Part shown: piece after piece, positions 1 through 61,307 of the stretch
Layout of the letters: the number at the start of each line of letters is the position of its first letter
Numbering within the stretch: position 1 is the first letter of the stretch
Assembly: GCA_049966795.1 (NCBI GenBank)
Contig: JBMFTY010000004.1
Span: forward strand, 1-61,307
Reading direction: 5' to 3'
DNA: 61,307 nt
From: Thermoplasmata archaeon
Lineage (GTDB): Archaea; Thermoplasmatota; Thermoplasmata; Thermoplasmatales; GCA-001856825
Translations under genes and position numbers: made by a program
Notes under the pieces: generated by a model
The model's input: only the letters and a program-made list of their open reading frames with translations
The model's database searches: none
Told to the model about the DNA's origin: nothing

Positions 1-130
1 CCGTGATTCCTTGTGCAGCCCCTGACCTGTCGAGGAGAAGAATATCCTTTGTCATCTCTGATAGGTAATATGATATACTGGCCCCAGTACTTCCGGCACC
101 CACTATTATGTACTGAAAGTCCGTGTCCAT
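1..130 (-). CDS. FAD/NAD-dependent oxidoreductase, N-terminal fragment (gene runs off the left edge)
   Basis: Reverse strand from ATG at 130..128 reads MDTDFQYIIVGAGSTGASISYYLSEMTKDILLLDRSGAAQGIT. This is a GxGxxG Rossmann dinucleotide-binding motif followed by an acidic residue at the end of beta2. It is too short for the ORF track. Confidence 0.5.
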   Translation of the reverse strand, partial: MDTDFQYIIVGAGSTGASISYYLSEMTKDILLLDRSGAAQGIT

Positions 131-353
131 CTATGTATCATCTAAGGCCTTCATTAATAGTTTATCCATAGGGGATGATCTTAGCGCGGCATCCATTTCC
201 ATTTTTCTCCGAACAAAGATATGTGTCCTTTATTCCTTCCATCTGGCAGAAGCCCTATGGTCAAAAGCATTAATCAGTACGCTCCGAGGCTTCGGATGAT
301 AAAATTAAAGTAATTAGAATTTCTATCACTCAGAAACCCCAGAGGGTAGAGAA

Positions 354-1199
354 ATGAACTTTACTGTAGAGACGTACATGACGAAGAAGCCATACACACT
401 GAAACTTCCCGCTGCTGTCTCCGATGCAATGAAGATAATGGCAAGCAAGGATGTCGCGGCAGTTCCGATGGTGGACGCAAAGGGAAATTATCTAGGAATA
501 GTTTCCAGGAGGGACATACTTGAGCATCCCAAGGAGGATGAACTCTCCCTTCTCATGAGAAAGGATTTCCCGACTCTCAGTCCAAAGGATCCACTTGAAA
601 AGGCGGTGAAGATATTCACGGAGATATACAGGAGGCATCTCACCGTTGTGGACAACAAGAGGGTAGTCGGAATCATAACGCCCTACGACATTCTAGACGC
701 GGTAATAGCAAAGAAGGTAGAAACGCCAATAAAGCAGCTTCTCACGAGACCAGCGATGCCAGTTCACGTGAAATCCACTGCGAAGATGATAGAGAAGGCA
801 ATACGTCTGACCCATGTCACGGCGTTTCCGGTTCTTGATGACAACGGGGCGCTTGTAGGTCTGGTTACCGAGAGGGACCTCCTGAGCGGTGCCAATCTTG
901 ACTCCAAAACAGTCTCCTCGCAACTGGGTATAGGGGAGGACGATGATTCCTGGAGCTGGGAGAGCCTCAGGGATATATTCACCTTCTATTACACAATAAG
1001 GGATCTGGAGTTGCCCAATGTGGAAGCAGGGGAAATCATGGTGAAAAACCCCGTCACGATATTCGAAGGGGCCAGCGCCTACGATGCGGCCAAGATAATG
1101 AAGAAGAACAAGTTCACGCAGCTCCCTGTAAGGGATGTCGACAATGAACTCATAGGAATGGTTTATGATTTCGATGTTATCTCCTCTCTGATAAAATGA
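354..1199 (+). CDS. CBS-domain protein (tandem CBS pairs)
   Basis: 281-aa ORF with four repeats of the CBS pattern (hydrophobic-VPVVD-x-G-x-LVGIVT-x-RDIL), e.g. AAVPMVDAKGNYLGIVSRRDIL and FPVLDDNGALVGLVTERDLL. An AT-rich TATA-like stretch lies about 30-50 nt upstream. Confidence 0.8.
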   Translation: MNFTVETYMTKKPYTLKLPAAVSDAMKIMASKDVAAVPMVDAKGNYLGIVSRRDILEHPKEDELSLLMRKDFPTLSPKDPLEKAVKIFTEIYRRHLTVVDNKRVVGIITPYDILDAVIAKKVETPIKQLLTRPAMPVHVKSTAKMIEKAIRLTHVTAFPVLDDNGALVGLVTERDLLSGANLDSKTVSSQLGIGEDDDSWSWESLRDIFTFYYTIRDLELPNVEAGEIMVKNPVTIFEGASAYDAAKIMKKNKFTQLPVRDVDNELIGMVYDFDVISSLIK

Positions 1200-2839
1200 A
1201 GGGTGTGGATCAGGAAGAAGTATCGAGGAGAAGAGGAATCTACTTTCAGTCCTTTGGAATATACGGTGGCGTTGCAGGCCTTTATGATTACGGTCCTGTA
1301 GGGGCCAGAATAAAGGATAACGTCACGAGGATATGGAGGGAGATGATGCTTTCGGAGGGGGTCGTTGCGGAGTTTGACGGCACCTCCCTTACACACGAGG
1401 ATGTACTGAAAGCTTCGGGCCACTATGAGAGGTTCTTCGATTTCTCCGTCGAGTGTAGGAAATGCCACACAAGATTCCGTGCGGATGAGCTTGTTGAGAA
1501 AAGGGGAATCGCGCCAATTCTGGAAAAAGAATGGCTTCAGGAGAAAATAGGAGAGATGAAGATAAGATGCGAGAGGTGCGGCGGTGAGCTCGGGGAAGTG
1601 AAGGTTCAGAAGCTCATGTTCCAGGTGGAACAGGGCGAGGGTCTTCCCAACCTGTTCCTGAGGCCGGAAACGGCGCAGGGTATTTTCATAAACTTCAAGG
1701 AATACTATAGATTCTTCAGGGAGAGGCTGCCTTTCGCGATCATCACTACGGGAAGGGGGTACAGGAATGAGATTTCACCCAGAAGGGCGCTGTACAGGCT
1801 GAGGGAATTCAACATGATGGAATGCGAGTCCTTCTTCGACCCGAAGGATGAGAGATGGATAAGCGAGCCTGATGATTCCATCCTGGTGCATCTCGTAACG
1901 AACACCGGAAATGAGTTTCATGTAACGCCGAGAGAGGCTTACGAAAAGGGCATAGTGAAGAGCCAGCCCATGGCTTACTTCATCGGCTTCGCCATGAAGT
2001 TCTACACGAGGATAGGCATCGATGCGGGAAGGGTAAGGTTCAGGCAGCACCACAAGGAGGAGTTAAGCCATTATTCCCAGGATACGTGGGATGCTGAAGC
2101 ACTGACGGACATAGGGTGGATAGAGATAACAGGGATCGCGCACAGGGGCACATACGATCTTGGAAATCACATAAAATTCTCAGGCAAGGACCTTTACGCC
2201 CAGAGGATCGTGCCGAAAAGGGAGGAGATAAGGGAGAAAAGGGACATAGACTTCGATCTCGTGAAGAAGGAGCATCCCGGGGATTACAAAGAGGTTATAG
2301 AGGCAATAAATTCCGGGACCAAGAGCGTGGAAATCCGAGGGGAAAATGTTCCTCTGGACAGATACGTCAGGCTCGTGGAGGAGAGGGTTATGGTGGATAG
2401 GGAGAATTTCATTCCAGTCGTGATAGAGCCTTCATTCGGCCTCGACAGGATTATATATGTGATTCTAGATCACAACCTCTCCGTCAGGGAGGGTTCAGGC
2501 TACGTTTATCTCAAGCTTCCCCACGAGATTTCGCCGTATGATGCTGCTGTGCTTCCCCTGATGGCCAAGGACGGCCTGCCCGAGTTCGCGGATACGGTTT
2601 TCAGGTCCCTTCTCTCCAAGGGAATCAAGGCCGTATACGACGATTCCGGCTCAATAGGAAAGAGGTACAGCAGATATGACGAGATCGGCGTGACATATTG
2701 CGTTACGGTAGATTATGACACTCTCAAAGATGGAACGGTGACCATAAGACATCGCGATTCAACGGAACAGATCAGGGTGGATTCGCAGGCTCTCCAGAAA
2801 TATATCCGTGAAAATCCATGGAATGGGAAGAAGAGCTGA
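1196..2839 (+). CDS. glyS: Glycyl-tRNA synthetase (archaeal/eukaryotic-type class II)
   Basis: 547 aa. The N-terminus RRRGIYFQSFGIYGGVAGLYDYGPVG is the GlyRS signature. Also present are FLRPETAQGIF and the class II motif 3 region GLDRIIY. ATGA overlap with the CBS gene stop (1196..1199). Confidence 0.93.
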   Translation: MKGVDQEEVSRRRGIYFQSFGIYGGVAGLYDYGPVGARIKDNVTRIWREMMLSEGVVAEFDGTSLTHEDVLKASGHYERFFDFSVECRKCHTRFRADELVEKRGIAPILEKEWLQEKIGEMKIRCERCGGELGEVKVQKLMFQVEQGEGLPNLFLRPETAQGIFINFKEYYRFFRERLPFAIITTGRGYRNEISPRRALYRLREFNMMECESFFDPKDERWISEPDDSILVHLVTNTGNEFHVTPREAYEKGIVKSQPMAYFIGFAMKFYTRIGIDAGRVRFRQHHKEELSHYSQDTWDAEALTDIGWIEITGIAHRGTYDLGNHIKFSGKDLYAQRIVPKREEIREKRDIDFDLVKKEHPGDYKEVIEAINSGTKSVEIRGENVPLDRYVRLVEERVMVDRENFIPVVIEPSFGLDRIIYVILDHNLSVREGSGYVYLKLPHEISPYDAAVLPLMAKDGLPEFADTVFRSLLSKGIKAVYDDSGSIGKRYSRYDEIGVTYCVTVDYDTLKDGTVTIRHRDSTEQIRVDSQALQKYIRENPWNGKKS

Positions 2840-3564
2840 GGAACGCGATTATATCATCATCGAGGAGGATGCCAGAGGAAGGCGTTCTCCTGTTCTCTGG
2901 CGGTATAGACAGCTCATTCCTCGCCTTTCTCGCGGCAAGGGAGCGCAAAGATGTAACTCTCTTCTCCGTGGGAACATCTAACTCCCATGATTTCTCCTGG
3001 ACAAAGGAGGCAGCGTCCATCCTTGGGCTTCCGCTGAAATTCCAGGATGTCGGAGAGAAGGAGGTGCTTTCCGCACTCAAAGGCATCAAGGATATAACGG
3101 GGGAAGGGGACGCGCTGATCATCCTCATAGAACTCCCGCTGTATTTCGCCTGCATTCATTCCAACGAACACTGGATAATCTCGGGGCAGGGTTCGGACGA
3201 GCTCTTCCTAGGGTACAGGAAATATGACAGGGAGGACACATCGCATCTGGACCTCGAGAACGTTCTGGGAAAGGTTACCGTGATTGAAAGGAAGATAGGC
3301 CTTGCATTCAACAGGGAAATCTCTTACCCTTATCTTGGCAGCGAGGTCATCTCCGTGGCAAATAGGATTCCAAGGGATCTCAAGGTGAGAGATGGCCACA
3401 GGAAGTTCATATTGCGTCAGGTCGCTCTTCAGCTTGGGCTGGACGAGAGGATCGCCTGGAAACCGAAGAAAGCTTCCCAATACTCATCAGGGCTAAAAGA
3501 GCTTGTGGAAAAGATTGCCAAGAGAGAGGGGAAGAAGGTTCATCAGCTCATAAGGGATTTGTAG
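2818..3564 (+). CDS. Asparagine-synthase-like PP-loop ATP pyrophosphatase (synthetase domain only, no glutaminase domain)
   Basis: 248 aa with the PP-loop LLFSGGIDSSFLA, plus GQGSDELFLGY and a C-terminal KKASQYSSG typical of AsnB C-terminal domains. Overlaps the glyS end by 22 nt. Confidence 0.7.
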   Translation: MEWEEELRNAIISSSRRMPEEGVLLFSGGIDSSFLAFLAARERKDVTLFSVGTSNSHDFSWTKEAASILGLPLKFQDVGEKEVLSALKGIKDITGEGDALIILIELPLYFACIHSNEHWIISGQGSDELFLGYRKYDREDTSHLDLENVLGKVTVIERKIGLAFNREISYPYLGSEVISVANRIPRDLKVRDGHRKFILRQVALQLGLDERIAWKPKKASQYSSGLKELVEKIAKREGKKVHQLIRDL

Positions 3565-4868
3565 CGCTCGAATATCCTCTCGTTTCTCTCCTTTATCTCC
3601 GTGATATCGGCTGTGAGGAACTTCCCTTCCGAATACAGGAGTTTCCCGTTGACTATCGTATGGAGAACATCGTTGCCGTTAGATGAGTAAAGGAGTATAT
3701 TTTCTGCGAAATCAGGATCGAATGGAAGCTGTGATATCCCTCTGCCTATCACCGCTATATCCGCAACGCCTCCCTCCCTGAGGGCTCCACCGCTGCCGAG
3801 AACCTTCGCGGGATTTACTGTCATGAAATCTATCACCTGCGAGGGAGGAAGAACTTCAGCCTGCTCCCTGTAGTTCTTCTGGAGGAGGGATGCCGCTTTC
3901 GCATTCTCCAGCATGTCGAGGGAGTTGCCAGTAGTTGCGGAATCGGTGCCTATCGTCACGTTTACCCCGTTCTGGATCATCTCTATTACTGGCATAAAAT
4001 TCCCGTTGGCTAGCTTCATGTTGCTCACCGGGTTGTTGACAACGGTGACTCCGTTCCTTCCAAGGATCTTTATTTCATTCAGCGTCAGATAAATGACATG
4101 AGAGGCGATCAGCCTGTTCCCCAGGAAGCCTATGTCCTGGAGATACTCCACGGGCCTCTTCTTCTCCTTCTTCACCACATCGTACACCTCCCTCCTCGTT
4201 TCGCTCAGGTGAATCGAATAGGGGACCTTGTACCTCTCTGCCATCTCCCTCGATGCGATGAGGTCATCCCTCTCGCAGGAGTATATCCCATGGGGTGCGG
4301 GGAAGGGGGTGATGAGAGGTTTTCCAAGATGGCTTCTTATGAAATTTTCCGCGTTTTTCAGCGGGTCTCCCTTCTGCGTCGTTATCTTGCTGTTTACGAC
4401 GCTCCATCCCAGGTAGGCCCTTATTCCCATTTCCTCGCTTGCCCTTGAGACCATGTCTTCCCCGTAATACATGTCCACGAAGGCGGTGGTTCCCTTCCTT
4501 AGCATCTCCGCAATCCCTAGCTTTGAGCCGTAATATATCTCCTCGTCGCTCCTCTGTGAATCGATCTTGAAGCTTTTCTCCAGAAACGATTGGAACGGCA
4601 GATCGTCTAGGAGGGATCGCATGTTTGTCATCGCAACATGCGTGTGCATGTTCACGAACCCTGGGGAGACTATGCACCCCTCGCAGTCTATAACGTGATC
4701 CGCCTCACCGCTTATACGATCCGAAATCTCAGATATTAGGTTGCCATCAACGAGAAGGTCCTTGACTCTCGGTTTATGATCTTCCGTGAGAACGACGCCC
4801 CGCTTCAGGAGAATCTGCATGCTTTGAGATATCTTTTTCTTATATATTTGATTCCTGTACTCCTTCAT
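3543..4868 (-). CDS. mtaD: Amidohydrolase, 5-methylthioadenosine/S-adenosylhomocysteine deaminase-like
   Basis: 441 aa with SPGFVNMHTHVAMTNMRSLLDDLPF, TTAFVDMYY and HLSET motifs of the MtaD/chlorohydrolase family. The true start may be the internal MQILLKRGVVLT (ATG at 4820). Confidence 0.75.
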   Translation of the reverse strand: MKEYRNQIYKKKISQSMQILLKRGVVLTEDHKPRVKDLLVDGNLISEISDRISGEADHVIDCEGCIVSPGFVNMHTHVAMTNMRSLLDDLPFQSFLEKSFKIDSQRSDEEIYYGSKLGIAEMLRKGTTAFVDMYYGEDMVSRASEEMGIRAYLGWSVVNSKITTQKGDPLKNAENFIRSHLGKPLITPFPAPHGIYSCERDDLIASREMAERYKVPYSIHLSETRREVYDVVKKEKKRPVEYLQDIGFLGNRLIASHVIYLTLNEIKILGRNGVTVVNNPVSNMKLANGNFMPVIEMIQNGVNVTIGTDSATTGNSLDMLENAKAASLLQKNYREQAEVLPPSQVIDFMTVNPAKVLGSGGALREGGVADIAVIGRGISQLPFDPDFAENILLYSSNGNDVLHTIVNGKLLYSEGKFLTADITEIKERNERIFERYKSLMS

Positions 4869-5935
4869 GACAGGTGAAGAAGAAGCAGGGCAGCTAGGAC
4901 GGCGGTTACAGCGAGAAACATGAAGGAGAACTTGTTGAACCTGAAGAAGCTCTTTCCCGAAAGGTTCCTCAGGGCGATTATATTGGCCAGCGATGCAATT
5001 ACGGTACCATTCCCACCCACGTTGACTCCGTAGGACAGAGCGGTCCAGGAAGACACCTTTCCGAACAGAACTGTCGCTGGAACGTTTGATATGAACTGCG
5101 AGAAAACGAGGGAGAGAAGGAATATCTCCAGTGGGTTGTTCCCGGGGGAGAAGGAGACCATAAGCCTGATGGAATTCATCACCAGGAATATGAGAATGAA
5201 CACAATAATGAGAACGTAATCCACCTTGACCAGCGTTGACGGTTCAAGGAGAAAGAGGAAGACGAGGGAAATGAATATCAGGAGGAGGAAGAGGTAGGGG
5301 GACTGGTCCGTAAGCATTCCCGCTATAACTGCGGCAAGGATCACAAGGAATATCAGGAAAAAGAGAAAGTTCGGATTCTTTGGTGGGGTTGCCTGTCCCA
5401 GCTTCTCGTTCCTGATTGCTGTGGAAAAAGCGAAGAGGACTGCGATTGAAAGGGCAAATACGGGAAGCATAGCAAGAAAGAACTGGTCGAATCCCAGATG
5501 GAACTCCCTGAACATGATTATGTTCTGCGGGTTTCCGAAGGGCATGAGCAGGGAACCAACATTGGCTGCTATCGCCTGAAAGATGATCACGTCATCCACG
5601 TTCTTTCCCGAAAATTTTCCTATTGAAAGGGTGATGGGAATAAGAACTATGAGGGCAACATCATTCGTCAGAAACATCGCAAGGAAAGAGGTAAGGGTGA
5701 TGGAAACGAGGAGGAGTTGCCTCCTGTTTCCCGTGACTTTCATTATGTTGTAGGCAACGAAGTCAAGGCCTCCAGAATGCATCAGGCCTGTGTTGGTGAT
5801 TATGAGGGCGGATAGTATCGAGATGGTGTTCCAGTCAACCAGACCCGGTGAATACGCACTCCTCCTGAGTATTGAGATGACAACATAGGCCGATCCGAGG
5901 ACAAGGAGGAGGAGCCTGTTCACCGTAATCTTCAT
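4865..5935 (-). CDS. ArsB/NhaD-superfamily (CitMHS-like) anion permease
   Basis: 356-aa polytopic membrane protein with the GNPQNIIM motif characteristic of ArsB/NhaD/citrate-transporter-like permeases. Confidence 0.65.
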   Translation of the reverse strand: MKITVNRLLLLVLGSAYVVISILRRSAYSPGLVDWNTISILSALIITNTGLMHSGGLDFVAYNIMKVTGNRRQLLLVSITLTSFLAMFLTNDVALIVLIPITLSIGKFSGKNVDDVIIFQAIAANVGSLLMPFGNPQNIIMFREFHLGFDQFFLAMLPVFALSIAVLFAFSTAIRNEKLGQATPPKNPNFLFFLIFLVILAAVIAGMLTDQSPYLFLLLIFISLVFLFLLEPSTLVKVDYVLIIVFILIFLVMNSIRLMVSFSPGNNPLEIFLLSLVFSQFISNVPATVLFGKVSSWTALSYGVNVGGNGTVIASLANIIALRNLSGKSFFRFNKFSFMFLAVTAVLAALLLLHLS

Positions 5936-6168
5936 GCGAGCTGCCCTTCCGCATCCGAGCTTAAGGCTTCACCTGAGGACAATGAAATGCGGCTCCCCAT
6001 ATCGCTCATCTCTCGGGAAGCATCTCCCTTAGCTGAAGTGTCAGAGAGAAATGGCCCCGCTGTTCCCCATGGGGACAGCCCTCGTTTCTCACAACCACGG
6101 TTCAAGAAAAGGCTGCAATGCGAAAACGGGTCACAGGAATTCACATCTTCTCCTAGTCCCTGATACGG

Positions 6169-6510
6169 TCAAAGAGCGTTCTTGAGGATCGTGTCTATTT
6201 CAGGTCCAAGGGATTTCAACACAACCTTGACTATCTCGTCCCTGAAGGAATCAGGCATTGAGATCAGACCGAGTTCAGCAACGACCTTCAGTATCTTCCC
6301 CTGAGCCGCAGCCTCAAGAAGCTTCCCCTTCACGTAGTCCTTTATAGCGTCCTTAAGCTCATTCTCCAGCCTCGGATTCTCCTGGAGCTTCTTCTTGACA
6401 ATCTCCTTGACCTGGTCGCTGTATATCTCCTGTATTGCCTTAACGATGATGTCGTCGTTTATCAGTATCTTCTTTGTATCGTCAAAGATGAAATCATCGC
6501 CCTTTCCCAT
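6169..6510 (-). CDS. Hypothetical protein, Lys/Glu-rich helical
   Basis: 113-aa ORF with clean codon structure. I recognise no motif. Confidence 0.45.
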   Translation of the reverse strand: MGKGDDFIFDDTKKILINDDIIVKAIQEIYSDQVKEIVKKKLQENPRLENELKDAIKDYVKGKLLEAAAQGKILKVVAELGLISMPDSFRDEIVKVVLKSLGPEIDTILKNAL

Positions 6511-6559
6511 GCTATGACATCAGTTCGTGATATAATAGTTATGGGGAATATCTTGGGGA

Positions 6560-6991
6560 TCATATATCAAGGGTTATCTCAATCACCGGAGGGTTCTCAG
6601 AAACGAAAAGCCGGTCGTAGGTGGCCGCCTTCACAGCCATGCTGCCGTACCTCTTCCCCTCCGTCATTCTTTCGCCGATGTATTGGGCCGCGGCCTTGTT
6701 CCCGCATACGGTTACCCTTCTTATCCTTCCTGCTGTCTCCGTTGCCTCAGCCCGAAATATCGCCTCATTGACTATCCTTGGAACCAGGGATTCGAGGGTT
6801 TCAAATTCCACAGTGAAATCGAAAATTATCTCAGGATTTATCCCGGGGCCGTACATCAGACCCAAGGTGTAGTTCAGGAGCTCCAGCAGGGCTGATGGGA
6901 AGGAGTGGCCTGAGACGCGAAGCCTTATGTCCGCGGGATGATCCAGAACCTCGACTGGCACACCTTCCCATGAAATAAGAGGATAAAACAC
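6560..6991 (-). CDS. Archease
   Basis: 143 aa. DHPADIRLRVSGHSF near the N-terminus and VKAATYDRLFV...IEITLDI at the C-terminus match the archease pattern (DHTADIG...VKAVTYH...IFDI). Confidence 0.8.
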   Translation of the reverse strand: MFYPLISWEGVPVEVLDHPADIRLRVSGHSFPSALLELLNYTLGLMYGPGINPEIIFDFTVEFETLESLVPRIVNEAIFRAEATETAGRIRRVTVCGNKAAAQYIGERMTEGKRYGSMAVKAATYDRLFVSENPPVIEITLDI

Positions 6992-8673
6992 TACTGCGAA
7001 GGCTTCCTAAGCTCGCTCACCGCATACCTCACAAGCTTTCTTGGATCCACCATGGAGAGAATGTCAATCATCTCCTCCCTTGAGAGCGTCCTCGTGATCA
7101 GGAGAAAGATGATGTAGAGAAGAGCGTAACCTATAAACAGAAGGAGGAGGTAGTAGGACGGGACCCGTGCGAGATGCCCGAAGGCAAGGTAGAACGGCAC
7201 TCCAAGGATAACGGAAACAAGTATGCCCTTCAGAGAATCCCTGGACAGGCTGACCTTCACCCTTGTCCTCAACGCACCATAGGAACCGGCGAGAAGCACT
7301 ATGCCGGAGGCGAGGGATGCGTATGCCGCCCCGCTCACACCAAATCCGAGGAACCTCATTCCCAGGAAGAATTTCGGGATGAGAACGAGGTCCAGGATTA
7401 TCGTTACTAGGTAGGCCACGATATTCAGCATTCCCGAAATCTTGGTTTCGCCAGTTGCATTGAAGTGAGTCCAGAGCGGTATGGATATCGTGGAAAACCA
7501 GGACCCCAAGAGGAGTATCTGCAGGGAGAAGGAGAAAGGAATGAGCTGGCTGCTCCAGAGGTTCAGGATGGGGGATGCGAAAATTATCGCGAATGTTGTT
7601 ATCGGAGTGACGAAGATCACCAGGTACTTCATCATGTATTCCACCATCCTCCCGTATTCCTCCCTGCTGCCATTGTGTGACGTGAGGATTGGAAGGATGA
7701 GAACGGTGACGGAAGTGGTAAGGCTCGTGACAATCGCTATTATCCTAAGATCCCCGGAGAAGCCTCCCACGTCGAATGAACCTCCGGAGATCTGAATTAT
7801 GATCTGGGCTATGTTCGAGGCGACGGCGGCAAGTATTGCCATCCCCATCAGGGGGTATGAGTACCTCAGGTACTCCCTCATTATGCTCCTCTTGGGCATT
7901 CTTATGCGCCAAGGCCTTCCAAGGGCGAATCCTGTGATAGCATATGCCACATAGGACAGGGAGTAGGCAACCGCTATCATCAAGGCCATCCTGTCGAGGT
8001 TCAGGATGTTGAATACGTTGAATCTTATGAGCACAATAATTGCGATGAGCCTGACTGTGGACTCGACTATTGCGGGAAAAGACATCTTTGCCGCCTCAAG
8101 CGTTCCCGTGAAGAATGCCCTGTTTGCCTGAACGTACGGCAGGCTGGCGAAGTAGGGGATGAGAATCAGGATGGAATAGTATTCAAACTTCGATGCGAAA
8201 CCATGATGAAGTACCACCGTCCACATATAGACCGCGGCAAGGATAACCCCCAAATAAAGGGCCGTGAGGATGAGTTTCATGAATAGAAGCGCGCTGTTGT
8301 ACTCGTTCCTGTCCCTTCCGGCCGCGATCATCCTCGTGTGCGCCGTGTTCACCCCAAGGTCTGAGATGAACGAGAAAACGAGGCCAAAGGAAAGGGCGAA
8401 GGAGAATATCCCGAAGGCGGTAACGCCTGCATGGCGGAATATCATAAAGTAGGTCACGTAGCCTATGAGGAAGCCGTAGATGTTCTGAATCAGTATCCAG
8501 CTTGGCTTTGCCCTTTCCATCTCCCTTGGCCCAATAGAAGAGAATAGAAAAACCTTAGCCATGGACCAGAAATCATTATATTGAACGTGAAACTTGTCTG
8601 CGATGATCCCTTCATTCATCACGGGCCTCATCCTGTTCATCCCTGCGTTTATAGCGAATCCGAGCGCGGTCAT
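6991..8673 (-). CDS. Polysaccharide/oligosaccharide flippase (Wzx/MOP superfamily)
   Basis: 560-aa ORF with 12 or more predicted TM helices and the general layout of polysaccharide-biosynthesis (MOP) exporters. The start is uncertain. ATG at 8562 (MAKVFLF...) would remove an antisense overlap with carS. Confidence 0.65.
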   Translation of the reverse strand: MTALGFAINAGMNRMRPVMNEGIIADKFHVQYNDFWSMAKVFLFSSIGPREMERAKPSWILIQNIYGFLIGYVTYFMIFRHAGVTAFGIFSFALSFGLVFSFISDLGVNTAHTRMIAAGRDRNEYNSALLFMKLILTALYLGVILAAVYMWTVVLHHGFASKFEYYSILILIPYFASLPYVQANRAFFTGTLEAAKMSFPAIVESTVRLIAIIVLIRFNVFNILNLDRMALMIAVAYSLSYVAYAITGFALGRPWRIRMPKRSIMREYLRYSYPLMGMAILAAVASNIAQIIIQISGGSFDVGGFSGDLRIIAIVTSLTTSVTVLILPILTSHNGSREEYGRMVEYMMKYLVIFVTPITTFAIIFASPILNLWSSQLIPFSFSLQILLLGSWFSTISIPLWTHFNATGETKISGMLNIVAYLVTIILDLVLIPKFFLGMRFLGFGVSGAAYASLASGIVLLAGSYGALRTRVKVSLSRDSLKGILVSVILGVPFYLAFGHLARVPSYYLLLLFIGYALLYIIFLLITRTLSREEMIDILSMVDPRKLVRYAVSELRKPSQ

Positions 8674-9148
8674 AACCGGAGGGAAGATGGTGATGGATGG
8701 AGGGAGAAGCTGGAGGGGGAAGAGGATATTCGGCGATCACAAAACGTGGTCAGGGTTTCTTGGGGGAACGTTTTTCGGCGCCGTAGTTGGACTGGTCCTT
8801 AATTTTCTGTTCCTCCTTGCGGGGGTGCATGAACTCACATTCTCCTCAAATTTCTTGGTAGCCTTTTCCATGGTATCCGCCCTCTCGTTCTTCTCGATGT
8901 TCGGCGATCTGATGGGTTCGTTCATAAAGAGAAGGCTGGGCCGGGAGCCTGGATCAGAAAGCATGTTCTTGGACCAGTATCCCTTCGCCCTCTTTTCCCT
9001 TGGATTTTTCTACATTCTCTTCTATCCACAGTCCCTAAGGATATTCACCTGGGAGGGGGCGGTGGCTATTCTGATAGTAACCCCCCTCATCCACAGGGCT
9101 GTAAACATTCTGGGATACAAGATGAAAATGAAGGACGTCCCCTACTGA
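8603..9148 (+). CDS. carS: CDP-archaeol synthase
   Basis: Membrane protein with IPAFIANPSAV...GKRIFGDHKTWSGFLGG, the CarS (DUF46) signature. The ORF opens at TTG 8594 and the first ATG is at 8603. Confidence 0.8.
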   Translation: MIPSFITGLILFIPAFIANPSAVITGGKMVMDGGRSWRGKRIFGDHKTWSGFLGGTFFGAVVGLVLNFLFLLAGVHELTFSSNFLVAFSMVSALSFFSMFGDLMGSFIKRRLGREPGSESMFLDQYPFALFSLGFFYILFYPQSLRIFTWEGAVAILIVTPLIHRAVNILGYKMKMKDVPY

Positions 9149-10968
9149 GCGAGGAACGCTTCAACATCCGATACCAAGTCCTCAGAAAGGTAGAGGCTCG
9201 GAAGAACGTCCCTGAATTTTCTGGCCCTTGAATCCAGTATCACTGCTGCACCCCTGTCCTCCGGTCCCCTTATGATCCTCCCTATGGCCTGCCTTACCCT
9301 TGTGGAAGCAACCGCTTCGTAGGCATATTCCCATCCTCTCTTGAACTTCATCTCGTAGAACAGCTCAAGGGCGGATGTCTCGGGGGTTGGGGGAGGATAG
9401 GGAATTCCTGTGAGAACCGCAACTTCTGCAACCCTCCCCGGCAGGTCAATCCCCTCAGACAGGCGGCCGTTTATGACTGCGAAGAGATTCCCTCCCCTTG
9501 AGCGGAAGTCTGAGAGAAGGCGCTGGAACTCCTCGTTCCCCATGCCCTTCCTCTCGAAGTATATCCTCCCCTTCATCTCCATCTCCAGGAAAGAGGAAAG
9601 CTGCTCGTACGATGTGCAGAATATTATCTTATTCCTTCTCACCTTCTCCACGATGTCCCTCACATAGGAGCGCATCCTGTCCCTCGTCTCATCCTTAAGA
9701 GTGAACTTGGATGTCACGTCCTTCACGAAGAAGACCCTGAGGTTCCTTTCCAGGTAGTCCGCTTTCACATTCACCTTGGAAGGCTCCCTAAGGCCGATTT
9801 CATCGACGAACTTGGAAAATGGGGACAGCGTCCCCGACATGAAGTATGATCTGTGAGCATGATTGAAGAAATCCAGCAGTTCGTAGGTCTCTAGGTTCAT
9901 GAGGACCAGGGAGGAGGGTTCTTCCGTGTGAGCTATTATCACGGTGTACCCGTCCTGTTCCTCCATCAGCTTCATCGCCAGAAGGGCCGCGTTGTATATA
10001 TGGCTCCTCGGAAGTTTTCCCTCGTTTTCCCTGTGCTCCCTTATGGAGAGGCCGTAATTTGCAAGGAGGGAAAGGAGGTTCTTTATCTCGTTGGATCTCA
10101 TCTGGAACGCTTCCATGTAGGCTTCGCTGACCTCGTACTGCGTCACTATTCTATCTCCCTCAGACAGCAGGGAATCCAGAGCTTCGTCGAGGGAATCAAG
10201 GATGAACGAGGTGCTGACCTGGTTAAGGGGGAGGTCCCCGAACTGCTCAACCTCCTTCCTGCAGCTTCCGATCAAAGAATGGCTCATCTTCATGGAGAGG
10301 ATGTTCCTCGTGAGGTCAGGGATGTTGTGGGCCTCATCTGCTATTATCACTATCTCCTCCATACTGGAATCCATCCATTCAAGAAACCTGCTCCTCACGA
10401 AGGGGTTGAGAAAGAAGGAGTAGCTTGTCGCGATCACGCTGGCGCTTGCGGCAAGGTTCTTCTGTGCGAAATATGGACAGGTCCTCTCATCTCCAAGGCT
10501 GAGAAAGTCTGTCTGGGACATCACGCTTTTTCTCCATCCATCGGGTCCCTCAGTTCTGTAAGGGCACCCTCCCAGCCCCCTCCTGTTTCTTTCCACAAGC
10601 ACCCTGCAGTAGCTGCTCTGCTCCTCCGGCGTACCGACGGCCATGTCGGGTGCCTCCTTCTTGAAGAGGCACATCTCCCCCCTCCCGAAGAACGTCATCA
10701 CCCTTTCAAGGCCCATGGTCCTGGCCTCCCTGAGGACATTTTCCACCTGCGAATTCGTCCTTGTCAGGAAGACTATCTTTCTGTCCGGGAATCTCTTTGC
10801 CACCGAGAAAAGAACTGCGGCGGTCTTACCAGAGCCTGTGGGACTCTCTATGAGCATGCTTTGCTTCTCGCTCTTGATGATCTCGTCCATTATGTAGCTC
10901 TGCCAGGGGTATGGCTCATAAGGGAACTTTGGGACATTTCTCAAGGAAAGAATCAACCCCCTTCTCAA
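9142..10968 (-). CDS. xpd: XPD/Rad3-type DEAD_2 helicase with 4Fe-4S domain
   Basis: 608 aa. FPYEPYPWQ N-terminus, Walker A SPTGSGKTA and DEAHN box. Four Cys lie between motifs I and II (MCLF...YCRV...GCPY...CPYF). The C-terminus has QAIGRIIRG helicase motif VI. Confidence 0.88.
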   Translation of the reverse strand: MRRGLILSLRNVPKFPYEPYPWQSYIMDEIIKSEKQSMLIESPTGSGKTAAVLFSVAKRFPDRKIVFLTRTNSQVENVLREARTMGLERVMTFFGRGEMCLFKKEAPDMAVGTPEEQSSYCRVLVERNRRGLGGCPYRTEGPDGWRKSVMSQTDFLSLGDERTCPYFAQKNLAASASVIATSYSFFLNPFVRSRFLEWMDSSMEEIVIIADEAHNIPDLTRNILSMKMSHSLIGSCRKEVEQFGDLPLNQVSTSFILDSLDEALDSLLSEGDRIVTQYEVSEAYMEAFQMRSNEIKNLLSLLANYGLSIREHRENEGKLPRSHIYNAALLAMKLMEEQDGYTVIIAHTEEPSSLVLMNLETYELLDFFNHAHRSYFMSGTLSPFSKFVDEIGLREPSKVNVKADYLERNLRVFFVKDVTSKFTLKDETRDRMRSYVRDIVEKVRRNKIIFCTSYEQLSSFLEMEMKGRIYFERKGMGNEEFQRLLSDFRSRGGNLFAVINGRLSEGIDLPGRVAEVAVLTGIPYPPPTPETSALELFYEMKFKRGWEYAYEAVASTRVRQAIGRIIRGPEDRGAAVILDSRARKFRDVLPSLYLSEDLVSDVEAFLAQ

Positions 10969-11848
10969 CGGAGAAACCGAATCTCGCTATTTGTTCAACG
11001 GCATCCTCCCTCTCAACCCTCTCCGTAAAAACGTATGACCTCAGGCTTCTCTCCACATCCTCCTTCGCCACTCCGAGCAAAGATGCGAGTTTCTCGCAAA
11101 TCCTTGGTCGTCCCTCGCACTCTGCCCCGCGCAAAATGCTGCTGAAGTATTCCAGAAGGAAGTCCTGAACCGCCCTGGTGGCTTCGTCCTTGGAATAGAT
11201 GCAGCAGCACACTCCGTCCGGTTTTCCGGCGGTTCCGCCGTTCATGGACAGGAATGGCTCCCAAACGGAGGCGGCATCTATCTCCCCCCTGTTGAACGCT
11301 CTCACTATATCTTCGACGCTTTTGAAGTAGACCCTTTTGTACACGCCAAGACTCATCGACTCCCTGTCCATGCTGGAGAGGGGCGTGGTGCCTATGAGGC
11401 CGGATCCCTTCCTGCGGAGGATTCCTGAACCTCCTTTAGCCACAGCGGCAATTGGCTTCACGTTTTCGTCCACAAGATGGAAGAAATAACCTGAGACAAG
11501 GGGGCTCGCGACTATGTCCTCACTCCCGAGGACGAGGCTCTTCAGCGCTTCGAGGCTGTTGTCGTAAACTCTAATTCTGGAAAGCACCCTTCCCCCTAGG
11601 GAGTCCAGCGCGGATATCACATGAAAGTATTCCGAACTTTTTAGTATTCCAACCCTAAGCGTTCTTTCCTTATTCAGGGATACCACCACTGTTCTCCCCC
11701 CTACCCTCGTCCTCGTGACAAAGCCTTCACTTTCAAGGTCCCCGAGAACCTCTGATACCCGGGACCTCGACGAATGGGTGAGGGATGTGATCTCCCTTTG
11801 CGTCCTACCTCCAGAGAAAAGGATGTCTACAATCTTATCCCTGAGCAT
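10916..11848 (-). CDS. Winged-helix transcriptional regulator fused to a periplasmic-binding-protein-like ligand domain
   Basis: 310 aa. The N-terminus QREITSLTHSSRSRVSEVLGDLESEGFVTR is wHTH (MarR/TrmB-like). The C-terminal ~230 aa resemble an NMT1/SsuA-type substrate-binding fold, a weak call made by eye. Confidence 0.5.
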   Translation of the reverse strand: MLRDKIVDILFSGGRTQREITSLTHSSRSRVSEVLGDLESEGFVTRTRVGGRTVVVSLNKERTLRVGILKSSEYFHVISALDSLGGRVLSRIRVYDNSLEALKSLVLGSEDIVASPLVSGYFFHLVDENVKPIAAVAKGGSGILRRKGSGLIGTTPLSSMDRESMSLGVYKRVYFKSVEDIVRAFNRGEIDAASVWEPFLSMNGGTAGKPDGVCCCIYSKDEATRAVQDFLLEYFSSILRGAECEGRPRICEKLASLLGVAKEDVERSLRSYVFTERVEREDAVEQIARFGFSVEKGVDSFLEKCPKVPL

Positions 11849-11850
11849 CT

Positions 11851-13107
11851 TCAGATTTCGAACTCCTCCCCGTTCTTCGGAAGGATTACCTGGGAGGATG
11901 TGAGATCCTTCGCAAGTTCCTCCCTCTTTTCCCCGTGCATGAGGATAACCTTTTCAGGCCTGCAGCCCTCTATGAACTCAACGAGCTCCCTGTGGCCCGA
12001 GTGGGCCGAAAAATCGAAGAATTTCACGTCCATGTTGACCTTCGTGTTCACTCCTGCAAGATCTATGCTCCCTGTCTCGAGGAGCATCCTTCCGTTCGTA
12101 TCCTCCACCTGGTATCCCGTGAGGAAAAGACCATGCTTCGGCTCGTTAAGCTGCGATATGTAATTCAAAACCGGGCCCCCGTCAAGCATCCCGCTCGTCG
12201 TTATGATAACGTTTCCCTTCAGCGCCCTGTCCCGATCAGATTTGCTTCGAACCATCCTGACCCTCCTGAGCATCTTCCTGTATCTTTGATAATTCCTTAT
12301 ATACTTGGGGAAGCTCAGGAGAACGTTGGAAACTGTCCTCGCCATGCCGTCAAGCCATATCTCGTAATCCGTGTTCTCCAGGACCATGAGAAGCTCCTGC
12401 GCCCTTCCTGTGGCGAAAGCGGGAACCACCGCGACCCCCCCTCCCTCAACAACTTTCTGTATTGAGGAGAGGAAGTTCTCCTCCACGCTCTGCCTGGGGG
12501 GATGCTCCTTGCCGGCATAAGTGCTCTCCACGATCAGAACGTCAGTGTCCATGGGCTTTATCCCGAAGAGGAGATGGGTATCTATGCTCTGCACATCCCC
12601 CGTGAACATTATCTTCCTGTTTTCCTCTAGCAAATACATCGTGCTGCCTATGAGGTGGCCGGTGGAATGCGCGGAAATTGAGAGATCCTTGAACTCAATC
12701 GTTTCTCCGTAGTTTATCGCGGTGAAAGATTCGATGATGCTGTCCACATCGCTCTCCTCATAGGGAAGCTTGTTGCCCTCTATGTTCGCGATCTTCACAG
12801 CATCATAAAGAAGAATTGGGATAACGGAAAGGGTGGGAGGTGTCGCGTATATGTTCGCGCCCCCTACCTTGTTGATCCATGGCAGCATGCCAACGTGGTC
12901 CAGGTGGGAATGTGTCACAAAAACAGCATCAACGCTCGGCGAAAGCATAGGAAATGAAGGAGGCTTCGTGGGGTTCATGCCATAGTCGAAAAGCAGCTGA
13001 TACCTTCCCGTGGAAAGCAGCATTCCCAGCCTACCTACCTCATCCCCTCCACCTAGGAATTTAGCCTTCAAAGACCCGCCTCCCTTAGAGAGAGGCCGCA
13101 GCTGCAT
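11851..13107 (-). CDS. Beta-CASP metallo-beta-lactamase ribonuclease (aCPSF2-like)
   Basis: About 406-418 aa with FLGGGDEVGR, the HSHLDHVG motif, the beta-CASP region and a terminal H motif (MHGE). The likely start is TTG at 13071, overlapping the mtnP stop as TTGA. Confidence 0.8.
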   Translation of the reverse strand: MQLRPLSKGGGSLKAKFLGGGDEVGRLGMLLSTGRYQLLFDYGMNPTKPPSFPMLSPSVDAVFVTHSHLDHVGMLPWINKVGGANIYATPPTLSVIPILLYDAVKIANIEGNKLPYEESDVDSIIESFTAINYGETIEFKDLSISAHSTGHLIGSTMYLLEENRKIMFTGDVQSIDTHLLFGIKPMDTDVLIVESTYAGKEHPPRQSVEENFLSSIQKVVEGGGVAVVPAFATGRAQELLMVLENTDYEIWLDGMARTVSNVLLSFPKYIRNYQRYRKMLRRVRMVRSKSDRDRALKGNVIITTSGMLDGGPVLNYISQLNEPKHGLFLTGYQVEDTNGRMLLETGSIDLAGVNTKVNMDVKFFDFSAHSGHRELVEFIEGCRPEKVILMHGEKREELAKDLTSSQVILPKNGEEFEI

Positions 13108-13841
13108 CCCCTTGTCTCGGGAATGGATGCAACCCCCTTCCTTATGATCTTCATGACCTTCTCCTCGTTCTCCTTCATCACACGCATCACTTCCTTCGAA
13201 TTCACAGGAATCTCAGCCCAGACGTCATAGTCCGTGACAGTGGCCAGGGTAAGGTAGCACATCTCCCTCTCCCTGGCAAGATTTATCTCAGGAACCAGGG
13301 TCATTCCGATTACATCCCCAACGGTTCTGAAGAATCTGCTCTCAGACCGGGTGGAAAACCTCGGCCCCTCGATGCACACGTATGTCCCTCCCTTCTTGGA
13401 TTTCATCCTCAACTCAATCAGCGCTTTGTGGAACGTTTCCGTGAGCTCAGGGCAGAACGGATCCGCCAGGGATATGTGAACAACCTTCGGGCCGTCAAAA
13501 AACGTGTAAGTCCTACCCTTGGTGTAGTCGAAGAACTGGTCCGGTATCACTATCGTCCCAGGTTCTATGTCCTTCTGGAGGGAGCCTACCGCTGATATCG
13601 CCACGATCCTCTCCACGCCAAGCTCCTTGAGGGCATGGATGTTGGCCCTGTAGTTTATCCTGTGCGGTGGAATTGAATGATCCTTGCCGTGCCTGTAGAG
13701 CACGGCAACCTCCCTCCCCTCTATCTTTCCTATCTCTATCGGGGAAGACGTTTCCCCGTATGGGGTGGTCACGTTCACATTCTCAGCCTCTTCAAGAAGC
13801 CTTCCTGTGACTGAACCACCTATTAGTCCTATTTTAACCAT
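13068..13841 (-). CDS. mtnP: S-methyl-5'-thioadenosine phosphorylase
   Basis: 257 aa. IGLIGGS, YRHGKDHSIPPHRINYRANIHALKELGVERI and IGMTLVPE are MTAP/PNP-family signatures. Confidence 0.9.
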   Translation of the reverse strand: MVKIGLIGGSVTGRLLEEAENVNVTTPYGETSSPIEIGKIEGREVAVLYRHGKDHSIPPHRINYRANIHALKELGVERIVAISAVGSLQKDIEPGTIVIPDQFFDYTKGRTYTFFDGPKVVHISLADPFCPELTETFHKALIELRMKSKKGGTYVCIEGPRFSTRSESRFFRTVGDVIGMTLVPEINLAREREMCYLTLATVTDYDVWAEIPVNSKEVMRVMKENEEKVMKIIRKGVASIPETRGCSCGLSLREAGL

Positions 13842-14060
13842 TGGCTCAGTATGCTGTTTCCCCTAAAAATGTATTGGATAGCATGATTGCATAGGGTTCA
13901 ATGCTTTTGGGACCTGCGTAGCAGCGGCATTCTGTCGATTGCAAGATGTGCAGAAACCTTTTCAAATTGGATAGGAGCTTGGATCACAGAAAGGAGACGC
14001 GTGAACAAAACGTGAAGGGAGGTAGAGGGCGGGAGACCAACCGATTACCCCTCTGCAACC

Positions 14061-15362
14061 TCATCGCATCATTCTGAATCTGAGAAGGTAAAAAATGTAT
14101 ATCGCCAGAGTTCCGAATATTATCAGCAAGGATACAACAGGAGGTGAAGTCAGAAGTAGTAATATCCCCAATATTGCGAACGCAACTGAAAGTATTATGA
14201 AAATTACCCCTCCGTGCTTTATGTAAAAAGGTATCTCGCTGTGGTCCATGTGCCTGTTGTGCCAGAAGGCGCTGTAACTTATGAGGGAGTACATAAAGGA
14301 GTCAAAGCCCGCAGCCACGAGTATAGGGATGGAATAATTTTTCGTACTGAATACATAGAATACCACCCCCAAGACCACCAGGTAGAGGAATATTAGAGAA
14401 ACATAAGGGGAATGGAAGCGCGTGTGAACATTTCCGAATATCCTGGGAAATGTCCCCTCCCTCCCGAGCGCGTAAATCAATCTTGAGGCCCCCAGAATGC
14501 CTGCATTAAATGCCCCGAAGCTCATTACTATGCTCACTATCGCTATAAAAAGAGTTATGGGTGTGCCGCGAAGGACATAGTTCCCAAGGATTATTTGAGG
14601 TATGTATGTTGTGCTAAGAACGGCCGAAGGCACGTGGTCAAATATGGCCAGACTGCCGAGCACGAAAGTTAGGGCAACAAGAGCCAGGGCAACAGGCATG
14701 GCCCGGGGAATGCCTCTTTTGTAATCTATCGCCTCTTCCCCGAGGGTTGTAACACGGCCGAACCCCAGGTAGAAGTATACTGCAATCGTAGCGGCGGTCA
14801 TGGATTGAACTACGTTGAAACCTGTGGGAACATTCACGTAGACTGGCCTAACAAATATCAGCGAGTAGGAAAATATCCCTACTAGCGATATGATAACGAA
14901 GAATGTTATAAGGAGCTGGAAATTCCCTGAGATTTCAACACCCAGGATGTTTATTACGAGAATCACAGTCAGGACTACCATGGCCCAGTACATCGCGGGC
15001 AGCGCCCCGAAAAGGAAATGCAGGACGTTTCCGACCATAAAACTTTCCACGCCGGCCGCACCAAGTATTATGAAGACCCACATCAGCGATAAACTCAACG
15101 CAGCGTTGTTTCCGAGAGGCTTTCTCAGGAATACCCTGTTCCCCGCGGCAGAGGGATAAATGCTCACAAGTTCCCCGTACGAGAACGACACAAGAATGAC
15201 CAGCAGAGTGGCCAGCAACACTCCGACTATGAGGTTTAGGGCGGTGCCTGCAGTGAGGCAGACAAGTATGATGCTCAGAAATACCGATGAGGCCAGAGGG
15301 GTACCCGCAGTTATAGCTATCAGCCTTGTGAATTTCAGCCTCCTCGCCAAACCTATTTCCAT
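14061..15362 (-). CDS. APC-family amino acid/polyamine permease
   Basis: 433 aa with about 12 TM helices. The YGELVSIYPSAAG motif is typical of APC permeases. Overlaps the upstream SCP2-like gene by 10 nt. Confidence 0.8.
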   Translation of the reverse strand: MEIGLARRLKFTRLIAITAGTPLASSVFLSIILVCLTAGTALNLIVGVLLATLLVILVSFSYGELVSIYPSAAGNRVFLRKPLGNNAALSLSLMWVFIILGAAGVESFMVGNVLHFLFGALPAMYWAMVVLTVILVINILGVEISGNFQLLITFFVIISLVGIFSYSLIFVRPVYVNVPTGFNVVQSMTAATIAVYFYLGFGRVTTLGEEAIDYKRGIPRAMPVALALVALTFVLGSLAIFDHVPSAVLSTTYIPQIILGNYVLRGTPITLFIAIVSIVMSFGAFNAGILGASRLIYALGREGTFPRIFGNVHTRFHSPYVSLIFLYLVVLGVVFYVFSTKNYSIPILVAAGFDSFMYSLISYSAFWHNRHMDHSEIPFYIKHGGVIFIILSVAFAILGILLLLTSPPVVSLLIIFGTLAIYIFYLLRFRMMR

Positions 15363-15718
15363 AGCAGCCTCGCCACTGCGTCAAGTACTATCTGGTCCTT
15401 TTCGGACCCGTATGTTTCCACCACGCCATCTAGGTATAGATGGGCAATATTCTCCTTTCCCTGGAACATATTCTTCAGGGTATTCCTATCTGCAATGACT
15501 TTCACCCTCCCATCATCCTGGTTGAAGCTGATTCCGGTAAATTGTGCATTACCTTCCCTAACCTGAACGAGCAGACCATAGCCAAGGTCGCGACCCCAGA
15601 AGAGTATGTCTGTGCTCCACTTCCTGATGAGCTTCTGAACCTGTTCGTTGCCGTTGACTTTGGAAATGAACTCGTTCAAAATCGAGAAAAGTTCGTCCCT
15701 GTCTCCATCCCCCTGCAT
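15353..15718 (-). CDS. SCP2-like small protein, paralog 3
   Basis: 121 aa. Size and pattern (amphipathic N-terminal helix, beta core, C-terminal GxxxxxGSEKDQIVLDAVARLL helix) resemble SCP2/sterol-carrier folds. Third of three tandem genes. Confidence 0.5.
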   Translation of the reverse strand: MQGDGDRDELFSILNEFISKVNGNEQVQKLIRKWSTDILFWGRDLGYGLLVQVREGNAQFTGISFNQDDGRVKVIADRNTLKNMFQGKENIAHLYLDGVVETYGSEKDQIVLDAVARLLWK

Positions 15719-15719
15719 A

Positions 15720-16139
15720 TTACCGCTCTACCTCCCTGGCTGACTTGACCAGTTCTCTGGCCGCTTCCAAGTACTTCATCAGCTTTGCCATATTTCCTGT
15801 GACCTTCAGGGAGCCCTTAAGTATCGCCGTCACTATGTCCATCTTCCCCATTAGAACATTCTCCCAGGTGGAGGCGTCTCCTTCTATCACGTAATTAAAA
15901 TAACCGCCCGGTAATTTGTCTAGAAGCTTAATTCCCCTGCATTCCCCGTGATAGAGGGAAAGCTGAGCAATTCTGTTTATTCCCGGTCTCAGATTTCCCG
16001 ATTCCGCATCGCCCCTGATATATAGAATTAAATCACCTTCCCAATCGCTTGCCGCTCTCCGGTATGCAGGGTTCAGGTTGATGTTTCTGGCAAACACTTC
16101 AAACCATTCATCCGAGAACAGCCTTGATTTTCCGCTCAT
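15720..16139 (-). CDS. SCP2-like small protein, paralog 2
   Basis: Start taken at MSGKSRLFSDEWFE (ATGA overlap with the paralog 1 stop at 16136..16139). ILKGSLKVTGNMAKLMKYLEA matches the SCP2 C-terminal G-x-L-K-x-x-G-N motif. Confidence 0.6.
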   Translation of the reverse strand: MSGKSRLFSDEWFEVFARNINLNPAYRRAASDWEGDLILYIRGDAESGNLRPGINRIAQLSLYHGECRGIKLLDKLPGGYFNYVIEGDASTWENVLMGKMDIVTAILKGSLKVTGNMAKLMKYLEAARELVKSAREVER

Positions 16140-16591
16140 AGATACCCGTTCTCGTGCAACCATTTTTGATACTGTATTCTCGAGGGTACGACAACGTTCT
16201 TAGTCATTTCCCTTAGCAAGGTCTCCATCCTCTCCGAGGGCGCTTGGATTTTGCTGAGCTTCTTCATCGGCCCCTTGAAAACGATCGCATCCTGGATCAC
16301 TAAGGAGACGAAACTCTCCTCGCCGAGGCTTATTTTGACCATGCTGTCATAGTCCTCCACATAGTAAACCAACTCAGCCCTCTGAAGGTACTGGTCTATT
16401 TCCCTCCTGGGTATGAGTTTCAACTCGCTTATTTCCCCGTCAGCCGTATTCTGCCATATGCCCACCCGCAGGTCCTTTATGTATATCAATTCAGTAGCAG
16501 TATAGGCATCTTTGCCCAATGACCTGAATCTTTCGTCCTTATTCAGTCTCTCCTTCAGTTCATCAAAGAACTGCTGGGACCCGTATGTCAA
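16136..16591 (-). CDS. SCP2-like small protein, paralog 1
   Basis: 151 aa. N-terminal FFDELKERLNKDERF and IVFKGPMKKLSKIQ resemble the SCP2 domain pattern. Lies 5 nt downstream of the saccharopine-DH-like gene. Confidence 0.5.
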   Translation of the reverse strand: MTYGSQQFFDELKERLNKDERFRSLGKDAYTATELIYIKDLRVGIWQNTADGEISELKLIPRREIDQYLQRAELVYYVEDYDSMVKISLGEESFVSLVIQDAIVFKGPMKKLSKIQAPSERMETLLREMTKNVVVPSRIQYQKWLHENGYL

Positions 16592-16596
16592 CAGTT

Positions 16597-17754
16597 CTAA
16601 GTCACCCCTTTAAGATCCTCCACCTGTTTCACCGTTCTCCTGACCCTGATATTCCTCCTCGAGAGCTCCGCGAAAAAGTAGCCCGGCTCAATAATCCCTT
16701 CAGGGGCGTAGAGGCCTGGATTTATTCCCCTATTGCGGGCAAGGTATTGTGCTCCTATGCTAGCAGACCATCCCGTTAACTTGTACATCCTGTCTGCCCC
16801 GCTGTATTCAATGATAGTTCCTATTCCATTCTTCTCTCCGATCACCTCTACCCAGAAACCTGAGACCTCCACTCCTCCGGATCTGAATTGATCCATGGTC
16901 TGATGTACGAAGGATGCCAGGAAGTCCCTTGCGGAGATCCAGGTCTCACCTACCCTCACCTTTTTATCTTCCGTTAGGCCGATGTCCGCAAGTTCTCCGA
17001 CCAGGTGATTGTGCCAATCAGGTAGAAGCGCACCCCTGAGCGTGACATTTTTCAGTCCCGGGAGGTAGCGAGGAATGGTGATGGGCTCAGGATGCCCAAC
17101 GAAGTAAGTCTCTATTCTCCCAATTGGATCAGGAAATTCGACCTCCCTCCGAAACTGTCTAGCCGGCACATAATCTAGGTTACCGTCAAGAAACATTGGA
17201 ATTTCCCCGGTCACGGCGTGAAACACGTGGGATATGACTGCCAGTCCTGCGGAATCTGCCGCACTCCCACTCCAAGCTATATTGATGTCCGTCACCTTAT
17301 CAAGGGAAATGTAACCGGCCCTTGCACAGACATTTGTTATGCCGGGAGTCCACCCCATGCCGATAAGAACCCTCGATTTCCAACCACCGTATTTTTCATA
17401 AGACTTGACGGTGTTCAAGGTTGCATCGTAATCATCGCATATATCCACGTAGTCAGTACCACCTTCAATTGCAGCATCAATGACAATCCTCTCATATTTA
17501 TAGAAAGGTCCGATCGTATTGATGACGATGTCGCAGTCAGAGATAGCGCGGCTAAGTTCAAGCTTGTTGTTTACATCTAACTGGCGAGATGAAACTGTTG
17601 TACCGCTGGAACCCTTTAATTCCGTCTCCAGCTTCCTCGCAGCTTCGAGGTTGTAGTCGCCTATCTCCACCTCCTCTACTCCGCTGGAGGCAAGGTCGCG
17701 GACAACAGAAGAACCCATGTCGCCACCTCCTCCTAGAACAAGGTATTTGACCAT
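16597..17754 (-). CDS. Saccharopine dehydrogenase-family NAD(P)-binding enzyme
   Basis: MVKYLVLGGGGDMGSSVVRDL Rossmann N-terminus. Length (~385 aa) and the GMGWTPGITN motif fit PF03435-type saccharopine/carboxynorspermidine dehydrogenases. The ORF opens at TTG 17763 and ATG at 17754 is preferred. Confidence 0.8.
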   Translation of the reverse strand: MVKYLVLGGGGDMGSSVVRDLASSGVEEVEIGDYNLEAARKLETELKGSSGTTVSSRQLDVNNKLELSRAISDCDIVINTIGPFYKYERIVIDAAIEGGTDYVDICDDYDATLNTVKSYEKYGGWKSRVLIGMGWTPGITNVCARAGYISLDKVTDINIAWSGSAADSAGLAVISHVFHAVTGEIPMFLDGNLDYVPARQFRREVEFPDPIGRIETYFVGHPEPITIPRYLPGLKNVTLRGALLPDWHNHLVGELADIGLTEDKKVRVGETWISARDFLASFVHQTMDQFRSGGVEVSGFWVEVIGEKNGIGTIIEYSGADRMYKLTGWSASIGAQYLARNRGINPGLYAPEGIIEPGYFFAELSRRNIRVRRTVKQVEDLKGVT

Positions 17755-17770
17755 ACAAATCAATAATATG

Positions 17771-17790
17771 TATAAAACATTATAAATATT
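17771..17790 (-). promoter_or_regulatory. AT-rich TATA-like promoter region for the saccharopine-DH/SCP2/permease operon
   Basis: tataaaacattataaatatt lies 17-36 nt upstream of ATG 17754. This fits archaeal TATA spacing for a leaderless or short-leader transcript. Confidence 0.4.
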
Positions 17791-18076
17791 TTTCTGGAAA
17801 ATATGGGGTTTCCATGACTATTAAGACATCCCCTCCCCCTGGATAAAGAATCCCCTTTCCTGAGGAGTCCTCTTCCCTTTTGAAAGCGTACCTTTTTTCA
17901 ATGTCCTCTGGAGCAAAATCCCCGTTTCTAGGATTGCAAAAATGAGGGCCTATCGCATTCTCATGCGTGGGGTCGCATCTCGCAAGACCGAAGGTACGTG
18001 AAAAGGAAATGCGATTTCCCGGTTCAACGCAGAATCGACTCGGTCATCGTTAAATAGGTGGTAGGAATGTGGGCAT

Positions 18077-18313
18077 ATGGATGGCAAACTACGCCCCCTT
18101 AACATACTTGGGAACAGCCTGAACCAGTATGTCCTGGTTCGGGTTAAGTGGAACAGGGAGTACAGGGGCATATTGGACGGGTATGACCAGCACCTGAACC
18201 TGGTCATAAAGAATGCGGAGGAGGTAGTGGATAACAAGAGCACTGGTACGTTTCCCATCATGATAGTCAGAGGGGACGTGGTAGTTTACATCTCACCTTC
18301 GGAGGCGATATGA
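18077..18313 (+). CDS. Sm-like archaeal protein (LSm/SmAP1)
   Basis: 78 aa. LVRVKWNREYRGILDGYDQHLNLVIKNAEE (Sm1 motif) and IVRGDVVVYIS (Sm2 motif). TATA-like gttaaatagg sits ~23 nt upstream. Confidence 0.9.
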   Translation: MDGKLRPLNILGNSLNQYVLVRVKWNREYRGILDGYDQHLNLVIKNAEEVVDNKSTGTFPIMIVRGDVVVYISPSEAI

Positions 18314-18314
18314 C

Positions 18315-18476
18315 ATGAGGGGAACACCCTCCATGGGAAAAAGGGGAAGGATAAAAGTTCACATAAAGTGCAGGAGATGTGGTCATCACTCCTACAACGT
18401 CACGCACAAAAGGTGCTCTCACTGTGGATATCCGGACCCCAGGATCAGAAGTTACAGCTGGGCGAAGTCTAGGTGA
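18315..18476 (+). CDS. rpl37e: Ribosomal protein L37e (absent from the supplied ORF track, 53 codons)
   Basis: My translation from ATG 18315 is MRGTPSMGKRGRIKVHIKCRRCGHHSYNVTHKRCSHCGYPDPRIRSYSWAKSR-stop. It has the GTPSxGKR N-terminus and the CxxC...CxxC zinc ribbon typical of L37e. It starts 1 nt after the Sm stop. Confidence 0.9.
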   Translation: MRGTPSMGKRGRIKVHIKCRRCGHHSYNVTHKRCSHCGYPDPRIRSYSWAKSR

Positions 18477-19833
18477 ATCCTGCGGGATCGTCGCTCTTGC
18501 GGAGCGGATTCCCGTCGGATACAGGTTAGTTCAGTCGCTTCGCATAATACAGCACAGGGGGCAGGAGTCCGCCGGGATATCATTCTTGATCGGCGGCAAG
18601 GCCAAAACGCTGAGGGGGATGGGGCTCGTGAACGAGGTGTTCTCTGGCGTCAAGCTCGATAGGGACGAAGGCCTGGGAATAGGTCACATAAGGTACAGCA
18701 CCGCAGGCTCCTCCGTTATCGAGAATGCGCAGCCCCTCTACGCTAACATAGGGAAATACGAGGTTTCCATCGGCCACAACGGGGAAATAGTGAATGCCCT
18801 TTCCCTGAGGGAGAAGCTTGAGAGCAGGGGCTATTCATTTTCCACGAATTCGGACACGGAAGTTATACTGAAGCTACTCTCCATAGAGCTTTCTAGGACG
18901 GCCGATCCCATAGCGGCCATGAAGGCATCGTTTCGCAGGTTGATCGGTGCATATTCCCTCAATCTCATGATAAACGGAAGGGTGTTCGTAGCCAGGGATC
19001 CGAACGGCATTAGACCTTTGGTCATCGGGACCACGGAATACGGATACGGTGCGGCATCGGAGAGCGTGGTCTTCGACCAGCTTGGGGGGAAGATGGTGAG
19101 GGACGTTTCCCCCGGGGAGATCGTGGAGATAGGGAAGGATGGTTTCACATCCTACAGGTTCTCCGAGGGAGGAAGGGAGGCCCACTGCATGTTTGAATAC
19201 GTCTACTTCGCGAGGCCAGACAGCATGATGGAAGGGAGGAACGTGTTCGAAGTGAGGAACATGCTCGGCAGGATTCTCGCCAGGGAGAGCAGGGTTGAAG
19301 GGGACTGCGTTGTTCCAGTTCCTGATTCGGGAAGGTCGCATGCAATGGGTTACGCGGAGGAATCTGGGATACCTTTCACAGAAGGCCTCATAAAGAACAG
19401 GTACGTCGACAGGACGTTCATCATGCCGGAGCAGAGCGGAAGGGAGAACGAGCTAGACATAAAGCTCAACCCGGTAAGGGGCCTCGTTGCGGGAAAGAGG
19501 GTTGTGCTTGTCGACGACAGCATCATAAGGGGAAACACGATGAGGAAGATAGTGAAGATGCTCAGGAACAGCGGTGCGACGGAGGTGCATGTCAGGGTTG
19601 CCTCTCCTCCCGTGAGATATCCATGCTACCTCGGGATAGACATGAAGACGAAGGAGCAGTTCATCGCTTCCAACAAGAGCGAGGAAGAGATATGCAGGAG
19701 CATCGGTGCCGACAGCCTGAGATATCTCTCACTGGAAGGTCTGATAAAAGCGATAGGCCTAGGAAAGGGAAGGCTCTGTCTTGGCTGCCTAACTGGAAAG
19801 TATCCCGTCAGTATAGCGAAGCGTCACCTGTGA
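18379..19833 (+). CDS. purF: Amidophosphoribosyltransferase (Ntn glutamine amidotransferase, Fe-S type)
   Basis: CGIVAL nucleophile region (Cys codon at 18481), RGQESAGI, HIRYSTAG, the DSGR and VLVDDSIIRGNT PRPP loop, and C-terminal Cys residues (CYLGID...CLGCLTGKYP). The only in-frame starts upstream of the Cys are ATG 18379 and GTG 18424, both inside rpl37e. Confidence 0.92.
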   Translation: MVITPTTSRTKGALTVDIRTPGSEVTAGRSLGESCGIVALAERIPVGYRLVQSLRIIQHRGQESAGISFLIGGKAKTLRGMGLVNEVFSGVKLDRDEGLGIGHIRYSTAGSSVIENAQPLYANIGKYEVSIGHNGEIVNALSLREKLESRGYSFSTNSDTEVILKLLSIELSRTADPIAAMKASFRRLIGAYSLNLMINGRVFVARDPNGIRPLVIGTTEYGYGAASESVVFDQLGGKMVRDVSPGEIVEIGKDGFTSYRFSEGGREAHCMFEYVYFARPDSMMEGRNVFEVRNMLGRILARESRVEGDCVVPVPDSGRSHAMGYAEESGIPFTEGLIKNRYVDRTFIMPEQSGRENELDIKLNPVRGLVAGKRVVLVDDSIIRGNTMRKIVKMLRNSGATEVHVRVASPPVRYPCYLGIDMKTKEQFIASNKSEEEICRSIGADSLRYLSLEGLIKAIGLGKGRLCLGCLTGKYPVSIAKRHL

Positions 19834-20666
19834 TTCCTCTCAAGGAATTTTACTGCATTGTAAAGAAGGGAATTCGCAGGCATCCTCACGTTCATCTCAT
19901 CCCCCAGGGCAAGAAGCTCCCCGGTTATCGCATCTATCTCCGTTCTCCTTCCCGCGTTCAAATCCTGAAGCATGCTGCTGGTGTTCTCCCCCGTCACCCT
20001 GCATGTTTCCTTCACGCTCTTCTCGATCTCAAGGTCGTAGCCCATCTTCCTGAATAGTTCATCAAGCTCTCCGATCGCGGGGTAGGCGATGTTCATCAGA
20101 TTTTCATCCTCCATCACATCCCTGTTCTTCACCCTGAATATGGATGTTATGGGATTTATCACCGCGTTTATCCCTGCCTTTCTGTAGAGTTCTGCGACGA
20201 TGTCATCGACCCATTCCGCGTTAATGCCGCTCTCCCTCAGGAAGGAGATGTCCAGAGTTCCCTCCCCTCCAACCCTGAAGTAACCCATGCCCGTTATCTC
20301 CGAAACCCCCCTCCCCTGCGTTCTCGCGGCTAGGGTCGTGACGGCATAGAACTTCCTCATGCCCTTCTTCCTAAATTTCAGATGGGAAAGGCCGTTCTGT
20401 ATGAAAAGAACATCCCCGTTGATGTCCATCCGAAGAACATCCTGAAGGTCGTAGGACTTGACCGCGATAATCGTCAGGTCCGCCTCCCCCGGTTCCTCCG
20501 TCAAGGTTGCGTTTACCCTCCTTCTTGATCCTTCGTGTATCGCCTCTATTCTCCCAAATTCTCCCCTCGTTCCCTTCCTCACAATGAGGGATACCTCATT
20601 TCTACCTGAGAGAAAATAGGAAAGGGCTATGCCCATGGCCCCGGCACCTATCACGTTAATCTTCAT
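19824..20666 (-). CDS. panE: 2-dehydropantoate 2-reductase family (ApbA/PanE) oxidoreductase
   Basis: 280 aa. MKINVIGAGAMGIALSYFLS Rossmann N-terminus and overall ApbA/PanE architecture. ATGA overlap with the iorB stop. Confidence 0.75.
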   Translation of the reverse strand: MKINVIGAGAMGIALSYFLSGRNEVSLIVRKGTRGEFGRIEAIHEGSRRRVNATLTEEPGEADLTIIAVKSYDLQDVLRMDINGDVLFIQNGLSHLKFRKKGMRKFYAVTTLAARTQGRGVSEITGMGYFRVGGEGTLDISFLRESGINAEWVDDIVAELYRKAGINAVINPITSIFRVKNRDVMEDENLMNIAYPAIGELDELFRKMGYDLEIEKSVKETCRVTGENTSSMLQDLNAGRRTEIDAITGELLALGDEMNVRMPANSLLYNAVKFLERNHR

Positions 20667-21253
20667 GCTGATCTCTGCTGCGGCATCGGCACCAGTTTCT
20701 TCCCCTCTTCGAACGCCCTGATGTTCACGTCCCAGTATTTGCTGCCTATCGTCTGCTTTATCGCATTTTTTATCGAATCTTCGGAGAGAGGAAGCATGCC
20801 CGTTGAATACAGCGCGCCAGCCATGATCGTGTTCACAACCCTCTTGTTTCCGAGCTCCATTGCAAGCGCATCAGCTTCTATGAACATGGCCCCCCTCCTC
20901 TCCAGCTCCCTCGCCGGTTCCTCAGGATACTCTTTCGCGCTTACTATGAGGGGAATGGGGTGTATCCTTCTCCTGTTCACTATTATCATGGCACCCTCCC
21001 TTAGCTTGTGGAGATTCCTTGCCGCCTCAAGCTCCTCGAACCCAAGAAGCACGTCCCCCCTTCCTTCGGGTATTATCGCGCTCTTGTAATCCCCTATCCT
21101 CACCTCAACGGAAATCCTCCCTCCCCTCTGGGCCATGCCGTGGAGTTCCGTCATGAGGACATTCTTCCCCTCGAAGACTGCAGCCCTGCCTATGAGGTTG
21201 GCCACGGTTATCACGCCCTGTCCGCCAACTCCAGCCAGGACAATTGAAACCAT
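20663..21253 (-). CDS. iorB: Indolepyruvate:ferredoxin oxidoreductase, beta subunit
   Basis: Start taken at MVSIVLAGVGGQGVITVANLIG (TGATG overlap with the iorA stop at 21251..21255). POR-gamma-like fold typical of IorB. Confidence 0.85.
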   Translation of the reverse strand: MVSIVLAGVGGQGVITVANLIGRAAVFEGKNVLMTELHGMAQRGGRISVEVRIGDYKSAIIPEGRGDVLLGFEELEAARNLHKLREGAMIIVNRRRIHPIPLIVSAKEYPEEPARELERRGAMFIEADALAMELGNKRVVNTIMAGALYSTGMLPLSEDSIKNAIKQTIGSKYWDVNIRAFEEGKKLVPMPQQRSA

Positions 21254-23076
21254 CAGGTACCCACCTCTATCGCATGGAACGGGCATACCAGGTCCTCTGC
21301 ACATACACCGCAGCCGTCGCAGAGCTCAGGATCTATGAACACCCTTCCTTCCTTTATGTAGAAGGCTGCGCAGGAGAAATTCTTCACGCAGTTGTAGCAC
21401 AGCCTGCATTTCTCCTGGTCCACCCTGTAGAACTTCATGTCCTTCTGAGCCTTCTTCCTGTCCGCCTCCAAGGCGCATTCCCTCCTGCTTATGACGACTG
21501 CGACATCCTCTGAGTCCAGCGCCTTCTTGAACGTTTCAAGGGATGTTCTGAGATCATAGGGGTCGATTGTGAAGACATCCTTTATACCAATGCCCCTGAC
21601 GACCTTCTCTATGTCCACGCCCCTGAACCCGTCCGAGGTTTCAGGTGTGGGCTGACCTCCTGTCATCGCGGTGGTGGAGTTGTCAAGAATAACGAGGAGG
21701 ATGCTGTGCCTGTTGTGATAAGCATTCACCAGGGCGGGAATGCCTGCGTGGAAAAACGTGCTGTCCCCCATGAATGCAACGATCTTCTGGCCTGAAACAA
21801 GGCTGAAGCCGCTTGCCGAACCCACAGAAGAACCCATGGAAAGGAGGAAATCACCCATGCGGTACGGCTCATAGTACCCAAGGGTGTAGCAGCCTATGTC
21901 CGTCGGGACAACGGGATCCCTGATGCCTTTCTGGCGCATCGCCAGCTTTGCAACGTAATAGGTTGCACGGTGCGGACACCCGGGACAGAGGGCCGGGGGC
22001 CTCTTGTCAAACTCCTCCCCACTGGGTTGTAGGAACCTTATGCCGAAGATTTTTGAGATAACTGAAGCTACCCTGTCAACATTCATCTCGTATTCGTACG
22101 GAACGTAGCCGTTCGCCTTTCCGTAGAACTTCCCTGTGATGCCTGAGAGAGCCGAGAAAGCTAAAACTTGCTCCTCTATGAACGGCCCTCCCTCCTCGAT
22201 GAATATGACCCTTTCAGCCTTCTTTACCTCGTTCACAATGAAATCCCTATCAAGTGGATAGCTCATCCCAATCTTGAGTATGCTGGCATCGATGCCCAAA
22301 ATGTCCAGAGCTTCTGATATGTAGTTGTAAGATGCTCCGGACGTTATTATAAGGACATCTGAATTTCCCTCCAGGCGGTTGAAGAATGACGTTAACTCAC
22401 CCCTAAGAGCGCTGGAAACCCTTGAATTGACCTCTCCTTGGGCAACGGTGGCATTCTCAGGAAGAAGGACCAGGGAACTTCTCCTTGTGAATTTCCACTC
22501 CCTCTTCCCGCTCACGGGGCCCAGCTTCACCGGTGCCCTTATGTGGGAAACCCTTGTAACGCTTCTCACGAGGACAGGCTGCCCCGTCTCCTCCGAAAGG
22601 TCGAAAGCCCTCACAATGAAGTCCTTGAGCTCCTGTGGGTTCGAAGGCTCGAGAACCGGAACCCTCGCAAACTTCCCGAGATACCTGTTATCCTGTTCGT
22701 TCTGGGATGAGTGCATCGAGGGATCGTCGGCCGTGATGACAACCATCCCCCCGTTTATCCCCGACATCGCCAGGGAGACGAAGGAATCCATTGCCACGTT
22801 CAGTCCCACGTGCTTCATGAAGACAACGGACCTTGAGCCTCCGGCTGAGGCGGCCGCAGCTATCTCCAGCGCTACTTTTTCATTTACGGCAAACTCGAAC
22901 TTGATTCCCATCCTTTCCGACATCTCGAAGAGAACGTCCCCTATTTCAGAGCTTGGAGTTCCTGGATACGTGGAGGCAACGGAAACCCCGGCCTCGTAGA
23001 TTCCTCTTGCCGCAGCTTCATTGCCGAGAAGGAACTCGACGGTCCCCTCTTTCCCCATTATCTCGCTGTATGGCAT
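21253..23076 (-). CDS. iorA: Indolepyruvate:ferredoxin oxidoreductase, alpha subunit
   Basis: 607 aa. N-terminal pyrimidine-binding domain (LLGNEAAARG...YPGTPSSEI), TPP-binding GDSTFFHAG, and a C-terminal double 4Fe-4S motif (CRLCYNC...CDGCGVC). Confidence 0.9.
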   Translation of the reverse strand: MPYSEIMGKEGTVEFLLGNEAAARGIYEAGVSVASTYPGTPSSEIGDVLFEMSERMGIKFEFAVNEKVALEIAAAASAGGSRSVVFMKHVGLNVAMDSFVSLAMSGINGGMVVITADDPSMHSSQNEQDNRYLGKFARVPVLEPSNPQELKDFIVRAFDLSEETGQPVLVRSVTRVSHIRAPVKLGPVSGKREWKFTRRSSLVLLPENATVAQGEVNSRVSSALRGELTSFFNRLEGNSDVLIITSGASYNYISEALDILGIDASILKIGMSYPLDRDFIVNEVKKAERVIFIEEGGPFIEEQVLAFSALSGITGKFYGKANGYVPYEYEMNVDRVASVISKIFGIRFLQPSGEEFDKRPPALCPGCPHRATYYVAKLAMRQKGIRDPVVPTDIGCYTLGYYEPYRMGDFLLSMGSSVGSASGFSLVSGQKIVAFMGDSTFFHAGIPALVNAYHNRHSILLVILDNSTTAMTGGQPTPETSDGFRGVDIEKVVRGIGIKDVFTIDPYDLRTSLETFKKALDSEDVAVVISRRECALEADRKKAQKDMKFYRVDQEKCRLCYNCVKNFSCAAFYIKEGRVFIDPELCDGCGVCAEDLVCPFHAIEVGT

Positions 23077-23077
23077 A

Positions 23078-23959
23078 TCACTGCTTCTCCCTCTGCAGCA
23101 GGGACTCCCATCTCTGGTCCACGGCCCTTTGTATTTCCGCTATCTCATCGTCAGTCAAATGGGAGAACCTACCCTGCAAGGATAGATACTCCTTCACAGG
23201 CAGTACCTTGCCTGGCTTGAAAAGTTTGAACTTGCCCTGGAGCGATTCGAACAGTGGGTAGAACTTTGTCTCCACCGCAAGCCTTGATATCTTCACGGTG
23301 TCAGAGGAATTGAAGTACCATCCAGGCGGGCATGGTGCAAGGATCTGGATGTACTTCGGGCCCTTGAATGATTTTGCGATCGAAATCTTTCTCTCCAGAT
23401 CCTCAGGATAGGCGATCGTGGCAGTTGCAACGTACGGAACGCCCTGAGCTATCATCAGTTCCGCCACGTTCTTCTTGTTCTCCCTCTTGTAGTTCCTCCT
23501 GGAGCCAACGGGAGTGGTCGTTGTCCATGCTCCGTAGGGTGTGCTGCCGCTCCTCTGAATGCCTGTGTTCATGTATGCTTCGTTGTCGTACATGATGTAG
23601 AGAACGTTGTGCCCCCTCTCCATAGCAGCGCTCAGGGCCTGAAGGCCTATATCAGCGGTGCCCCCATCCCCCGCGAAACCCACGACGTTGTAGTCCTCCT
23701 TCCCCTCGTAATCCAGCCCCTCCCTTATGCCGGAGATCGTTGCTCCGGTGGATGCGAAAGTTGTGTAGACCAGAGGGATATCAAGGGCCGCGGTGGGATA
23801 CTCTCCGGGTATCACCGCCCAGCACGATGCCGGTATGGACATCACTGTCTTCGGTCCCAGGCCCTTGAGGACATAGCGCATCGCAAGGGCCGCTCCGCAG
23901 CCCGCGCATGCGGTATGCCCCTTCTCCATCAATTCCTCCCTCGGAATGGTGAGTGGCAT
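23078..23959 (-). CDS. porB: 2-oxoacid (pyruvate/2-ketoisovalerate):ferredoxin oxidoreductase, beta subunit
   Basis: 293 aa. CAGCG Fe-S ligand region, TPP-binding GFAGDGGTADIG and NEAYMNTG. Confidence 0.88.
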   Translation of the reverse strand: MPLTIPREELMEKGHTACAGCGAALAMRYVLKGLGPKTVMSIPASCWAVIPGEYPTAALDIPLVYTTFASTGATISGIREGLDYEGKEDYNVVGFAGDGGTADIGLQALSAAMERGHNVLYIMYDNEAYMNTGIQRSGSTPYGAWTTTTPVGSRRNYKRENKKNVAELMIAQGVPYVATATIAYPEDLERKISIAKSFKGPKYIQILAPCPPGWYFNSSDTVKISRLAVETKFYPLFESLQGKFKLFKPGKVLPVKEYLSLQGRFSHLTDDEIAEIQRAVDQRWESLLQREKQ

Positions 23960-25138
23960 CTACTGCACCCCCGCATTTACCCATTTCATTCCCGTGTCCT
24001 TGCTCATGAGATCGTCAAACATGAATTCGAAGTCGTTCACCCTGACATCTCTGCCCCCGAGACCGACCACATAGTTCTTTATCGGGACATCTATCCTTCC
24101 GTAGGCCGCTGAAACCACGTCCTGATACGTTGCCCCCATATATCCGAAGGAGCTGTTCCTTTCCACAACCCCCACGGCCTTCATACCCGATATCACATCC
24201 AAGATATCCTCTCCGGGGAACGGCCTGTAGAAGTAGAGCCTTATGAGGCCTACTTTCCTTCCCTCCCTCCTCAGTTTCCGAACGGTGTATTTGGCCGTTG
24301 AAGAGATGGCACCAGCTGTTATCAGAGCGTAGTCTGCGTCATCAACCATAAATTTCTCTATGAGGCCGGGAATGTTCCCTCCCACCTTCTCGTTGAACTC
24401 CTCTATGGAATCCCTGATGACCCTGAGGTTGTACATGCTTTCCCTTATGTCCTTCTTCATCTCCATGAACGGGCCATTGGGGGATACGAGGGAACCGTAC
24501 CCCATCGGATTCTTCAGATCTATTCTTGATTCCAAGTTCAACTCACCGAGGAACTGTGACACGAGATTTGCATCCCTTATCTCCACGGGCTCCGATGTGT
24601 GAGAGAGCGTGAAGGCATCCAGCATGTTCATCAGCGGAAGCAATATTTTCCTGTTCTCCGCTATCTTATACCCAAGGATTATGCTGTCAAGGGCTTCCTG
24701 GTTGGATTCGCAGTAAATCTGAAGCCAGCCCGTGTCCCTCTGGTTGAAGGTGTCCGTCTGTTCACTCCATATGTTCCAAGGGGGCCCTATGGCCCTGTTA
24801 ACCACCGACATAACAATGGGAAGCCTCATTCCGGCGGCCCAGTGGAGTGCCTCGTGCATGTAAAGGATACCATGGGATGAGGAAGCAGTGAAAGATCTGA
24901 CGCCCGTGAGCTCCCCACCTATCACCGATGACATGGCGCTGTGCTCGCTCTCAACCTCTATGAATTTGGAATTCAATTCACCGTTGGATATCATCTCCGC
25001 AAGCCTTTCCACAATGACTGTCTGCGGAGTTATGGGATATGCGGATATGAGGCCAACCCTGGATAACCTGACACCCTCTGCCACGGCCTCGTTCCCAGTC
25101 ATTATCTTCATGACTGAATTTGCGGACTGCATGCTCAT
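23960..25138 (-). CDS. porA: 2-oxoacid:ferredoxin oxidoreductase, alpha subunit
   Basis: Start taken at MSMQSANSVMKIMTGNEAVAEG (ATGA overlap with the porD stop at 25135..25138). YPITPQT motif. Confidence 0.88.
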   Translation of the reverse strand: MSMQSANSVMKIMTGNEAVAEGVRLSRVGLISAYPITPQTVIVERLAEMISNGELNSKFIEVESEHSAMSSVIGGELTGVRSFTASSSHGILYMHEALHWAAGMRLPIVMSVVNRAIGPPWNIWSEQTDTFNQRDTGWLQIYCESNQEALDSIILGYKIAENRKILLPLMNMLDAFTLSHTSEPVEIRDANLVSQFLGELNLESRIDLKNPMGYGSLVSPNGPFMEMKKDIRESMYNLRVIRDSIEEFNEKVGGNIPGLIEKFMVDDADYALITAGAISSTAKYTVRKLRREGRKVGLIRLYFYRPFPGEDILDVISGMKAVGVVERNSSFGYMGATYQDVVSAAYGRIDVPIKNYVVGLGGRDVRVNDFEFMFDDLMSKDTGMKWVNAGVQ

Positions 25139-25422
25139 TCCTCCCTCACCATCTCTATTGCCGAGAATGGGCACTCGGTGCTGCATATCCCGCACCCCTT
25201 GCAGTGGTCATAGTCTATGGCAGGAGCCTCGAGTGCCTTAAATCTCTGGTTCGGCACTGGAAAATCTCCCCCTGAAACCAGGTCAATGGCTACGTCGGGA
25301 CAATACTTCCAGCATATTCCGCACCTCGTGCATTTCCCATAGTCTATGACGGGCTTTGAAGTTCTCCAGGAGGACATCACATTAGAGCTGGACGGCACAT
25401 AAGCCAGCGGAATTATAGGCAA
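25135..25422 (-). CDS. porD: 2-oxoacid:ferredoxin oxidoreductase, delta subunit (2x[4Fe-4S] ferredoxin)
   Basis: 95 aa with CTRCGICWKYCP and CKGCGICSTECP. Confidence 0.9.
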   Translation of the reverse strand: MPIIPLAYVPSSSNVMSSWRTSKPVIDYGKCTRCGICWKYCPDVAIDLVSGGDFPVPNQRFKALEAPAIDYDHCKGCGICSTECPFSAIEMVREE

Positions 25423-25423
25423 C

Positions 25424-25969
25424 TCAGTTCACCTCCGTCTCCTCGTACGCTTCCTGGACCGCCCTCACGTTCTCCGCCTTCTTGGACGGCACCATCTCGT
25501 ACGTCGCCTTCTTGATCGATTCTATGGATACGGCTCCGCTCACCTTGGCAAAGGAGCCCAGGATTGACGTGTTCACAATGGGATGCGAGGGGTCCCCAAG
25601 ACCGTTTCTAAGCGCTATGCTGGTAGCATCCACGTACCCAACCCTGAACTTTCCGGAATCCTTCACGTCGCCAGTCTTTCCGTTCACTATGATGATTCCA
25701 TCGCTCTTCAGCCCGCTCGTTACATTCACCACGTCCATCAGGGACCTGTCGAGGACTATGACCGCATCCGGTTCATATATCTGGCTCCTCAGTTCTATCT
25801 TGGAATCGTCTATTCTGGTGAAAGCGGTGACTGGCGCGCCCCTTCGCTCTGTTCCGAAGAATGGAAAGGAGGTCACCCATTTGTTCTCATAAAAAGCTGC
25901 TGTGGCCAGTATCTTGGAAGCTGTAACCGCTCCCTGTCCACCCCTTCCGTGGAATCTTACCTCATACAT
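25424..25969 (-). CDS. porG: 2-oxoacid:ferredoxin oxidoreductase, gamma subunit
   Basis: 181 aa. FHGRGGQGAVTASKILA and FGTERRGAP signatures. Confidence 0.9.
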   Translation of the reverse strand: MYEVRFHGRGGQGAVTASKILATAAFYENKWVTSFPFFGTERRGAPVTAFTRIDDSKIELRSQIYEPDAVIVLDRSLMDVVNVTSGLKSDGIIIVNGKTGDVKDSGKFRVGYVDATSIALRNGLGDPSHPIVNTSILGSFAKVSGAVSIESIKKATYEMVPSKKAENVRAVQEAYEETEVN

Positions 25970-26085
25970 AGGCCCACATTTCCGAGATCGCGGGATTCTA
26001 TAAAAGGATACTGAAATTTCTCACGGCACTAAAATTCCCCGGGGGGCAAGGAAAAACGATAATATCAGCTATTCTATCTGAAATC

Positions 26086-26979
26086 GTGGACATCAGGGTG
26101 CTCTTGGATGACATGGTCAGGAGGATGGGTTACAGGACATATCCGGGATTTCCCGATGAATACATTTGGGTCGACCATGGAGATGGGACGGGAGAGGTCA
26201 TAATGCTTCTTGAGGGAAGCGATATTGAAAAGGTCAGGGAATTCCAGTCATCCACCTCCTCCTTTCCAGGGGAGAGGTTCATATTCATTCTAACCGGGAA
26301 AATAGATCCGGAGATACTCTCCTACTGCAAGTATTACAAGATAACTGTGATTCACGAGGATGAGGTGGCGAAAATTCTGGGAAGGGCAGTGATACAGATG
26401 CACCTTGAGAGGCCAAAGGAGAGGAAGAGGGAGAACGGGAGCGAGGAGAAGAGGGAGTACATCACGGTATACCTGGAAGAGGGTGAAAACCCCAAATACA
26501 TAAAACCGACGATTGAGGGACAGGACGTGATAAAGAGCATCGGTCTCAGGCCAGAATTGATATTCGTTCCATATCACTTCTTCTCTTACGCACTGAAGGT
26601 CATGGAGGGGGAGATCGTTGCAGACAGACAGGGAACGCTCATGGTCAACGCCGTCAACGGCAAGGTTTCCAAGTCAATCAACGGTTTCGAGCTGCTCGAG
26701 TCCTGGCCCACCTCGCACAGGGAGATAGAGATGAAATGGGAGCCTCTCCCCTCGCTTGAGAGGGCAAGGAAGTGGCTCAGCGAGAGCATAGAAACTGAGG
26801 TCACCGAAAGGAAGGAGACGGAATCATTCATCATATTCACGAAAAAATCAGTTAGGCCTTTGGAGGACACGATAAAGGTGAAGTTCATAAACACGTGTTT
26901 CTATCCAATTTACTCTTCCTCCGCGGTTGCGATGGACGGATTCACCGGAGAGATAGGTTCGATATCCGATTTTCTGTGA
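26086..26979 (+). CDS. Hypothetical protein with an N-terminal restriction-endonuclease-like (Mrr-cat-like, possibly degenerate) domain, a charged linker and a beta-rich C-terminal domain
   Basis: 297-aa ORF starting at GTG. The N-terminal ~105 aa (MGYRTYP...WVDHGDGTGEVIMLLEGS...FIFILTGKIDPE) loosely follow the PD-(D/E)xK domain order. The linker is KERKRENGSEEKRE. No confident family assignment. Confidence 0.4.
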   Translation: MDIRVLLDDMVRRMGYRTYPGFPDEYIWVDHGDGTGEVIMLLEGSDIEKVREFQSSTSSFPGERFIFILTGKIDPEILSYCKYYKITVIHEDEVAKILGRAVIQMHLERPKERKRENGSEEKREYITVYLEEGENPKYIKPTIEGQDVIKSIGLRPELIFVPYHFFSYALKVMEGEIVADRQGTLMVNAVNGKVSKSINGFELLESWPTSHREIEMKWEPLPSLERARKWLSESIETEVTERKETESFIIFTKKSVRPLEDTIKVKFINTCFYPIYSSSAVAMDGFTGEIGSISDFL

Positions 26980-27014
26980 TTCAGAGGAAAAGGGATAATA
27001 ATCAGTAATTTATA

Positions 27015-27569
27015 TTGAATGGGATATTAATGCAGGACGCAACAGGCGCTGACTTGAAGTTTGTGTTCGACTACGTGAGGCAGAGGAGGGGTATGAGCGG
27101 TGTGAGGAACATGCTCGCAATGCTGAACAGGCCTTCCATTCTCTTCGGAAGCATAGGGGAGATCAGCAGGTCTCAGCTTTATCCGGAGACGATATACAAG
27201 AGGGTGATTGAAACTGCCGCGAACGTTCTCGGAGGTGACGTGAAGACAAGGCTGAACCAGATTGGCTATGCCCTCGGGGACAGGGCAAAGATGACGAAAT
27301 TCATAGCCAAGCTATCGACACCGAGGCAGCTGCTTAGGCTCATTGAAGACTCCGTAATAGCGGATGTTCCGTACGTGAAGGCTTCCCTGAAGGATGCATC
27401 CAAGCACATCGTCATTCTGACCATAGCTGCAAGGAAGGATGGAGAGCAGTTCCTGGATGTAGCGGATGGCTACGTTTCCGCCCTTCTGGACCAGTCAAAC
27501 AGGCAGCTTGCCCCCTCAGACAAGAAGGTCGAGAAGGGGGAGATATCGTACAAATTCGTGATTGGTTGA
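27015..27569 (+). CDS. Hypothetical protein (about 180 aa), unknown family
   Basis: ORF opens at TTG 27015 and the first ATG is at 27030. AT-rich sequence lies upstream. The stop overlaps the TTG start of the enoyl-CoA hydratase gene (TTGA at 27566..27569). Confidence 0.45.
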   Translation: MNGILMQDATGADLKFVFDYVRQRRGMSGVRNMLAMLNRPSILFGSIGEISRSQLYPETIYKRVIETAANVLGGDVKTRLNQIGYALGDRAKMTKFIAKLSTPRQLLRLIEDSVIADVPYVKASLKDASKHIVILTIAARKDGEQFLDVADGYVSALLDQSNRQLAPSDKKVEKGEISYKFVIG

Positions 27570-28303
27570 AGGTAATCGCCTTGCCCTTAATTGCTGTTGA
27601 AAGGAAGGAGAAGTTCGCTATAGTGGCGATAAACAGGCCGGAGAAGAAGAATGCTCTTTCCATAGATGTGCTCATGGAAATAAAAGATGCGCTGAAATCA
27701 CTCAGCGGGATGAATGCGCTCATTTTCAAAGGCTCAGGCGGCTTCTTCTCGGCCGGCGGAGACCTGGCCGTAATGTATTCCGCGGACAGGGAGCAGGGAA
27801 GGGAGTTCTCTAGAACGGGGAACCAGGTGATGGACCTCATAGAGGGTTATGAGGGCGTCACAATAGCGGCCATTGAGGGCGGAGCATACGGCGGCGGTTT
27901 AGAACTGGCCCTGAGCTGCGACATAAGGATTGCCGCGGAGAAAACGAAGCTCGGCCTCACAGAGGTCAATCTCGGCCTTTTCCCAGGGTGGGGCGGTATC
28001 AAGAGGATCCGCAAGATCGCTGGACCTGCCGCTGCCAGGTATGTTGCCCTCACGGGTACGGTGATGACAGGCAGCGAAGCGTTCAGGATGGGTCTGGTAT
28101 CGATGCTCTGTGATGACCCTCTCAGGTGCGCGGAGCAGCTTGCAGAATCCATTTCCACCAAATCCAGGGATAGCATCAGGTCAATCAAGCACCTTGTATC
28201 AAATGAACCGTACAACTCGGAGGAAGAATATCAGATGTTTGGAGACATACTCTGGTCTGATGCAGCCAGGGAGGCTCTTGCGAAATTCCTCAAGCTAAAG
28301 TGA
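27566..28303 (+). CDS. Enoyl-CoA hydratase/isomerase (crotonase family)
   Basis: 245 aa. AINRPEKKNALS, FSAGGDL, and GGGLELALSCDIRIA with the oxyanion-hole region. Confidence 0.85.
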   Translation: MKVIALPLIAVERKEKFAIVAINRPEKKNALSIDVLMEIKDALKSLSGMNALIFKGSGGFFSAGGDLAVMYSADREQGREFSRTGNQVMDLIEGYEGVTIAAIEGGAYGGGLELALSCDIRIAAEKTKLGLTEVNLGLFPGWGGIKRIRKIAGPAAARYVALTGTVMTGSEAFRMGLVSMLCDDPLRCAEQLAESISTKSRDSIRSIKHLVSNEPYNSEEEYQMFGDILWSDAAREALAKFLKLK

Positions 28304-30992
28304 TGGACGGCCTGCCAGGCAGGGCCTTTTCTCTCCCCTCATCGCTTATCTCTATCCTGATGCCCAGGAATCTCTCTATATCGCCCTTGTAAGTTTCAAT
28401 GGCCTCCCTCTCATTCCTGATCTTGGGTTCGAGACCCTTCCTCTTCATCAGCGCAACCAGAAATTCACGCGCTTCCCCTTTATTCTCCTTTATCATCTTC
28501 CCCAAGTTTTCTTTCCTAGATTTCTCGTAAAGGTCCCACTTCCAGTCCTCCGCGAGGGATATACTCATCACCGCAGGTTTCAGCCCTGAGACCTTCGTGA
28601 TGCTCCTGAAGTCCTCGAGCAAGGACTGGATGAAGTCCCACTGCCTCTCCCTTTCCTTGTACATGTTCACCATCGAGGGGAAGCGTTGAAGGGACGCAAA
28701 ACCCTTTCCTCCATAAATGGAGAACAGCTCTTCCGCAACGAATGGCATTATCGGGGAGAGCGAGAGGATCCATTCCTTTGCGAATTTCTTCACAGCTCTC
28801 AGTGCCCTCTCCCTTCCCGCGAAGTTTTCAAGGTCCCTTACGTCGTTGAGGGCGTTGAAGAATAGGTCCACTGCAACTTCCCTTATCTTCATCGCCTCGT
28901 AGTTTCCGGAGGCGGCGTTTATCCTGTCTGCCATCCTGGACACTATCCACATATCCCTATCCTCAGGTTCTTCTGTCACTGCCGACGCATCCACCAACGT
29001 CGTGAAGAGCTTTACGATCTTCTTTGAATAGTTCTCTACCTCGCTCGTCCTCCAGTCCACGTCGTACCAGACGTCGGCATTCGAAGCAAGGTACATCCTG
29101 AACAGGTCGGCGCCGTACTTTCTCTTGACGGTTAGGAGAGGGTACACATTCCCCTTGCTCTTGGACATCTTCTGCCCCTCGGAGATCACCATTCCCCCCG
29201 TTGAAATGCCGACGGGCCAGAACTCTTCTGGGAAAATCGCAACGTGGTTGAACAGATAGAATGTGAGGTGATTTGTTATGTGCGGGTAGCTGGTGTGTCT
29301 CAGGTCCACAGGATACCAGAAGCGGAACTCCTCCCTTGCAATATTCGCCAAAGCTCTCGTGTTTTCATCGAATTCAGCCCCGTCACCTTTTCCGAGGAAG
29401 ATGTATTCGAATAATTTCCCATCTACCTTCTCGACCCCAATCTTCCTGAGGTAGGGGATAACAGTGTAAACAGCGGTGTAAATAGTTGAGTCGCTCAGGC
29501 TCTCAATGACCCACTCCCTGTCCATGGGGAGTCTCGTCCCGAGCCCTCTCCTCCTGGCGCAGGGCCTCTCCCTTATCCAGTCGACGGTCTGCATGAACTG
29601 ATTCCTCAAGCTGTCCGGTTTGAGCATCATCCTTGAGAGAAGCTCCCTGACCTCGTTCTTCCAATCCTCAAGGGAGTAATCTATGAACCACTGGTTCTTG
29701 ATGACCGCGACTATCACCCTGTTCCCCTCCCTCGTTTCAGCCTTCCTGGACGTCTCGTAAACCGGGATAGCAATTCCTCCGTTCACGAGGTCTTGGATTA
29801 TCCTATCTTTCACATCCCTGACAAGGGAACCCTGGTATTCGCCCCTCACTATCTTCCCGTGGTAGAACTCCTGCTCGTAAACGTACTTGGTAGCCTCCTC
29901 CAGCTTCTCCCTGTCTTGGAGGCCACCAATTGAATACCTCTTCCTTACCTCCTCCATGTCCATGGATTCTTCGGTATCTATGACTTTGATGTACTGCAGT
30001 TTCTTCCCTATCTCAAGGAGGGCAACATGATCCCATATGGAGTGTGAAGGGACCGAATAATCGATCCCCGTCCCTATTTCCGGGTCAACGAAGATCCCCG
30101 GATACACGGGTATCTCCCTGGAATGAAGCGGCTCCTTAACATTTTTTCCAATGATCTCCTTTGGATCCACGAATGAAAGGAATTCGGCATCCCTCTGGTG
30201 CTTAAGCTTCTGAAGCGCCTCGCTGCTCACGATGAACCTCTTCCCGTCCATCCTTATCCTCACGTATCTTGCCTCAGGATTAATGAAAAGGTTCGTCACG
30301 CCCTCCAGCGTTTCCGGGCGGAGGGTTGATGCAATCAGTATGTCATCTCCAAAATAGAAGAAGACCCCGGTGAACTGCGTTATGGAAACCTTGTCCGTGT
30401 CGCCCTCAAGGATGTCATCCTCCCCGACCGGATTTCCCTCAATGGGATCGTAGAGCAACGGGTAGTCGCCCTGCTTTATCAAACCCTTCTTCAGAAGGAT
30501 GGAGAACTGCCACTCCACGAATTTGTTGTATATCGCCTCCCCTGAAGTGAATTTTCTCGTCCAGTCAATGGAGAAGCCCATGTTCATGAAATCGTTTATT
30601 ATCTTGTCTGAGAAGTATTCCGCAATCCTTTCCGGTTTAGAGAACTGCGAAACTAGCTCAGGATCATCCCCATAGAGCTCCAGATAGCTGCGGTAGAGGT
30701 TTATCGTAGCCTGATCGCCACCCTCTATCTTCTTGCTGAAGGCAAGTATCGGGGTGCCCGAAATGTGGAAGCCCATGGGGTAAAGCACGTTATACCCTGC
30801 CATTCTCTTGTACCTTGCAACTATGTCCCCTATAGTGTAAGTTCTACCGTGGCCGATGTGAAGGGCGCCGTTGCAGTATGGCCATGGGACCGTGATTAGG
30901 AATTTCTTACCGCCCCGCTTTGGCTGGAATACCCTTTCCTCTTCCCACCTTCTTTTCCATTTCTCTTCAATTGTATTGAAATCGTATTCCAT
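28290..30992 (-). CDS. leuS: Leucyl-tRNA synthetase (archaeal type)
   Basis: 900 aa. PYCNGALHIGHGRTY (HIGH motif), KMSKSKGN (KMSKS motif), and an editing-domain insertion. Confidence 0.93.
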   Translation of the reverse strand: MEYDFNTIEEKWKRRWEEERVFQPKRGGKKFLITVPWPYCNGALHIGHGRTYTIGDIVARYKRMAGYNVLYPMGFHISGTPILAFSKKIEGGDQATINLYRSYLELYGDDPELVSQFSKPERIAEYFSDKIINDFMNMGFSIDWTRKFTSGEAIYNKFVEWQFSILLKKGLIKQGDYPLLYDPIEGNPVGEDDILEGDTDKVSITQFTGVFFYFGDDILIASTLRPETLEGVTNLFINPEARYVRIRMDGKRFIVSSEALQKLKHQRDAEFLSFVDPKEIIGKNVKEPLHSREIPVYPGIFVDPEIGTGIDYSVPSHSIWDHVALLEIGKKLQYIKVIDTEESMDMEEVRKRYSIGGLQDREKLEEATKYVYEQEFYHGKIVRGEYQGSLVRDVKDRIIQDLVNGGIAIPVYETSRKAETREGNRVIVAVIKNQWFIDYSLEDWKNEVRELLSRMMLKPDSLRNQFMQTVDWIRERPCARRRGLGTRLPMDREWVIESLSDSTIYTAVYTVIPYLRKIGVEKVDGKLFEYIFLGKGDGAEFDENTRALANIAREEFRFWYPVDLRHTSYPHITNHLTFYLFNHVAIFPEEFWPVGISTGGMVISEGQKMSKSKGNVYPLLTVKRKYGADLFRMYLASNADVWYDVDWRTSEVENYSKKIVKLFTTLVDASAVTEEPEDRDMWIVSRMADRINAASGNYEAMKIREVAVDLFFNALNDVRDLENFAGRERALRAVKKFAKEWILSLSPIMPFVAEELFSIYGGKGFASLQRFPSMVNMYKERERQWDFIQSLLEDFRSITKVSGLKPAVMSISLAEDWKWDLYEKSRKENLGKMIKENKGEAREFLVALMKRKGLEPKIRNEREAIETYKGDIERFLGIRIEISDEGREKALPGRPSITLA

Positions 30993-31001
30993 CTCTGCAC
31001 C

Positions 31002-31544
31002 CTAGCCGAGAACCATCACTGCAGCTGCAACGACCGTCGTCCACTCGTCCTTCACCTTCACTGTGGAAGAGGACGTGACATTCGTAGTAAGAAGAATTGC
31101 ATCGTTCAGCCTGTATTCGCCCTTCTCACCCACTTGGTACGATTCAAGACCCATGGTGCTTGCGAGCATCTCGGCAGCGAGCTCCTCCGCAAATTTTCCA
31201 GAGGCCTCGGGAGTTTCGCCGAAGCTGTGATGCTCACTGAGGTACCCGTACATGGTCCTGTTCCTCGGTATCGCCAGGCCAACTGAAGCGGTTATAAGCC
31301 TGTTCAGCTCGTTCGAACTGTTTCTGGCCATGACTACGAAAAGTATCTGCCCCGCCTTTAGTTCCTTCAGACCCTCTTCCTTGTCAACAAGTTCAGCGTA
31401 AGGGGGGAAAATGGAACTCACCTCAACGAGATTGTACTTTGCAATCCCAGCGCTCCTGAGGGCGTTTTCAAAGGAACCAAGCTGGCTTCTGTGCGTGCCG
31501 ACGCCACTGACGAAGAAAACCTTGCGTGGAATCATCTGAGCCAT
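31002..31544 (-). CDS. pdaD: Pyruvoyl-dependent arginine decarboxylase
   Basis: 180 aa. IPRKVFFVSGVG...FENALRSAGIAKYNLVEVSSIFPP matches PdaD, including the SS self-cleavage site. Confidence 0.85.
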   Translation of the reverse strand: MAQMIPRKVFFVSGVGTHRSQLGSFENALRSAGIAKYNLVEVSSIFPPYAELVDKEEGLKELKAGQILFVVMARNSSNELNRLITASVGLAIPRNRTMYGYLSEHHSFGETPEASGKFAEELAAEMLASTMGLESYQVGEKGEYRLNDAILLTTNVTSSSTVKVKDEWTTVVAAAVMVLG

Positions 31545-31610
31545 TGCATAGGTGAATTACAACACTTCTTAATCCTTTTTTCTAAAGTCTCGGTTTCATT
31601 AGCGGTTCTC

Positions 31611-31634
31611 ATTACGTAATGTTTAATAACATTA
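31611..31634. promoter_or_regulatory. Overlapping AT-rich palindromes, candidate operator for the downstream DtxR-family repressor
   Basis: ATTACGTAAT (31611..31620) is a perfect 10-bp palindrome. TAATGTT-TAAT-AACATTA (31617..31634) has 7-bp inverted arms. The element ends 15 nt before ATG 31650 and overlaps the expected TATA/TSS region. Confidence 0.45.
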
Positions 31635-31649
31635 GCTCAATACTAACAA

Positions 31650-32066
31650 ATGAAATATCAGGCTAAAGAGATCACAAGGAGGGAGAGGGACTGCCTCATG
31701 ATACTGGCAGAGAACATCAAGGGGGAGTTTCCTCTCAGGCTTCACGAGATAGCGAAGATGCTGAGGGTGAAGCCGCCAACCGCACTCGGCATCATCAAAA
31801 GGCTGGAGAAGAAGGGGCTAACTGAATCGAAGGATGGGATGGTACAGCTTACCGAGAGAGGAAACAAGGCCGTCTGCGATATCATGCTGATTCACAGAAC
31901 CTTTGAGACATTGCTGTGCAGGAATGGTCTGGAGGAGAACGAGGCATGCAAGGAAGCGGCCAAGGTTGATTTTCTCCTGAACGAGGGGGATGCAGAGCTC
32001 ATCCTCAAGAACATCGGAGATCCCAAGACCTGCCCGCACGGCAGGCCGATCAGACTGGGGGTGTAG
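31650..32066 (+). CDS. DtxR/MntR-family metal-dependent transcriptional repressor
   Basis: 138 aa. N-terminal wHTH (LHEIAKMLRVKPPTALGIIKRLEKKGL), dimerisation/metal domain, and C-terminal CPHGRPI typical of the family. Confidence 0.8.
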   Translation: MKYQAKEITRRERDCLMILAENIKGEFPLRLHEIAKMLRVKPPTALGIIKRLEKKGLTESKDGMVQLTERGNKAVCDIMLIHRTFETLLCRNGLEENEACKEAAKVDFLLNEGDAELILKNIGDPKTCPHGRPIRLGV

Positions 32067-32068
32067 CC

Positions 32069-32995
32069 ATGTTCTCGATTTCGCTCCTCCTCAATCCACC
32101 TGCAGGCCTTTCCGTGTTCATAATACTCATCATAGCCCTGATCCTGGGAATGCTCCACGGGATAACGCCGGACGAACATACCTGGCCGATAACGTTCAGC
32201 TATTCAGTCGGAAGCTACAGTTCAAGGGGCGGGATGAAGGCAGGTTTCACGTTCTCGGCGGGCTTCACCATACAGAGAGCTATTCTGACCAGCCTCGGAT
32301 TCGCGGGACTCGCCTACATCTATGAAAAATTCAACCTTGATGGGTATGTTTACATGGTCGTGGGCATTGTGATGCTCGTGGTTGGCTATTACATCCTCAA
32401 GGGGACGGATCCTCACATACCCCTTGACAAGCTGTTCGGAGGCTCTATACATCACTCAACAAAGGCGGAGAGGGTCCCAATGCAGGAGGTAGAGAACGTT
32501 GCAAAGCCCATACCTCTCAAGATGGCCCTGGTTCACGGGTTCATAGCGGGATGGGGTTTCGGGGGTTTTGCCACGATAATAACGTTCATCCTGGCACCCC
32601 AGATGCCAAATGTCTACTACGCTGCGCTCGTGGGCCTGATGTTCGGCATCGGGACAATGATAATGCAGGTCGTGATAGGCGCGCTGTTCGCCAGCATAAT
32701 GCGCATAAAGAAGCTAAGCGTTGATCAGATAAAGTACGTCGGCCGCTCCACCGCTGCAAAAACCCTTTACTACGGTGGCATAGCGTTTGCGGTCATAGGG
32801 GCGGTAATAGCTGCTTTCCCTTCAATAGAGAACTACGCCATAAGCACGGGAAATCCGATACCGAATCTCAATTCCCTGGGAATAGCGACGTTCCTCGTGA
32901 TACTTGTTGTAGGTGTCATAGGCATCGGAAGCATGTACAGGAGCTACAGGAAGGTGACGAGGTCAAGAAGGGCTTCAATGGAAGTGGCCAAATGA
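32069..32995 (+). CDS. Putative divalent-metal transporter membrane protein (HX4DXH motif, NiCoT/NicO-like)
   Basis: 308-aa polytopic protein. TM1 carries LHGITPDEHTW, close to the NiCoT HX4DH signature. A second half-repeat carries VHGFIAGWGFGG. It starts 3 nt after the repressor stop. Confidence 0.5.
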   Translation: MFSISLLLNPPAGLSVFIILIIALILGMLHGITPDEHTWPITFSYSVGSYSSRGGMKAGFTFSAGFTIQRAILTSLGFAGLAYIYEKFNLDGYVYMVVGIVMLVVGYYILKGTDPHIPLDKLFGGSIHHSTKAERVPMQEVENVAKPIPLKMALVHGFIAGWGFGGFATIITFILAPQMPNVYYAALVGLMFGIGTMIMQVVIGALFASIMRIKKLSVDQIKYVGRSTAAKTLYYGGIAFAVIGAVIAAFPSIENYAISTGNPIPNLNSLGIATFLVILVVGVIGIGSMYRSYRKVTRSRRASMEVAK

Positions 32996-33058
32996 ACTGA
33001 AAAATGTGGATAATTGTCGTTGGGGAAACGTTTTATACAGGTTACCATTGAAACCCAA

Positions 33059-33526
33059 ATGCGGGGTACACCCAACATATCCAAAATACTCGTAGTGGGA
33101 CCTAGGGGATCCGGAAAGACAAGCCTGATATGCAGGATTGTCTTTGATTCCCTTGAAGAGTGCGTCCAGGTCCCCGGCCAGTTCATGAAATACAACTACA
33201 TTTCCGAAGATGGAGGTACCGTGCAGTTCCTGTTCAAGGAGGTCAATTTCCTTCCGGCTCCGGAGAAGAAGGCCGGCTACATCCTGACCCTGGACTCGAA
33301 CAACAAGGGTGACCTCGATTCCCTTCCAAAGATAGTGGAGATGATATCGGACAAGGGCTACATAATAGCGCTCTGCAAATCGGACCTTCATTACTCCGCG
33401 GCCTTCTGGACAGATGATGTGAGGAGCGTGGTGGGGAAGGGGGTGGAGATAGTTCCTGTTTCATCCGTCACAGGGGAGAACATCCCTCTTCTCGTCCAAA
33501 AACTCATCAAGATGGTGTCCCCGTAG
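33059..33526 (+). CDS. Small P-loop GTPase-like protein with degenerate G3 motif
   Basis: Start taken at MRGTPNISKILVVGPRGSGKTS (the ORF opens at TTG 33014). G1 is GPRGSGKT, a G4-like CKSD is present, and a G5-like SSV is present. No DxxG is visible after beta3 (FLFKEVNF). Confidence 0.6.
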   Translation: MRGTPNISKILVVGPRGSGKTSLICRIVFDSLEECVQVPGQFMKYNYISEDGGTVQFLFKEVNFLPAPEKKAGYILTLDSNNKGDLDSLPKIVEMISDKGYIIALCKSDLHYSAAFWTDDVRSVVGKGVEIVPVSSVTGENIPLLVQKLIKMVSP

Positions 33527-34210
33527 ATGATCGCCGGTGTTCTCAGGGGGAGGAGCGTTCTCATAGAGGACGAGAGGAGCGCGTCAAGGCTGAGGAACAG
33601 GGGCTATCTTGGCAAAAACATCGGAACCATGCTCCTCCTCAATCTACCGGTGGCCCTGTACCTCGTCCGATCAGGAAAGATGGAGGTAACTGCACAGGGA
33701 AGGCGCGTGGGGGAGGAAGAACTAAAATCGAGGATGAGCGGGGACGAGGTCAAGCTTTTTCAGGCATATTCCTGTCTAAGAAGGGGAGGGAAAAATCCTG
33801 TTTTCCGAGGGAGGAAACTCATGTGGAACAGTCTCGGCGTGATGCCTTTCTGCGGAACTGAAAGGATTGATCTTTCAGTCCTTGCGAGGAGGGGGTATGT
33901 CCTTGTACTGGATGATGGGGGGTGCATCCTGTATTCCTATGAGTTGCTCTTCCGGGGTGAGGGGAGGAGCCTGCGGTCTTTTCTCGAAGCTCGAGGATTC
34001 AGGGTTGAAAGCGGCCTGAAGTACGGCTGCGAATACAGGCTTTACGAAAGCATCCCCCACGCAAGTTTCCTTTTGAACCGTGAAACGAAACCAAGGGCTA
34101 AGGACATAGTTGCACGCGTTAGAATTGCGCATTCCGTGAGAAAAACTTATGTCCAGGTTGCTAAGGTCGAGGGGGAATTTCTGGGATACAGTTTCCAATG
34201 GATCAGGTGA
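33527..34210 (+). CDS. endA: tRNA-splicing endonuclease
   Basis: 227 aa. IAGVLRGRSVLIED...LNLPVALYLVRSGKMEV, GLKYGCEYRLYE...HASFLL and RVRIAHSVRK align by eye with the M. jannaschii EndA catalytic Tyr/His/Lys regions. The ATG directly abuts the GTPase stop (TAG-ATG). Confidence 0.85.
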   Translation: MIAGVLRGRSVLIEDERSASRLRNRGYLGKNIGTMLLLNLPVALYLVRSGKMEVTAQGRRVGEEELKSRMSGDEVKLFQAYSCLRRGGKNPVFRGRKLMWNSLGVMPFCGTERIDLSVLARRGYVLVLDDGGCILYSYELLFRGEGRSLRSFLEARGFRVESGLKYGCEYRLYESIPHASFLLNRETKPRAKDIVARVRIAHSVRKTYVQVAKVEGEFLGYSFQWIR

Positions 34211-34685
34211 TCTTCCTCTTCCTTCTTGGATACCTCTTCAGCTCGCTCCCGCAGTGAGGGCAAAGCCTCAGGTTCGAGGAATACCTTCTTCCGCACCCCG
34301 TGCACCTGTAACCCCATCTTATCTCATCCCCTATAACCTTCCCCTTGAAAGATTCGTATTTCAGCCCAAGAAGCCTGCATACGTTCTGCACGGCAAGATC
34401 GTTCGTGAGAACGATAGCCTCGTTCTCCAGTGCCAGTGCTACCACGTCGATATCCGTGGCGCTTAACTCAGTTTCCTCGCCTGTCCGGGAAGCGGTCTGC
34501 CGCACCCTCCTCCTAGTTTCCTCGCTTGGTTCTGTCACCGTGAGAAAATTAATTCTCATCTCGATGCTCTCCCTCATTCCCCTCCCCCTGATCTCGCGGA
34601 GAACAGATTCCGCGGTGAGATAATCGTTTGACCCGTCGGGAAGAAAGCCGCTGAAGAATGATGACGTGTCAACTACTACCTTCAT
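34203..34685 (-). CDS. nob1: Nob1-like PIN-domain endonuclease with C-terminal zinc ribbon
   Basis: Start taken at MKVVVDTSSFFSG (PIN Asp). The protein has LTNDLAVQNV and a C-terminal CTGCGRRY...CPHCGSEL ribbon. Confidence 0.8.
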   Translation of the reverse strand: MKVVVDTSSFFSGFLPDGSNDYLTAESVLREIRGRGMRESIEMRINFLTVTEPSEETRRRVRQTASRTGEETELSATDIDVVALALENEAIVLTNDLAVQNVCRLLGLKYESFKGKVIGDEIRWGYRCTGCGRRYSSNLRLCPHCGSELKRYPRRKRKIT

Positions 34686-35301
34686 GCTCCCTCCAGTATC
34701 TGCACACATGCCTTAGAGAACAAACGTCGCATCTGGGCCTCAAGGGTCTGCATATCCTCTTCCCAAAGGAAACGAAGTAGGAATTCACCTCGTTCCACCT
34801 CTCCCTCCTTATCTTTCTCTTCAGGGCCGCCTCTGTCTTTTCAGGCACCCTTGATCTTGAGAGGCCGAGTCTGAAGGAAATTCTCTGCACGTGGGTATCC
34901 ACTGCTATCGCATCCTTTCCGAGGCCGTAGGAGAGGACTATGCCAGCTACCTTCCTCCCAACCCCAGGTATCTCCAGCAGATCCCCCATCCTTTCTGGAA
35001 CATTTCCCCCGTATTTCTCCATGATGATCTTCGCTGCGTTAACGATGGAGGCAGCCTTTGCTCTGTAGAATCCCACCGGCTTTATGAGATTCCTCACCTC
35101 CTCTACCCTGGCCCCCGCAAGGTCCCCGGCTGTTGGAAACCTGCAGAACAGCCTAAGGCTTGCCCGGTCGGTGACCTCGTCCTTCGTCCTCGTGGACATT
35201 ATTGCCGTGACAAGAATCCTGAATGGGTCGTCCCAGATTCCCCTGTGGGGAGGAACCATCTTCTCTATCTCGTCCAGGATGAAGTCCCCTTTGCAGAGCA
35301 T
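34669..35301 (-). CDS. nth: Endonuclease III (HhH-GPD DNA glycosylase, 4Fe-4S)
   Basis: 210 aa. LEIPGVGRKVAGIVL HhH motif, AVDTHV catalytic Asp region, and CRPLRPRCDVCSLRHVC cluster loop. Confidence 0.88.
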   Translation of the reverse strand: MLCKGDFILDEIEKMVPPHRGIWDDPFRILVTAIMSTRTKDEVTDRASLRLFCRFPTAGDLAGARVEEVRNLIKPVGFYRAKAASIVNAAKIIMEKYGGNVPERMGDLLEIPGVGRKVAGIVLSYGLGKDAIAVDTHVQRISFRLGLSRSRVPEKTEAALKRKIRRERWNEVNSYFVSFGKRICRPLRPRCDVCSLRHVCRYWREHEGSS

Positions 35302-35382
35302 CTAACGTTTAACGCATCCTTGTTATAAAATTTAGCAAGCCGAGAGAAATCACTTTTATACAATTAGGAGTTATCTTCAAGC

Positions 35383-35853
35383 ATGGACAGATCGTCCGGC
35401 GGGGTACTCCCCATTTCGAAGCTGATTGTTGCCATTGACGGGACGAAGCCGTCAATGCGAGCCCTAGACATGGGCATTAGCCTTGCGAAGCTTGGAAAAA
35501 ACATAGAGATGCACATCGTCATGGTCATACCCTATCCCGTGCAGTATGTTACCGGAGAGAATCCTACGGGTGACTTGACCATCGTTGAAAGGCTTGCGAC
35601 CCTGAAGGAAAAGGGGGAAACGATACTGAACCACGCGAAGGACTACTCCATTTCTAACGGAGTCATGAACGTGAAGATCTACCTGAAGCAGGGGGATCCT
35701 GCAAAGGAGATATTGGAGCTTGCGGATTCACTTAAGCCTGATATGATAGTCATAGGGAACAGGAGGAGGGGGTTCCTGAGGGGGGTATTCTTTGGTTCCG
35801 TCAGCCAGCGCGTTGCAGCGAACTCAAAGTGTGCGGTTCTGGTGGTGAAGTGA
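35383..35853 (+). CDS. Universal stress protein (UspA family)
   Basis: 156 aa. ILVAIDGT-like start, DMIVIGNRRRG, GSVSQRVAANSKCAVLVV. Confidence 0.85.
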   Translation: MDRSSGGVLPISKLIVAIDGTKPSMRALDMGISLAKLGKNIEMHIVMVIPYPVQYVTGENPTGDLTIVERLATLKEKGETILNHAKDYSISNGVMNVKIYLKQGDPAKEILELADSLKPDMIVIGNRRRGFLRGVFFGSVSQRVAANSKCAVLVVK

Positions 35854-35856
35854 TAT

Positions 35857-36102
35857 ATGAAGGAATTTCACAACTTCAGCCTGAAGGAGGGATCAAGGGT
35901 AAAGGTCGTTCTGAGGTCGGGGGACGAGAGCATCACGATAGATGGGGAATTCAAGGGCCTTTCGGACACGTTGCAGCCCCTGCTTTACGTCTCAAGCGGG
36001 AAGAAGAGCTATCTTGTGAACATGCTTGATATCATTTACATCGAGACGGAGGAGGAGCTCGAAGAAGTGGAAAGCAGCAAGAAGACGGATTACCTTTTTT
36101 AG
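35857..36102 (+). CDS. Hypothetical small protein, possible Sm-like beta-barrel with acidic tail
   Basis: 81 aa, starting 3 nt after the usp stop. GSRVKVVLRSGDESITIDGEFKG...LVNMLDIIYIE loosely resembles Sm1/Sm2 spacing. This is a weak call. Confidence 0.4.
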   Translation: MKEFHNFSLKEGSRVKVVLRSGDESITIDGEFKGLSDTLQPLLYVSSGKKSYLVNMLDIIYIETEEELEEVESSKKTDYLF

Positions 36103-36128
36103 CAGGAGCGTCCACATTTGACCCTTTG

Positions 36129-36722
36129 ATGATTGAGGAACGGCGAGGTAAAATATTTTTATCCTATTTTCATGCAAATATATTGAAACTGGGCGTACTC
36201 GCTAAGGATTTCAGGGTTTACAACAGGCTGATGAACCTGTTGAAGGGCATGGACCAGTCCTTTGTTTCCCTGTCTCCGGATGATAACTATTCATCATTCG
36301 ATCTGGTTTTCACGGATCTGGACCTGAGGGGGAAGAATGTCTTCAGGACAGATGGGGAGGAGGAGTTCAGGATAAGGCAGCTCGTGAAGTCCAGGAACAG
36401 CGTGAATATCGTCGTTGGCATAGATCCGGGCCCCACGCCCGGCGTTGCGACGCTTGCGGACAATGTTGTCATAGACAGGAGGAGCATCTACAATATGGGG
36501 GAAATCAGGGATTACGTGGCAAGGGTCAGCAGGGAGTGCAGGTACAGGAGCTTCGTGGTGAAGATAGGCGATGGCGACAGAAGGTACAGGAACCAGATCA
36601 TAAAGAGCCTCTACGGTTTCCGCCTGCAGATAGTCAACGAGAAGGGCAGCTCAAGGACCACGAAGAGGGGGGACGATTCCAGGTCTGCCGTGAACATAGC
36701 GCTCAGCAACGATATCCTCTGA
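36129..36722 (+). CDS. Putative RNase H-fold nuclease (RuvX/YqgF- or RuvC-like C-terminal domain)
   Basis: About 197 aa. IVVGIDPGPTPGVATL (first catalytic Asp strand) and DDSRSAVNIAL near the C-terminus resemble YqgF/RuvC-type motifs. The N-terminal ~95 aa are unassigned. Confidence 0.45.
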   Translation: MIEERRGKIFLSYFHANILKLGVLAKDFRVYNRLMNLLKGMDQSFVSLSPDDNYSSFDLVFTDLDLRGKNVFRTDGEEEFRIRQLVKSRNSVNIVVGIDPGPTPGVATLADNVVIDRRSIYNMGEIRDYVARVSRECRYRSFVVKIGDGDRRYRNQIIKSLYGFRLQIVNEKGSSRTTKRGDDSRSAVNIALSNDIL

Positions 36723-36725
36723 AGC

Positions 36726-37478
36726 TCACTTCTTCCACTTCGGTCTTCTCTTTCTTGCGTAATAGCCTGAGATGAGTATGACCGTCAGTATTATCACCAG
36801 AAATGCCGCGATACCTATGTATATGTATGATATGAATGGATTTCCGGCCTGCACTTTGAACGAATAGCTGCCGCCGCTTGCAAGCTGAAGGAGAGTGCTG
36901 TTCAGGGAAATCGTGACCGTATATACGCCTACGGGAAGCTTGCCCGAGACCCATTCGTAGGTTACGTTGCTAGTTGAATTCCTTGAAATGTTCACTATCT
37001 TGTTTCCCACGTATTTCCCGTTCACGCTGAACGTAACGTTGACCCCCGTTATGTTGAAATCCGTTGGATTCTTGATCGTCGCGGTCAGGAGCGTGAACGT
37101 GTTGACCTTCACGACTGACGTCAGATTGTAGTGGTACATCTTCCCCTGCAGGTTTGCAACCACCTGGAAGAAGAGGAAGAGCGTTGTTGGGGTCGAAGGT
37201 GATTTTATCGTGAATACTGCAGGTCCAGAAGTGAGACCCTTGTCATAGCTTGGAGATATCGGGGACGCTCCGGTCAGGTTGTAGCCGGAGAGTATCATCG
37301 TTACAGAATAATTCGTGAAGATCTGCTGGACATATACCGAATAGTTGAAAGACGAGTTTACGGCAACCGTGGAGGGGCCGACGACCGTTACAGGTCCGCT
37401 CGAAACGTTTCCCGAAGTCCCCGGGACGATGAGAAGGGAAACGGCAGCGAGGAGAAGAATGACGGCGACGATTTTCAT
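36726..37478 (-). CDS. Secreted, C-terminally anchored sequon-rich surface (glyco)protein
   Basis: 250 aa. Signal peptide MKIVAVILLLAAVSLLIVPGTSG. I count 12 N-x-S/T sequons by hand. C-terminal TM helix plus basic tail RKRRPKWKK. ATGA overlap with the aglB stop (37475..37478). Confidence 0.7.
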   Translation of the reverse strand: MKIVAVILLLAAVSLLIVPGTSGNVSSGPVTVVGPSTVAVNSSFNYSVYVQQIFTNYSVTMILSGYNLTGASPISPSYDKGLTSGPAVFTIKSPSTPTTLFLFFQVVANLQGKMYHYNLTSVVKVNTFTLLTATIKNPTDFNITGVNVTFSVNGKYVGNKIVNISRNSTSNVTYEWVSGKLPVGVYTVTISLNSTLLQLASGGSYSFKVQAGNPFISYIYIGIAAFLVIILTVILISGYYARKRRPKWKK

Positions 37479-40400
37479 GCCCTGTTCCTCCTCCTGAATG
37501 CTATCATCGCAATCACCGTTGCGAGGACGATGAAAACTGAAAGGCCGTAAATGTAGTACTGCTGCACCGCCGGAGAATAGGGGACAAGCCCGCTCCCCTC
37601 ACCCTTCCCCTTCATCACGCTCAGGGAAGGAGGGTGAAGCGAGGTGGAAAGGACGAACGTGTTGTTCTCGTATGCCAGGAGAATTATAATTTGTTTTCCA
37701 TATATGCTGGAACCCTTTGTTGACGTTACAGTGAGGTATGTTGTGTTGTTGGAGAATGCGTAAACGGCGCCCCTATATGACAGGGAGCCGTTGAACGTGA
37801 TGTTAATCCCCTGTGAGGACAACTGTGCGGCATTCAGTATGCTCCCGTTCACCACCGTTATGGCATTTCCCTTGTTGGATATGATGAGGGGAACTTCAAT
37901 AGTGTTCCCGGAGATTTTTCCGGTGGTGTTTACCACCCTCGCGGTCACATCGTAAAACTTCGGAACGGTAACGTTCACCGTTATCTCCCTGTAGTCGGTG
38001 CCGTAGTAGACGCGGATGTTAACAGCGCTGGTCCCAGCAGGCTCACCCTTCGGTACTGTTATTGTTACGTTCATGACTCCCATGGAATACGGGGTGAGAT
38101 TCATCACCCCGCCCTTCACTGTGAAGGTGGTAGCCCCCTGCACCGAGAAGTTCAGGGGGATGTTGGAGTTGCTTGTTATTATCATTGGGAACGTTATGGA
38201 CTGCCCGGCCTTCAGAACGGGGGAGCCGGCCTCCGGGAAGAAAGATACACTCACGTTCTTCACTATCTTGAATGCAAGGGTGGCGGAGCTTATTCCGGAT
38301 ACGTTCACAGTCTGATTTACCACGTACAGATCGCGGATGCCGTAGTAAACGTAGTAAGTCCTAGCTGAGAAGTGATACGATCCGTTTGGAAGATATATTA
38401 TTCCTTCGGGGTTGAGGTAATAGCTCGCCCCTAGCCTGACCATTCCAAGATAGGTGGTGTTGTTTAGGTATGTACCGTAGTTCAGCGGGTAGGCCCTGGA
38501 CATAGTCGCGTTCACGTACGTGACCGGAGATGAGACGTTCACATCGGAGAAATAGGCCGTGCTGCCAGATCTTATGTATATTGAATACTGGCCGTAGGGG
38601 ATGCTTATCACGTTGCCAAGGAGGCTCGTTTCATTCCTCGGGCCCTGAACGGTGAAAGTGCCATAAGAAGCTCCCGGGGCGTTCACGATGAGATCTGAGG
38701 TGAGAAGCCTGAGCTGCGGGGAAAGGGTTATCCGCTGCGGGGATGAGATGTAGACGGAACTTGAGGCGTAGTATTCATAAGTTCCGTTCACCCTTCTCTC
38801 AAGCGTGAACGTGTAATTTCCCTCCGGCAGCAGGATGCTCCCTGACCATGTGATCCTCCCGAAGCTTCCAGAAATCGTGATGTTGGAGGGCAAGGTGACG
38901 TTGAATCCGCTCACGTAGCTCGGTGAGAATGTTTCGTTCCCTTTCAGGTCGAGAGTTCCAAGAAATGCCTTCCCTCCAGAGTAGGAATATAGGGTGTAGT
39001 TGCCTAGGGGAAGGGTTGAAGTCAGGGAGGTGGAGACGAGGGACGAATTTCTGAATATGAACGCATTGTTTCCGAAAACCTGCAGGTTCGCGGATAATGT
39101 GACCCGCACGGGGAACCTCTGATCGCTCACCCCAGGAAGAACATGTATTTCAGTGCTTGAGGGAGACACTATTGACCCTGGCCTGGAGAAGGATATGCTG
39201 TAATTTCCAGGAGCGAGGGAAAGGGTGAACGGGCCTGTTCCCGTCACGGAGAAATTCCTGGGGCCTTCTATGGTCATGGTGATGGGATATGAGTAACTGG
39301 GGGCAATCGTAACAGTCACGTTTTCCTGGCGGAGGGATACGGACGTGATCGTCGATGATGTGACAGCATATCCCGGAGAGATGAAGGAGATGCCTTCAGG
39401 CACGAGGCCGTCGGGGACGTATATGTAATAGCTGCCGTTGGTGACCATCGAGTCGTAGTATGGTCTCCCGTTCACCGTCGTGGTGACAAGACCTTTCACC
39501 GCGGTTCCATCGTAGGTGACGTTTCCTCTTATCACGGATCCTGGGAGGCCGTCGAGATAGAGACTGAGGCTGCTGTTTGAAACCGAGAACTGCAGCCAGG
39601 AAACATAAAGATTGGAGTTGTATGTGCTGTGAGAGACCACTGCATACTGCCCAGAGGGGAGATAGGCGGAGAAATACCCGCCCGGGCCCGCGTAGTAGTC
39701 AAGAAGGGTGTTGCTGCCCGTCACAGTGACCTGCGAGCCGTTCTGTGGAAGACCGGAGACGGTAAAATGCCCTGTTACAAGGTATGCGGGAAGCAGGTTG
39801 AGGGAAATGTTCACGTTTCCAGTGACGTTGAATATGCCGCTGGCAGCGTAGTATCTACCACCGTAGTAGAGGGAAGTATACAAGGAATAAACCGAGAGTG
39901 CAACGCTTGCGTAACCAGTTCCGTTGTTCGTGAACACCGTTGAGAATTTACCGGAGCTGTCAAGGAGACTGACAGATGCGCTGACGGGCCTCCCTCCAAT
40001 TGTCGTTGTAATCTTGGCAGTGTAGTATCTTGAAAAACTGAGGCCAAGATCTGAAGTGGAGTTGTATTTCAGATCCACGGTGAAGTTGTCCCACAGCCCT
40101 CCGCTACACGCGGTAACGTTGTATATCCCCACGGGGAGATTTATCCTCTGGTCCGCTTTGGTGAGGTTGTATGTGACGGAGTAGCTACCCCTGCTGAACG
40201 TTATCTTGCTGCCCGGGCTCAGGCTGGCACCCTTGGCAAGTGTTGCATTTGCAACCCCGAACTCGATGGGCACATCCTTTGATGTGGCATTGGATGAGAT
40301 AACGATGGAGGTGACGTTGCTGTACCACTGCCCGAGGACGAACGCGGAAATGTTGTAGCTGTAAGGTTTGACGTCGTAGAGACCGTAGCTTCCGTTTTCA

Positions 40401-43400
40401 GTTGTGTTCACAAGATACGTGGTGTTGAAAGAGGAGTTGAAGAACTTCACTGTTCCCGCTATGGGAACGTCCGTGTTCGGGATGTAGATACCGTTGTTCA
40501 CGAGGTTGAGGAACAGGACTCCATTTACCCTGTCCGTGGGAAGGGCAAGGTTGTGGGTTATGTTCCACGTTGGAATGCCGTATGGAGTGAAGCTCTCCCT
40601 GTTGGCCTGCGCCTCCGATATAGTTATGTTGTAGGTGCTCAGGGTCTTGTTTCCGGCCATGCTGAGGGCGTTGTATTTCCCTGTGGAGAATACAAGGGTA
40701 TCGTTCCCGGCAACGGCAAATATGGAATAGTAGCCAGAGGCATTTGTGAGCACCGTCATGTGGGGTATGCCGTACTGGTCATCCAGCGTGACCCTAATAC
40801 CCCCTATTGGCTGTCCAGCGGTATTGGTGACCCTTCCCTGGATGATCGCTCCCGGATAATACTGAAGCGCAACGAAATCATTCTCCAGAACCTGCGGCGG
40901 AGGGTACATGTCCACGGTTCCATCGTGATTCTTCATGTATTGGTATCCCTGCTCAAGGGTGACCGTTTTCCACGCACTGCTGTGGTTCTGGTAGTCCGTA
41001 TAGGGATTCCACAGCACAGTCTTGTAGACGAGCTCGAAGTTAGGCATCCCCCACCCTTGCATGGTGGGATATGAGGACAGGTTGGAACTTATGCCGGGTA
41101 TTCCGGATTTTGCTCCCACGGCGGATGGCGGGTAGCCGATCATCCCCCTGTATATCGTGGTGTTGTAGAATGCGGGAGTATAATTTATGCTGTAGCTCAC
41201 GGCAGTGTCGCCTGGAGGGAAGTCCTGGAGAAGGTATGTCCTTCCTTGGGTGTCAGTCACGGTGATGTTGTAGAACGAAATAGGTATCACCTCCCCCGAG
41301 GCATTGACCCACGGGAAGTCCCCGAGGTAGGCAGGAGCATAGAATATCCCCGTATTTGTTCCGTTGAAGGGGAAGAGGCCCGAATCTATGCCTATGTAGC
41401 TCATGTACCTGTTCATCTTCTGTTCCAGAGCCTGGTAAAGGTTGATGAGTGTTCCAAGAGGATACTTGTTCGCAAGATAGTGCTCCACGAGTATGTATGG
41501 TGCGTCACCAGACTGCACCTTCTCGTAGTTCCCGAAGAAAGAGGGGTCGGAATATATTTCCTGCACATATGCGTTCGGGTCAATCTCGTAGTTCATGATC
41601 GTATATGCACCGTCCTGTCCAAGATATTGGATGAGAATGGGGGTGATCCCTGAGGAATTGAACGTGCCGGAGGAGTAGTTTGAAAGCATCCTTGCTATCA
41701 TCACCCCGAGGATTTGGCTCTCATTCTGTGCCAAAAGAATCTGAGCCGCCGGATAGATGCCATCCTGGAAGTTATCAGCCATAACGGGATGCCCGCCCTG
41801 CTCTATCGTCTGGAAACCGTAGTCCCACCACGATATGAAGGCAGGACGTTGGTCTGGAGGTAACTGGGCATCCTGGTTCTGGAACCATGATTCAAATCTG
41901 TTCAGGGGCTGACTGGGCGTCGCCAGCTCTGGTCCAAAGGCACCCAGGTAATATAAAGAGGAGGAAGAATAGTTGGCCGGCTTCAGGAAGGAGGGTGTGT
42001 CGTTGTAAAGCTGCCTGTCGTAGATCGTCTTGTTGTTGTAGGGTATCGCTGAATCAACTGCGTAAAATGTCGTTGGGACGACAAGAAGGAATATCACTAT
42101 GAGTATCGCAGCATAATGCGCAAACTTTATCTCTCTCCTAAGTGCCGTCCTGATGCTCCTTCCCCTGGCCTTCTCCACCGTCTCCCTGAACTGCAGTAGC
42201 TCGAAGGATTTCACCAGAACATACGAGGTGATTATTGAAGCTGCCACGGCACCGAAGTAGAGGAATTTCGATGCTATCATGCTTATAATTATGATTCCTC
42301 CGAAGTAAAGGATGGCAAGGGTCATGTTAAACGTCGTCGTCTTTATCCAGCGGTAGACCAGGTACGCAAGACCTATGAACGAGGCGAAGAACTGCAGGGC
42401 CCCGAATTCAAGCATGTCCTCTCCGAGCGGGAGTGACTGCGCTTCCGCGATCGTGTTGTATATCTTGTTCTTAATGAAATAGTGCTGCCCGGAGAGGATG
42501 GAGTAGATGAGATTCCTGTCCACCTTGTATAACAGAAGAATTGCCGCGATAGCGATGACTATGAACGCTCCAACCGAAAGTATCCAGGGCTTCTTTTCCA
42601 GTACAAGGAAATACATGGAGGCAACCAGGAGCGCGACCCAGAGAATGAGGGGATATTCAAACCTCACCGGGACAAAGTGGGCAACGTAGTACCAGGGAAA
42701 AGCTATGAGAAAACCGAATCCAAAGAATAGGTTTGAGACAAATATTGGCAGGGTGCTCTTCCTTTTCAGTGCAAATATCACTAGCTGCACCGCAGCCGCT
42801 CCAACGAGTATCAGGATCAGGGATATCGTCCCGACCCAGGTGAGCATTGATGCCGCCAAGGAGACCGCGGCAAGAAGGGAATACGTCAAGGACAGAGAAT
42901 TCCCCTTCAACGAGGATGCAAAGCTTGAAATCGAAGAGACCTGCCCTTCATACCTGAACGTGTTCACCGCCCTCAGGAAGTAGTAGATGAACATGACGCC
43001 GAAGAGGGCGGTGTAAATATCGAAGAGGCCCATCGTGGCTATGCTCTTCATAAGGGTTAGCGGGGACATCGCAACCAAGAGGGCCGCTACTATTCCCACC
43101 CTTCTGTCGAAAATCTCCTTTCCGAGGAAGTATGTTGGAAAAACGATGAGGGCACCGCCTATTGCCGTGCTCTCCAGGAACATCGTCATCGTCGATGCGT
43201 AAACCCCGCCTAGGAAGGGAGAGAAAGCGTAGCCGAGCATAACGGAGAGCCACATGAAGAACGGTGGCCTGGGGTTCTCGAGACCCATGGGGTAGTTTAG
43301 GCCAGGGTCGAAGAGGAGCTGATGGTGCGTGGCGAGGATGTGCTGTACTATTCTCATGTTATAATAGGCGTCCGAGCCTCCTGAGACAGCGTAATCAGCC

Positions 43401-43555
43401 TTAACTGCAGGACCTATTACGAAGAACGTACTGAGGAAAACGGAGAAGAAGAATATCAGAGTCAAAAATAGTCCAGTTTTCGTCTCCGTACTCATTCCCC
43501 TAATTAGGTCCGCAAAGCCTTTCTTTCTGCCCTCTGAATCCATCAACTCCACCAA
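37475..43555 (-). CDS. aglB: Archaeal oligosaccharyltransferase AglB/STT3 fused to a ~1,100-aa sequon-rich extracytoplasmic domain with a C-terminal TM anchor
   Basis: 2,026 aa. Polytopic N-terminus with SDAYYNMR in the first external loop (aa 61-68), a TIXE motif as TIAE (aa 368-371), and WWDYG (aa 576-580, nt 41816..41830). A CarboxypepD_reg-like segment GRVTNTAGQPIGGIRVTLDD...TNASGYYSI lies at about aa 903-945. A long S/T/N/Y/G-rich beta-type region follows. The terminal TM is YIYGLSVFIVLATVIAMIAF followed by RRRNRA. Confidence 0.85.
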   Translation of the reverse strand: MVELMDSEGRKKGFADLIRGMSTETKTGLFLTLIFFFSVFLSTFFVIGPAVKADYAVSGGSDAYYNMRIVQHILATHHQLLFDPGLNYPMGLENPRPPFFMWLSVMLGYAFSPFLGGVYASTMTMFLESTAIGGALIVFPTYFLGKEIFDRRVGIVAALLVAMSPLTLMKSIATMGLFDIYTALFGVMFIYYFLRAVNTFRYEGQVSSISSFASSLKGNSLSLTYSLLAAVSLAASMLTWVGTISLILILVGAAAVQLVIFALKRKSTLPIFVSNLFFGFGFLIAFPWYYVAHFVPVRFEYPLILWVALLVASMYFLVLEKKPWILSVGAFIVIAIAAILLLYKVDRNLIYSILSGQHYFIKNKIYNTIAEAQSLPLGEDMLEFGALQFFASFIGLAYLVYRWIKTTTFNMTLAILYFGGIIIISMIASKFLYFGAVAASIITSYVLVKSFELLQFRETVEKARGRSIRTALRREIKFAHYAAILIVIFLLVVPTTFYAVDSAIPYNNKTIYDRQLYNDTPSFLKPANYSSSSLYYLGAFGPELATPSQPLNRFESWFQNQDAQLPPDQRPAFISWWDYGFQTIEQGGHPVMADNFQDGIYPAAQILLAQNESQILGVMIARMLSNYSSGTFNSSGITPILIQYLGQDGAYTIMNYEIDPNAYVQEIYSDPSFFGNYEKVQSGDAPYILVEHYLANKYPLGTLINLYQALEQKMNRYMSYIGIDSGLFPFNGTNTGIFYAPAYLGDFPWVNASGEVIPISFYNITVTDTQGRTYLLQDFPPGDTAVSYSINYTPAFYNTTIYRGMIGYPPSAVGAKSGIPGISSNLSSYPTMQGWGMPNFELVYKTVLWNPYTDYQNHSSAWKTVTLEQGYQYMKNHDGTVDMYPPPQVLENDFVALQYYPGAIIQGRVTNTAGQPIGGIRVTLDDQYGIPHMTVLTNASGYYSIFAVAGNDTLVFSTGKYNALSMAGNKTLSTYNITISEAQANRESFTPYGIPTWNITHNLALPTDRVNGVLFLNLVNNGIYIPNTDVPIAGTVKFFNSSFNTTYLVNTTENGSYGLYDVKPYSYNISAFVLGQWYSNVTSIVISSNATSKDVPIEFGVANATLAKGASLSPGSKITFSRGSYSVTYNLTKADQRINLPVGIYNVTACSGGLWDNFTVDLKYNSTSDLGLSFSRYYTAKITTTIGGRPVSASVSLLDSSGKFSTVFTNNGTGYASVALSVYSLYTSLYYGGRYYAASGIFNVTGNVNISLNLLPAYLVTGHFTVSGLPQNGSQVTVTGSNTLLDYYAGPGGYFSAYLPSGQYAVVSHSTYNSNLYVSWLQFSVSNSSLSLYLDGLPGSVIRGNVTYDGTAVKGLVTTTVNGRPYYDSMVTNGSYYIYVPDGLVPEGISFISPGYAVTSSTITSVSLRQENVTVTIAPSYSYPITMTIEGPRNFSVTGTGPFTLSLAPGNYSISFSRPGSIVSPSSTEIHVLPGVSDQRFPVRVTLSANLQVFGNNAFIFRNSSLVSTSLTSTLPLGNYTLYSYSGGKAFLGTLDLKGNETFSPSYVSGFNVTLPSNITISGSFGRITWSGSILLPEGNYTFTLERRVNGTYEYYASSSVYISSPQRITLSPQLRLLTSDLIVNAPGASYGTFTVQGPRNETSLLGNVISIPYGQYSIYIRSGSTAYFSDVNVSSPVTYVNATMSRAYPLNYGTYLNNTTYLGMVRLGASYYLNPEGIIYLPNGSYHFSARTYYVYYGIRDLYVVNQTVNVSGISSATLAFKIVKNVSVSFFPEAGSPVLKAGQSITFPMIITSNSNIPLNFSVQGATTFTVKGGVMNLTPYSMGVMNVTITVPKGEPAGTSAVNIRVYYGTDYREITVNVTVPKFYDVTARVVNTTGKISGNTIEVPLIISNKGNAITVVNGSILNAAQLSSQGINITFNGSLSYRGAVYAFSNNTTYLTVTSTKGSSIYGKQIIILLAYENNTFVLSTSLHPPSLSVMKGKGEGSGLVPYSPAVQQYYIYGLSVFIVLATVIAMIAFRRRNRA

Positions 43556-43613
43556 TTGTTCCGCCTAATCAGAATCCCCAATTAAAATCTTTGCAGTTGA
43601 TATATCCTCGCGG

Positions 43614-44624
43614 TCAAAGAGTCCTGTCTCTCCTCTGCTGATCCTCCGCCCTCTGGTCATAAGGATACGTGATATCTAAGGCGCTGGCACTGTTGAGAAG
43701 GTCAATCTGCCCCCGGTCCAGAGCCCAGCCTGCAGCACCCAGGTTCTCCTGAAGCTGATCCACGTTCCTTGCTCCTATGATGGGAGATGTGACTGCGGGG
43801 TTCATCAGTAGCCAGTTCAAGGCGACCTGCCCTCTCGTCTTCCCCGTATCTGAGGCGACTTTGCCCAGGGCGTCAATTATCTTCCTTGTCCTCTCGTTTT
43901 CCAAACGAGCGTAATATTCCTTGTTTTGGGAATCCCCTATTCTCGTGCCCTTGGGTGCTGAGGTGATCCCCGTCTCGTATTTCCCGGTAAGAATGCCTCC
44001 TGCCAGTGGGCTCCATGGTAGGACAGCGAGCCCATTGAACGACGCAACCGGAAGAATCTCAAACTCCGTGGCCCTTGCAATGAGGTTGTACTGCGGTTGA
44101 ATGCTCACGGGCCTTTCCCATCCTTTCTGGATGCAGATATCCACAGCCCTCTGAAGCTGCCACCCCCTGAAGTTGCTTATGCCAACGTATCTTATCGCCC
44201 CATCATGCACTAGGTCATTTAAGGTGCTCATCGTCTCCTCCAGCGGTGTAAGCGGGTCCCACGCATGGAGCTGCAGGACATCTATGTAATCAGTCCCCAG
44301 CCTCTCAAGGCTGTCCCTCACCGAATGTAGGATGTGCTTCCTCGACAGGCCAACAGAGTTTGCCCCGCTGCCCGTCCTGAACCTCACTTTCGTTGCTATA
44401 ACGAAATCCTCCCTCCTCCTCCCCTTGAACCACTTTCCTACTATCTGTTCCGATTTTCCATCAGAATACACGTTCGCAGTATCCAGAAAATTCCCTCCGC
44501 TCTCGACGAACTTGTCCATGATCTTGAAGCTTGTTTCTTCGTCAGCCTGCCATCCGAACGTCATCGTACCTAGGCACAACTCGCTTACCAGAAGTCCAGA
44601 CCATCCGAGCTTCCTGTATTTCAT
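43614..44624 (-). CDS. Aldo/keto reductase
   Basis: 336 aa. LGTMTFG, FLDTANVYSDGKSE, DVLQLHAWD and SNFRGWQL motifs of the AKR family. Confidence 0.88.
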   Translation of the reverse strand: MKYRKLGWSGLLVSELCLGTMTFGWQADEETSFKIMDKFVESGGNFLDTANVYSDGKSEQIVGKWFKGRRREDFVIATKVRFRTGSGANSVGLSRKHILHSVRDSLERLGTDYIDVLQLHAWDPLTPLEETMSTLNDLVHDGAIRYVGISNFRGWQLQRAVDICIQKGWERPVSIQPQYNLIARATEFEILPVASFNGLAVLPWSPLAGGILTGKYETGITSAPKGTRIGDSQNKEYYARLENERTRKIIDALGKVASDTGKTRGQVALNWLLMNPAVTSPIIGARNVDQLQENLGAAGWALDRGQIDLLNSASALDITYPYDQRAEDQQRRDRTL

Positions 44625-44661
44625 GAGGTTTCATGGGAAGATTGGATAAAACAATTTTCTC

Positions 44662-46041
44662 TCATCCCCTCATGATTGAGGCTAGTGCTCCAGCGAAGCT
44701 TATGACTGCTGAGAAGAGCATGATTTCCCTGAAACCTGCGATGAAATCGCTGAAATAAGATTGCCCTATGGAAATATAGACGCCTGAAAATACCCCTATC
44801 ATGATGTTCCTCGGTATGGCAAGAGAAAACAGGCTGGTTGCTGCAATAATACTGAAGAGCTGTCCAAGGAATCGCATCGTCCCGAGGAATCCTGACGCGA
44901 ACCCGGAGAATTCAATCCTTATAGAAGCCATGACGGAGTTCGTATTGGGCGCGGAGAAGAGGCCAAAGCCCACGCCAAGGAACGCAAGTATCAGAAGAAT
45001 CTGGTCCACCGAAGGTTGCCTGAGGATGAAGAATGAGATGAACGCAAGGCCAATCATCACCATCCCTATCGAGGCGATCTCCCTGGATCCCAGGTCATCA
45101 GATAGCCTGCCCGCGAGGGGAGAAACGAGGACCATGAGAACGGGCTCAGGAAGAATGTAGAGGCCGGAAAGAAAGGGAGGGATGTGGAGGGTGACCTGGA
45201 GATATATAGAGAAAACGAAAACAACGGAGAACGTTCCCAGATAATTGAGCAGCGCTGCGGTGTTGGAAGCGATGAAAGTCCTCCTCATCTTCATCATCCC
45301 CAGGGATATGAGGGGATTTTCTGATCTCCTTTCGTGAAGGAGAAACAAAAGCATCGCCACAAGGAAAAGAAAGAGAAGGGGAAGGAGCTTTAGGAAGCTG
45401 AAAACGTAGCCAAGAGATAGGTAAAGGGATATCGTGGCAAGAAGAAGGGCTAACAGAAGGGAACCTGAAACCCCCATGCCTCCTGCCCCCCTGATCTCAT
45501 GTAGTGTTGACAGGGAAAGAAAAAAGCTGACCAGAGCGATTGGAATCACAAGGACGAAGAGATATCTCCAGGCGAAATATTCAGTAACGAGGCCACTCAC
45601 AAAAGGTGCCGTGGTGAGGCCAAGGTAGACGGACATAGCATTTATCCCTAGCGCGAACCCTCTCCGCCTGTTGAACAGCACACTGACGATGGCAGTTGCA
45701 TTAGCGCTCATCATCGATGAGCCAGTTCCCAGAATGAAAAGGGATGCGACCAGGATACCGAAGGTCTTTGATATGATAGAAAGCAACGCACCTATGGAAA
45801 ATATTAGGAGGCCCAAGCGGAACATCAGAACCCTCCCAGCCTGGTCCGAAAGTCTTCCAAAGAGAAGCATGAATGAAGCCAGAGGAATCAGAATGACCAA
45901 GGGGAGGAGGGCCGCCTGGTAGAACGAGAGGTGCAGCTCCTTGCCAATAACAGGGACTGCGAAGGATACCGCACTGGATACGAAGGGCGTAAGAAAGGCT
46001 GCAAGAGAGGTAGTGAGAAGGATGAGTGCATCCCTCTTCAT
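44662..46041 (-). CDS. MFS transporter (14-TM DHA2/EmrB-like)
   Basis: 459-aa polytopic protein. GRLSDQAGR (MFS motif A-like) and a second copy, GRLSDDLGSR, in the C-terminal half. Confidence 0.8.
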   Translation of the reverse strand: MKRDALILLTTSLAAFLTPFVSSAVSFAVPVIGKELHLSFYQAALLPLVILIPLASFMLLFGRLSDQAGRVLMFRLGLLIFSIGALLSIISKTFGILVASLFILGTGSSMMSANATAIVSVLFNRRRGFALGINAMSVYLGLTTAPFVSGLVTEYFAWRYLFVLVIPIALVSFFLSLSTLHEIRGAGGMGVSGSLLLALLLATISLYLSLGYVFSFLKLLPLLFLFLVAMLLFLLHERRSENPLISLGMMKMRRTFIASNTAALLNYLGTFSVVFVFSIYLQVTLHIPPFLSGLYILPEPVLMVLVSPLAGRLSDDLGSREIASIGMVMIGLAFISFFILRQPSVDQILLILAFLGVGFGLFSAPNTNSVMASIRIEFSGFASGFLGTMRFLGQLFSIIAATSLFSLAIPRNIMIGVFSGVYISIGQSYFSDFIAGFREIMLFSAVISFAGALASIMRG

Positions 46042-46347
46042 ACCTGGTAAGGCGAAGCGGAGATAAGTTCTTTTGTAGAAGTGCCTAAGAGAAAAGAGCT
46101 CGCTCTAACCGGAGAATCTTCCGCTCTAGCGTTTCACCGTAATTTTGATGAATTCATTGTTCCCGCTTTCGTGTCTGCTACCTTTCGCCTCGAGGTAGTG
46201 GGTTCGCACAATGTCGTACGGGAAAGTATTTCATTTTATTGCGAATGAAGAAATAGAAAGGTTGTAACGATGATAAACTTACCAACCGATCCATTCGCAG
46301 GGCGAAGAGAAGGGAAGAACACATTCTTCTTTCACAAGGGTATCCTG

Positions 46348-46959
46348 ATGATGAGAAGGCTTTTCCTCGTTACATTCATAGCGGAGATGGTTCTTTTTGC
46401 CGTCCTCTCATCAATCAACTATCACAGCGAGCTCCTTGCGCAAAGCCTCTCTACCGAGAGGTCTAACATCGTATCCGGAAACATTCTTTCGATGATCCTG
46501 ATTATCTTTCCCCACAACCTTCTCATAGCGACCGTGGAGTTCGTTCCCATAATAGGCCCCCTCCTCTTTTCAATATCCACGGTTGTTACCTCTCTCACCG
46601 TCGCATCCGAGGCCTTCTTCCTTTACCATACGAGCGGATTTGTTATATTTTCCTCGCTTGTCGTTCTCCCTCACACATGGCTTGAGCTTCCGTCATATGC
46701 GATAGCGGTTTCTGCGAGCATATATCTCATCTATCTGGTGAGCAGGAGAGAACTTCTTGTTCCCTACGGTCACAAGGTGGTGTATATGTATCTCTTCGTC
46801 GTGTTAGAGCTCGCGATAGCGGCTACGTTTGAGTCTGCGGAGATCGCCCTGCAGTCGCGCGGTCTCCTTGTACTGCTAACCTGGATTGCGGCCGTCCCAG
46901 TCATATATCTCCTGATATTGCTCTTCAGAAAGATGAACGAGGATGAGTACGAGAAATGA
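46348..46959 (+). CDS. SpoIIM-like (DUF95) integral membrane protein
   Basis: Start taken at MMRRLFLV (the ORF opens at 46270). Multiple TM helices. HTWLELPSYAIAVSAS resembles the SpoIIM HGxxELPA motif. ATGA overlap with the next gene (46956..46959). Confidence 0.5.
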   Translation: MMRRLFLVTFIAEMVLFAVLSSINYHSELLAQSLSTERSNIVSGNILSMILIIFPHNLLIATVEFVPIIGPLLFSISTVVTSLTVASEAFFLYHTSGFVIFSSLVVLPHTWLELPSYAIAVSASIYLIYLVSRRELLVPYGHKVVYMYLFVVLELAIAATFESAEIALQSRGLLVLLTWIAAVPVIYLLILLFRKMNEDEYEK

Positions 46960-47960
46960 GGCGGGTCAAAACCGACAGGTCAGAAGGTCTCAGGCTGGCC
47001 TATGATACCACTATTGTCACACCTAAGATATCCAGGACTCTCCTCCCGAAGGGTCATGTGATAAGGAGGGAGGATGTTCCTAGATTGAAAGATTCCGGGG
47101 TCTTCGAGGTATGGGTCGAGGACGGCGGGGATGAGGTCCGGGAAGATGAGATTTCAGCCGGGGTTGCAAAAAGGATTTCCGGAGAGAATGTCCTCATAAA
47201 AAGGGGAAAGCACGGGATGTGCACTCTTGTAGCTGCAAAGCCCGGGGTGATTACTATTTCAAGAGGCTCCCTGAGGAAGATAAATGAGAAGGGCAGCGCG
47301 ATGGTGATTCTCAGGAGGAACGGGACTGCGGTCTCTAGGGGGGAGATCGTCGGGGTGGTAGATTCCATCCCCCTTTCATTGAAGAGGAGAGAACTGAATT
47401 CCCTTCTCAGCTCCTGCGAGATAGTTGTCACGGTGAAGGAATTCAAGAGAAGAAGGGTTGGCCTGATTGTTACGGGGACGGAGATATTTGAGGGTAGGAA
47501 AAGGGACAGCTACCGTCGCGTGATAAGGGATAAGTGCTCGAGATACGGCTGGGAAATAATCTTTTCCAGGGTGGCGAGAGACGACGAGGACGATATTAAG
47601 GATGCGATGGAGGAGGCGATACGCAACGGGGCCGAGGGTGTGATAGTTACGGGCGGAATGTCCGTGGATGCAACTGACAGAACTCCAAGCGCCATAGTGA
47701 GTGCGGGCGCCAAGATCATTGCGTATGGCATCCCCGTCAAACCAACAACGATGACCATAGTTGCAGTTCTGAGGGGGGTACCCGTTCTAGGGATATCGGC
47801 AGGCGGGATACACTACAGGAAGCTAAACTCTGTAGACATGATATTCACGAGAATGATGGCAGATATGGTACCAACCAGGAGGGAGATCGCCGATCTTGGG
47901 GACGGTGGCATCACAGATTATTACCTCTCATCCCATCATCCCAGAGAACCTTCGCACTGA
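46956..47960 (+). CDS. Molybdopterin-binding (MoCF-biosynthesis/MoeA-like) domain protein
   Basis: 334 aa. The C-terminal half has VGLIVTGTE...GVIVTGGMSVDATDRTP, typical of MoaB/Mog/MoeA-type MPT-binding domains. Located in a molybdoenzyme maturation cluster. Confidence 0.6.
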   Translation: MRRVKTDRSEGLRLAYDTTIVTPKISRTLLPKGHVIRREDVPRLKDSGVFEVWVEDGGDEVREDEISAGVAKRISGENVLIKRGKHGMCTLVAAKPGVITISRGSLRKINEKGSAMVILRRNGTAVSRGEIVGVVDSIPLSLKRRELNSLLSSCEIVVTVKEFKRRRVGLIVTGTEIFEGRKRDSYRRVIRDKCSRYGWEIIFSRVARDDEDDIKDAMEEAIRNGAEGVIVTGGMSVDATDRTPSAIVSAGAKIIAYGIPVKPTTMTIVAVLRGVPVLGISAGGIHYRKLNSVDMIFTRMMADMVPTRREIADLGDGGITDYYLSSHHPREPSH

Positions 47961-48740
47961 TATTATCTCCGCAATTATACTCACTGCGATCTCCTGGGGT
48001 GTGATGGCCCCGATATCCAGGCCCACAGGAGAGTGTATCGACTTCAGGAATGAATCGCTCACCTTTCCTCTGAGGGCAGAGAAATCGTATTCCGCCCTTT
48101 TTCTGCTCGCCAAAAGGCCTATGTAACTCACGTTCTTCCTCGAGAGCGCCTCAAGAACCTCCACGTCCTTCCTCCCCTTGGTAAGGAGAATTACGAAATC
48201 CCCGGTGCTAAATTCGAAATCCTCTATTCTTTTGGAAACTGGGTCGTACAGAAGATCAGGCTTGTTTTCAGTCATAGGATTGGGGTCTATAAGCACCACA
48301 GTCATCCCCAGGCCCTTACCAAGTGTTACAAGAAAATCCTCTATCTCGTCCCTCCCTCCCTGACCTATTATCACAAGCCTCTGGGGCCTCCTTATAGGAT
48401 CAAGAAAAACCTCCATGGAGCCTCCGCAAAACGTTTCCACGTGAATCTCATCCTCCTTTTCGACCTGAAGAGCCTTCATAGCATCCTTACTATTTTCGAG
48501 AAACACCGTTATCTTCCTTCCCATGCCTGTCCTGAGCACCTCCCTGGCCTTCTCCACTATTATGGAATCTGGGCAGGCCCCACCCAGTGTTCCGTAGAGC
48601 ACCTCCCCCCTCTCCGATATGATCTCCTTGAAGCCAGGCTTGCCCAGGGATGAGCCGGAGGTGGCAACGACGGTAGCTATCACAAAACTTTCCCCCTTTT
48701 TTGCAAGCTCGTAAACAACGTCCTCGAATCTCTTTTCCAT
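47928..48740 (-). CDS. xdhC: XdhC/CoxI-family molybdoenzyme maturation chaperone
   Basis: 270 aa. N-terminal FVIATVVATSGSSLGKPG (XdhC_CoxI domain) and a Rossmann-like LVIIGQGG C-terminal domain. Confidence 0.85.
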   Translation of the reverse strand: MEKRFEDVVYELAKKGESFVIATVVATSGSSLGKPGFKEIISERGEVLYGTLGGACPDSIIVEKAREVLRTGMGRKITVFLENSKDAMKALQVEKEDEIHVETFCGGSMEVFLDPIRRPQRLVIIGQGGRDEIEDFLVTLGKGLGMTVVLIDPNPMTENKPDLLYDPVSKRIEDFEFSTGDFVILLTKGRKDVEVLEALSRKNVSYIGLLASRKRAEYDFSALRGKVSDSFLKSIHSPVGLDIGAITPQEIAVSIIAEIISVRRFSGMMG

Positions 48741-48761
48741 GAATTATGCGTTAGGAGAAGA

Positions 48762-48792
48762 ACGTATAAAGCAGTTGCTAACCATTTATATC
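48762..48792. promoter_or_regulatory. Compact bidirectional promoter (two opposed TATA-like boxes) between xdhC and coxG
   Basis: The 70-nt spacer contains gtataaag (48764..48771, ~27 nt from xdhC ATG 48740 on the minus strand) and atttatat (48784..48791, ~23 nt from coxG ATG 48811). This spacing implies near-leaderless transcripts. Confidence 0.45.
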
Positions 48793-48810
48793 CCGTCATC
48801 ATTGGGTACC

Positions 48811-49245
48811 ATGCAGCTCAGCGGCGAATTCCAGGTTTCACAGAGCAGGGAGGCGGTTCTTTCTTACCTTCGGGATGTATCAAGCGTGATTTCCACCATT
48901 CCTGAAGTGGTATCATCGGAAACGGTGGATCAGGGAAGTGCGAGGGTCGTCGTGAAGGCGGGAATCTCAGCCATCAAGGGTAAGTTCAATGCCCTTATCA
49001 AGATTAGGGAGGTCGGGGATGAAGTCGAGATCACTGCAAATGGGAGCGGCTCCTCAGGCTCAATAAGTATAAAGGCCCTCTTTTCCCCAAGGGAGGAGAA
49101 TGGGATCACGAAGGTGAAGTGGAACGTGGATATGACGGTCGGTGGGATGATTGCAACGATGGGCTCCAGGGTGATAAACGGCGCAGTGGAAAAGTATGTG
49201 AATGCCCTCACCGAATCGTTCAGGAGAAGGATAGAGGGGAAATGA
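48811..49245 (+). CDS. coxG: CoxG-like SRPBCC protein
   Basis: Start taken at MQLSGEFQVSQSREAVLSYLRDV. Typical CoxG N-terminus and length (~144 aa). Confidence 0.75.
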   Translation: MQLSGEFQVSQSREAVLSYLRDVSSVISTIPEVVSSETVDQGSARVVVKAGISAIKGKFNALIKIREVGDEVEITANGSGSSGSISIKALFSPREENGITKVKWNVDMTVGGMIATMGSRVINGAVEKYVNALTESFRRRIEGK

Positions 49246-49814
49246 TTGTCTCAGGAATCCTCCTCGCAGCAGGGAAGTCAAGCAGATTCGGGAGGGAGAA
49301 GCTTCTCGAATCCATGGGCGGGAAGAGGATGATTGAGTGGAGCATGGAGGCGCTTCGCATCAGCGAAATTGAAAGGAGGATCGCAGTTGTTCCTCCCTCA
49401 CTGGGGGATGTGGTGTCGGAAGATTTTCATGTGCTTCTGAACGAAAAACAGGAGCTTGGAATCTCTCATTCCATCCATCTCGCTGTCTCATATGCCAATG
49501 AAAGCAATGCGATTCTTTTTCACCTTGCGGACCAGCCGTTCGTCGGTCCTGATGTCATGAGAAAGATGATCTCCATCTTTCTAAAGAATGATCGGAAGAT
49601 AGTTGCAGCAGCTGTGAACGGAGATCCTAGGAATCCCATGGTTTTCCCGAGGAAGTACTACGGGGATCTTCTTTCCCTCAGCGGGGACAATGGGGCGAAG
49701 AGCGTTGCTATGTCACATATCTCAGATGTTTTGATGGTGGAGGTGGATGAAGCGACCCTCATGGATATTGATACCGTGGGAGACCTGGAGAAGGCGAGAA
49801 CGCTCAGGGGATGA
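49242..49814 (+). CDS. mocA: MobA-like NTP transferase, molybdenum cofactor cytidylyltransferase-like
   Basis: Start at MIVSGILLAAGKSSRFGREKLL (ATGA overlap with the coxG stop at 49242..49245). LAAGxSxRxG nucleotide-binding loop and a DIDT motif near the C-terminus. Confidence 0.8.
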   Translation: MIVSGILLAAGKSSRFGREKLLESMGGKRMIEWSMEALRISEIERRIAVVPPSLGDVVSEDFHVLLNEKQELGISHSIHLAVSYANESNAILFHLADQPFVGPDVMRKMISIFLKNDRKIVAAAVNGDPRNPMVFPRKYYGDLLSLSGDNGAKSVAMSHISDVLMVEVDEATLMDIDTVGDLEKARTLRG

Positions 49815-51846
49815 TCTCTTCCTGCCTCACCGGAGTTCTCCTGAGCCTCTTTCCAGATGCAACCTCAATTGCCCTGATCAGGGCAGGCGGAACGCCTATT
49901 GTCGGGGATTCTCCAAGACCCTTTGCCCCATGTGGCTCCCCCGACCTCGTTTCCTCGTACATCACATCGAAATTCGGGAGCTGATCGGCCCGGGGGACCC
50001 CGGCATCAGAAATGCTGGAAGTGAGAAGCTGCCCCTCCTCGTTGTAAACAACACTCTCATAGAGAACCTGTCCTATCCCCTGGGCCATGCCTCCCCTTAT
50101 CTGACCAATGACCATATCGCTGTTGAGGGCCCTCCCAACGTCGTAATACGCCCTGCACTCCCCTACCTCCACCTGGCCAAACTCATCTATCTTGGCCGTT
50201 GCAAGATTTGCACCGAAGGAGTTCAACTGCCCTTTCCTCTGCTCATTCACGTAGCGGTCCCATTCGCCCGACAGCAGGAGGTCAGGCGAATATTCTCCGT
50301 GTTTCCTTGTCACATCCTCCTTTATCTTCCTGCAGGCTGAAACAAGGGCTGCACCCCCCACTATGGCAGACCTGGAACCCCAGGTGCCAACCCCCTCATT
50401 TATCATCCCGCTGTCTCCCCTGTAGAGGAAAACGCAGTCCTCAGGAACACCGAGTTCCTCATTCACCAGGCTCTTCACCCAGAATTCGTGCCCCTGGCCA
50501 TGGCTGTTCCCTCCGAGCCAAACGCTCACCTTTCCGTCCTTCACGATCACCCTAGCTGTCTCACCAGGATACACCGCGGGAACGAGGACGAAGAATGAGA
50601 ATCCAGCATTCCTCTCTCTCTTCGATACTTCTCTGTATCTAAGATTCCTTATGGCCCTCTCGAGGAATGGCCTTGAAGGATCGATCTCAAGTCCAACTGG
50701 GGAAACGAACGGCTTTTCCGATGTGTTTGCCAGCCTCACGTCGACGGGATCCATGTGAAGCACGTCGGCGAGAAGGTCTACCATCCTTTCAATGAAGAAG
50801 GCCGCCTCAGGCCTTCCTGCACCGCGATAGGGGCCTAGGGGAACCTTGTTCGTCAGGACGGTTTTGTAATTCACGAATGCCTTTTCAATGTGATACGGCC
50901 CGGTTATCATGGAAGAGATGTAGCGTGAGGCGAAGATGCCAATCCCGGTTCCGTATGCACCTGAGTCCACGAGCACCTCGCCCTTCAGCCCCCTTATCCT
51001 GCCCCCTCTATCGGCGAATATTTTCATCCTCGCCATGGCACCCCTTCCCTGGTTCGTGGATGAGAGGTGCTCCCTCCTCGTTTCTATCCATTTCACGGGT
51101 CTTTTGAATTTCATCGATGCGTATGAAGCTATGACATACTCAGGATACAGTCCACCTTTTGAACCGAAGGCACCGCCGGTATCCATCTGCATGACCCTTA
51201 TCTTCCCCATATCCAGACCGATAACCCTGCTCAGGCCAGACTTTATGCTGTAGACCGATTGGGTGGATATCCATACGTTGAGCATCGAACCGTCAAAGCT
51301 TGCGACGATCCCCCTGGGTTCAATGGGATTGGTCGCAATCCTCTCGTTCACAAGGACATCCTCAAGGACAATGCCTTCAGGATCGCCGAATTCATTCCCC
51401 AGGAAGCCTGAGGCTATCACGTTGCTTCCCATTCCATCATGGATAGGTGGTGATTCAAGGGCCTGCTCTATGGTCACGACCGGTTTCAGAACATCATATT
51501 CCACTTCCACGGATTCCAACATGTCTTCCGCCTTGTACCTGTCTTCTGCAAATACTGCTGCAACAGGTTCGCCGACATAGTTCACCCTCCCCGCGGCGAA
51601 GACAGGCTGAACGGCTACCTGCGCGCCTGGCGTAGCCCCCTCGCCAAACCACGCCATCTTCCATTTAAGATCATTGAAATTGAGCCCACCCTTCAAGCTC
51701 ACTATCCTTGCCCTGGCATAAGGGCTCCTCACGATTGACATGTGGAGCATGCCGGGAATCTTTATGTCATCAACGAAATGCCCCTTTCCAGTGACCAGGG
51801 ACTCAACGTTGTAAATTTTCTCATCGTCCTTGAGATCGAAGGACAT
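49804..51846 (-). CDS. Molybdopterin-binding large subunit of a xanthine-oxidase-family hydroxylase (CoxL form II / aldehyde oxidoreductase-like)
   Basis: Start taken at MSFDLKDDEK (TGATG overlap with the small-subunit stop at 51844..51848). MDTGGAFGSKG, PYRGAGRPEA and GLGESPTIG (catalytic Glu) motifs. It lacks the VAYRCSFR loop of true CO dehydrogenases. Confidence 0.85.
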   Translation of the reverse strand: MSFDLKDDEKIYNVESLVTGKGHFVDDIKIPGMLHMSIVRSPYARARIVSLKGGLNFNDLKWKMAWFGEGATPGAQVAVQPVFAAGRVNYVGEPVAAVFAEDRYKAEDMLESVEVEYDVLKPVVTIEQALESPPIHDGMGSNVIASGFLGNEFGDPEGIVLEDVLVNERIATNPIEPRGIVASFDGSMLNVWISTQSVYSIKSGLSRVIGLDMGKIRVMQMDTGGAFGSKGGLYPEYVIASYASMKFKRPVKWIETRREHLSSTNQGRGAMARMKIFADRGGRIRGLKGEVLVDSGAYGTGIGIFASRYISSMITGPYHIEKAFVNYKTVLTNKVPLGPYRGAGRPEAAFFIERMVDLLADVLHMDPVDVRLANTSEKPFVSPVGLEIDPSRPFLERAIRNLRYREVSKRERNAGFSFFVLVPAVYPGETARVIVKDGKVSVWLGGNSHGQGHEFWVKSLVNEELGVPEDCVFLYRGDSGMINEGVGTWGSRSAIVGGAALVSACRKIKEDVTRKHGEYSPDLLLSGEWDRYVNEQRKGQLNSFGANLATAKIDEFGQVEVGECRAYYDVGRALNSDMVIGQIRGGMAQGIGQVLYESVVYNEEGQLLTSSISDAGVPRADQLPNFDVMYEETRSGEPHGAKGLGESPTIGVPPALIRAIEVASGKRLRRTPVRQEEIIP

Positions 51847-52331
51847 CAGCGCCTCACCACCGCTTCCTCCCCCTTCATAAGCTTTGATGCAAGCTGCACC
51901 GCTTCCACGATTCCCTGGTATCCGGTGCATCTGCAGAGATTTCCAGAGATGTGCTTCCTGATCTCATCCTCGCTAGGATTCTCGTTGTTTCTGAGAAGCC
52001 AGAGGGATGTCATTACCATACCTGAGGTACAGTATCCGCACTGGAGGCCATGCTTCTCCAGAAATGCCTTCTGGACGGGATGAATCTTTCCGTTCTCTGA
52101 AATTCCTTCAATCGTTGTGACATTCCTCCCGTCAGCTTGGACAGCGAATATTGTGCAGGACTTCACGGCCTTCCCATCCAGGAGAACGGTGCAGGCTCCG
52201 CAGTTTGTTGTATCGCATCCTATATGGGTTCCAGTCAACCCAAGATCCTCTCTCAGGAAATGGACGAGGAGCTTTCTGGGCTCAACATCCCTCTCAACAA
52301 GATTCCCGTTGACCTTGATCTTCACCAGCAT
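51846..52331 (-). CDS. coxS: [2Fe-2S]-binding small subunit of the molybdenum hydroxylase
   Basis: 161 aa. GCDTTNCGACTV and CGYCTSGM...CRCTGY cluster motifs. Confidence 0.9.
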   Translation of the reverse strand: MLVKIKVNGNLVERDVEPRKLLVHFLREDLGLTGTHIGCDTTNCGACTVLLDGKAVKSCTIFAVQADGRNVTTIEGISENGKIHPVQKAFLEKHGLQCGYCTSGMVMTSLWLLRNNENPSEDEIRKHISGNLCRCTGYQGIVEAVQLASKLMKGEEAVVRR

Positions 52332-53192
52332 TCAGTTCACCCCTGCATTCTTCTTGGCGTTGATCAGGGCCCTCATCGCCACCCTCCACAGCACCTTCTT
52401 CCTGAAATCAGCAGAACCATAGTAATCCCCCGCTGGATCAGAAGCATCAACGATGAGGTCGCATGCTTCCTGAAGCACATTCTCATCTAGCTCCTTCCCT
52501 ACCAGGAATGCCTCTGCCTTTACTGCCCTGATTGGCTTCGGAGCCACGGAGGTCAGCCCTATTCCCGCGGTCCTCACAACCCCTCTTGAATCAAAGGACA
52601 TCTGGGAGGCAACTCCCGCTATTGAAAAATCCCCTGCGCTCTTCCTCTGCTTCACGTAGCCTCCTCCAGATCTTGCAGCTGCCCCCTCAATTTCCACCTC
52701 CGCCAGCATCTCCCCCTCCTCAAGCACAGTTGTAAAAGAATCCACGATGAAATCATCCGCATTCACCTCTCTTTCTCCCCCAGGCCCCATGATCTTCATT
52801 TTTGCTTTCAGTGCGATCATCACAGCGGGCATGTCGTTCGACGGGTCTCCATGGGAAATGTTCCCCCCAACAGTTCCCATATTCCTGACCAGTGGATCAG
52901 CTATCTGTGAAGCGGCCTCCCTTATTATCCCGTGCGGTATTTTTCCCTTAGATTCAAGCTCCCCGATGGTGACCGCAGCCCCAATCCTGATGTAGCTGCC
53001 AAGGCGAATGTGCCTCAGTTCGTCTATCCTTGTGACATCTATCAAGTGAGGGAACGAAACTATCCTCAGTTTCATGAGGGGTATGAGACTCTGCCCCCCT
53101 GCCAGTATTTTTCCCTCTGGGTACTTCTCAAGAAGGCTGATGGCATCGTTGATATTTCTGGGTGCATGATACTCGAACGCAAGCGGTTGCAT
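52332..53192 (-). CDS. coxM: FAD-binding medium subunit of the molybdenum hydroxylase
   Basis: 286 aa. ILAGGQSLIPLMKLR and GTVGGNISHGDP motifs of the CoxM/FAD_binding_5 family. Confidence 0.88.
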   Translation of the reverse strand: MQPLAFEYHAPRNINDAISLLEKYPEGKILAGGQSLIPLMKLRIVSFPHLIDVTRIDELRHIRLGSYIRIGAAVTIGELESKGKIPHGIIREAASQIADPLVRNMGTVGGNISHGDPSNDMPAVMIALKAKMKIMGPGGEREVNADDFIVDSFTTVLEEGEMLAEVEIEGAAARSGGGYVKQRKSAGDFSIAGVASQMSFDSRGVVRTAGIGLTSVAPKPIRAVKAEAFLVGKELDENVLQEACDLIVDASDPAGDYYGSADFRKKVLWRVAMRALINAKKNAGVN

Positions 53193-53443
53193 TGCACTAT
53201 TAATGGAAATGAATATTTAATGATTGATTTCCTCAAGACCCACTCCCAGTTGCTTGATGCGTTCTTGGATCGGATCGCACATTGCCGGCGCTTCTGATTC
53301 CTTTACCTATCTTCTTGAACGCACCGTCTTTTCGTCTTCTCGTTAAATCGAGAAAGGCAAGGGCATGGTTTCACGTGAGAGATCGATTCTCAACAACCAG
53401 GAGGTTGCGGCCTCATCCAGCTCTTGAAGAACTCTACTTAAAA

Positions 53444-53686
53444 TTATCTCTGTTCCTCCTCAGGCTCGCTCACAATCGCATACCTGTCCGCGTCGAAATA
53501 GAATCTCCTTCCTGGATACTTTGCCTCCAGCTCCGTGATTATTTCAATGATGTCAGACACCTTTTTCCCGCTGTTTCTTTCGAACGTCACGTGAACTATC
53601 AGATCCCTGCTCGTGGTTATGGATTGCAAAGCACTTAAAATCACTTTTCCCATTTCCTCCAGTCTCGAAGCCTTCATTCCTTCCAC
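53444..53686 (-). CDS. Hypothetical small protein
   Basis: 80-aa ORF starting 24 nt downstream of trpB2 on the same strand. No motif recognised. Confidence 0.4.
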   Translation of the reverse strand: MEGMKASRLEEMGKVILSALQSITTSRDLIVHVTFERNSGKKVSDIIEIITELEAKYPGRRFYFDADRYAIVSEPEEEQR

Positions 53687-53710
53687 TATTCATGATGAAC
53701 GCAGCAGCAA

Positions 53711-55078
53711 TCATCTCTCCTGCACGTATTCCGGGACGACGATCTTGTCTGGTTCCCAGTCCTCCAGGAGTCCCTTGTTGAAGTCGTCGTAGGCACTGAG
53801 ATCAAGAAGGCCATGGCCGCAGTTGTTGAATATTATCACCTTGGACTCATTGTTCTTCTTGCATCTCAATGCCTCCTCAATGGCATAGGTGAGCCCGTGC
53901 GCTGATTCAGGCGCTGCGAATATACCCTCCGTCTGAGCAAATATCTTCGCCGACTCGAAAACCTTGCTCTGCGGGTATGCAACGGACCTCACGAACCCCT
54001 CTTTTATGAGAAGTGAGAGGCTTGGCGCCTTTCCGTGATACCTTAGCCCCCCCGCATGTATCGGCGGGTTAGAAAAGAGGTGACCGGTAGTGTACATCTT
54101 CACCAGAGGCGTTTTCTCCGCAGTATCCGCGTAGTCGTACGTGTATTTCCCCCTTGTGGTTGACGGGACTGCAGCAGGCTCAACCGCAACGAAGTCCGTC
54201 CTCCTCTCCCCCTTCATCTGTCTGCTAAGTATAGGGTAGATGAAACCGGAGTAGTTAGATCCGCCTCCGATTGCACCCGTCATGACGTCAGGCTCAAGGT
54301 CGAGGAGCTCCAGCTGCTTCTGAACCTCCAGTCCTATCATCGTCTGATGTGCTAGGGCGTAGTTAAAGGAAGAGGCCAGGAGATATCTGGCGTTATCGTT
54401 GGATAGCACATCGTCCACCGCTTCGCTTATTGCAATGCCAAGGGAGCCAGGATGCTCAGGGTTCTCTGACAGGTACTTCCTGCCTGCCCCCGTGTTTGCG
54501 CTTGGCGATTCCAGTACCTGTGCTCCGTAGGTTTCCATCATTATCCTCCTCCCAGGCTTCTGCCTTGCACTGACCCTCACCATGTATATCCTTGCCTTGA
54601 GACCGAAGAAAGAGCAGGCCATTGCAAGTGCCGAACCCCACTGGCCGGCTCCAGTTTCAGATATTGCCATTTCAATCCCCTGCTCCTTTGCATAGTATGC
54701 CTGCGGTATTGCTGTGTTGGGCTTCATGCTTCCCACCGGGGTGAGATGCTCTGCCTTGTAGAATATCTTGGCGGGCGTCTTCAGATACTCCTCCAGCCTC
54801 CTCGCCCTTATCAGCGGCGTTGGTCTCGGGAGGCGGAGGTACGCATCCAGTACCCTTTGAGGTATGTCGAACCACCTTTCTTCCGAAAACTGCTGGCTCA
54901 CTATCTCCGTCGGGAATAGTCTCTCCATCTCCTCCCTCTTCACCGGCTCCTTTGTTTCAGGGTTAAGCATTGGGTCCATCTTCTTTGGAAGGTCTGGCAC
55001 GATATTGTACCACCTTCTAGGTATCTCCTCCGGGTCGAGGAAGACACCGTAGTTCTTGTCGACAAATCCCTTAGTCAT
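53711..55078 (-). CDS. trpB2: TrpB2-type tryptophan synthase beta-like PLP enzyme
   Basis: 455 aa. The long N-terminal extension, HLTPVGSMKPNTA (PLP lysine region), GAIGGGSN and overall length are typical of TrpB2 rather than canonical TrpB1. No trpA is nearby. Confidence 0.85.
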   Translation of the reverse strand: MTKGFVDKNYGVFLDPEEIPRRWYNIVPDLPKKMDPMLNPETKEPVKREEMERLFPTEIVSQQFSEERWFDIPQRVLDAYLRLPRPTPLIRARRLEEYLKTPAKIFYKAEHLTPVGSMKPNTAIPQAYYAKEQGIEMAISETGAGQWGSALAMACSFFGLKARIYMVRVSARQKPGRRIMMETYGAQVLESPSANTGAGRKYLSENPEHPGSLGIAISEAVDDVLSNDNARYLLASSFNYALAHQTMIGLEVQKQLELLDLEPDVMTGAIGGGSNYSGFIYPILSRQMKGERRTDFVAVEPAAVPSTTRGKYTYDYADTAEKTPLVKMYTTGHLFSNPPIHAGGLRYHGKAPSLSLLIKEGFVRSVAYPQSKVFESAKIFAQTEGIFAAPESAHGLTYAIEEALRCKKNNESKVIIFNNCGHGLLDLSAYDDFNKGLLEDWEPDKIVVPEYVQER

Positions 55079-56497
55079 TCAATCATCCTCCTTCTCCTGA
55101 TATATTCCAAGTTCCATCCTTCTCTCCCTCTTCTCTTTATTGAGTGTCTCTACATCAACAAGTGACCTGGTGATCCTGTACTCCCTCTGCGGCATCCAGG
55201 CAATGAATATGGCAGTGAACACAGCGGCAACAACCACCCAAGCTATTGTCACACTTATCTGTCCTTCCAGGTATCCCACAACAAGCGGGAGCAGGAATGA
55301 GCCTCCCCCGGTTCCAAAACCTTCAAAATAGGCGGCTGCAGCCCCCACGAGGAGAACCCCATACCTGTCACCCAGAAGGGCGAATATGGGGCCTGCAATG
55401 AGGAACGGTATTCCAGTTGATACCGTTACGAGGAATATCAGTGAGATCGGAAGCGGATGGAATATTGTTGTCATGACGACCCCAAGCATTGAAGCTGCCG
55501 CACCGCCAAGCCCTATCTTCACAAACATCACCCTCCTTCCCATCCTGTCGCTCATATGCCCGAATATCAGTATCAGGATGCCCTGGGTAACTCCCCATAC
55601 GGTACCGAGAAGGCCTACGGTGGCAATTGGGATTCCCTGAATCACGGGGAGCACCTGCTGCAGGTATATGCCCGAGATGATATTTGCTCCACCTATCACC
55701 ACAAGGCCAGAGAGGATGGAGAGTATCATCCACCTCTGCCTGAAGAGCGCCCTAGCGCTGGAAAGGAAATTCAGTCTCTTGACCGGAGATACATCGCCCC
55801 ATTCGATCAGGGGAAGGCCCACCATCGGGCCGTATGGTTTTGCCATGAGGAAGGTGAGCACCCCCGCGATTATGCCCACTATTCCCACGATTTCGGCCCA
55901 GACCTGCCAGGAGAGAAAGGTTGCAACCTTTATGCCTGCAAGCAGGTCCACAGATATAGCCCAGCTGTATATCGCAACGAATATGCTGATGTATCTTGAC
56001 CTCTTCTCTATGGGGAACCATAACTGGACAGTTTTTACCAGCCCGGACCAGGCAGCTCCGTTGAAAATGCCCTCAACTATGCGGAGGATCATCATCTGCT
56101 CAAAGTTAGTCGCATACCTGAAGAGGAATGTGGATATACCTGCAACTATCAGGCCTACAGTGACTACTCTGTTTGGCCAATAGATGTCATTTAGATGTCC
56201 CCAGAGGAAATTTGTAACGATGAACGCCCCTCCGAAAGCGGATATGAGGATGCCCACATAGAGGACGCTCAAATCATACTGACCAGCGATGAAAGAATCC
56301 ACGGAAGGCAGCCAGTACCAGATGAGGGCGTAAGAGAATGATGCGATTATGCTCCACAGTATGATTACCCTCTGCTGTCTACGTAATGCCCTCCTCTCCC
56401 CATCGCTCAGCTCCGCATGCGCTTTCTTGCCGGCATCTCTGAATGCTTGATTCGGATCGCCGTATTTCAAATGATCACCCCTTTCATTGCTGCTCAA
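55079..56497 (-). CDS. MFS transporter
   Basis: 472 aa, ~12 TM helices. GHMSDRMGRR motif-A-like loop. Its stop directly abuts the trpB2 start. Confidence 0.8.
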   Translation of the reverse strand: MSSNERGDHLKYGDPNQAFRDAGKKAHAELSDGERRALRRQQRVIILWSIIASFSYALIWYWLPSVDSFIAGQYDLSVLYVGILISAFGGAFIVTNFLWGHLNDIYWPNRVVTVGLIVAGISTFLFRYATNFEQMMILRIVEGIFNGAAWSGLVKTVQLWFPIEKRSRYISIFVAIYSWAISVDLLAGIKVATFLSWQVWAEIVGIVGIIAGVLTFLMAKPYGPMVGLPLIEWGDVSPVKRLNFLSSARALFRQRWMILSILSGLVVIGGANIISGIYLQQVLPVIQGIPIATVGLLGTVWGVTQGILILIFGHMSDRMGRRVMFVKIGLGGAAASMLGVVMTTIFHPLPISLIFLVTVSTGIPFLIAGPIFALLGDRYGVLLVGAAAAYFEGFGTGGGSFLLPLVVGYLEGQISVTIAWVVVAAVFTAIFIAWMPQREYRITRSLVDVETLNKEKRERRMELGIYQEKEDD

Positions 56498-56684
56498 CTC
56501 ATAACAGTAATGCTTACTGGTCAGCAGTAACGTCGAATATTTAAGTCTTGCTTCCTTCTAAGAGGTCCAAGCGATGCAGAAAGGCACAACACTGTTCGTG
56601 TTGATACATGAAAATCGCTATGACCAGCCAATGTGATCTAAGTTCCCTCGATGCTTTAACATCCCAGCTAACAAAGAACCGGGC

Positions 56685-57878
56685 CTATTTTCCTGGAGAG
56701 GGCGAAATTGACCCGGTTTCGCTTGAAGCAGCACCTCTAAGGTACCCCGAGAAAATCAGCAACGTTACGGATGCCGCAATAACCACGGGTACAACTATGA
56801 AGAACGGTACAGAAAGGCCGTAGGTCTGACCTATGAAGCCTGCCAAAATCGGAGCTATGGCGGCACCGGCCCATCTCAGGAAGTTGTAGGCAGCAGAAGA
56901 AACAGATCTGGAGAAGGGTGAGACTTCTATGGCTAGCGAAGTGAAGGAAGCGTTAGATATACCGCAGAGCAAGCCGGAAGTTACAACTATGGCGAGCCTG
57001 TAGCCTGGAAATACACCCATCAGGATGAAGAACAGGGCAAACAGAATCAGAACTGTCTCGAGCAGCTCGAATCTGTCGATCCTCCTTATAATCCTTGGGA
57101 GAAGGATTACAGAGGATACAGCAACAAGTACCCCCCAGAGGAAGTAGACCCCGCCCAGCTGAAATGTGGTGAGACCCCTGAGGGTAAGTGGGGTATAGGC
57201 AAGGATTGTGAAAAATCCAAAGTTGTATCCGAGGGCGATTATTGCATTGAGGAAAACGCCCCTGTTCCTCAGGGCCTCGATTATCTCTAGCGGCGTCCTT
57301 CTCTTCTCTGCCTTTGGAGGTTCTTTCACAAAGGCAAAAGTTGCTATGAAACCGATGGCCATCAAGGTTGCGGTTCCGAAGAAAGGATAGCGCCAGTAAT
57401 ATGAACCGAGAAATCCGCCAAGGAGCGGTCCGGAGGCTATGCCCAGACCAAGGGCAGCTTCATATATCGTTATTGCCCTCTCTATCCTCCCAGCCGAACC
57501 GGCAGAAATACCGACAATGATTGAAAGGGCCGTGGACGTGAAGAACGCGTTTCCCAGTCCCCATCCGCCCCTGAAAAATGCAAAGATCCCTATATTAGGG
57601 GAGAGACCGGAGAGTGTTGAAAATATCACAACTATCGCCAGGCCAAGAAGAAGGGTCCTCTTTCCTCCGAAGCGAGTGGAAAAATAGCCTGAAATAAACA
57701 TGGAAAGGGACATAACAGCTATGTAGCTGGTGAAGAGCCACTCTATCTGGAACGGTGTGGCCCCCATGTCCCTACCTATGATGGGAAGAAGGGGATCAAC
57801 CACCCCTATACCCATGAATGCTATGAATGTCGAAAATGCAATTGCAATTAGACCTCTGCCTCCCCTTTCCTGGGGCAT
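56685..57878 (-). CDS. MFS transporter
   Basis: 397 aa, 12 TM helices. GYFSTRFGGKRT motif-A-like loop. Confidence 0.8.
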   Translation of the reverse strand: MPQERGGRGLIAIAFSTFIAFMGIGVVDPLLPIIGRDMGATPFQIEWLFTSYIAVMSLSMFISGYFSTRFGGKRTLLLGLAIVVIFSTLSGLSPNIGIFAFFRGGWGLGNAFFTSTALSIIVGISAGSAGRIERAITIYEAALGLGIASGPLLGGFLGSYYWRYPFFGTATLMAIGFIATFAFVKEPPKAEKRRTPLEIIEALRNRGVFLNAIIALGYNFGFFTILAYTPLTLRGLTTFQLGGVYFLWGVLVAVSSVILLPRIIRRIDRFELLETVLILFALFFILMGVFPGYRLAIVVTSGLLCGISNASFTSLAIEVSPFSRSVSSAAYNFLRWAGAAIAPILAGFIGQTYGLSVPFFIVVPVVIAASVTLLIFSGYLRGAASSETGSISPSPGK

Positions 57879-57902
57879 TCAAGTTGAATTAAAGGAAGGT
57901 AT

Positions 57903-58553
57903 TTAATTTCTATCAGGTAGATTTCCAGCCACGGATGCAAGCTTTTCCAGAGCCAGGGCGCCCTGTGACTTCGGCATCAGGAACCAGATTTCGTGGCCAA
58001 ACCTGTAAATGTAATTTATCTCAATCCTGTACGTCTCAAGTATTGATATTATAAGAACAGTGATTCCAGGTATCTCATTGAATCTCTCCTTCATCCTCAT
58101 CCTCAAAAGCGCAAGTCCTTCCCCGCTTTCATCCTTGTAGAGTACGTCGTATCCATTCTGCGTGCTGAAGGCTATCAAAAACCTGTCGCCATCCTTGAGT
58201 GAATTAACGCTCTTCCTCGTCAATCCATACTCAAGGGATATCTCCAGCTGGGAGAGAGCGTCATACGGCTCCAGGGCTTCCTCGCGCAACCTCATCCTCG
58301 TCAGCGCCTTGACTATGGTATTCAGGGGTATATCGCGTCCAGCAATCCTGTCCACGGATCTCTTGATCTTCTTGCCTAGGGATGAATAATTCACTATGCC
58401 CCTTGCAATCGCCATCCTGTAGATGATGTCCTGGTTTATGAGGCCATTGATTATGGATGAGACCTCGGCCTTTTCCATGATGATGTAATAGTCCATGGGA
58501 TATTTACTTTGTCCTATCATGATATTGTAGTCATAAGTATGACCTATTGTCAC
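57903..58553 (-). CDS. Hypothetical protein, possible HTH N-terminus and ACT-like C-terminal regulatory domain
   Basis: 216-aa ORF, with a possible internal start at MDYYIIMEK. The domain guess rests only on secondary-structure-like patterning. Confidence 0.35.
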   Translation of the reverse strand: MTIGHTYDYNIMIGQSKYPMDYYIIMEKAEVSSIINGLINQDIIYRMAIARGIVNYSSLGKKIKRSVDRIAGRDIPLNTIVKALTRMRLREEALEPYDALSQLEISLEYGLTRKSVNSLKDGDRFLIAFSTQNGYDVLYKDESGEGLALLRMRMKERFNEIPGITVLIISILETYRIEINYIYRFGHEIWFLMPKSQGALALEKLASVAGNLPDRN

Positions 58554-58593
58554 AAATATTTAATAGAGGTCCATAATCATTACATGAAGTCCT

Positions 58594-59988
58594 ATGACAG
58601 AAAATGAAATGGACCTAACGAAGGAGAAATCGTACGTCAGGGACAAAAAAATATTCTGGAAGACTGTTTACGCCCTTCTGAGTCTTGCACTTGTATTCCT
58701 TGTTACGGGCATAGTGATGCAGGCGGTCTTTCACCAAACAAAGGCGCCTCTCTGGCTCGGCCTCATCATTGCGCTCCCCCTCGCGATACCCCTTGAACTG
58801 TGGAACTTTACAGATCCAGACACGCTCTGGAGAGTCATGGCATTTCAGGACAGGTTCCTGATGGTATGTTTTGGTTTTGCAATAGGCGTTGGATCTATAC
58901 TTCTCTACGGGCTTGCCCTTTTCACTCAACCTAATTTCGGCATAAAGGATTTCTTCATCCCTGGAATTGTCGTGGGAGGGCTGATCTTTGGTGCAGGAGT
59001 TGGTCTTGCGGGCTATTTCCCCGGAACAATATGGATCGCGCTCGGTCAGGGAAGGAGGGACGCGATTTACGCTGCCATTGGTGGCCTTCTCGGTGCGTTC
59101 ACCTGGTCTGCGATATTCGGAAGCGTTAGAGGCTTCTTCTGGAATACGCTCAACTTCGGTCCCGTGACATGGGCATCCGTGTTCGGCATAACCACAAAGC
59201 TGGGAATTTTCCTCATAAGCATAGTATTTGGTGTGATACTCATCCTCCTGTTTCTGTTCCTTCCGAGGTACCCCAGGGCTAAGGTCAGGAATTCGTGCGG
59301 TGCGCATTTGCTGGGATACAACAAGAAAACAGTGCAGTTCACGTCAGTGGTAAGGGAAGACCTGGAGAAATACCCGAATTCAAACAAGTATGTGACGAAG
59401 ATAATCAATGAGAGCAGCGTGGAGAATGCAAGGATGACAATACCCTTGGGCATGGCATTCACAATAACTGCGGTAGCAGTCATAATACTGCACCAGATAT
59501 TCGGGGAATCTACAACATATTCCTGGATAGGAGCGCAGCTTTCATTTCTGGTCAATCCAACCTGGGCGGCATCAAATGCATACTTCCAGCTCTTCGGCGG
59601 GATGCATTTAATAAACGGTGTTCCCGTAAACAGGCCGTTCAGCGAGATAGGGTGGGAGCCTTTCACCGATCTTAGTTCATTCCTTGGGGGGCTTATCTCA
59701 GCCGTGCTCATCTCCAGAAGGTTCATGGGATTCAGGGAGCAGGTCCCGAGGATATGGCTTCACTCGCACAATTCGAAACTAAGACCTCTGGGATCGTTCG
59801 TCGGAGCGTTCATGTTGCTCTTCGGCGCGAGGATGGCAAACGGCTGTGCATCAGGTCACATTCTCAGCGGAGACATACAGATGGCAATATCAAGTTTCGT
59901 CTTCATGATATTTGTACTTGCAGGCAGCTGGATCGTGCTGAGTCTTTTCATGCATCTGAAGATAAACTCCTGGGGGTACTCGAGGTAG
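58594..59988 (+). CDS. YeeE/YedE-family sulfur-compound (thiosulfate-type) transporter
   Basis: 464-aa polytopic protein. The second half has the conserved ANGCASGHILSG. The first half has the equivalent loop as LAGYFPGTIW. A ~60-aa hydrophilic insertion separates the halves. Confidence 0.7.
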   Translation: MTENEMDLTKEKSYVRDKKIFWKTVYALLSLALVFLVTGIVMQAVFHQTKAPLWLGLIIALPLAIPLELWNFTDPDTLWRVMAFQDRFLMVCFGFAIGVGSILLYGLALFTQPNFGIKDFFIPGIVVGGLIFGAGVGLAGYFPGTIWIALGQGRRDAIYAAIGGLLGAFTWSAIFGSVRGFFWNTLNFGPVTWASVFGITTKLGIFLISIVFGVILILLFLFLPRYPRAKVRNSCGAHLLGYNKKTVQFTSVVREDLEKYPNSNKYVTKIINESSVENARMTIPLGMAFTITAVAVIILHQIFGESTTYSWIGAQLSFLVNPTWAASNAYFQLFGGMHLINGVPVNRPFSEIGWEPFTDLSSFLGGLISAVLISRRFMGFREQVPRIWLHSHNSKLRPLGSFVGAFMLLFGARMANGCASGHILSGDIQMAISSFVFMIFVLAGSWIVLSLFMHLKINSWGYSR

Positions 59989-60169
59989 AGAGGGAAATGT
60001 CCTTCATGTTTGGAGCGGATTCGGGCGGGATTTCCCGTGCTGCACTCAACAGCATGTTGTGCACCCGTCACACAGGAGATTTGTCTCCTTTTTTCAATAT
60101 TTTTTCCACTGTTTTTGAATGGATGAGCAGCCGCTTCTCTGCGCCTAACGGAAAGGGGAGATTGTTCTC

Positions 60170-60943
60170 ATGATCATTTTACAGTCGATATTCTCAATCA
60201 TTTCAGGCATACTCGTCGGGTTCTCCTTAGGTCTGATAGGTGGTGGAGGATCAATTCTCGCAATACCCCTGCTCATATACTTTGTTGGATATCATCATCC
60301 GCACCTCGCAATAGGGACTACGGCACTCGCCGTGGGCGTAAACGCCTATCTCAATCTCATTCCACATGCTCTGAAGAAGAATGTCAAGTACAGGGAGGGG
60401 ATAGTTTTCACCATACCTGGAATCGCAGGTGTTTTAGCCGGGTCGGAGCTCGGGCTGCTGACACCCGGTAATTTCCTGCTATTCTTCTTCGGCCTCCTGA
60501 TGATAGGGATCGCAGCTTACATGCTACTGCACAAATCAGGCCAGAGTGGCAGCGCGAAGATCGAACTTTCATATAGAAAGCTGATTCCTGTAGGTCTCGC
60601 TGTTGGATTTGCATCTGGATATTTCGGAATAGGAGGCGGATTCCTCATAGTCCCGGGCCTCCTCTTTGGGGGAGGGCTGAACATAACACAGGCCATCGGG
60701 ACATCCCTGATTTCAGTTGGCACCTTTGGCGTAACAACGGCAATTCGGTACGCGCTCAACGGCGAACTCAACATCCTTCTGAGCGTATTGTTCATTCTGG
60801 GTGGGGTGGCGGGAGGATGGGGAGGAGCAAGGATTGCGAACAGGCTACCGAAGAAAATTCTGACGGAAGTATTTGCAGCAATAGTTATAGCAGTTGCCAT
60901 ATACATCATAATAGAGAACTGGTCTGTCGTTACCCACTTCTGA
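60170..60943 (+). CDS. TauE/SafE (TSUP) family sulfite/organosulfur exporter
   Basis: 257 aa, ~8 TM helices. GLIGGGGSILAIPLLIYFVG, with a repeated GIGGGFLIVPGL in the second half. Confidence 0.8.
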   Translation: MIILQSIFSIISGILVGFSLGLIGGGGSILAIPLLIYFVGYHHPHLAIGTTALAVGVNAYLNLIPHALKKNVKYREGIVFTIPGIAGVLAGSELGLLTPGNFLLFFFGLLMIGIAAYMLLHKSGQSGSAKIELSYRKLIPVGLAVGFASGYFGIGGGFLIVPGLLFGGGLNITQAIGTSLISVGTFGVTTAIRYALNGELNILLSVLFILGGVAGGWGGARIANRLPKKILTEVFAAIVIAVAIYIIIENWSVVTHF

Positions 60944-61307
60944 AGACATTTGAGATCCCTGAGATGGAGAAATTGAGACAGCTCATCCCCTAAAAGAGGG
61001 AGCAGAACATCCCGCTGGCAATTTATTGTCCCCTGATGCCCGTAATCCAGCGAATGAGCTCAGGGATGAGATAGACTGAGATGCTTGATTTCTTCCCACA
61101 GCTGAAGCTGCAGCAAGTCAGATAATGCTGCAGCTCATGGAATGGTGATGGGAAATGTACAGAGTAGCTATGGATGTGGGTAAACGAAAAACATACGGAA
61201 TAATTGAAAAGGACGGAGAGATTCTGAAAGAGGGGTATGTACTTACAGGCAGAGAGGACTTCAATAAATTCCTTGAGGGCATAGGTGAAGCAAATGTGAT
61301 AGTGGAA
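60944..61307 (+). mobile_element. Partial IS110-family insertion sequence (left non-coding end plus start of the transposase); the left boundary is not defined
   Basis: A structured 211-nt non-coding leader with short repeats is followed by an ORF with a DEDD-type IS110 transposase N-terminus. The element runs off the window. Confidence 0.6.
61155..61307 (+). CDS. IS110-family (DEDD) transposase, N-terminal fragment
   Basis: My translation is MYRVAMDVGKRKTYGIIEKDGEILKEGYVLTGREDFNKFLEGIGEANVIVE. The hydrophobic-G(M/I)DV(G/S)K start and the following strand pattern are characteristic of DEDD_Tnp_IS110. Confidence 0.7.
   Translation, partial: MYRVAMDVGKRKTYGIIEKDGEILKEGYVLTGREDFNKFLEGIGEANVIVE

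Follow-up and report, generated by a model that had tools for sequence, protein, structure and literature searches.

The giant AglB encoded in the window (here, the whole 61,307-nucleotide stretch of the Thermoplasmata archaeon contig JBMFTY010000004.1 that was analysed) is an ordinary orthologue of the Thermoplasmatota giant AglB family and not a unique invention. The best explanation, to which we give somewhat better than even weight, is that it is a Thermoplasmatota-type AglB that has a constitutive structural arm and a paralogous partner protein. The coordinates of the features of the two genes are collected in Table 1.

Table 1. Features of the aglB locus, with positions in the window.
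Feature	Position	Strand	Basis and remarks
aglB, giant oligosaccharyltransferase	37475..43555	(-)	2,026 aa from TTG; ORF, Pfam, homologues
Possible archaeal TATA box, TTTTAAT	43581..43587	(-)	About 30 nt upstream of TTG/GTG; putative, read by eye
Polytopic membrane domain, aa 29-500	42056..43471	(-)	Hydropathy peaks; alignment to 3WAJ
Extracellular catalytic and globular region, aa 501-900	40856..42055	(-)	Motifs; alignment to 3WAJ
First transthyretin-like (CarboxypepD_reg) beta-sandwich, aa 903-980	40616..40849	(-)	PF13620; AlphaFold2 strands
About ten more beta-sandwiches, aa 998-1761	38273..40564	(-)	AlphaFold2; sequon-rich, few charged residues
CARDB-like beta-sandwich pair, aa 1767-1972	37640..38257	(-)	hhalign to the small protein; paralogous
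C-terminal TM helix and basic cytoplasmic tail (...FRRRNRA), aa 1995-2026	37478..37573	(-)	Hydropathy; AlphaFold2
ATGA stop/start overlap, aglB to small gene	37475..37478	(-)	Read from the sequence
250-aa type I membrane protein	36726..37478	(-)	ORF, homologues; AlphaFold2 pLDDT 82

Catalytic region of the giant AglB

The original prediction had read a 2,026-aa ORF with three motifs of the AglB family, and these were reproduced from the sequence: SDAYYNMR at aa 61-68, which includes the EL1 Asp62, TIAE at aa 368-371, which includes the EL5 Glu371, and WWDYG at aa 576-580 (nt 41816..41830). Alternative starts for this ORF are the GTG that forms codon 2 and the ATG that forms codon 5 (at 43543); the public gene call has an ATG start and gives a protein of 2,022 aa. 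The prediction that the first part of the protein is an AglB was borne out by a match to Pfam STT3 (PF02516, aa 61-348, 42.4 bits versus a cut-off of 24.5) and by alignment of aa 58-600 to residues 43-574 of Archaeoglobus fulgidus AglB-L (3WAJ/3WAK/5GMY), a structurally characterised member of the same family (phmmer, E 1.1e-15). The NCBIfam model archaeo_STT3 also matched the giant AglB (E 1.8e-55), and there was a weak AglB_core-like Pfam match at aa 562-615.

In the comparison with the A. fulgidus enzyme, D62 was paired with D47, K170 with R154 and TIAE with TIAE (E360), and WWDYG was matched, such that both proteins have the EL1 Asp, a basic residue at the place of R154, the TIXE Glu and WWDYG. 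The roles of the EL1 Asp, the TIXE Glu and related AglB residues have been described (PMC7226087). Throughout the alignment of the orthologues (A3), SWWDYGF was unchanging. Judged from these alignments, the protein is an AglB/STT3 (GT66) whose catalytic motifs are largely intact, and its catalytic mechanism is presumably shared with that of A. fulgidus AglB-L.

The second metal motif differs, as D161-x-H163 of A. fulgidus (D161-H162-H163) stands opposite L177-F178-D179, which is acidic at the third position only. Elsewhere in Thermoplasmatota this site is highly variable (DHD, DWD, GYDD, DGRMHTPE, YANYLSF), and the "GLFD" variant is that of an I-plasma-like subclade to which the window copy belongs; the I-plasma orthologue is 61% identical to the window AglB. 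The giant AglB is probably the N-oligosaccharyltransferase of this organism, and we assume that it is fully competent in catalysis despite the L-F-D metal site.

An archaeosortase-type C-terminal sorting signal was considered and rejected. The giant AglB scored 188.7 bits against TIGR04154 (archaeosortase A-associated AglB), for which NCBIfam sets a cut-off of 450 bits. None of the NCBIfam models of CTERM sorting domains matched it at E <= 0.1, and its tail is without a PGF motif.

Spread and conservation

Database searches identified 43 full-length homologues of the giant AglB with 26-80% identity, and the nearest public relatives of the window copy were only 75-80% identical to it. Among the 599 pattern-matching stretches listed from GTDB species genomes, 578 code for relatives, and the record titles of the best 80 were either of a Thermoplasmatota type or uninformative. 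The original prediction had proposed a survey for AglB homologues of more than 1,500 aa, and the species-representative genomes of Thermoplasmatota in GTDB yielded 64 complete orthologues of 2,028-2,218 aa (median 2,109, SD 48; 26-80% identity), all of which have WWDYG and a C-terminal TM helix with a basic tail (64/64). The cultured carriers include Thermoplasma volcanium, Cuniculiplasma and Oxyplasma, with the orthologue of T. volcanium GSS1 (TVG1271204) being 2,076 aa in length. An identical architecture, length class and C-terminal anchor were found in the public orthologues from these three, from I-plasma, from Aciduliprofundum/DHVE2 and from Methanomassiliicoccales MAGs, and the downstream partner gene is usually present in them, as it is here. 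Other length classes exist, a form of 1,425 aa in Acidiplasma, forms of 1,288-1,410 aa (P0045-P0047) and one of 3,180 aa in some relatives (P0044 and P0048), and the length of AglB is thus not absolutely fixed.

To judge from its orthologues, the giant two-anchor AglB is the standard form across Thermoplasmatota, cultured species included, and no one-off fusion. The size of the protein, put forward originally as unusual, is so in relation to biochemically characterised AglBs, whereas within Thermoplasmatota it is the norm. A. fulgidus AglB-L (875 aa in the crystallised construct) ends after the external globular domain; unlike it, the window protein has about 1,100 more residues of beta-sandwiches, a second anchor and a coupled partner gene. 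To our knowledge, the structural and biochemical work on AglB has all been on proteins of about 600-1,000 aa. The architecture is present phylum-wide and is confined neither to organisms that lack a wall nor to the genome at hand.

The sequences of giant AglBs have long been public, with annotations that differ between orthologues (hypothetical, STT3 domain, GT39, carboxypeptidase regulatory-like, AglB). In full-text literature searches AglB was mentioned for the AMD plasmas and for Cuniculiplasma, and we found no paper that describes its size, its arm or its partner subunit.

The extracellular arm and the second anchor

The extension had been predicted to start with a CarboxypepD_reg-like beta-sandwich, and a match to PF13620 at aa 905-964 (34.7 bits versus a cut-off of 32.3) was consistent with this. 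In 19 divergent orthologues, aa 903-980 formed the best-conserved segment of the protein, with a mean identity of 0.54 versus 0.42-0.50 in the enzyme part; in the remainder of the arm the identity was about 0.25 and the total length was constant. The AlphaFold2 model of the arm (m6aa80bea2d67, pLDDT 84.6) is all-beta with a terminal helix at aa 1995-2025, which coincides with a hydropathy peak at aa 2002-2020 that is followed by RRRNRA, and Cys makes up only 0.1% of aa 901-2026. These results agree with the earlier description of the extension as all-beta, nearly Cys-free and re-anchored by a TM helix of its own. The domain parsing that had been proposed with it gave an arm that is predicted to consist of about 11 transthyretin-like and 2 CARDB-like beta-sandwiches (about 13 in all), followed by the TM helix, where the domain boundaries are a by-eye reading of the secondary-structure string of the model.

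The arms of divergent orthologues matched the Pfam families CarboxypepD_reg, NOMO_5th, NOMO_3rd, NOMO1-like_9th, SpaA and SdrD_B, and there was a weak match of aa 1799-1922 of the window protein to choice_anch_T (NCBIfam). Foldseek matches of the arm model were only to generic multi-Ig proteins, with no enzymatic fold among them. NOMO, a subunit of the eukaryotic BOS complex, strings together about a dozen transthyretin/Ig-like beta-sandwiches ahead of a single TM helix, which leads into a short tail in the cytosol; a role as a lumenal spacer has been proposed for it. B. anthracis TIE (BaTIE), a reported NOMO look-alike, was among the Foldseek matches. However, NOMO is free-standing with a signal peptide, while here the string is joined to the enzyme and never free-standing. 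The window AglB had no match to the NOMO family in Pfam at E <= 0.1, and the NOMO matches of its relatives (NOMO_5th, NOMO_3rd) reflect a general transthyretin-like similarity within a very widespread superfamily.

A search with aa 901-2026 against 1.84 billion representative proteins gave 142 matches at E <= 1e-3, nearly all of them long AglB fusions or short pieces. Every long match was an AglB fusion, and no free-standing homologue of the arm was found. Six mid-sized matches (P0103, P0112, P0116, P0118, P0121 and P0192) were considered as stand-alone proteins and rejected as N-truncated, since they start in the AglB globular region or at the junction, which marks them as truncated gene calls.

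The small coupled gene

The gene that follows aglB was confirmed to have the ATGA coupling, the 12 sequons and the TM-plus-tail design that had been ascribed to it. The encoded protein has a signal peptide (aa 1-23), two beta-sandwiches, a TM helix (aa 216-243) and the tail RKRRPKWKK. It has 33 homologues of 228-257 aa, and in an alignment of these small proteins (A1) the P-K-W-K of the tail was unchanging and GNP stood ahead of the helix. The small gene adjoins aglB downstream in 50 of 64 loci, and the stop and start codons overlap in 42 of the 50 paired loci (by 4 nt in 36 and by 1 nt in 6). The pair is also present in the distant loci L001 and L002. At least nine loci that have room downstream carry no adjoining small gene.

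A profile of the small proteins aligned to the C-terminal 270 aa of AglB with an hhalign probability of 96.8% (E 3e-10), versus 3% and 1.6% in control comparisons to the mid-extension. By profile comparison, the small protein is distantly paralogous to the C-terminal module of AglB, which points to a partner subunit and not simply to another substrate. CARDB was matched at E <= 0.1 by 27 of 28 small-protein homologues (best 4e-5) and is listed by Pfam for the small partners in L001 and L002; the small protein of the window scored 17.1 bits versus a cut-off of 22.7.

Ribophorin I/II, OST48/Wbp1 and Swp1 are type I proteins with lumenal beta-sandwiches that accompany STT3. The 250-aa protein shares with these eukaryotic accessory subunits its topology and its presumed co-expression with the catalytic subunit, an analogy only that is without significant sequence similarity. 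Ribophorin_II_2nd (PF23861) was matched by the 250-aa protein with 14.2 bits versus a cut-off of 23.4 (E 0.049), and at E <= 0.1 by only 5 of 28 small-protein homologues (best E 0.012). For the small-protein and arm models, Foldseek gave only generic two-Ig or multi-Ig matches, such as transglutaminase barrels, alpha-2-macroglobulin, hydin and BaTIE, and no OST subunit was among the top 50 PDB matches of either model, on the assumption that the PDB includes the OST complexes of yeast and human. The small protein and the arm were therefore not accepted as homologues of eukaryotic OST subunits, the Pfam matches being below threshold and the Foldseek matches generic Ig. In L002, the pair is followed by a WCGPC thioredoxin gene that matches Pfam OST3_OST6, as it is by similar genes in L041, L072 and L080.

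Sequons and genomic surroundings

The original estimate of about 65 sequons after the membrane domain was close, as we counted 67 past aa 500 (68 in the whole of AglB). There were 54 in aa 901-2026, versus 18.5 +/- 3.8 expected from composition-preserving shuffles, and the 12 in the 250-aa protein compared with 3.6 +/- 1.5. These two ORFs were the only sequon-enriched ones within the window. The other ORFs are cytoplasmic or polytopic and hence give no secreted-protein baseline for sequons in the window, and for this reason a cross-phylum comparison was used.

Across the phylum the sequon density spanned 0.75-6.8 per 100 aa, with z values of 4-11 in members poor in D/E, versus 0.7-2.5 in several D/E-rich members. 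Chance-level examples with the same architecture were L058 (0.91 per 100 aa, z 0.7), L060 (0.75 per 100 aa, z 0.8) and L071 (z 1.1), and D/E-rich, Methanomassiliicoccales-like members kept the architecture with sequons near chance. Sequon saturation is thus lineage-specific and strong in acid-adapted, D/E-poor clades. Within the clade, the residues of sequons were retained more often than other N (0.68 versus 0.55) and other S/T (0.73 versus 0.53), and 16 of 67 sequons were conserved in all 8 relatives. As the architecture and length are constant while the sequon density varies, the architecture is not conserved for glycan load. The arm is an old component of the enzyme whose length has been conserved, and its heavy glycosylation, with sequons that are probably occupied by glycans, is a secondary overlay.

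The neighbours of the two genes in the window include an aldo/keto reductase, an MFS transporter, Usp, an EndoIII-like HhH-GPD protein, a PIN domain protein and a tRNA-intron endonuclease. An agl gene cluster around aglB was rejected, as glycosyltransferases were absent among the neighbours. No S-layer family was among the Pfam/NCBIfam matches.

Proposed role of the arm and its partner

In the explanation we prefer, the 13-TM-type membrane domain and the external WWDYG core (aa 1-900) would pass a lipid-linked glycan to the Asn of N-x-S/T. The arm (aa 903-1972) would depart from the enzyme at the conserved first domain and rejoin the membrane via the TM helix and basic tail at the end of the protein, such that the giant AglB, of about 230 kDa before glycans are added, may be regarded as a doubly anchored arch. 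From about 13 domains, the arch is estimated to measure about 20-25 nm. The 250-aa protein most likely pairs with the membrane-proximal end of the arm, which would make the two genes an OST module. From its conserved length and low sequence identity, we take the arm to be a probable surface scaffold or spacer of fixed length, as opposed to a client protein that was fused to the enzyme. In acid-adapted lineages, that of the window included, the arm has been shorn of charged residues and filled with sequons. The catalytic domain of the same or of a neighbouring AglB probably glycosylates it, and the glycans would form a protective shield as a contribution to the glycocalyx.

The original prediction had instead proposed a self-glycosylating coat module, in which the main task of the arm and the small protein would be to carry glycans: the enzyme would glycosylate its own tail along with a co-translated client, and so form a coat for a wall-less cell. 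The sequon excess of the two proteins, their being the only sequon-rich ORFs in the window and the preferential retention of sequon positions are in keeping with this, and many Thermoplasmatales are without an S-layer (PMC5155288). Glycosylation in cis would also be physically plausible, as the catalytic domain is made before the arm. However, the architecture, the length and the partner gene persist at chance sequon density, and the search for the arm found no free-standing protein as a pre-existing substrate. A repeat coat protein should, moreover, vary in domain number, yet the SD of the length was 48 aa over 64 species, and the abundances expected of an enzyme and of a coat would be hard to square in a 1:1 fusion. 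We consider this proposal unlikely. The idea of an enzyme fused to its own substrate was only partly supported, given the absence of a stand-alone arm, the variable sequon density and the paralogy of the partner. That the fusion is an artefact, with a frameshift or a chimeric assembly joining AglB to a surface-protein gene near nt 40,850, is so improbable that we discount it, as nothing was found in its favour, conservation within the protein peaks in the region of the junction, and the ORF is a single one in 64 independent genomes, complete ones of cultured species among them. It recurs in the homologues, in the GTDB genomes and in T. volcanium, and the fusion is genuine.

The arm and the small protein could also be built-in accessory subunits of an independently evolved multi-subunit OST, which would hold or present unfolded acceptor polypeptides, or dock the enzyme to the Sec translocon. 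This is suggested by the conserved, translationally coupled gene pair, by the type I topology, lumenal beta-sandwiches and invariant cytoplasmic tail of the small protein, by a first arm domain conserved like the catalytic core, by the weak Ribophorin_II_2nd matches and by the OST3_OST6 thioredoxin gene. Against it, all the Ribophorin_II scores were below the Pfam cut-off and neither model retrieved an OST subunit among its top 50 PDB matches, the thioredoxin neighbour is limited to one sub-lineage and missing from the window, and about 1,000 poorly conserved residues far exceed what the presentation of substrates would need. We regard an accessory function of this kind as improbable. Prokaryotic oligosaccharyltransferases have been described as single-subunit enzymes (PMC7226087). 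A possibility that we raise tentatively, and which may well not hold, is that the Thermoplasmatota AglB is a multi-component OST, formed from a doubly anchored enzyme with an arch of about 13 domains and an obligate small paralogous subunit, that is an independent archaeal invention and in wall-less acidophiles a major bearer of surface glycans. Its scaffold or spacer, NOMO-like or ribophorin-like in function, would then be an integral part of it.

A whole archaeal phylum, including Thermoplasma, the acid-mine "plasmas", DHVE2 and the Methanomassiliicoccales gut methanogens, has an AglB of twice the usual size. If activity, the choice of substrates or the organisation of the surface depends on the arch and its partner, the view of the archaeal N-glycosylation machinery would change, there would be a cis-fused counterpart to set beside the eukaryotic accessory subunits, and the glycocalyx of Thermoplasma would have a concrete candidate for one of its structural elements. 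As there are cultured carriers (T. volcanium, Cuniculiplasma and Oxyplasma), these possibilities are directly testable.

Sequence and catalytic motifs of the giant AglB

AglB, the archaeal N-oligosaccharyltransferase (OST) of the STT3 family, is encoded in the window by an unbroken minus-strand ORF of 2,026 codons, counted from TTG. Its start codon is ambiguous among TTG, GTG and ATG: the public gene call for this protein (P0001) starts at the ATG and has 2,022 aa, and the GTG corresponds to the start of the homologue P0003. On our reading of the sequence, a possible TATA box lies ~30 nt upstream of the TTG/GTG start and could serve a near-leaderless operon of aglB and the small partner gene directly downstream, whose start ATG overlaps the aglB stop as ATGA. 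This overlap and the motifs of the original prediction (SDAYYNMR, TIAE, WWDYG, GRVTNTAGQ and RRRNRA) were all found where it had placed them. No other glycosylation genes were found near aglB within the window.

Features of aglB, the partner gene and their surroundings
Feature	Position (nt)	Strand	AglB residues	Remark
TTTTAAT	43581..43587			possible TATA box
aglB	37475..43555	-	1-2026	
Start candidates	43541..43555	-		TTG 43555, GTG 43552 (codon 2), ATG 43543 (codon 5)
SDAYYNMR			61-68	
L-F-D	43019..43027	-	177-179	second metal motif site, aligned to A. fulgidus D161-x-H163
TIAE			368-371	
WWDYG	41816..41830	-	576-580	
CarboxypepD_reg			903-980	Pfam-significant
GRVTNTAGQ			from 907	extension
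~Ten more domains			998-1761	same general kind, AlphaFold2 strand pattern
Two CARDB-like domains			1767-1972	end of arm
Hydrophobic segment			2002-2020	then C-terminal RRRNRA
Partner gene, 250 aa	36726..37478	-		
...RKRRPKWKK	36729..36755	-		partner cytoplasmic tail
198-aa ORF	36126..36722	+		converges on small gene; no Pfam match at E <= 0.001
81-aa ORF	35857..36102	+		converges on small gene; no Pfam match at E <= 0.001
Aldo/keto reductase		-		upstream of aglB, 58-nt gap
MFS transporter				flanking gene
Usp				flanking gene
HhH-GPD glycosylase				flanking gene
PIN-domain protein				flanking gene
tRNA-intron endonuclease				flanking gene

The protein scored 42.4 bits against Pfam STT3 (gathering score 24.5), and NCBIfam archaeo_STT3 matched aa 30-619 (E 1.8e-55), yet under the subfamily cut-off; with that score and no CTERM signal, the archaeosortase-A-associated AglB subfamily was rejected. 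Residues 58-600 aligned with residues 43-574 of the crystallised A. fulgidus AglB-L (3WAJ/5GMY), pairing D62 with D47, K170 with R154, TIAE with TIAE (E360) and WWDYG with WWDYG, residues with acceptor-activating and metal-site roles (PMC7226087). The sole departure among the catalytic motifs compared was L177-F178-D179 in place of D161-H162-H163.

This second metal motif was unusually plastic across Thermoplasmatota (loci L001-L082 of the GTDB species genomes), being DHD in Methanomassiliicoccales-like members, DWD in DHVE2, GYDD in an Aciduliprofundum-related group, GLFD in the I-plasma-like clade that includes the window, and DGRMHTPE in Thermoplasmataceae, Cuniculiplasma and Acidiplasma. 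Three MAGs (L057, L067 and L069) had YANYLSF, which contains no acidic residue. Since Thermoplasma N-glycosylates its membrane proteins (PMC11407970), we provisionally treat L-F-D as a variant site rather than a sign of inactivity, and the AglB metal site in Thermoplasmatota may have been remodelled. The window protein is a member of the AglB/STT3 family with an atypical second metal motif.

The fusion is genuine and widespread

The survey of long AglB homologues proposed in the original prediction showed them to be widespread across Thermoplasmatota. A search of a 5.8-billion-protein collection identified 43 full-length homologues (2,022-2,361 aa, 26-80% identity), all from Thermoplasmatales, Thermoplasmata or Thermoplasmatota MAGs. 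Scanning GTDB with one genome per species gave at least 599 pattern-matching stretches, 578 of those listed encoding relatives. The best 80 loci, whose titles were Thermoplasmatota-type or uninformative, included a hot-spring Thermoplasmatales MAG (75% identity), acid-mine I-plasma (61%), DHVE2, Aciduliprofundum, Cuniculiplasma, Ferroplasma, Acidiplasma aeolicum, Thermoplasmataceae, Methanomassiliicoccales and two complete chromosomes. Within these 80 were 64 complete ORFs of 2,028-2,218 aa (median 2,109, SD 48), every one of which had WWDYG at ~aa 510-620 and a C-terminal hydrophobic helix with at least three K/R among the last 12 residues.

Querying proteins again with the Cuniculiplasma copy identified cultured carriers: Thermoplasma volcanium GSS1 (TVG1271204, 2,076 aa), Thermoplasma sp. 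Kam2015 (2,081 aa), Oxyplasma meridianum (2,113 aa), Caldiplasma sukawensis (2,093 aa) and Cuniculiplasma SKW3 (2,111 aa). Also among these carriers is Acidiplasma, with a shorter form of 1,425 aa (L073) that has kept both anchor and partner. Length variants were also seen among the protein-search homologues: P0044 (3,179 aa) and P0048 (3,193 aa) are very acidic and have ~390 additional N-terminal polytopic residues, and P0045-P0047 (1,288-1,410 aa) bear fewer transthyretin-like domains, P0045 being without the C-terminal TM helix. In the MAG CAYMEF01 two distinct copies were found, L008 (57% identity to the window) and L010 (70%, on a 3.2-kb contig), for which a bin of mixed populations is a more probable explanation than paralogy.

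An artificial gene join near nt 40,850, whether by frameshift or misassembly, was one of the circumstances the original prediction had named as fatal to the fusion. It is excluded: the protein is a single ORF in 64 loci, and across 19 divergent orthologues mean identity peaked in the region of the junction and the first beta-sandwich (aa 903-980), at 0.54, compared with 0.42-0.50 for the enzyme part and ~0.25 for the remaining arm. The fusion of AglB to its arm (aa ~901-2026) is real and ancient.

Structure of the arm

The AlphaFold2 model of aa 880-2026 (37 homologues, mean pLDDT 84.6) is all-beta until a terminal helix at aa 1995-2025, with ~13 beta-sandwich domains counted by strand pattern, and agrees with the anchored, beta-type extension with a CarboxypepD_reg-like beginning that had been described from the sequence. 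In more divergent orthologues Pfam matched CarboxypepD_reg in up to six separate stretches, and also NOMO_5th, NOMO_3rd, NOMO1-like_9th, SpaA, SdrD_B and FixG_C. Foldseek against the PDB returned generic Ig-like strings for the arm (hydin-like ciliary proteins, alpha-2-macroglobulins, complement proteins and B. anthracis TIE), with no catalytic fold among the matches.

Searching 1.84 billion representative proteins with the arm gave 142 matches, nearly all of them proteins of 2,000-2,500 aa aligned from ~residue 900 on, and therefore AglB fusions. Six mid-sized matches that we inspected start within the AglB globular region or at the arm junction, which identifies them as gene calls truncated on the N-terminal side. 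No free-standing arm homologue was found in that collection.

A paralogous partner gene

The small protein has 33 homologues of 228-257 aa, one of which shares consecutive NCBI locus tags with an AglB homologue. For many of them the contig matches in length one that bears an AglB homologue. An ORF of 237-293 aa directly follows aglB in 50 of the 64 complete loci, overlapping it by 4 nt in 36 and by 1 nt in six, and the pair was found even at loci as distant as L001 and L002 (30% identity). In DHVE2, Aciduliprofundum and a few other lineages aglB had no adjacent partner though the contig has room. GNP is near-invariant ahead of the TM helix, all 28 homologues in the alignment have P-K-W-K in the cytoplasmic tail, and 30 of the 50 partner tails across the phylum contain PKW[KR]. 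Such conservation of the tail exceeds what a stop-transfer signal needs and suggests a specific cytoplasmic contact.

AlphaFold2 (pLDDT 82) predicted a signal peptide, two beta-sandwiches and a TM helix, for which Foldseek gave only generic two-Ig matches. CARDB matched 27 of 28 members; Ribophorin_II_2nd matched just five of the 28, each below threshold. Profile-profile comparison of the small protein with the last 270 AglB residues gave a probability of 96.8% (E 3e-10) and covered both domains, versus 3% and 1.6% for controls against a mid-arm segment. By this profile evidence the small protein and the AglB C-terminal end are distant paralogues, with a common design of two CARDB-like domains, TM helix and basic tail.

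In one Methanomassiliicoccales-like sub-lineage (L002:13442-13768, L041, L072 and L080) a thioredoxin gene (108-138 aa, WCGPC) lies directly 3' of the pair. The L002 copy also matches Pfam OST3_OST6, reminiscent of the eukaryotic OST3/OST6 thioredoxin-like OST subunits, but an ordinary cytoplasmic thioredoxin is just as likely.

Sequons and possible roles of the arm

Counting N-x-S/T (x not Pro), we found 68 sequons in the window AglB, 67 of them beyond residue 500, and 12 in the small protein, close to the ~65 and 12 counted by hand in the original prediction. The arm (aa 901-2026) has 54, versus 18.5 +/- 3.8 in composition-preserving shuffles, and the small protein's 12 compare with 3.6 +/- 1.5. 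Among non-overlapping window ORFs of at least 100 aa, enrichment was limited to these two genes (z 10.6 and 5.1; all others <=1.8). In eight relatives (46-75% identity), 60% of the 67 sequons are a sequon at the same column and 16 are shared by all eight; sequon Asn was retained at 0.68 versus 0.55 for other Asn, and the +2 Ser/Thr at 0.73 versus 0.53 for other Ser/Thr. Sequons within the window's clade thus look functional. In this organism the arm very probably stands at the cell surface as a heavily glycosylated structure.

These data partly support the original proposal that the enzyme is fused to its own substrate as a self-glycosylating coat module, in that the fusion is real and its sequons are enriched and preferentially retained. 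However, arm sequon density ranges from 0.75 to 6.8 per 100 residues across the phylum. D/E-poor, N-rich (acid-adapted) members have 4-5 per 100 (z 4-11), and several D/E-rich Methanomassiliicoccales-like members have ~1 (z 0.7-2.5) while retaining equal length, equal anchor and usually the partner. When loci L003-L081 were compared with the window, D+E of ~3-4% went with 4-7 sequons per 100 aa, and D+E of 11-17% with ~1-2.6 in most members, a relationship to charge depletion that resembles a general signature of acid adaptation in exposed protein. Heavy glycosylation is therefore a lineage-tied overlay, probably linked to habitat, and not the reason the architecture is conserved. Together with the lack of a free-standing arm homologue among the 1.84 billion proteins, the sequon-poor members make a fused substrate a poor description of the arm's origin or core function, and we consider the coat module unlikely.

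That the arm and small protein behave like accessory subunits, by handling substrates or docking to the translocon, appears equally improbable to us. The locus resembles multi-subunit OSTs in co-expressing a type I membrane partner with the catalytic subunit, and NOMO in having about a dozen transthyretin-like domains in a string with a TM helix; both resemblances are analogy only. Prokaryotic OSTs are stated to be single-subunit (PMC7226087). Membership of eukaryotic OST accessory-subunit families was rejected for arm and small protein, the Ribophorin_II_2nd matches being below threshold, as was NOMO membership, the window protein having no match and the arm never being found free-standing.

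We lean, by a modest degree, towards a composite of an active AglB, a doubly anchored scaffold or spacer arch and a paralogous partner, glycan-shielded in acidophiles. Its identity and architecture are near certain: catalytic motifs, a membrane-returning extracellular arm, a highly conserved first arm domain and a coupled paralogous partner are all present, and the topology fits 13 TMs, an external C-terminal domain and a positive-inside tail. The spacer and partner components are each offered tentatively. In this composite the enzyme would be active, with the first arm domain packing onto the catalytic core. The arm, conserved in total length and low in sequence identity, would arch between two membrane anchors with a span that is important, suggestive of a scaffold or spacer. 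At its membrane-proximal end, the two CARDB-like domains and the TM helix may associate with the small paralogue, and in acidophiles AglB, acting in cis or in trans, would glycan-shield the arch as part of the glycocalyx.

Sequences of this gene family have been publicly available since the T. volcanium genome, labelled 'hypothetical', 'STT3 domain-containing', 'glycosyltransferase family 39', 'carboxypeptidase regulatory-like domain-containing' or, sometimes, 'AglB'. The window copy is an ordinary orthologue of this phylum-wide family, so the idea of a unique self-glycosylating invention was not borne out. In a full-text literature search AglB of these organisms was mentioned merely as present, and no description was found of the doubled size, second anchor, conserved arm or paralogous partner. 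The giant AglB is genuine and open to testing, and represents a form of a well-known enzyme whose architecture has apparently not been described as a class.
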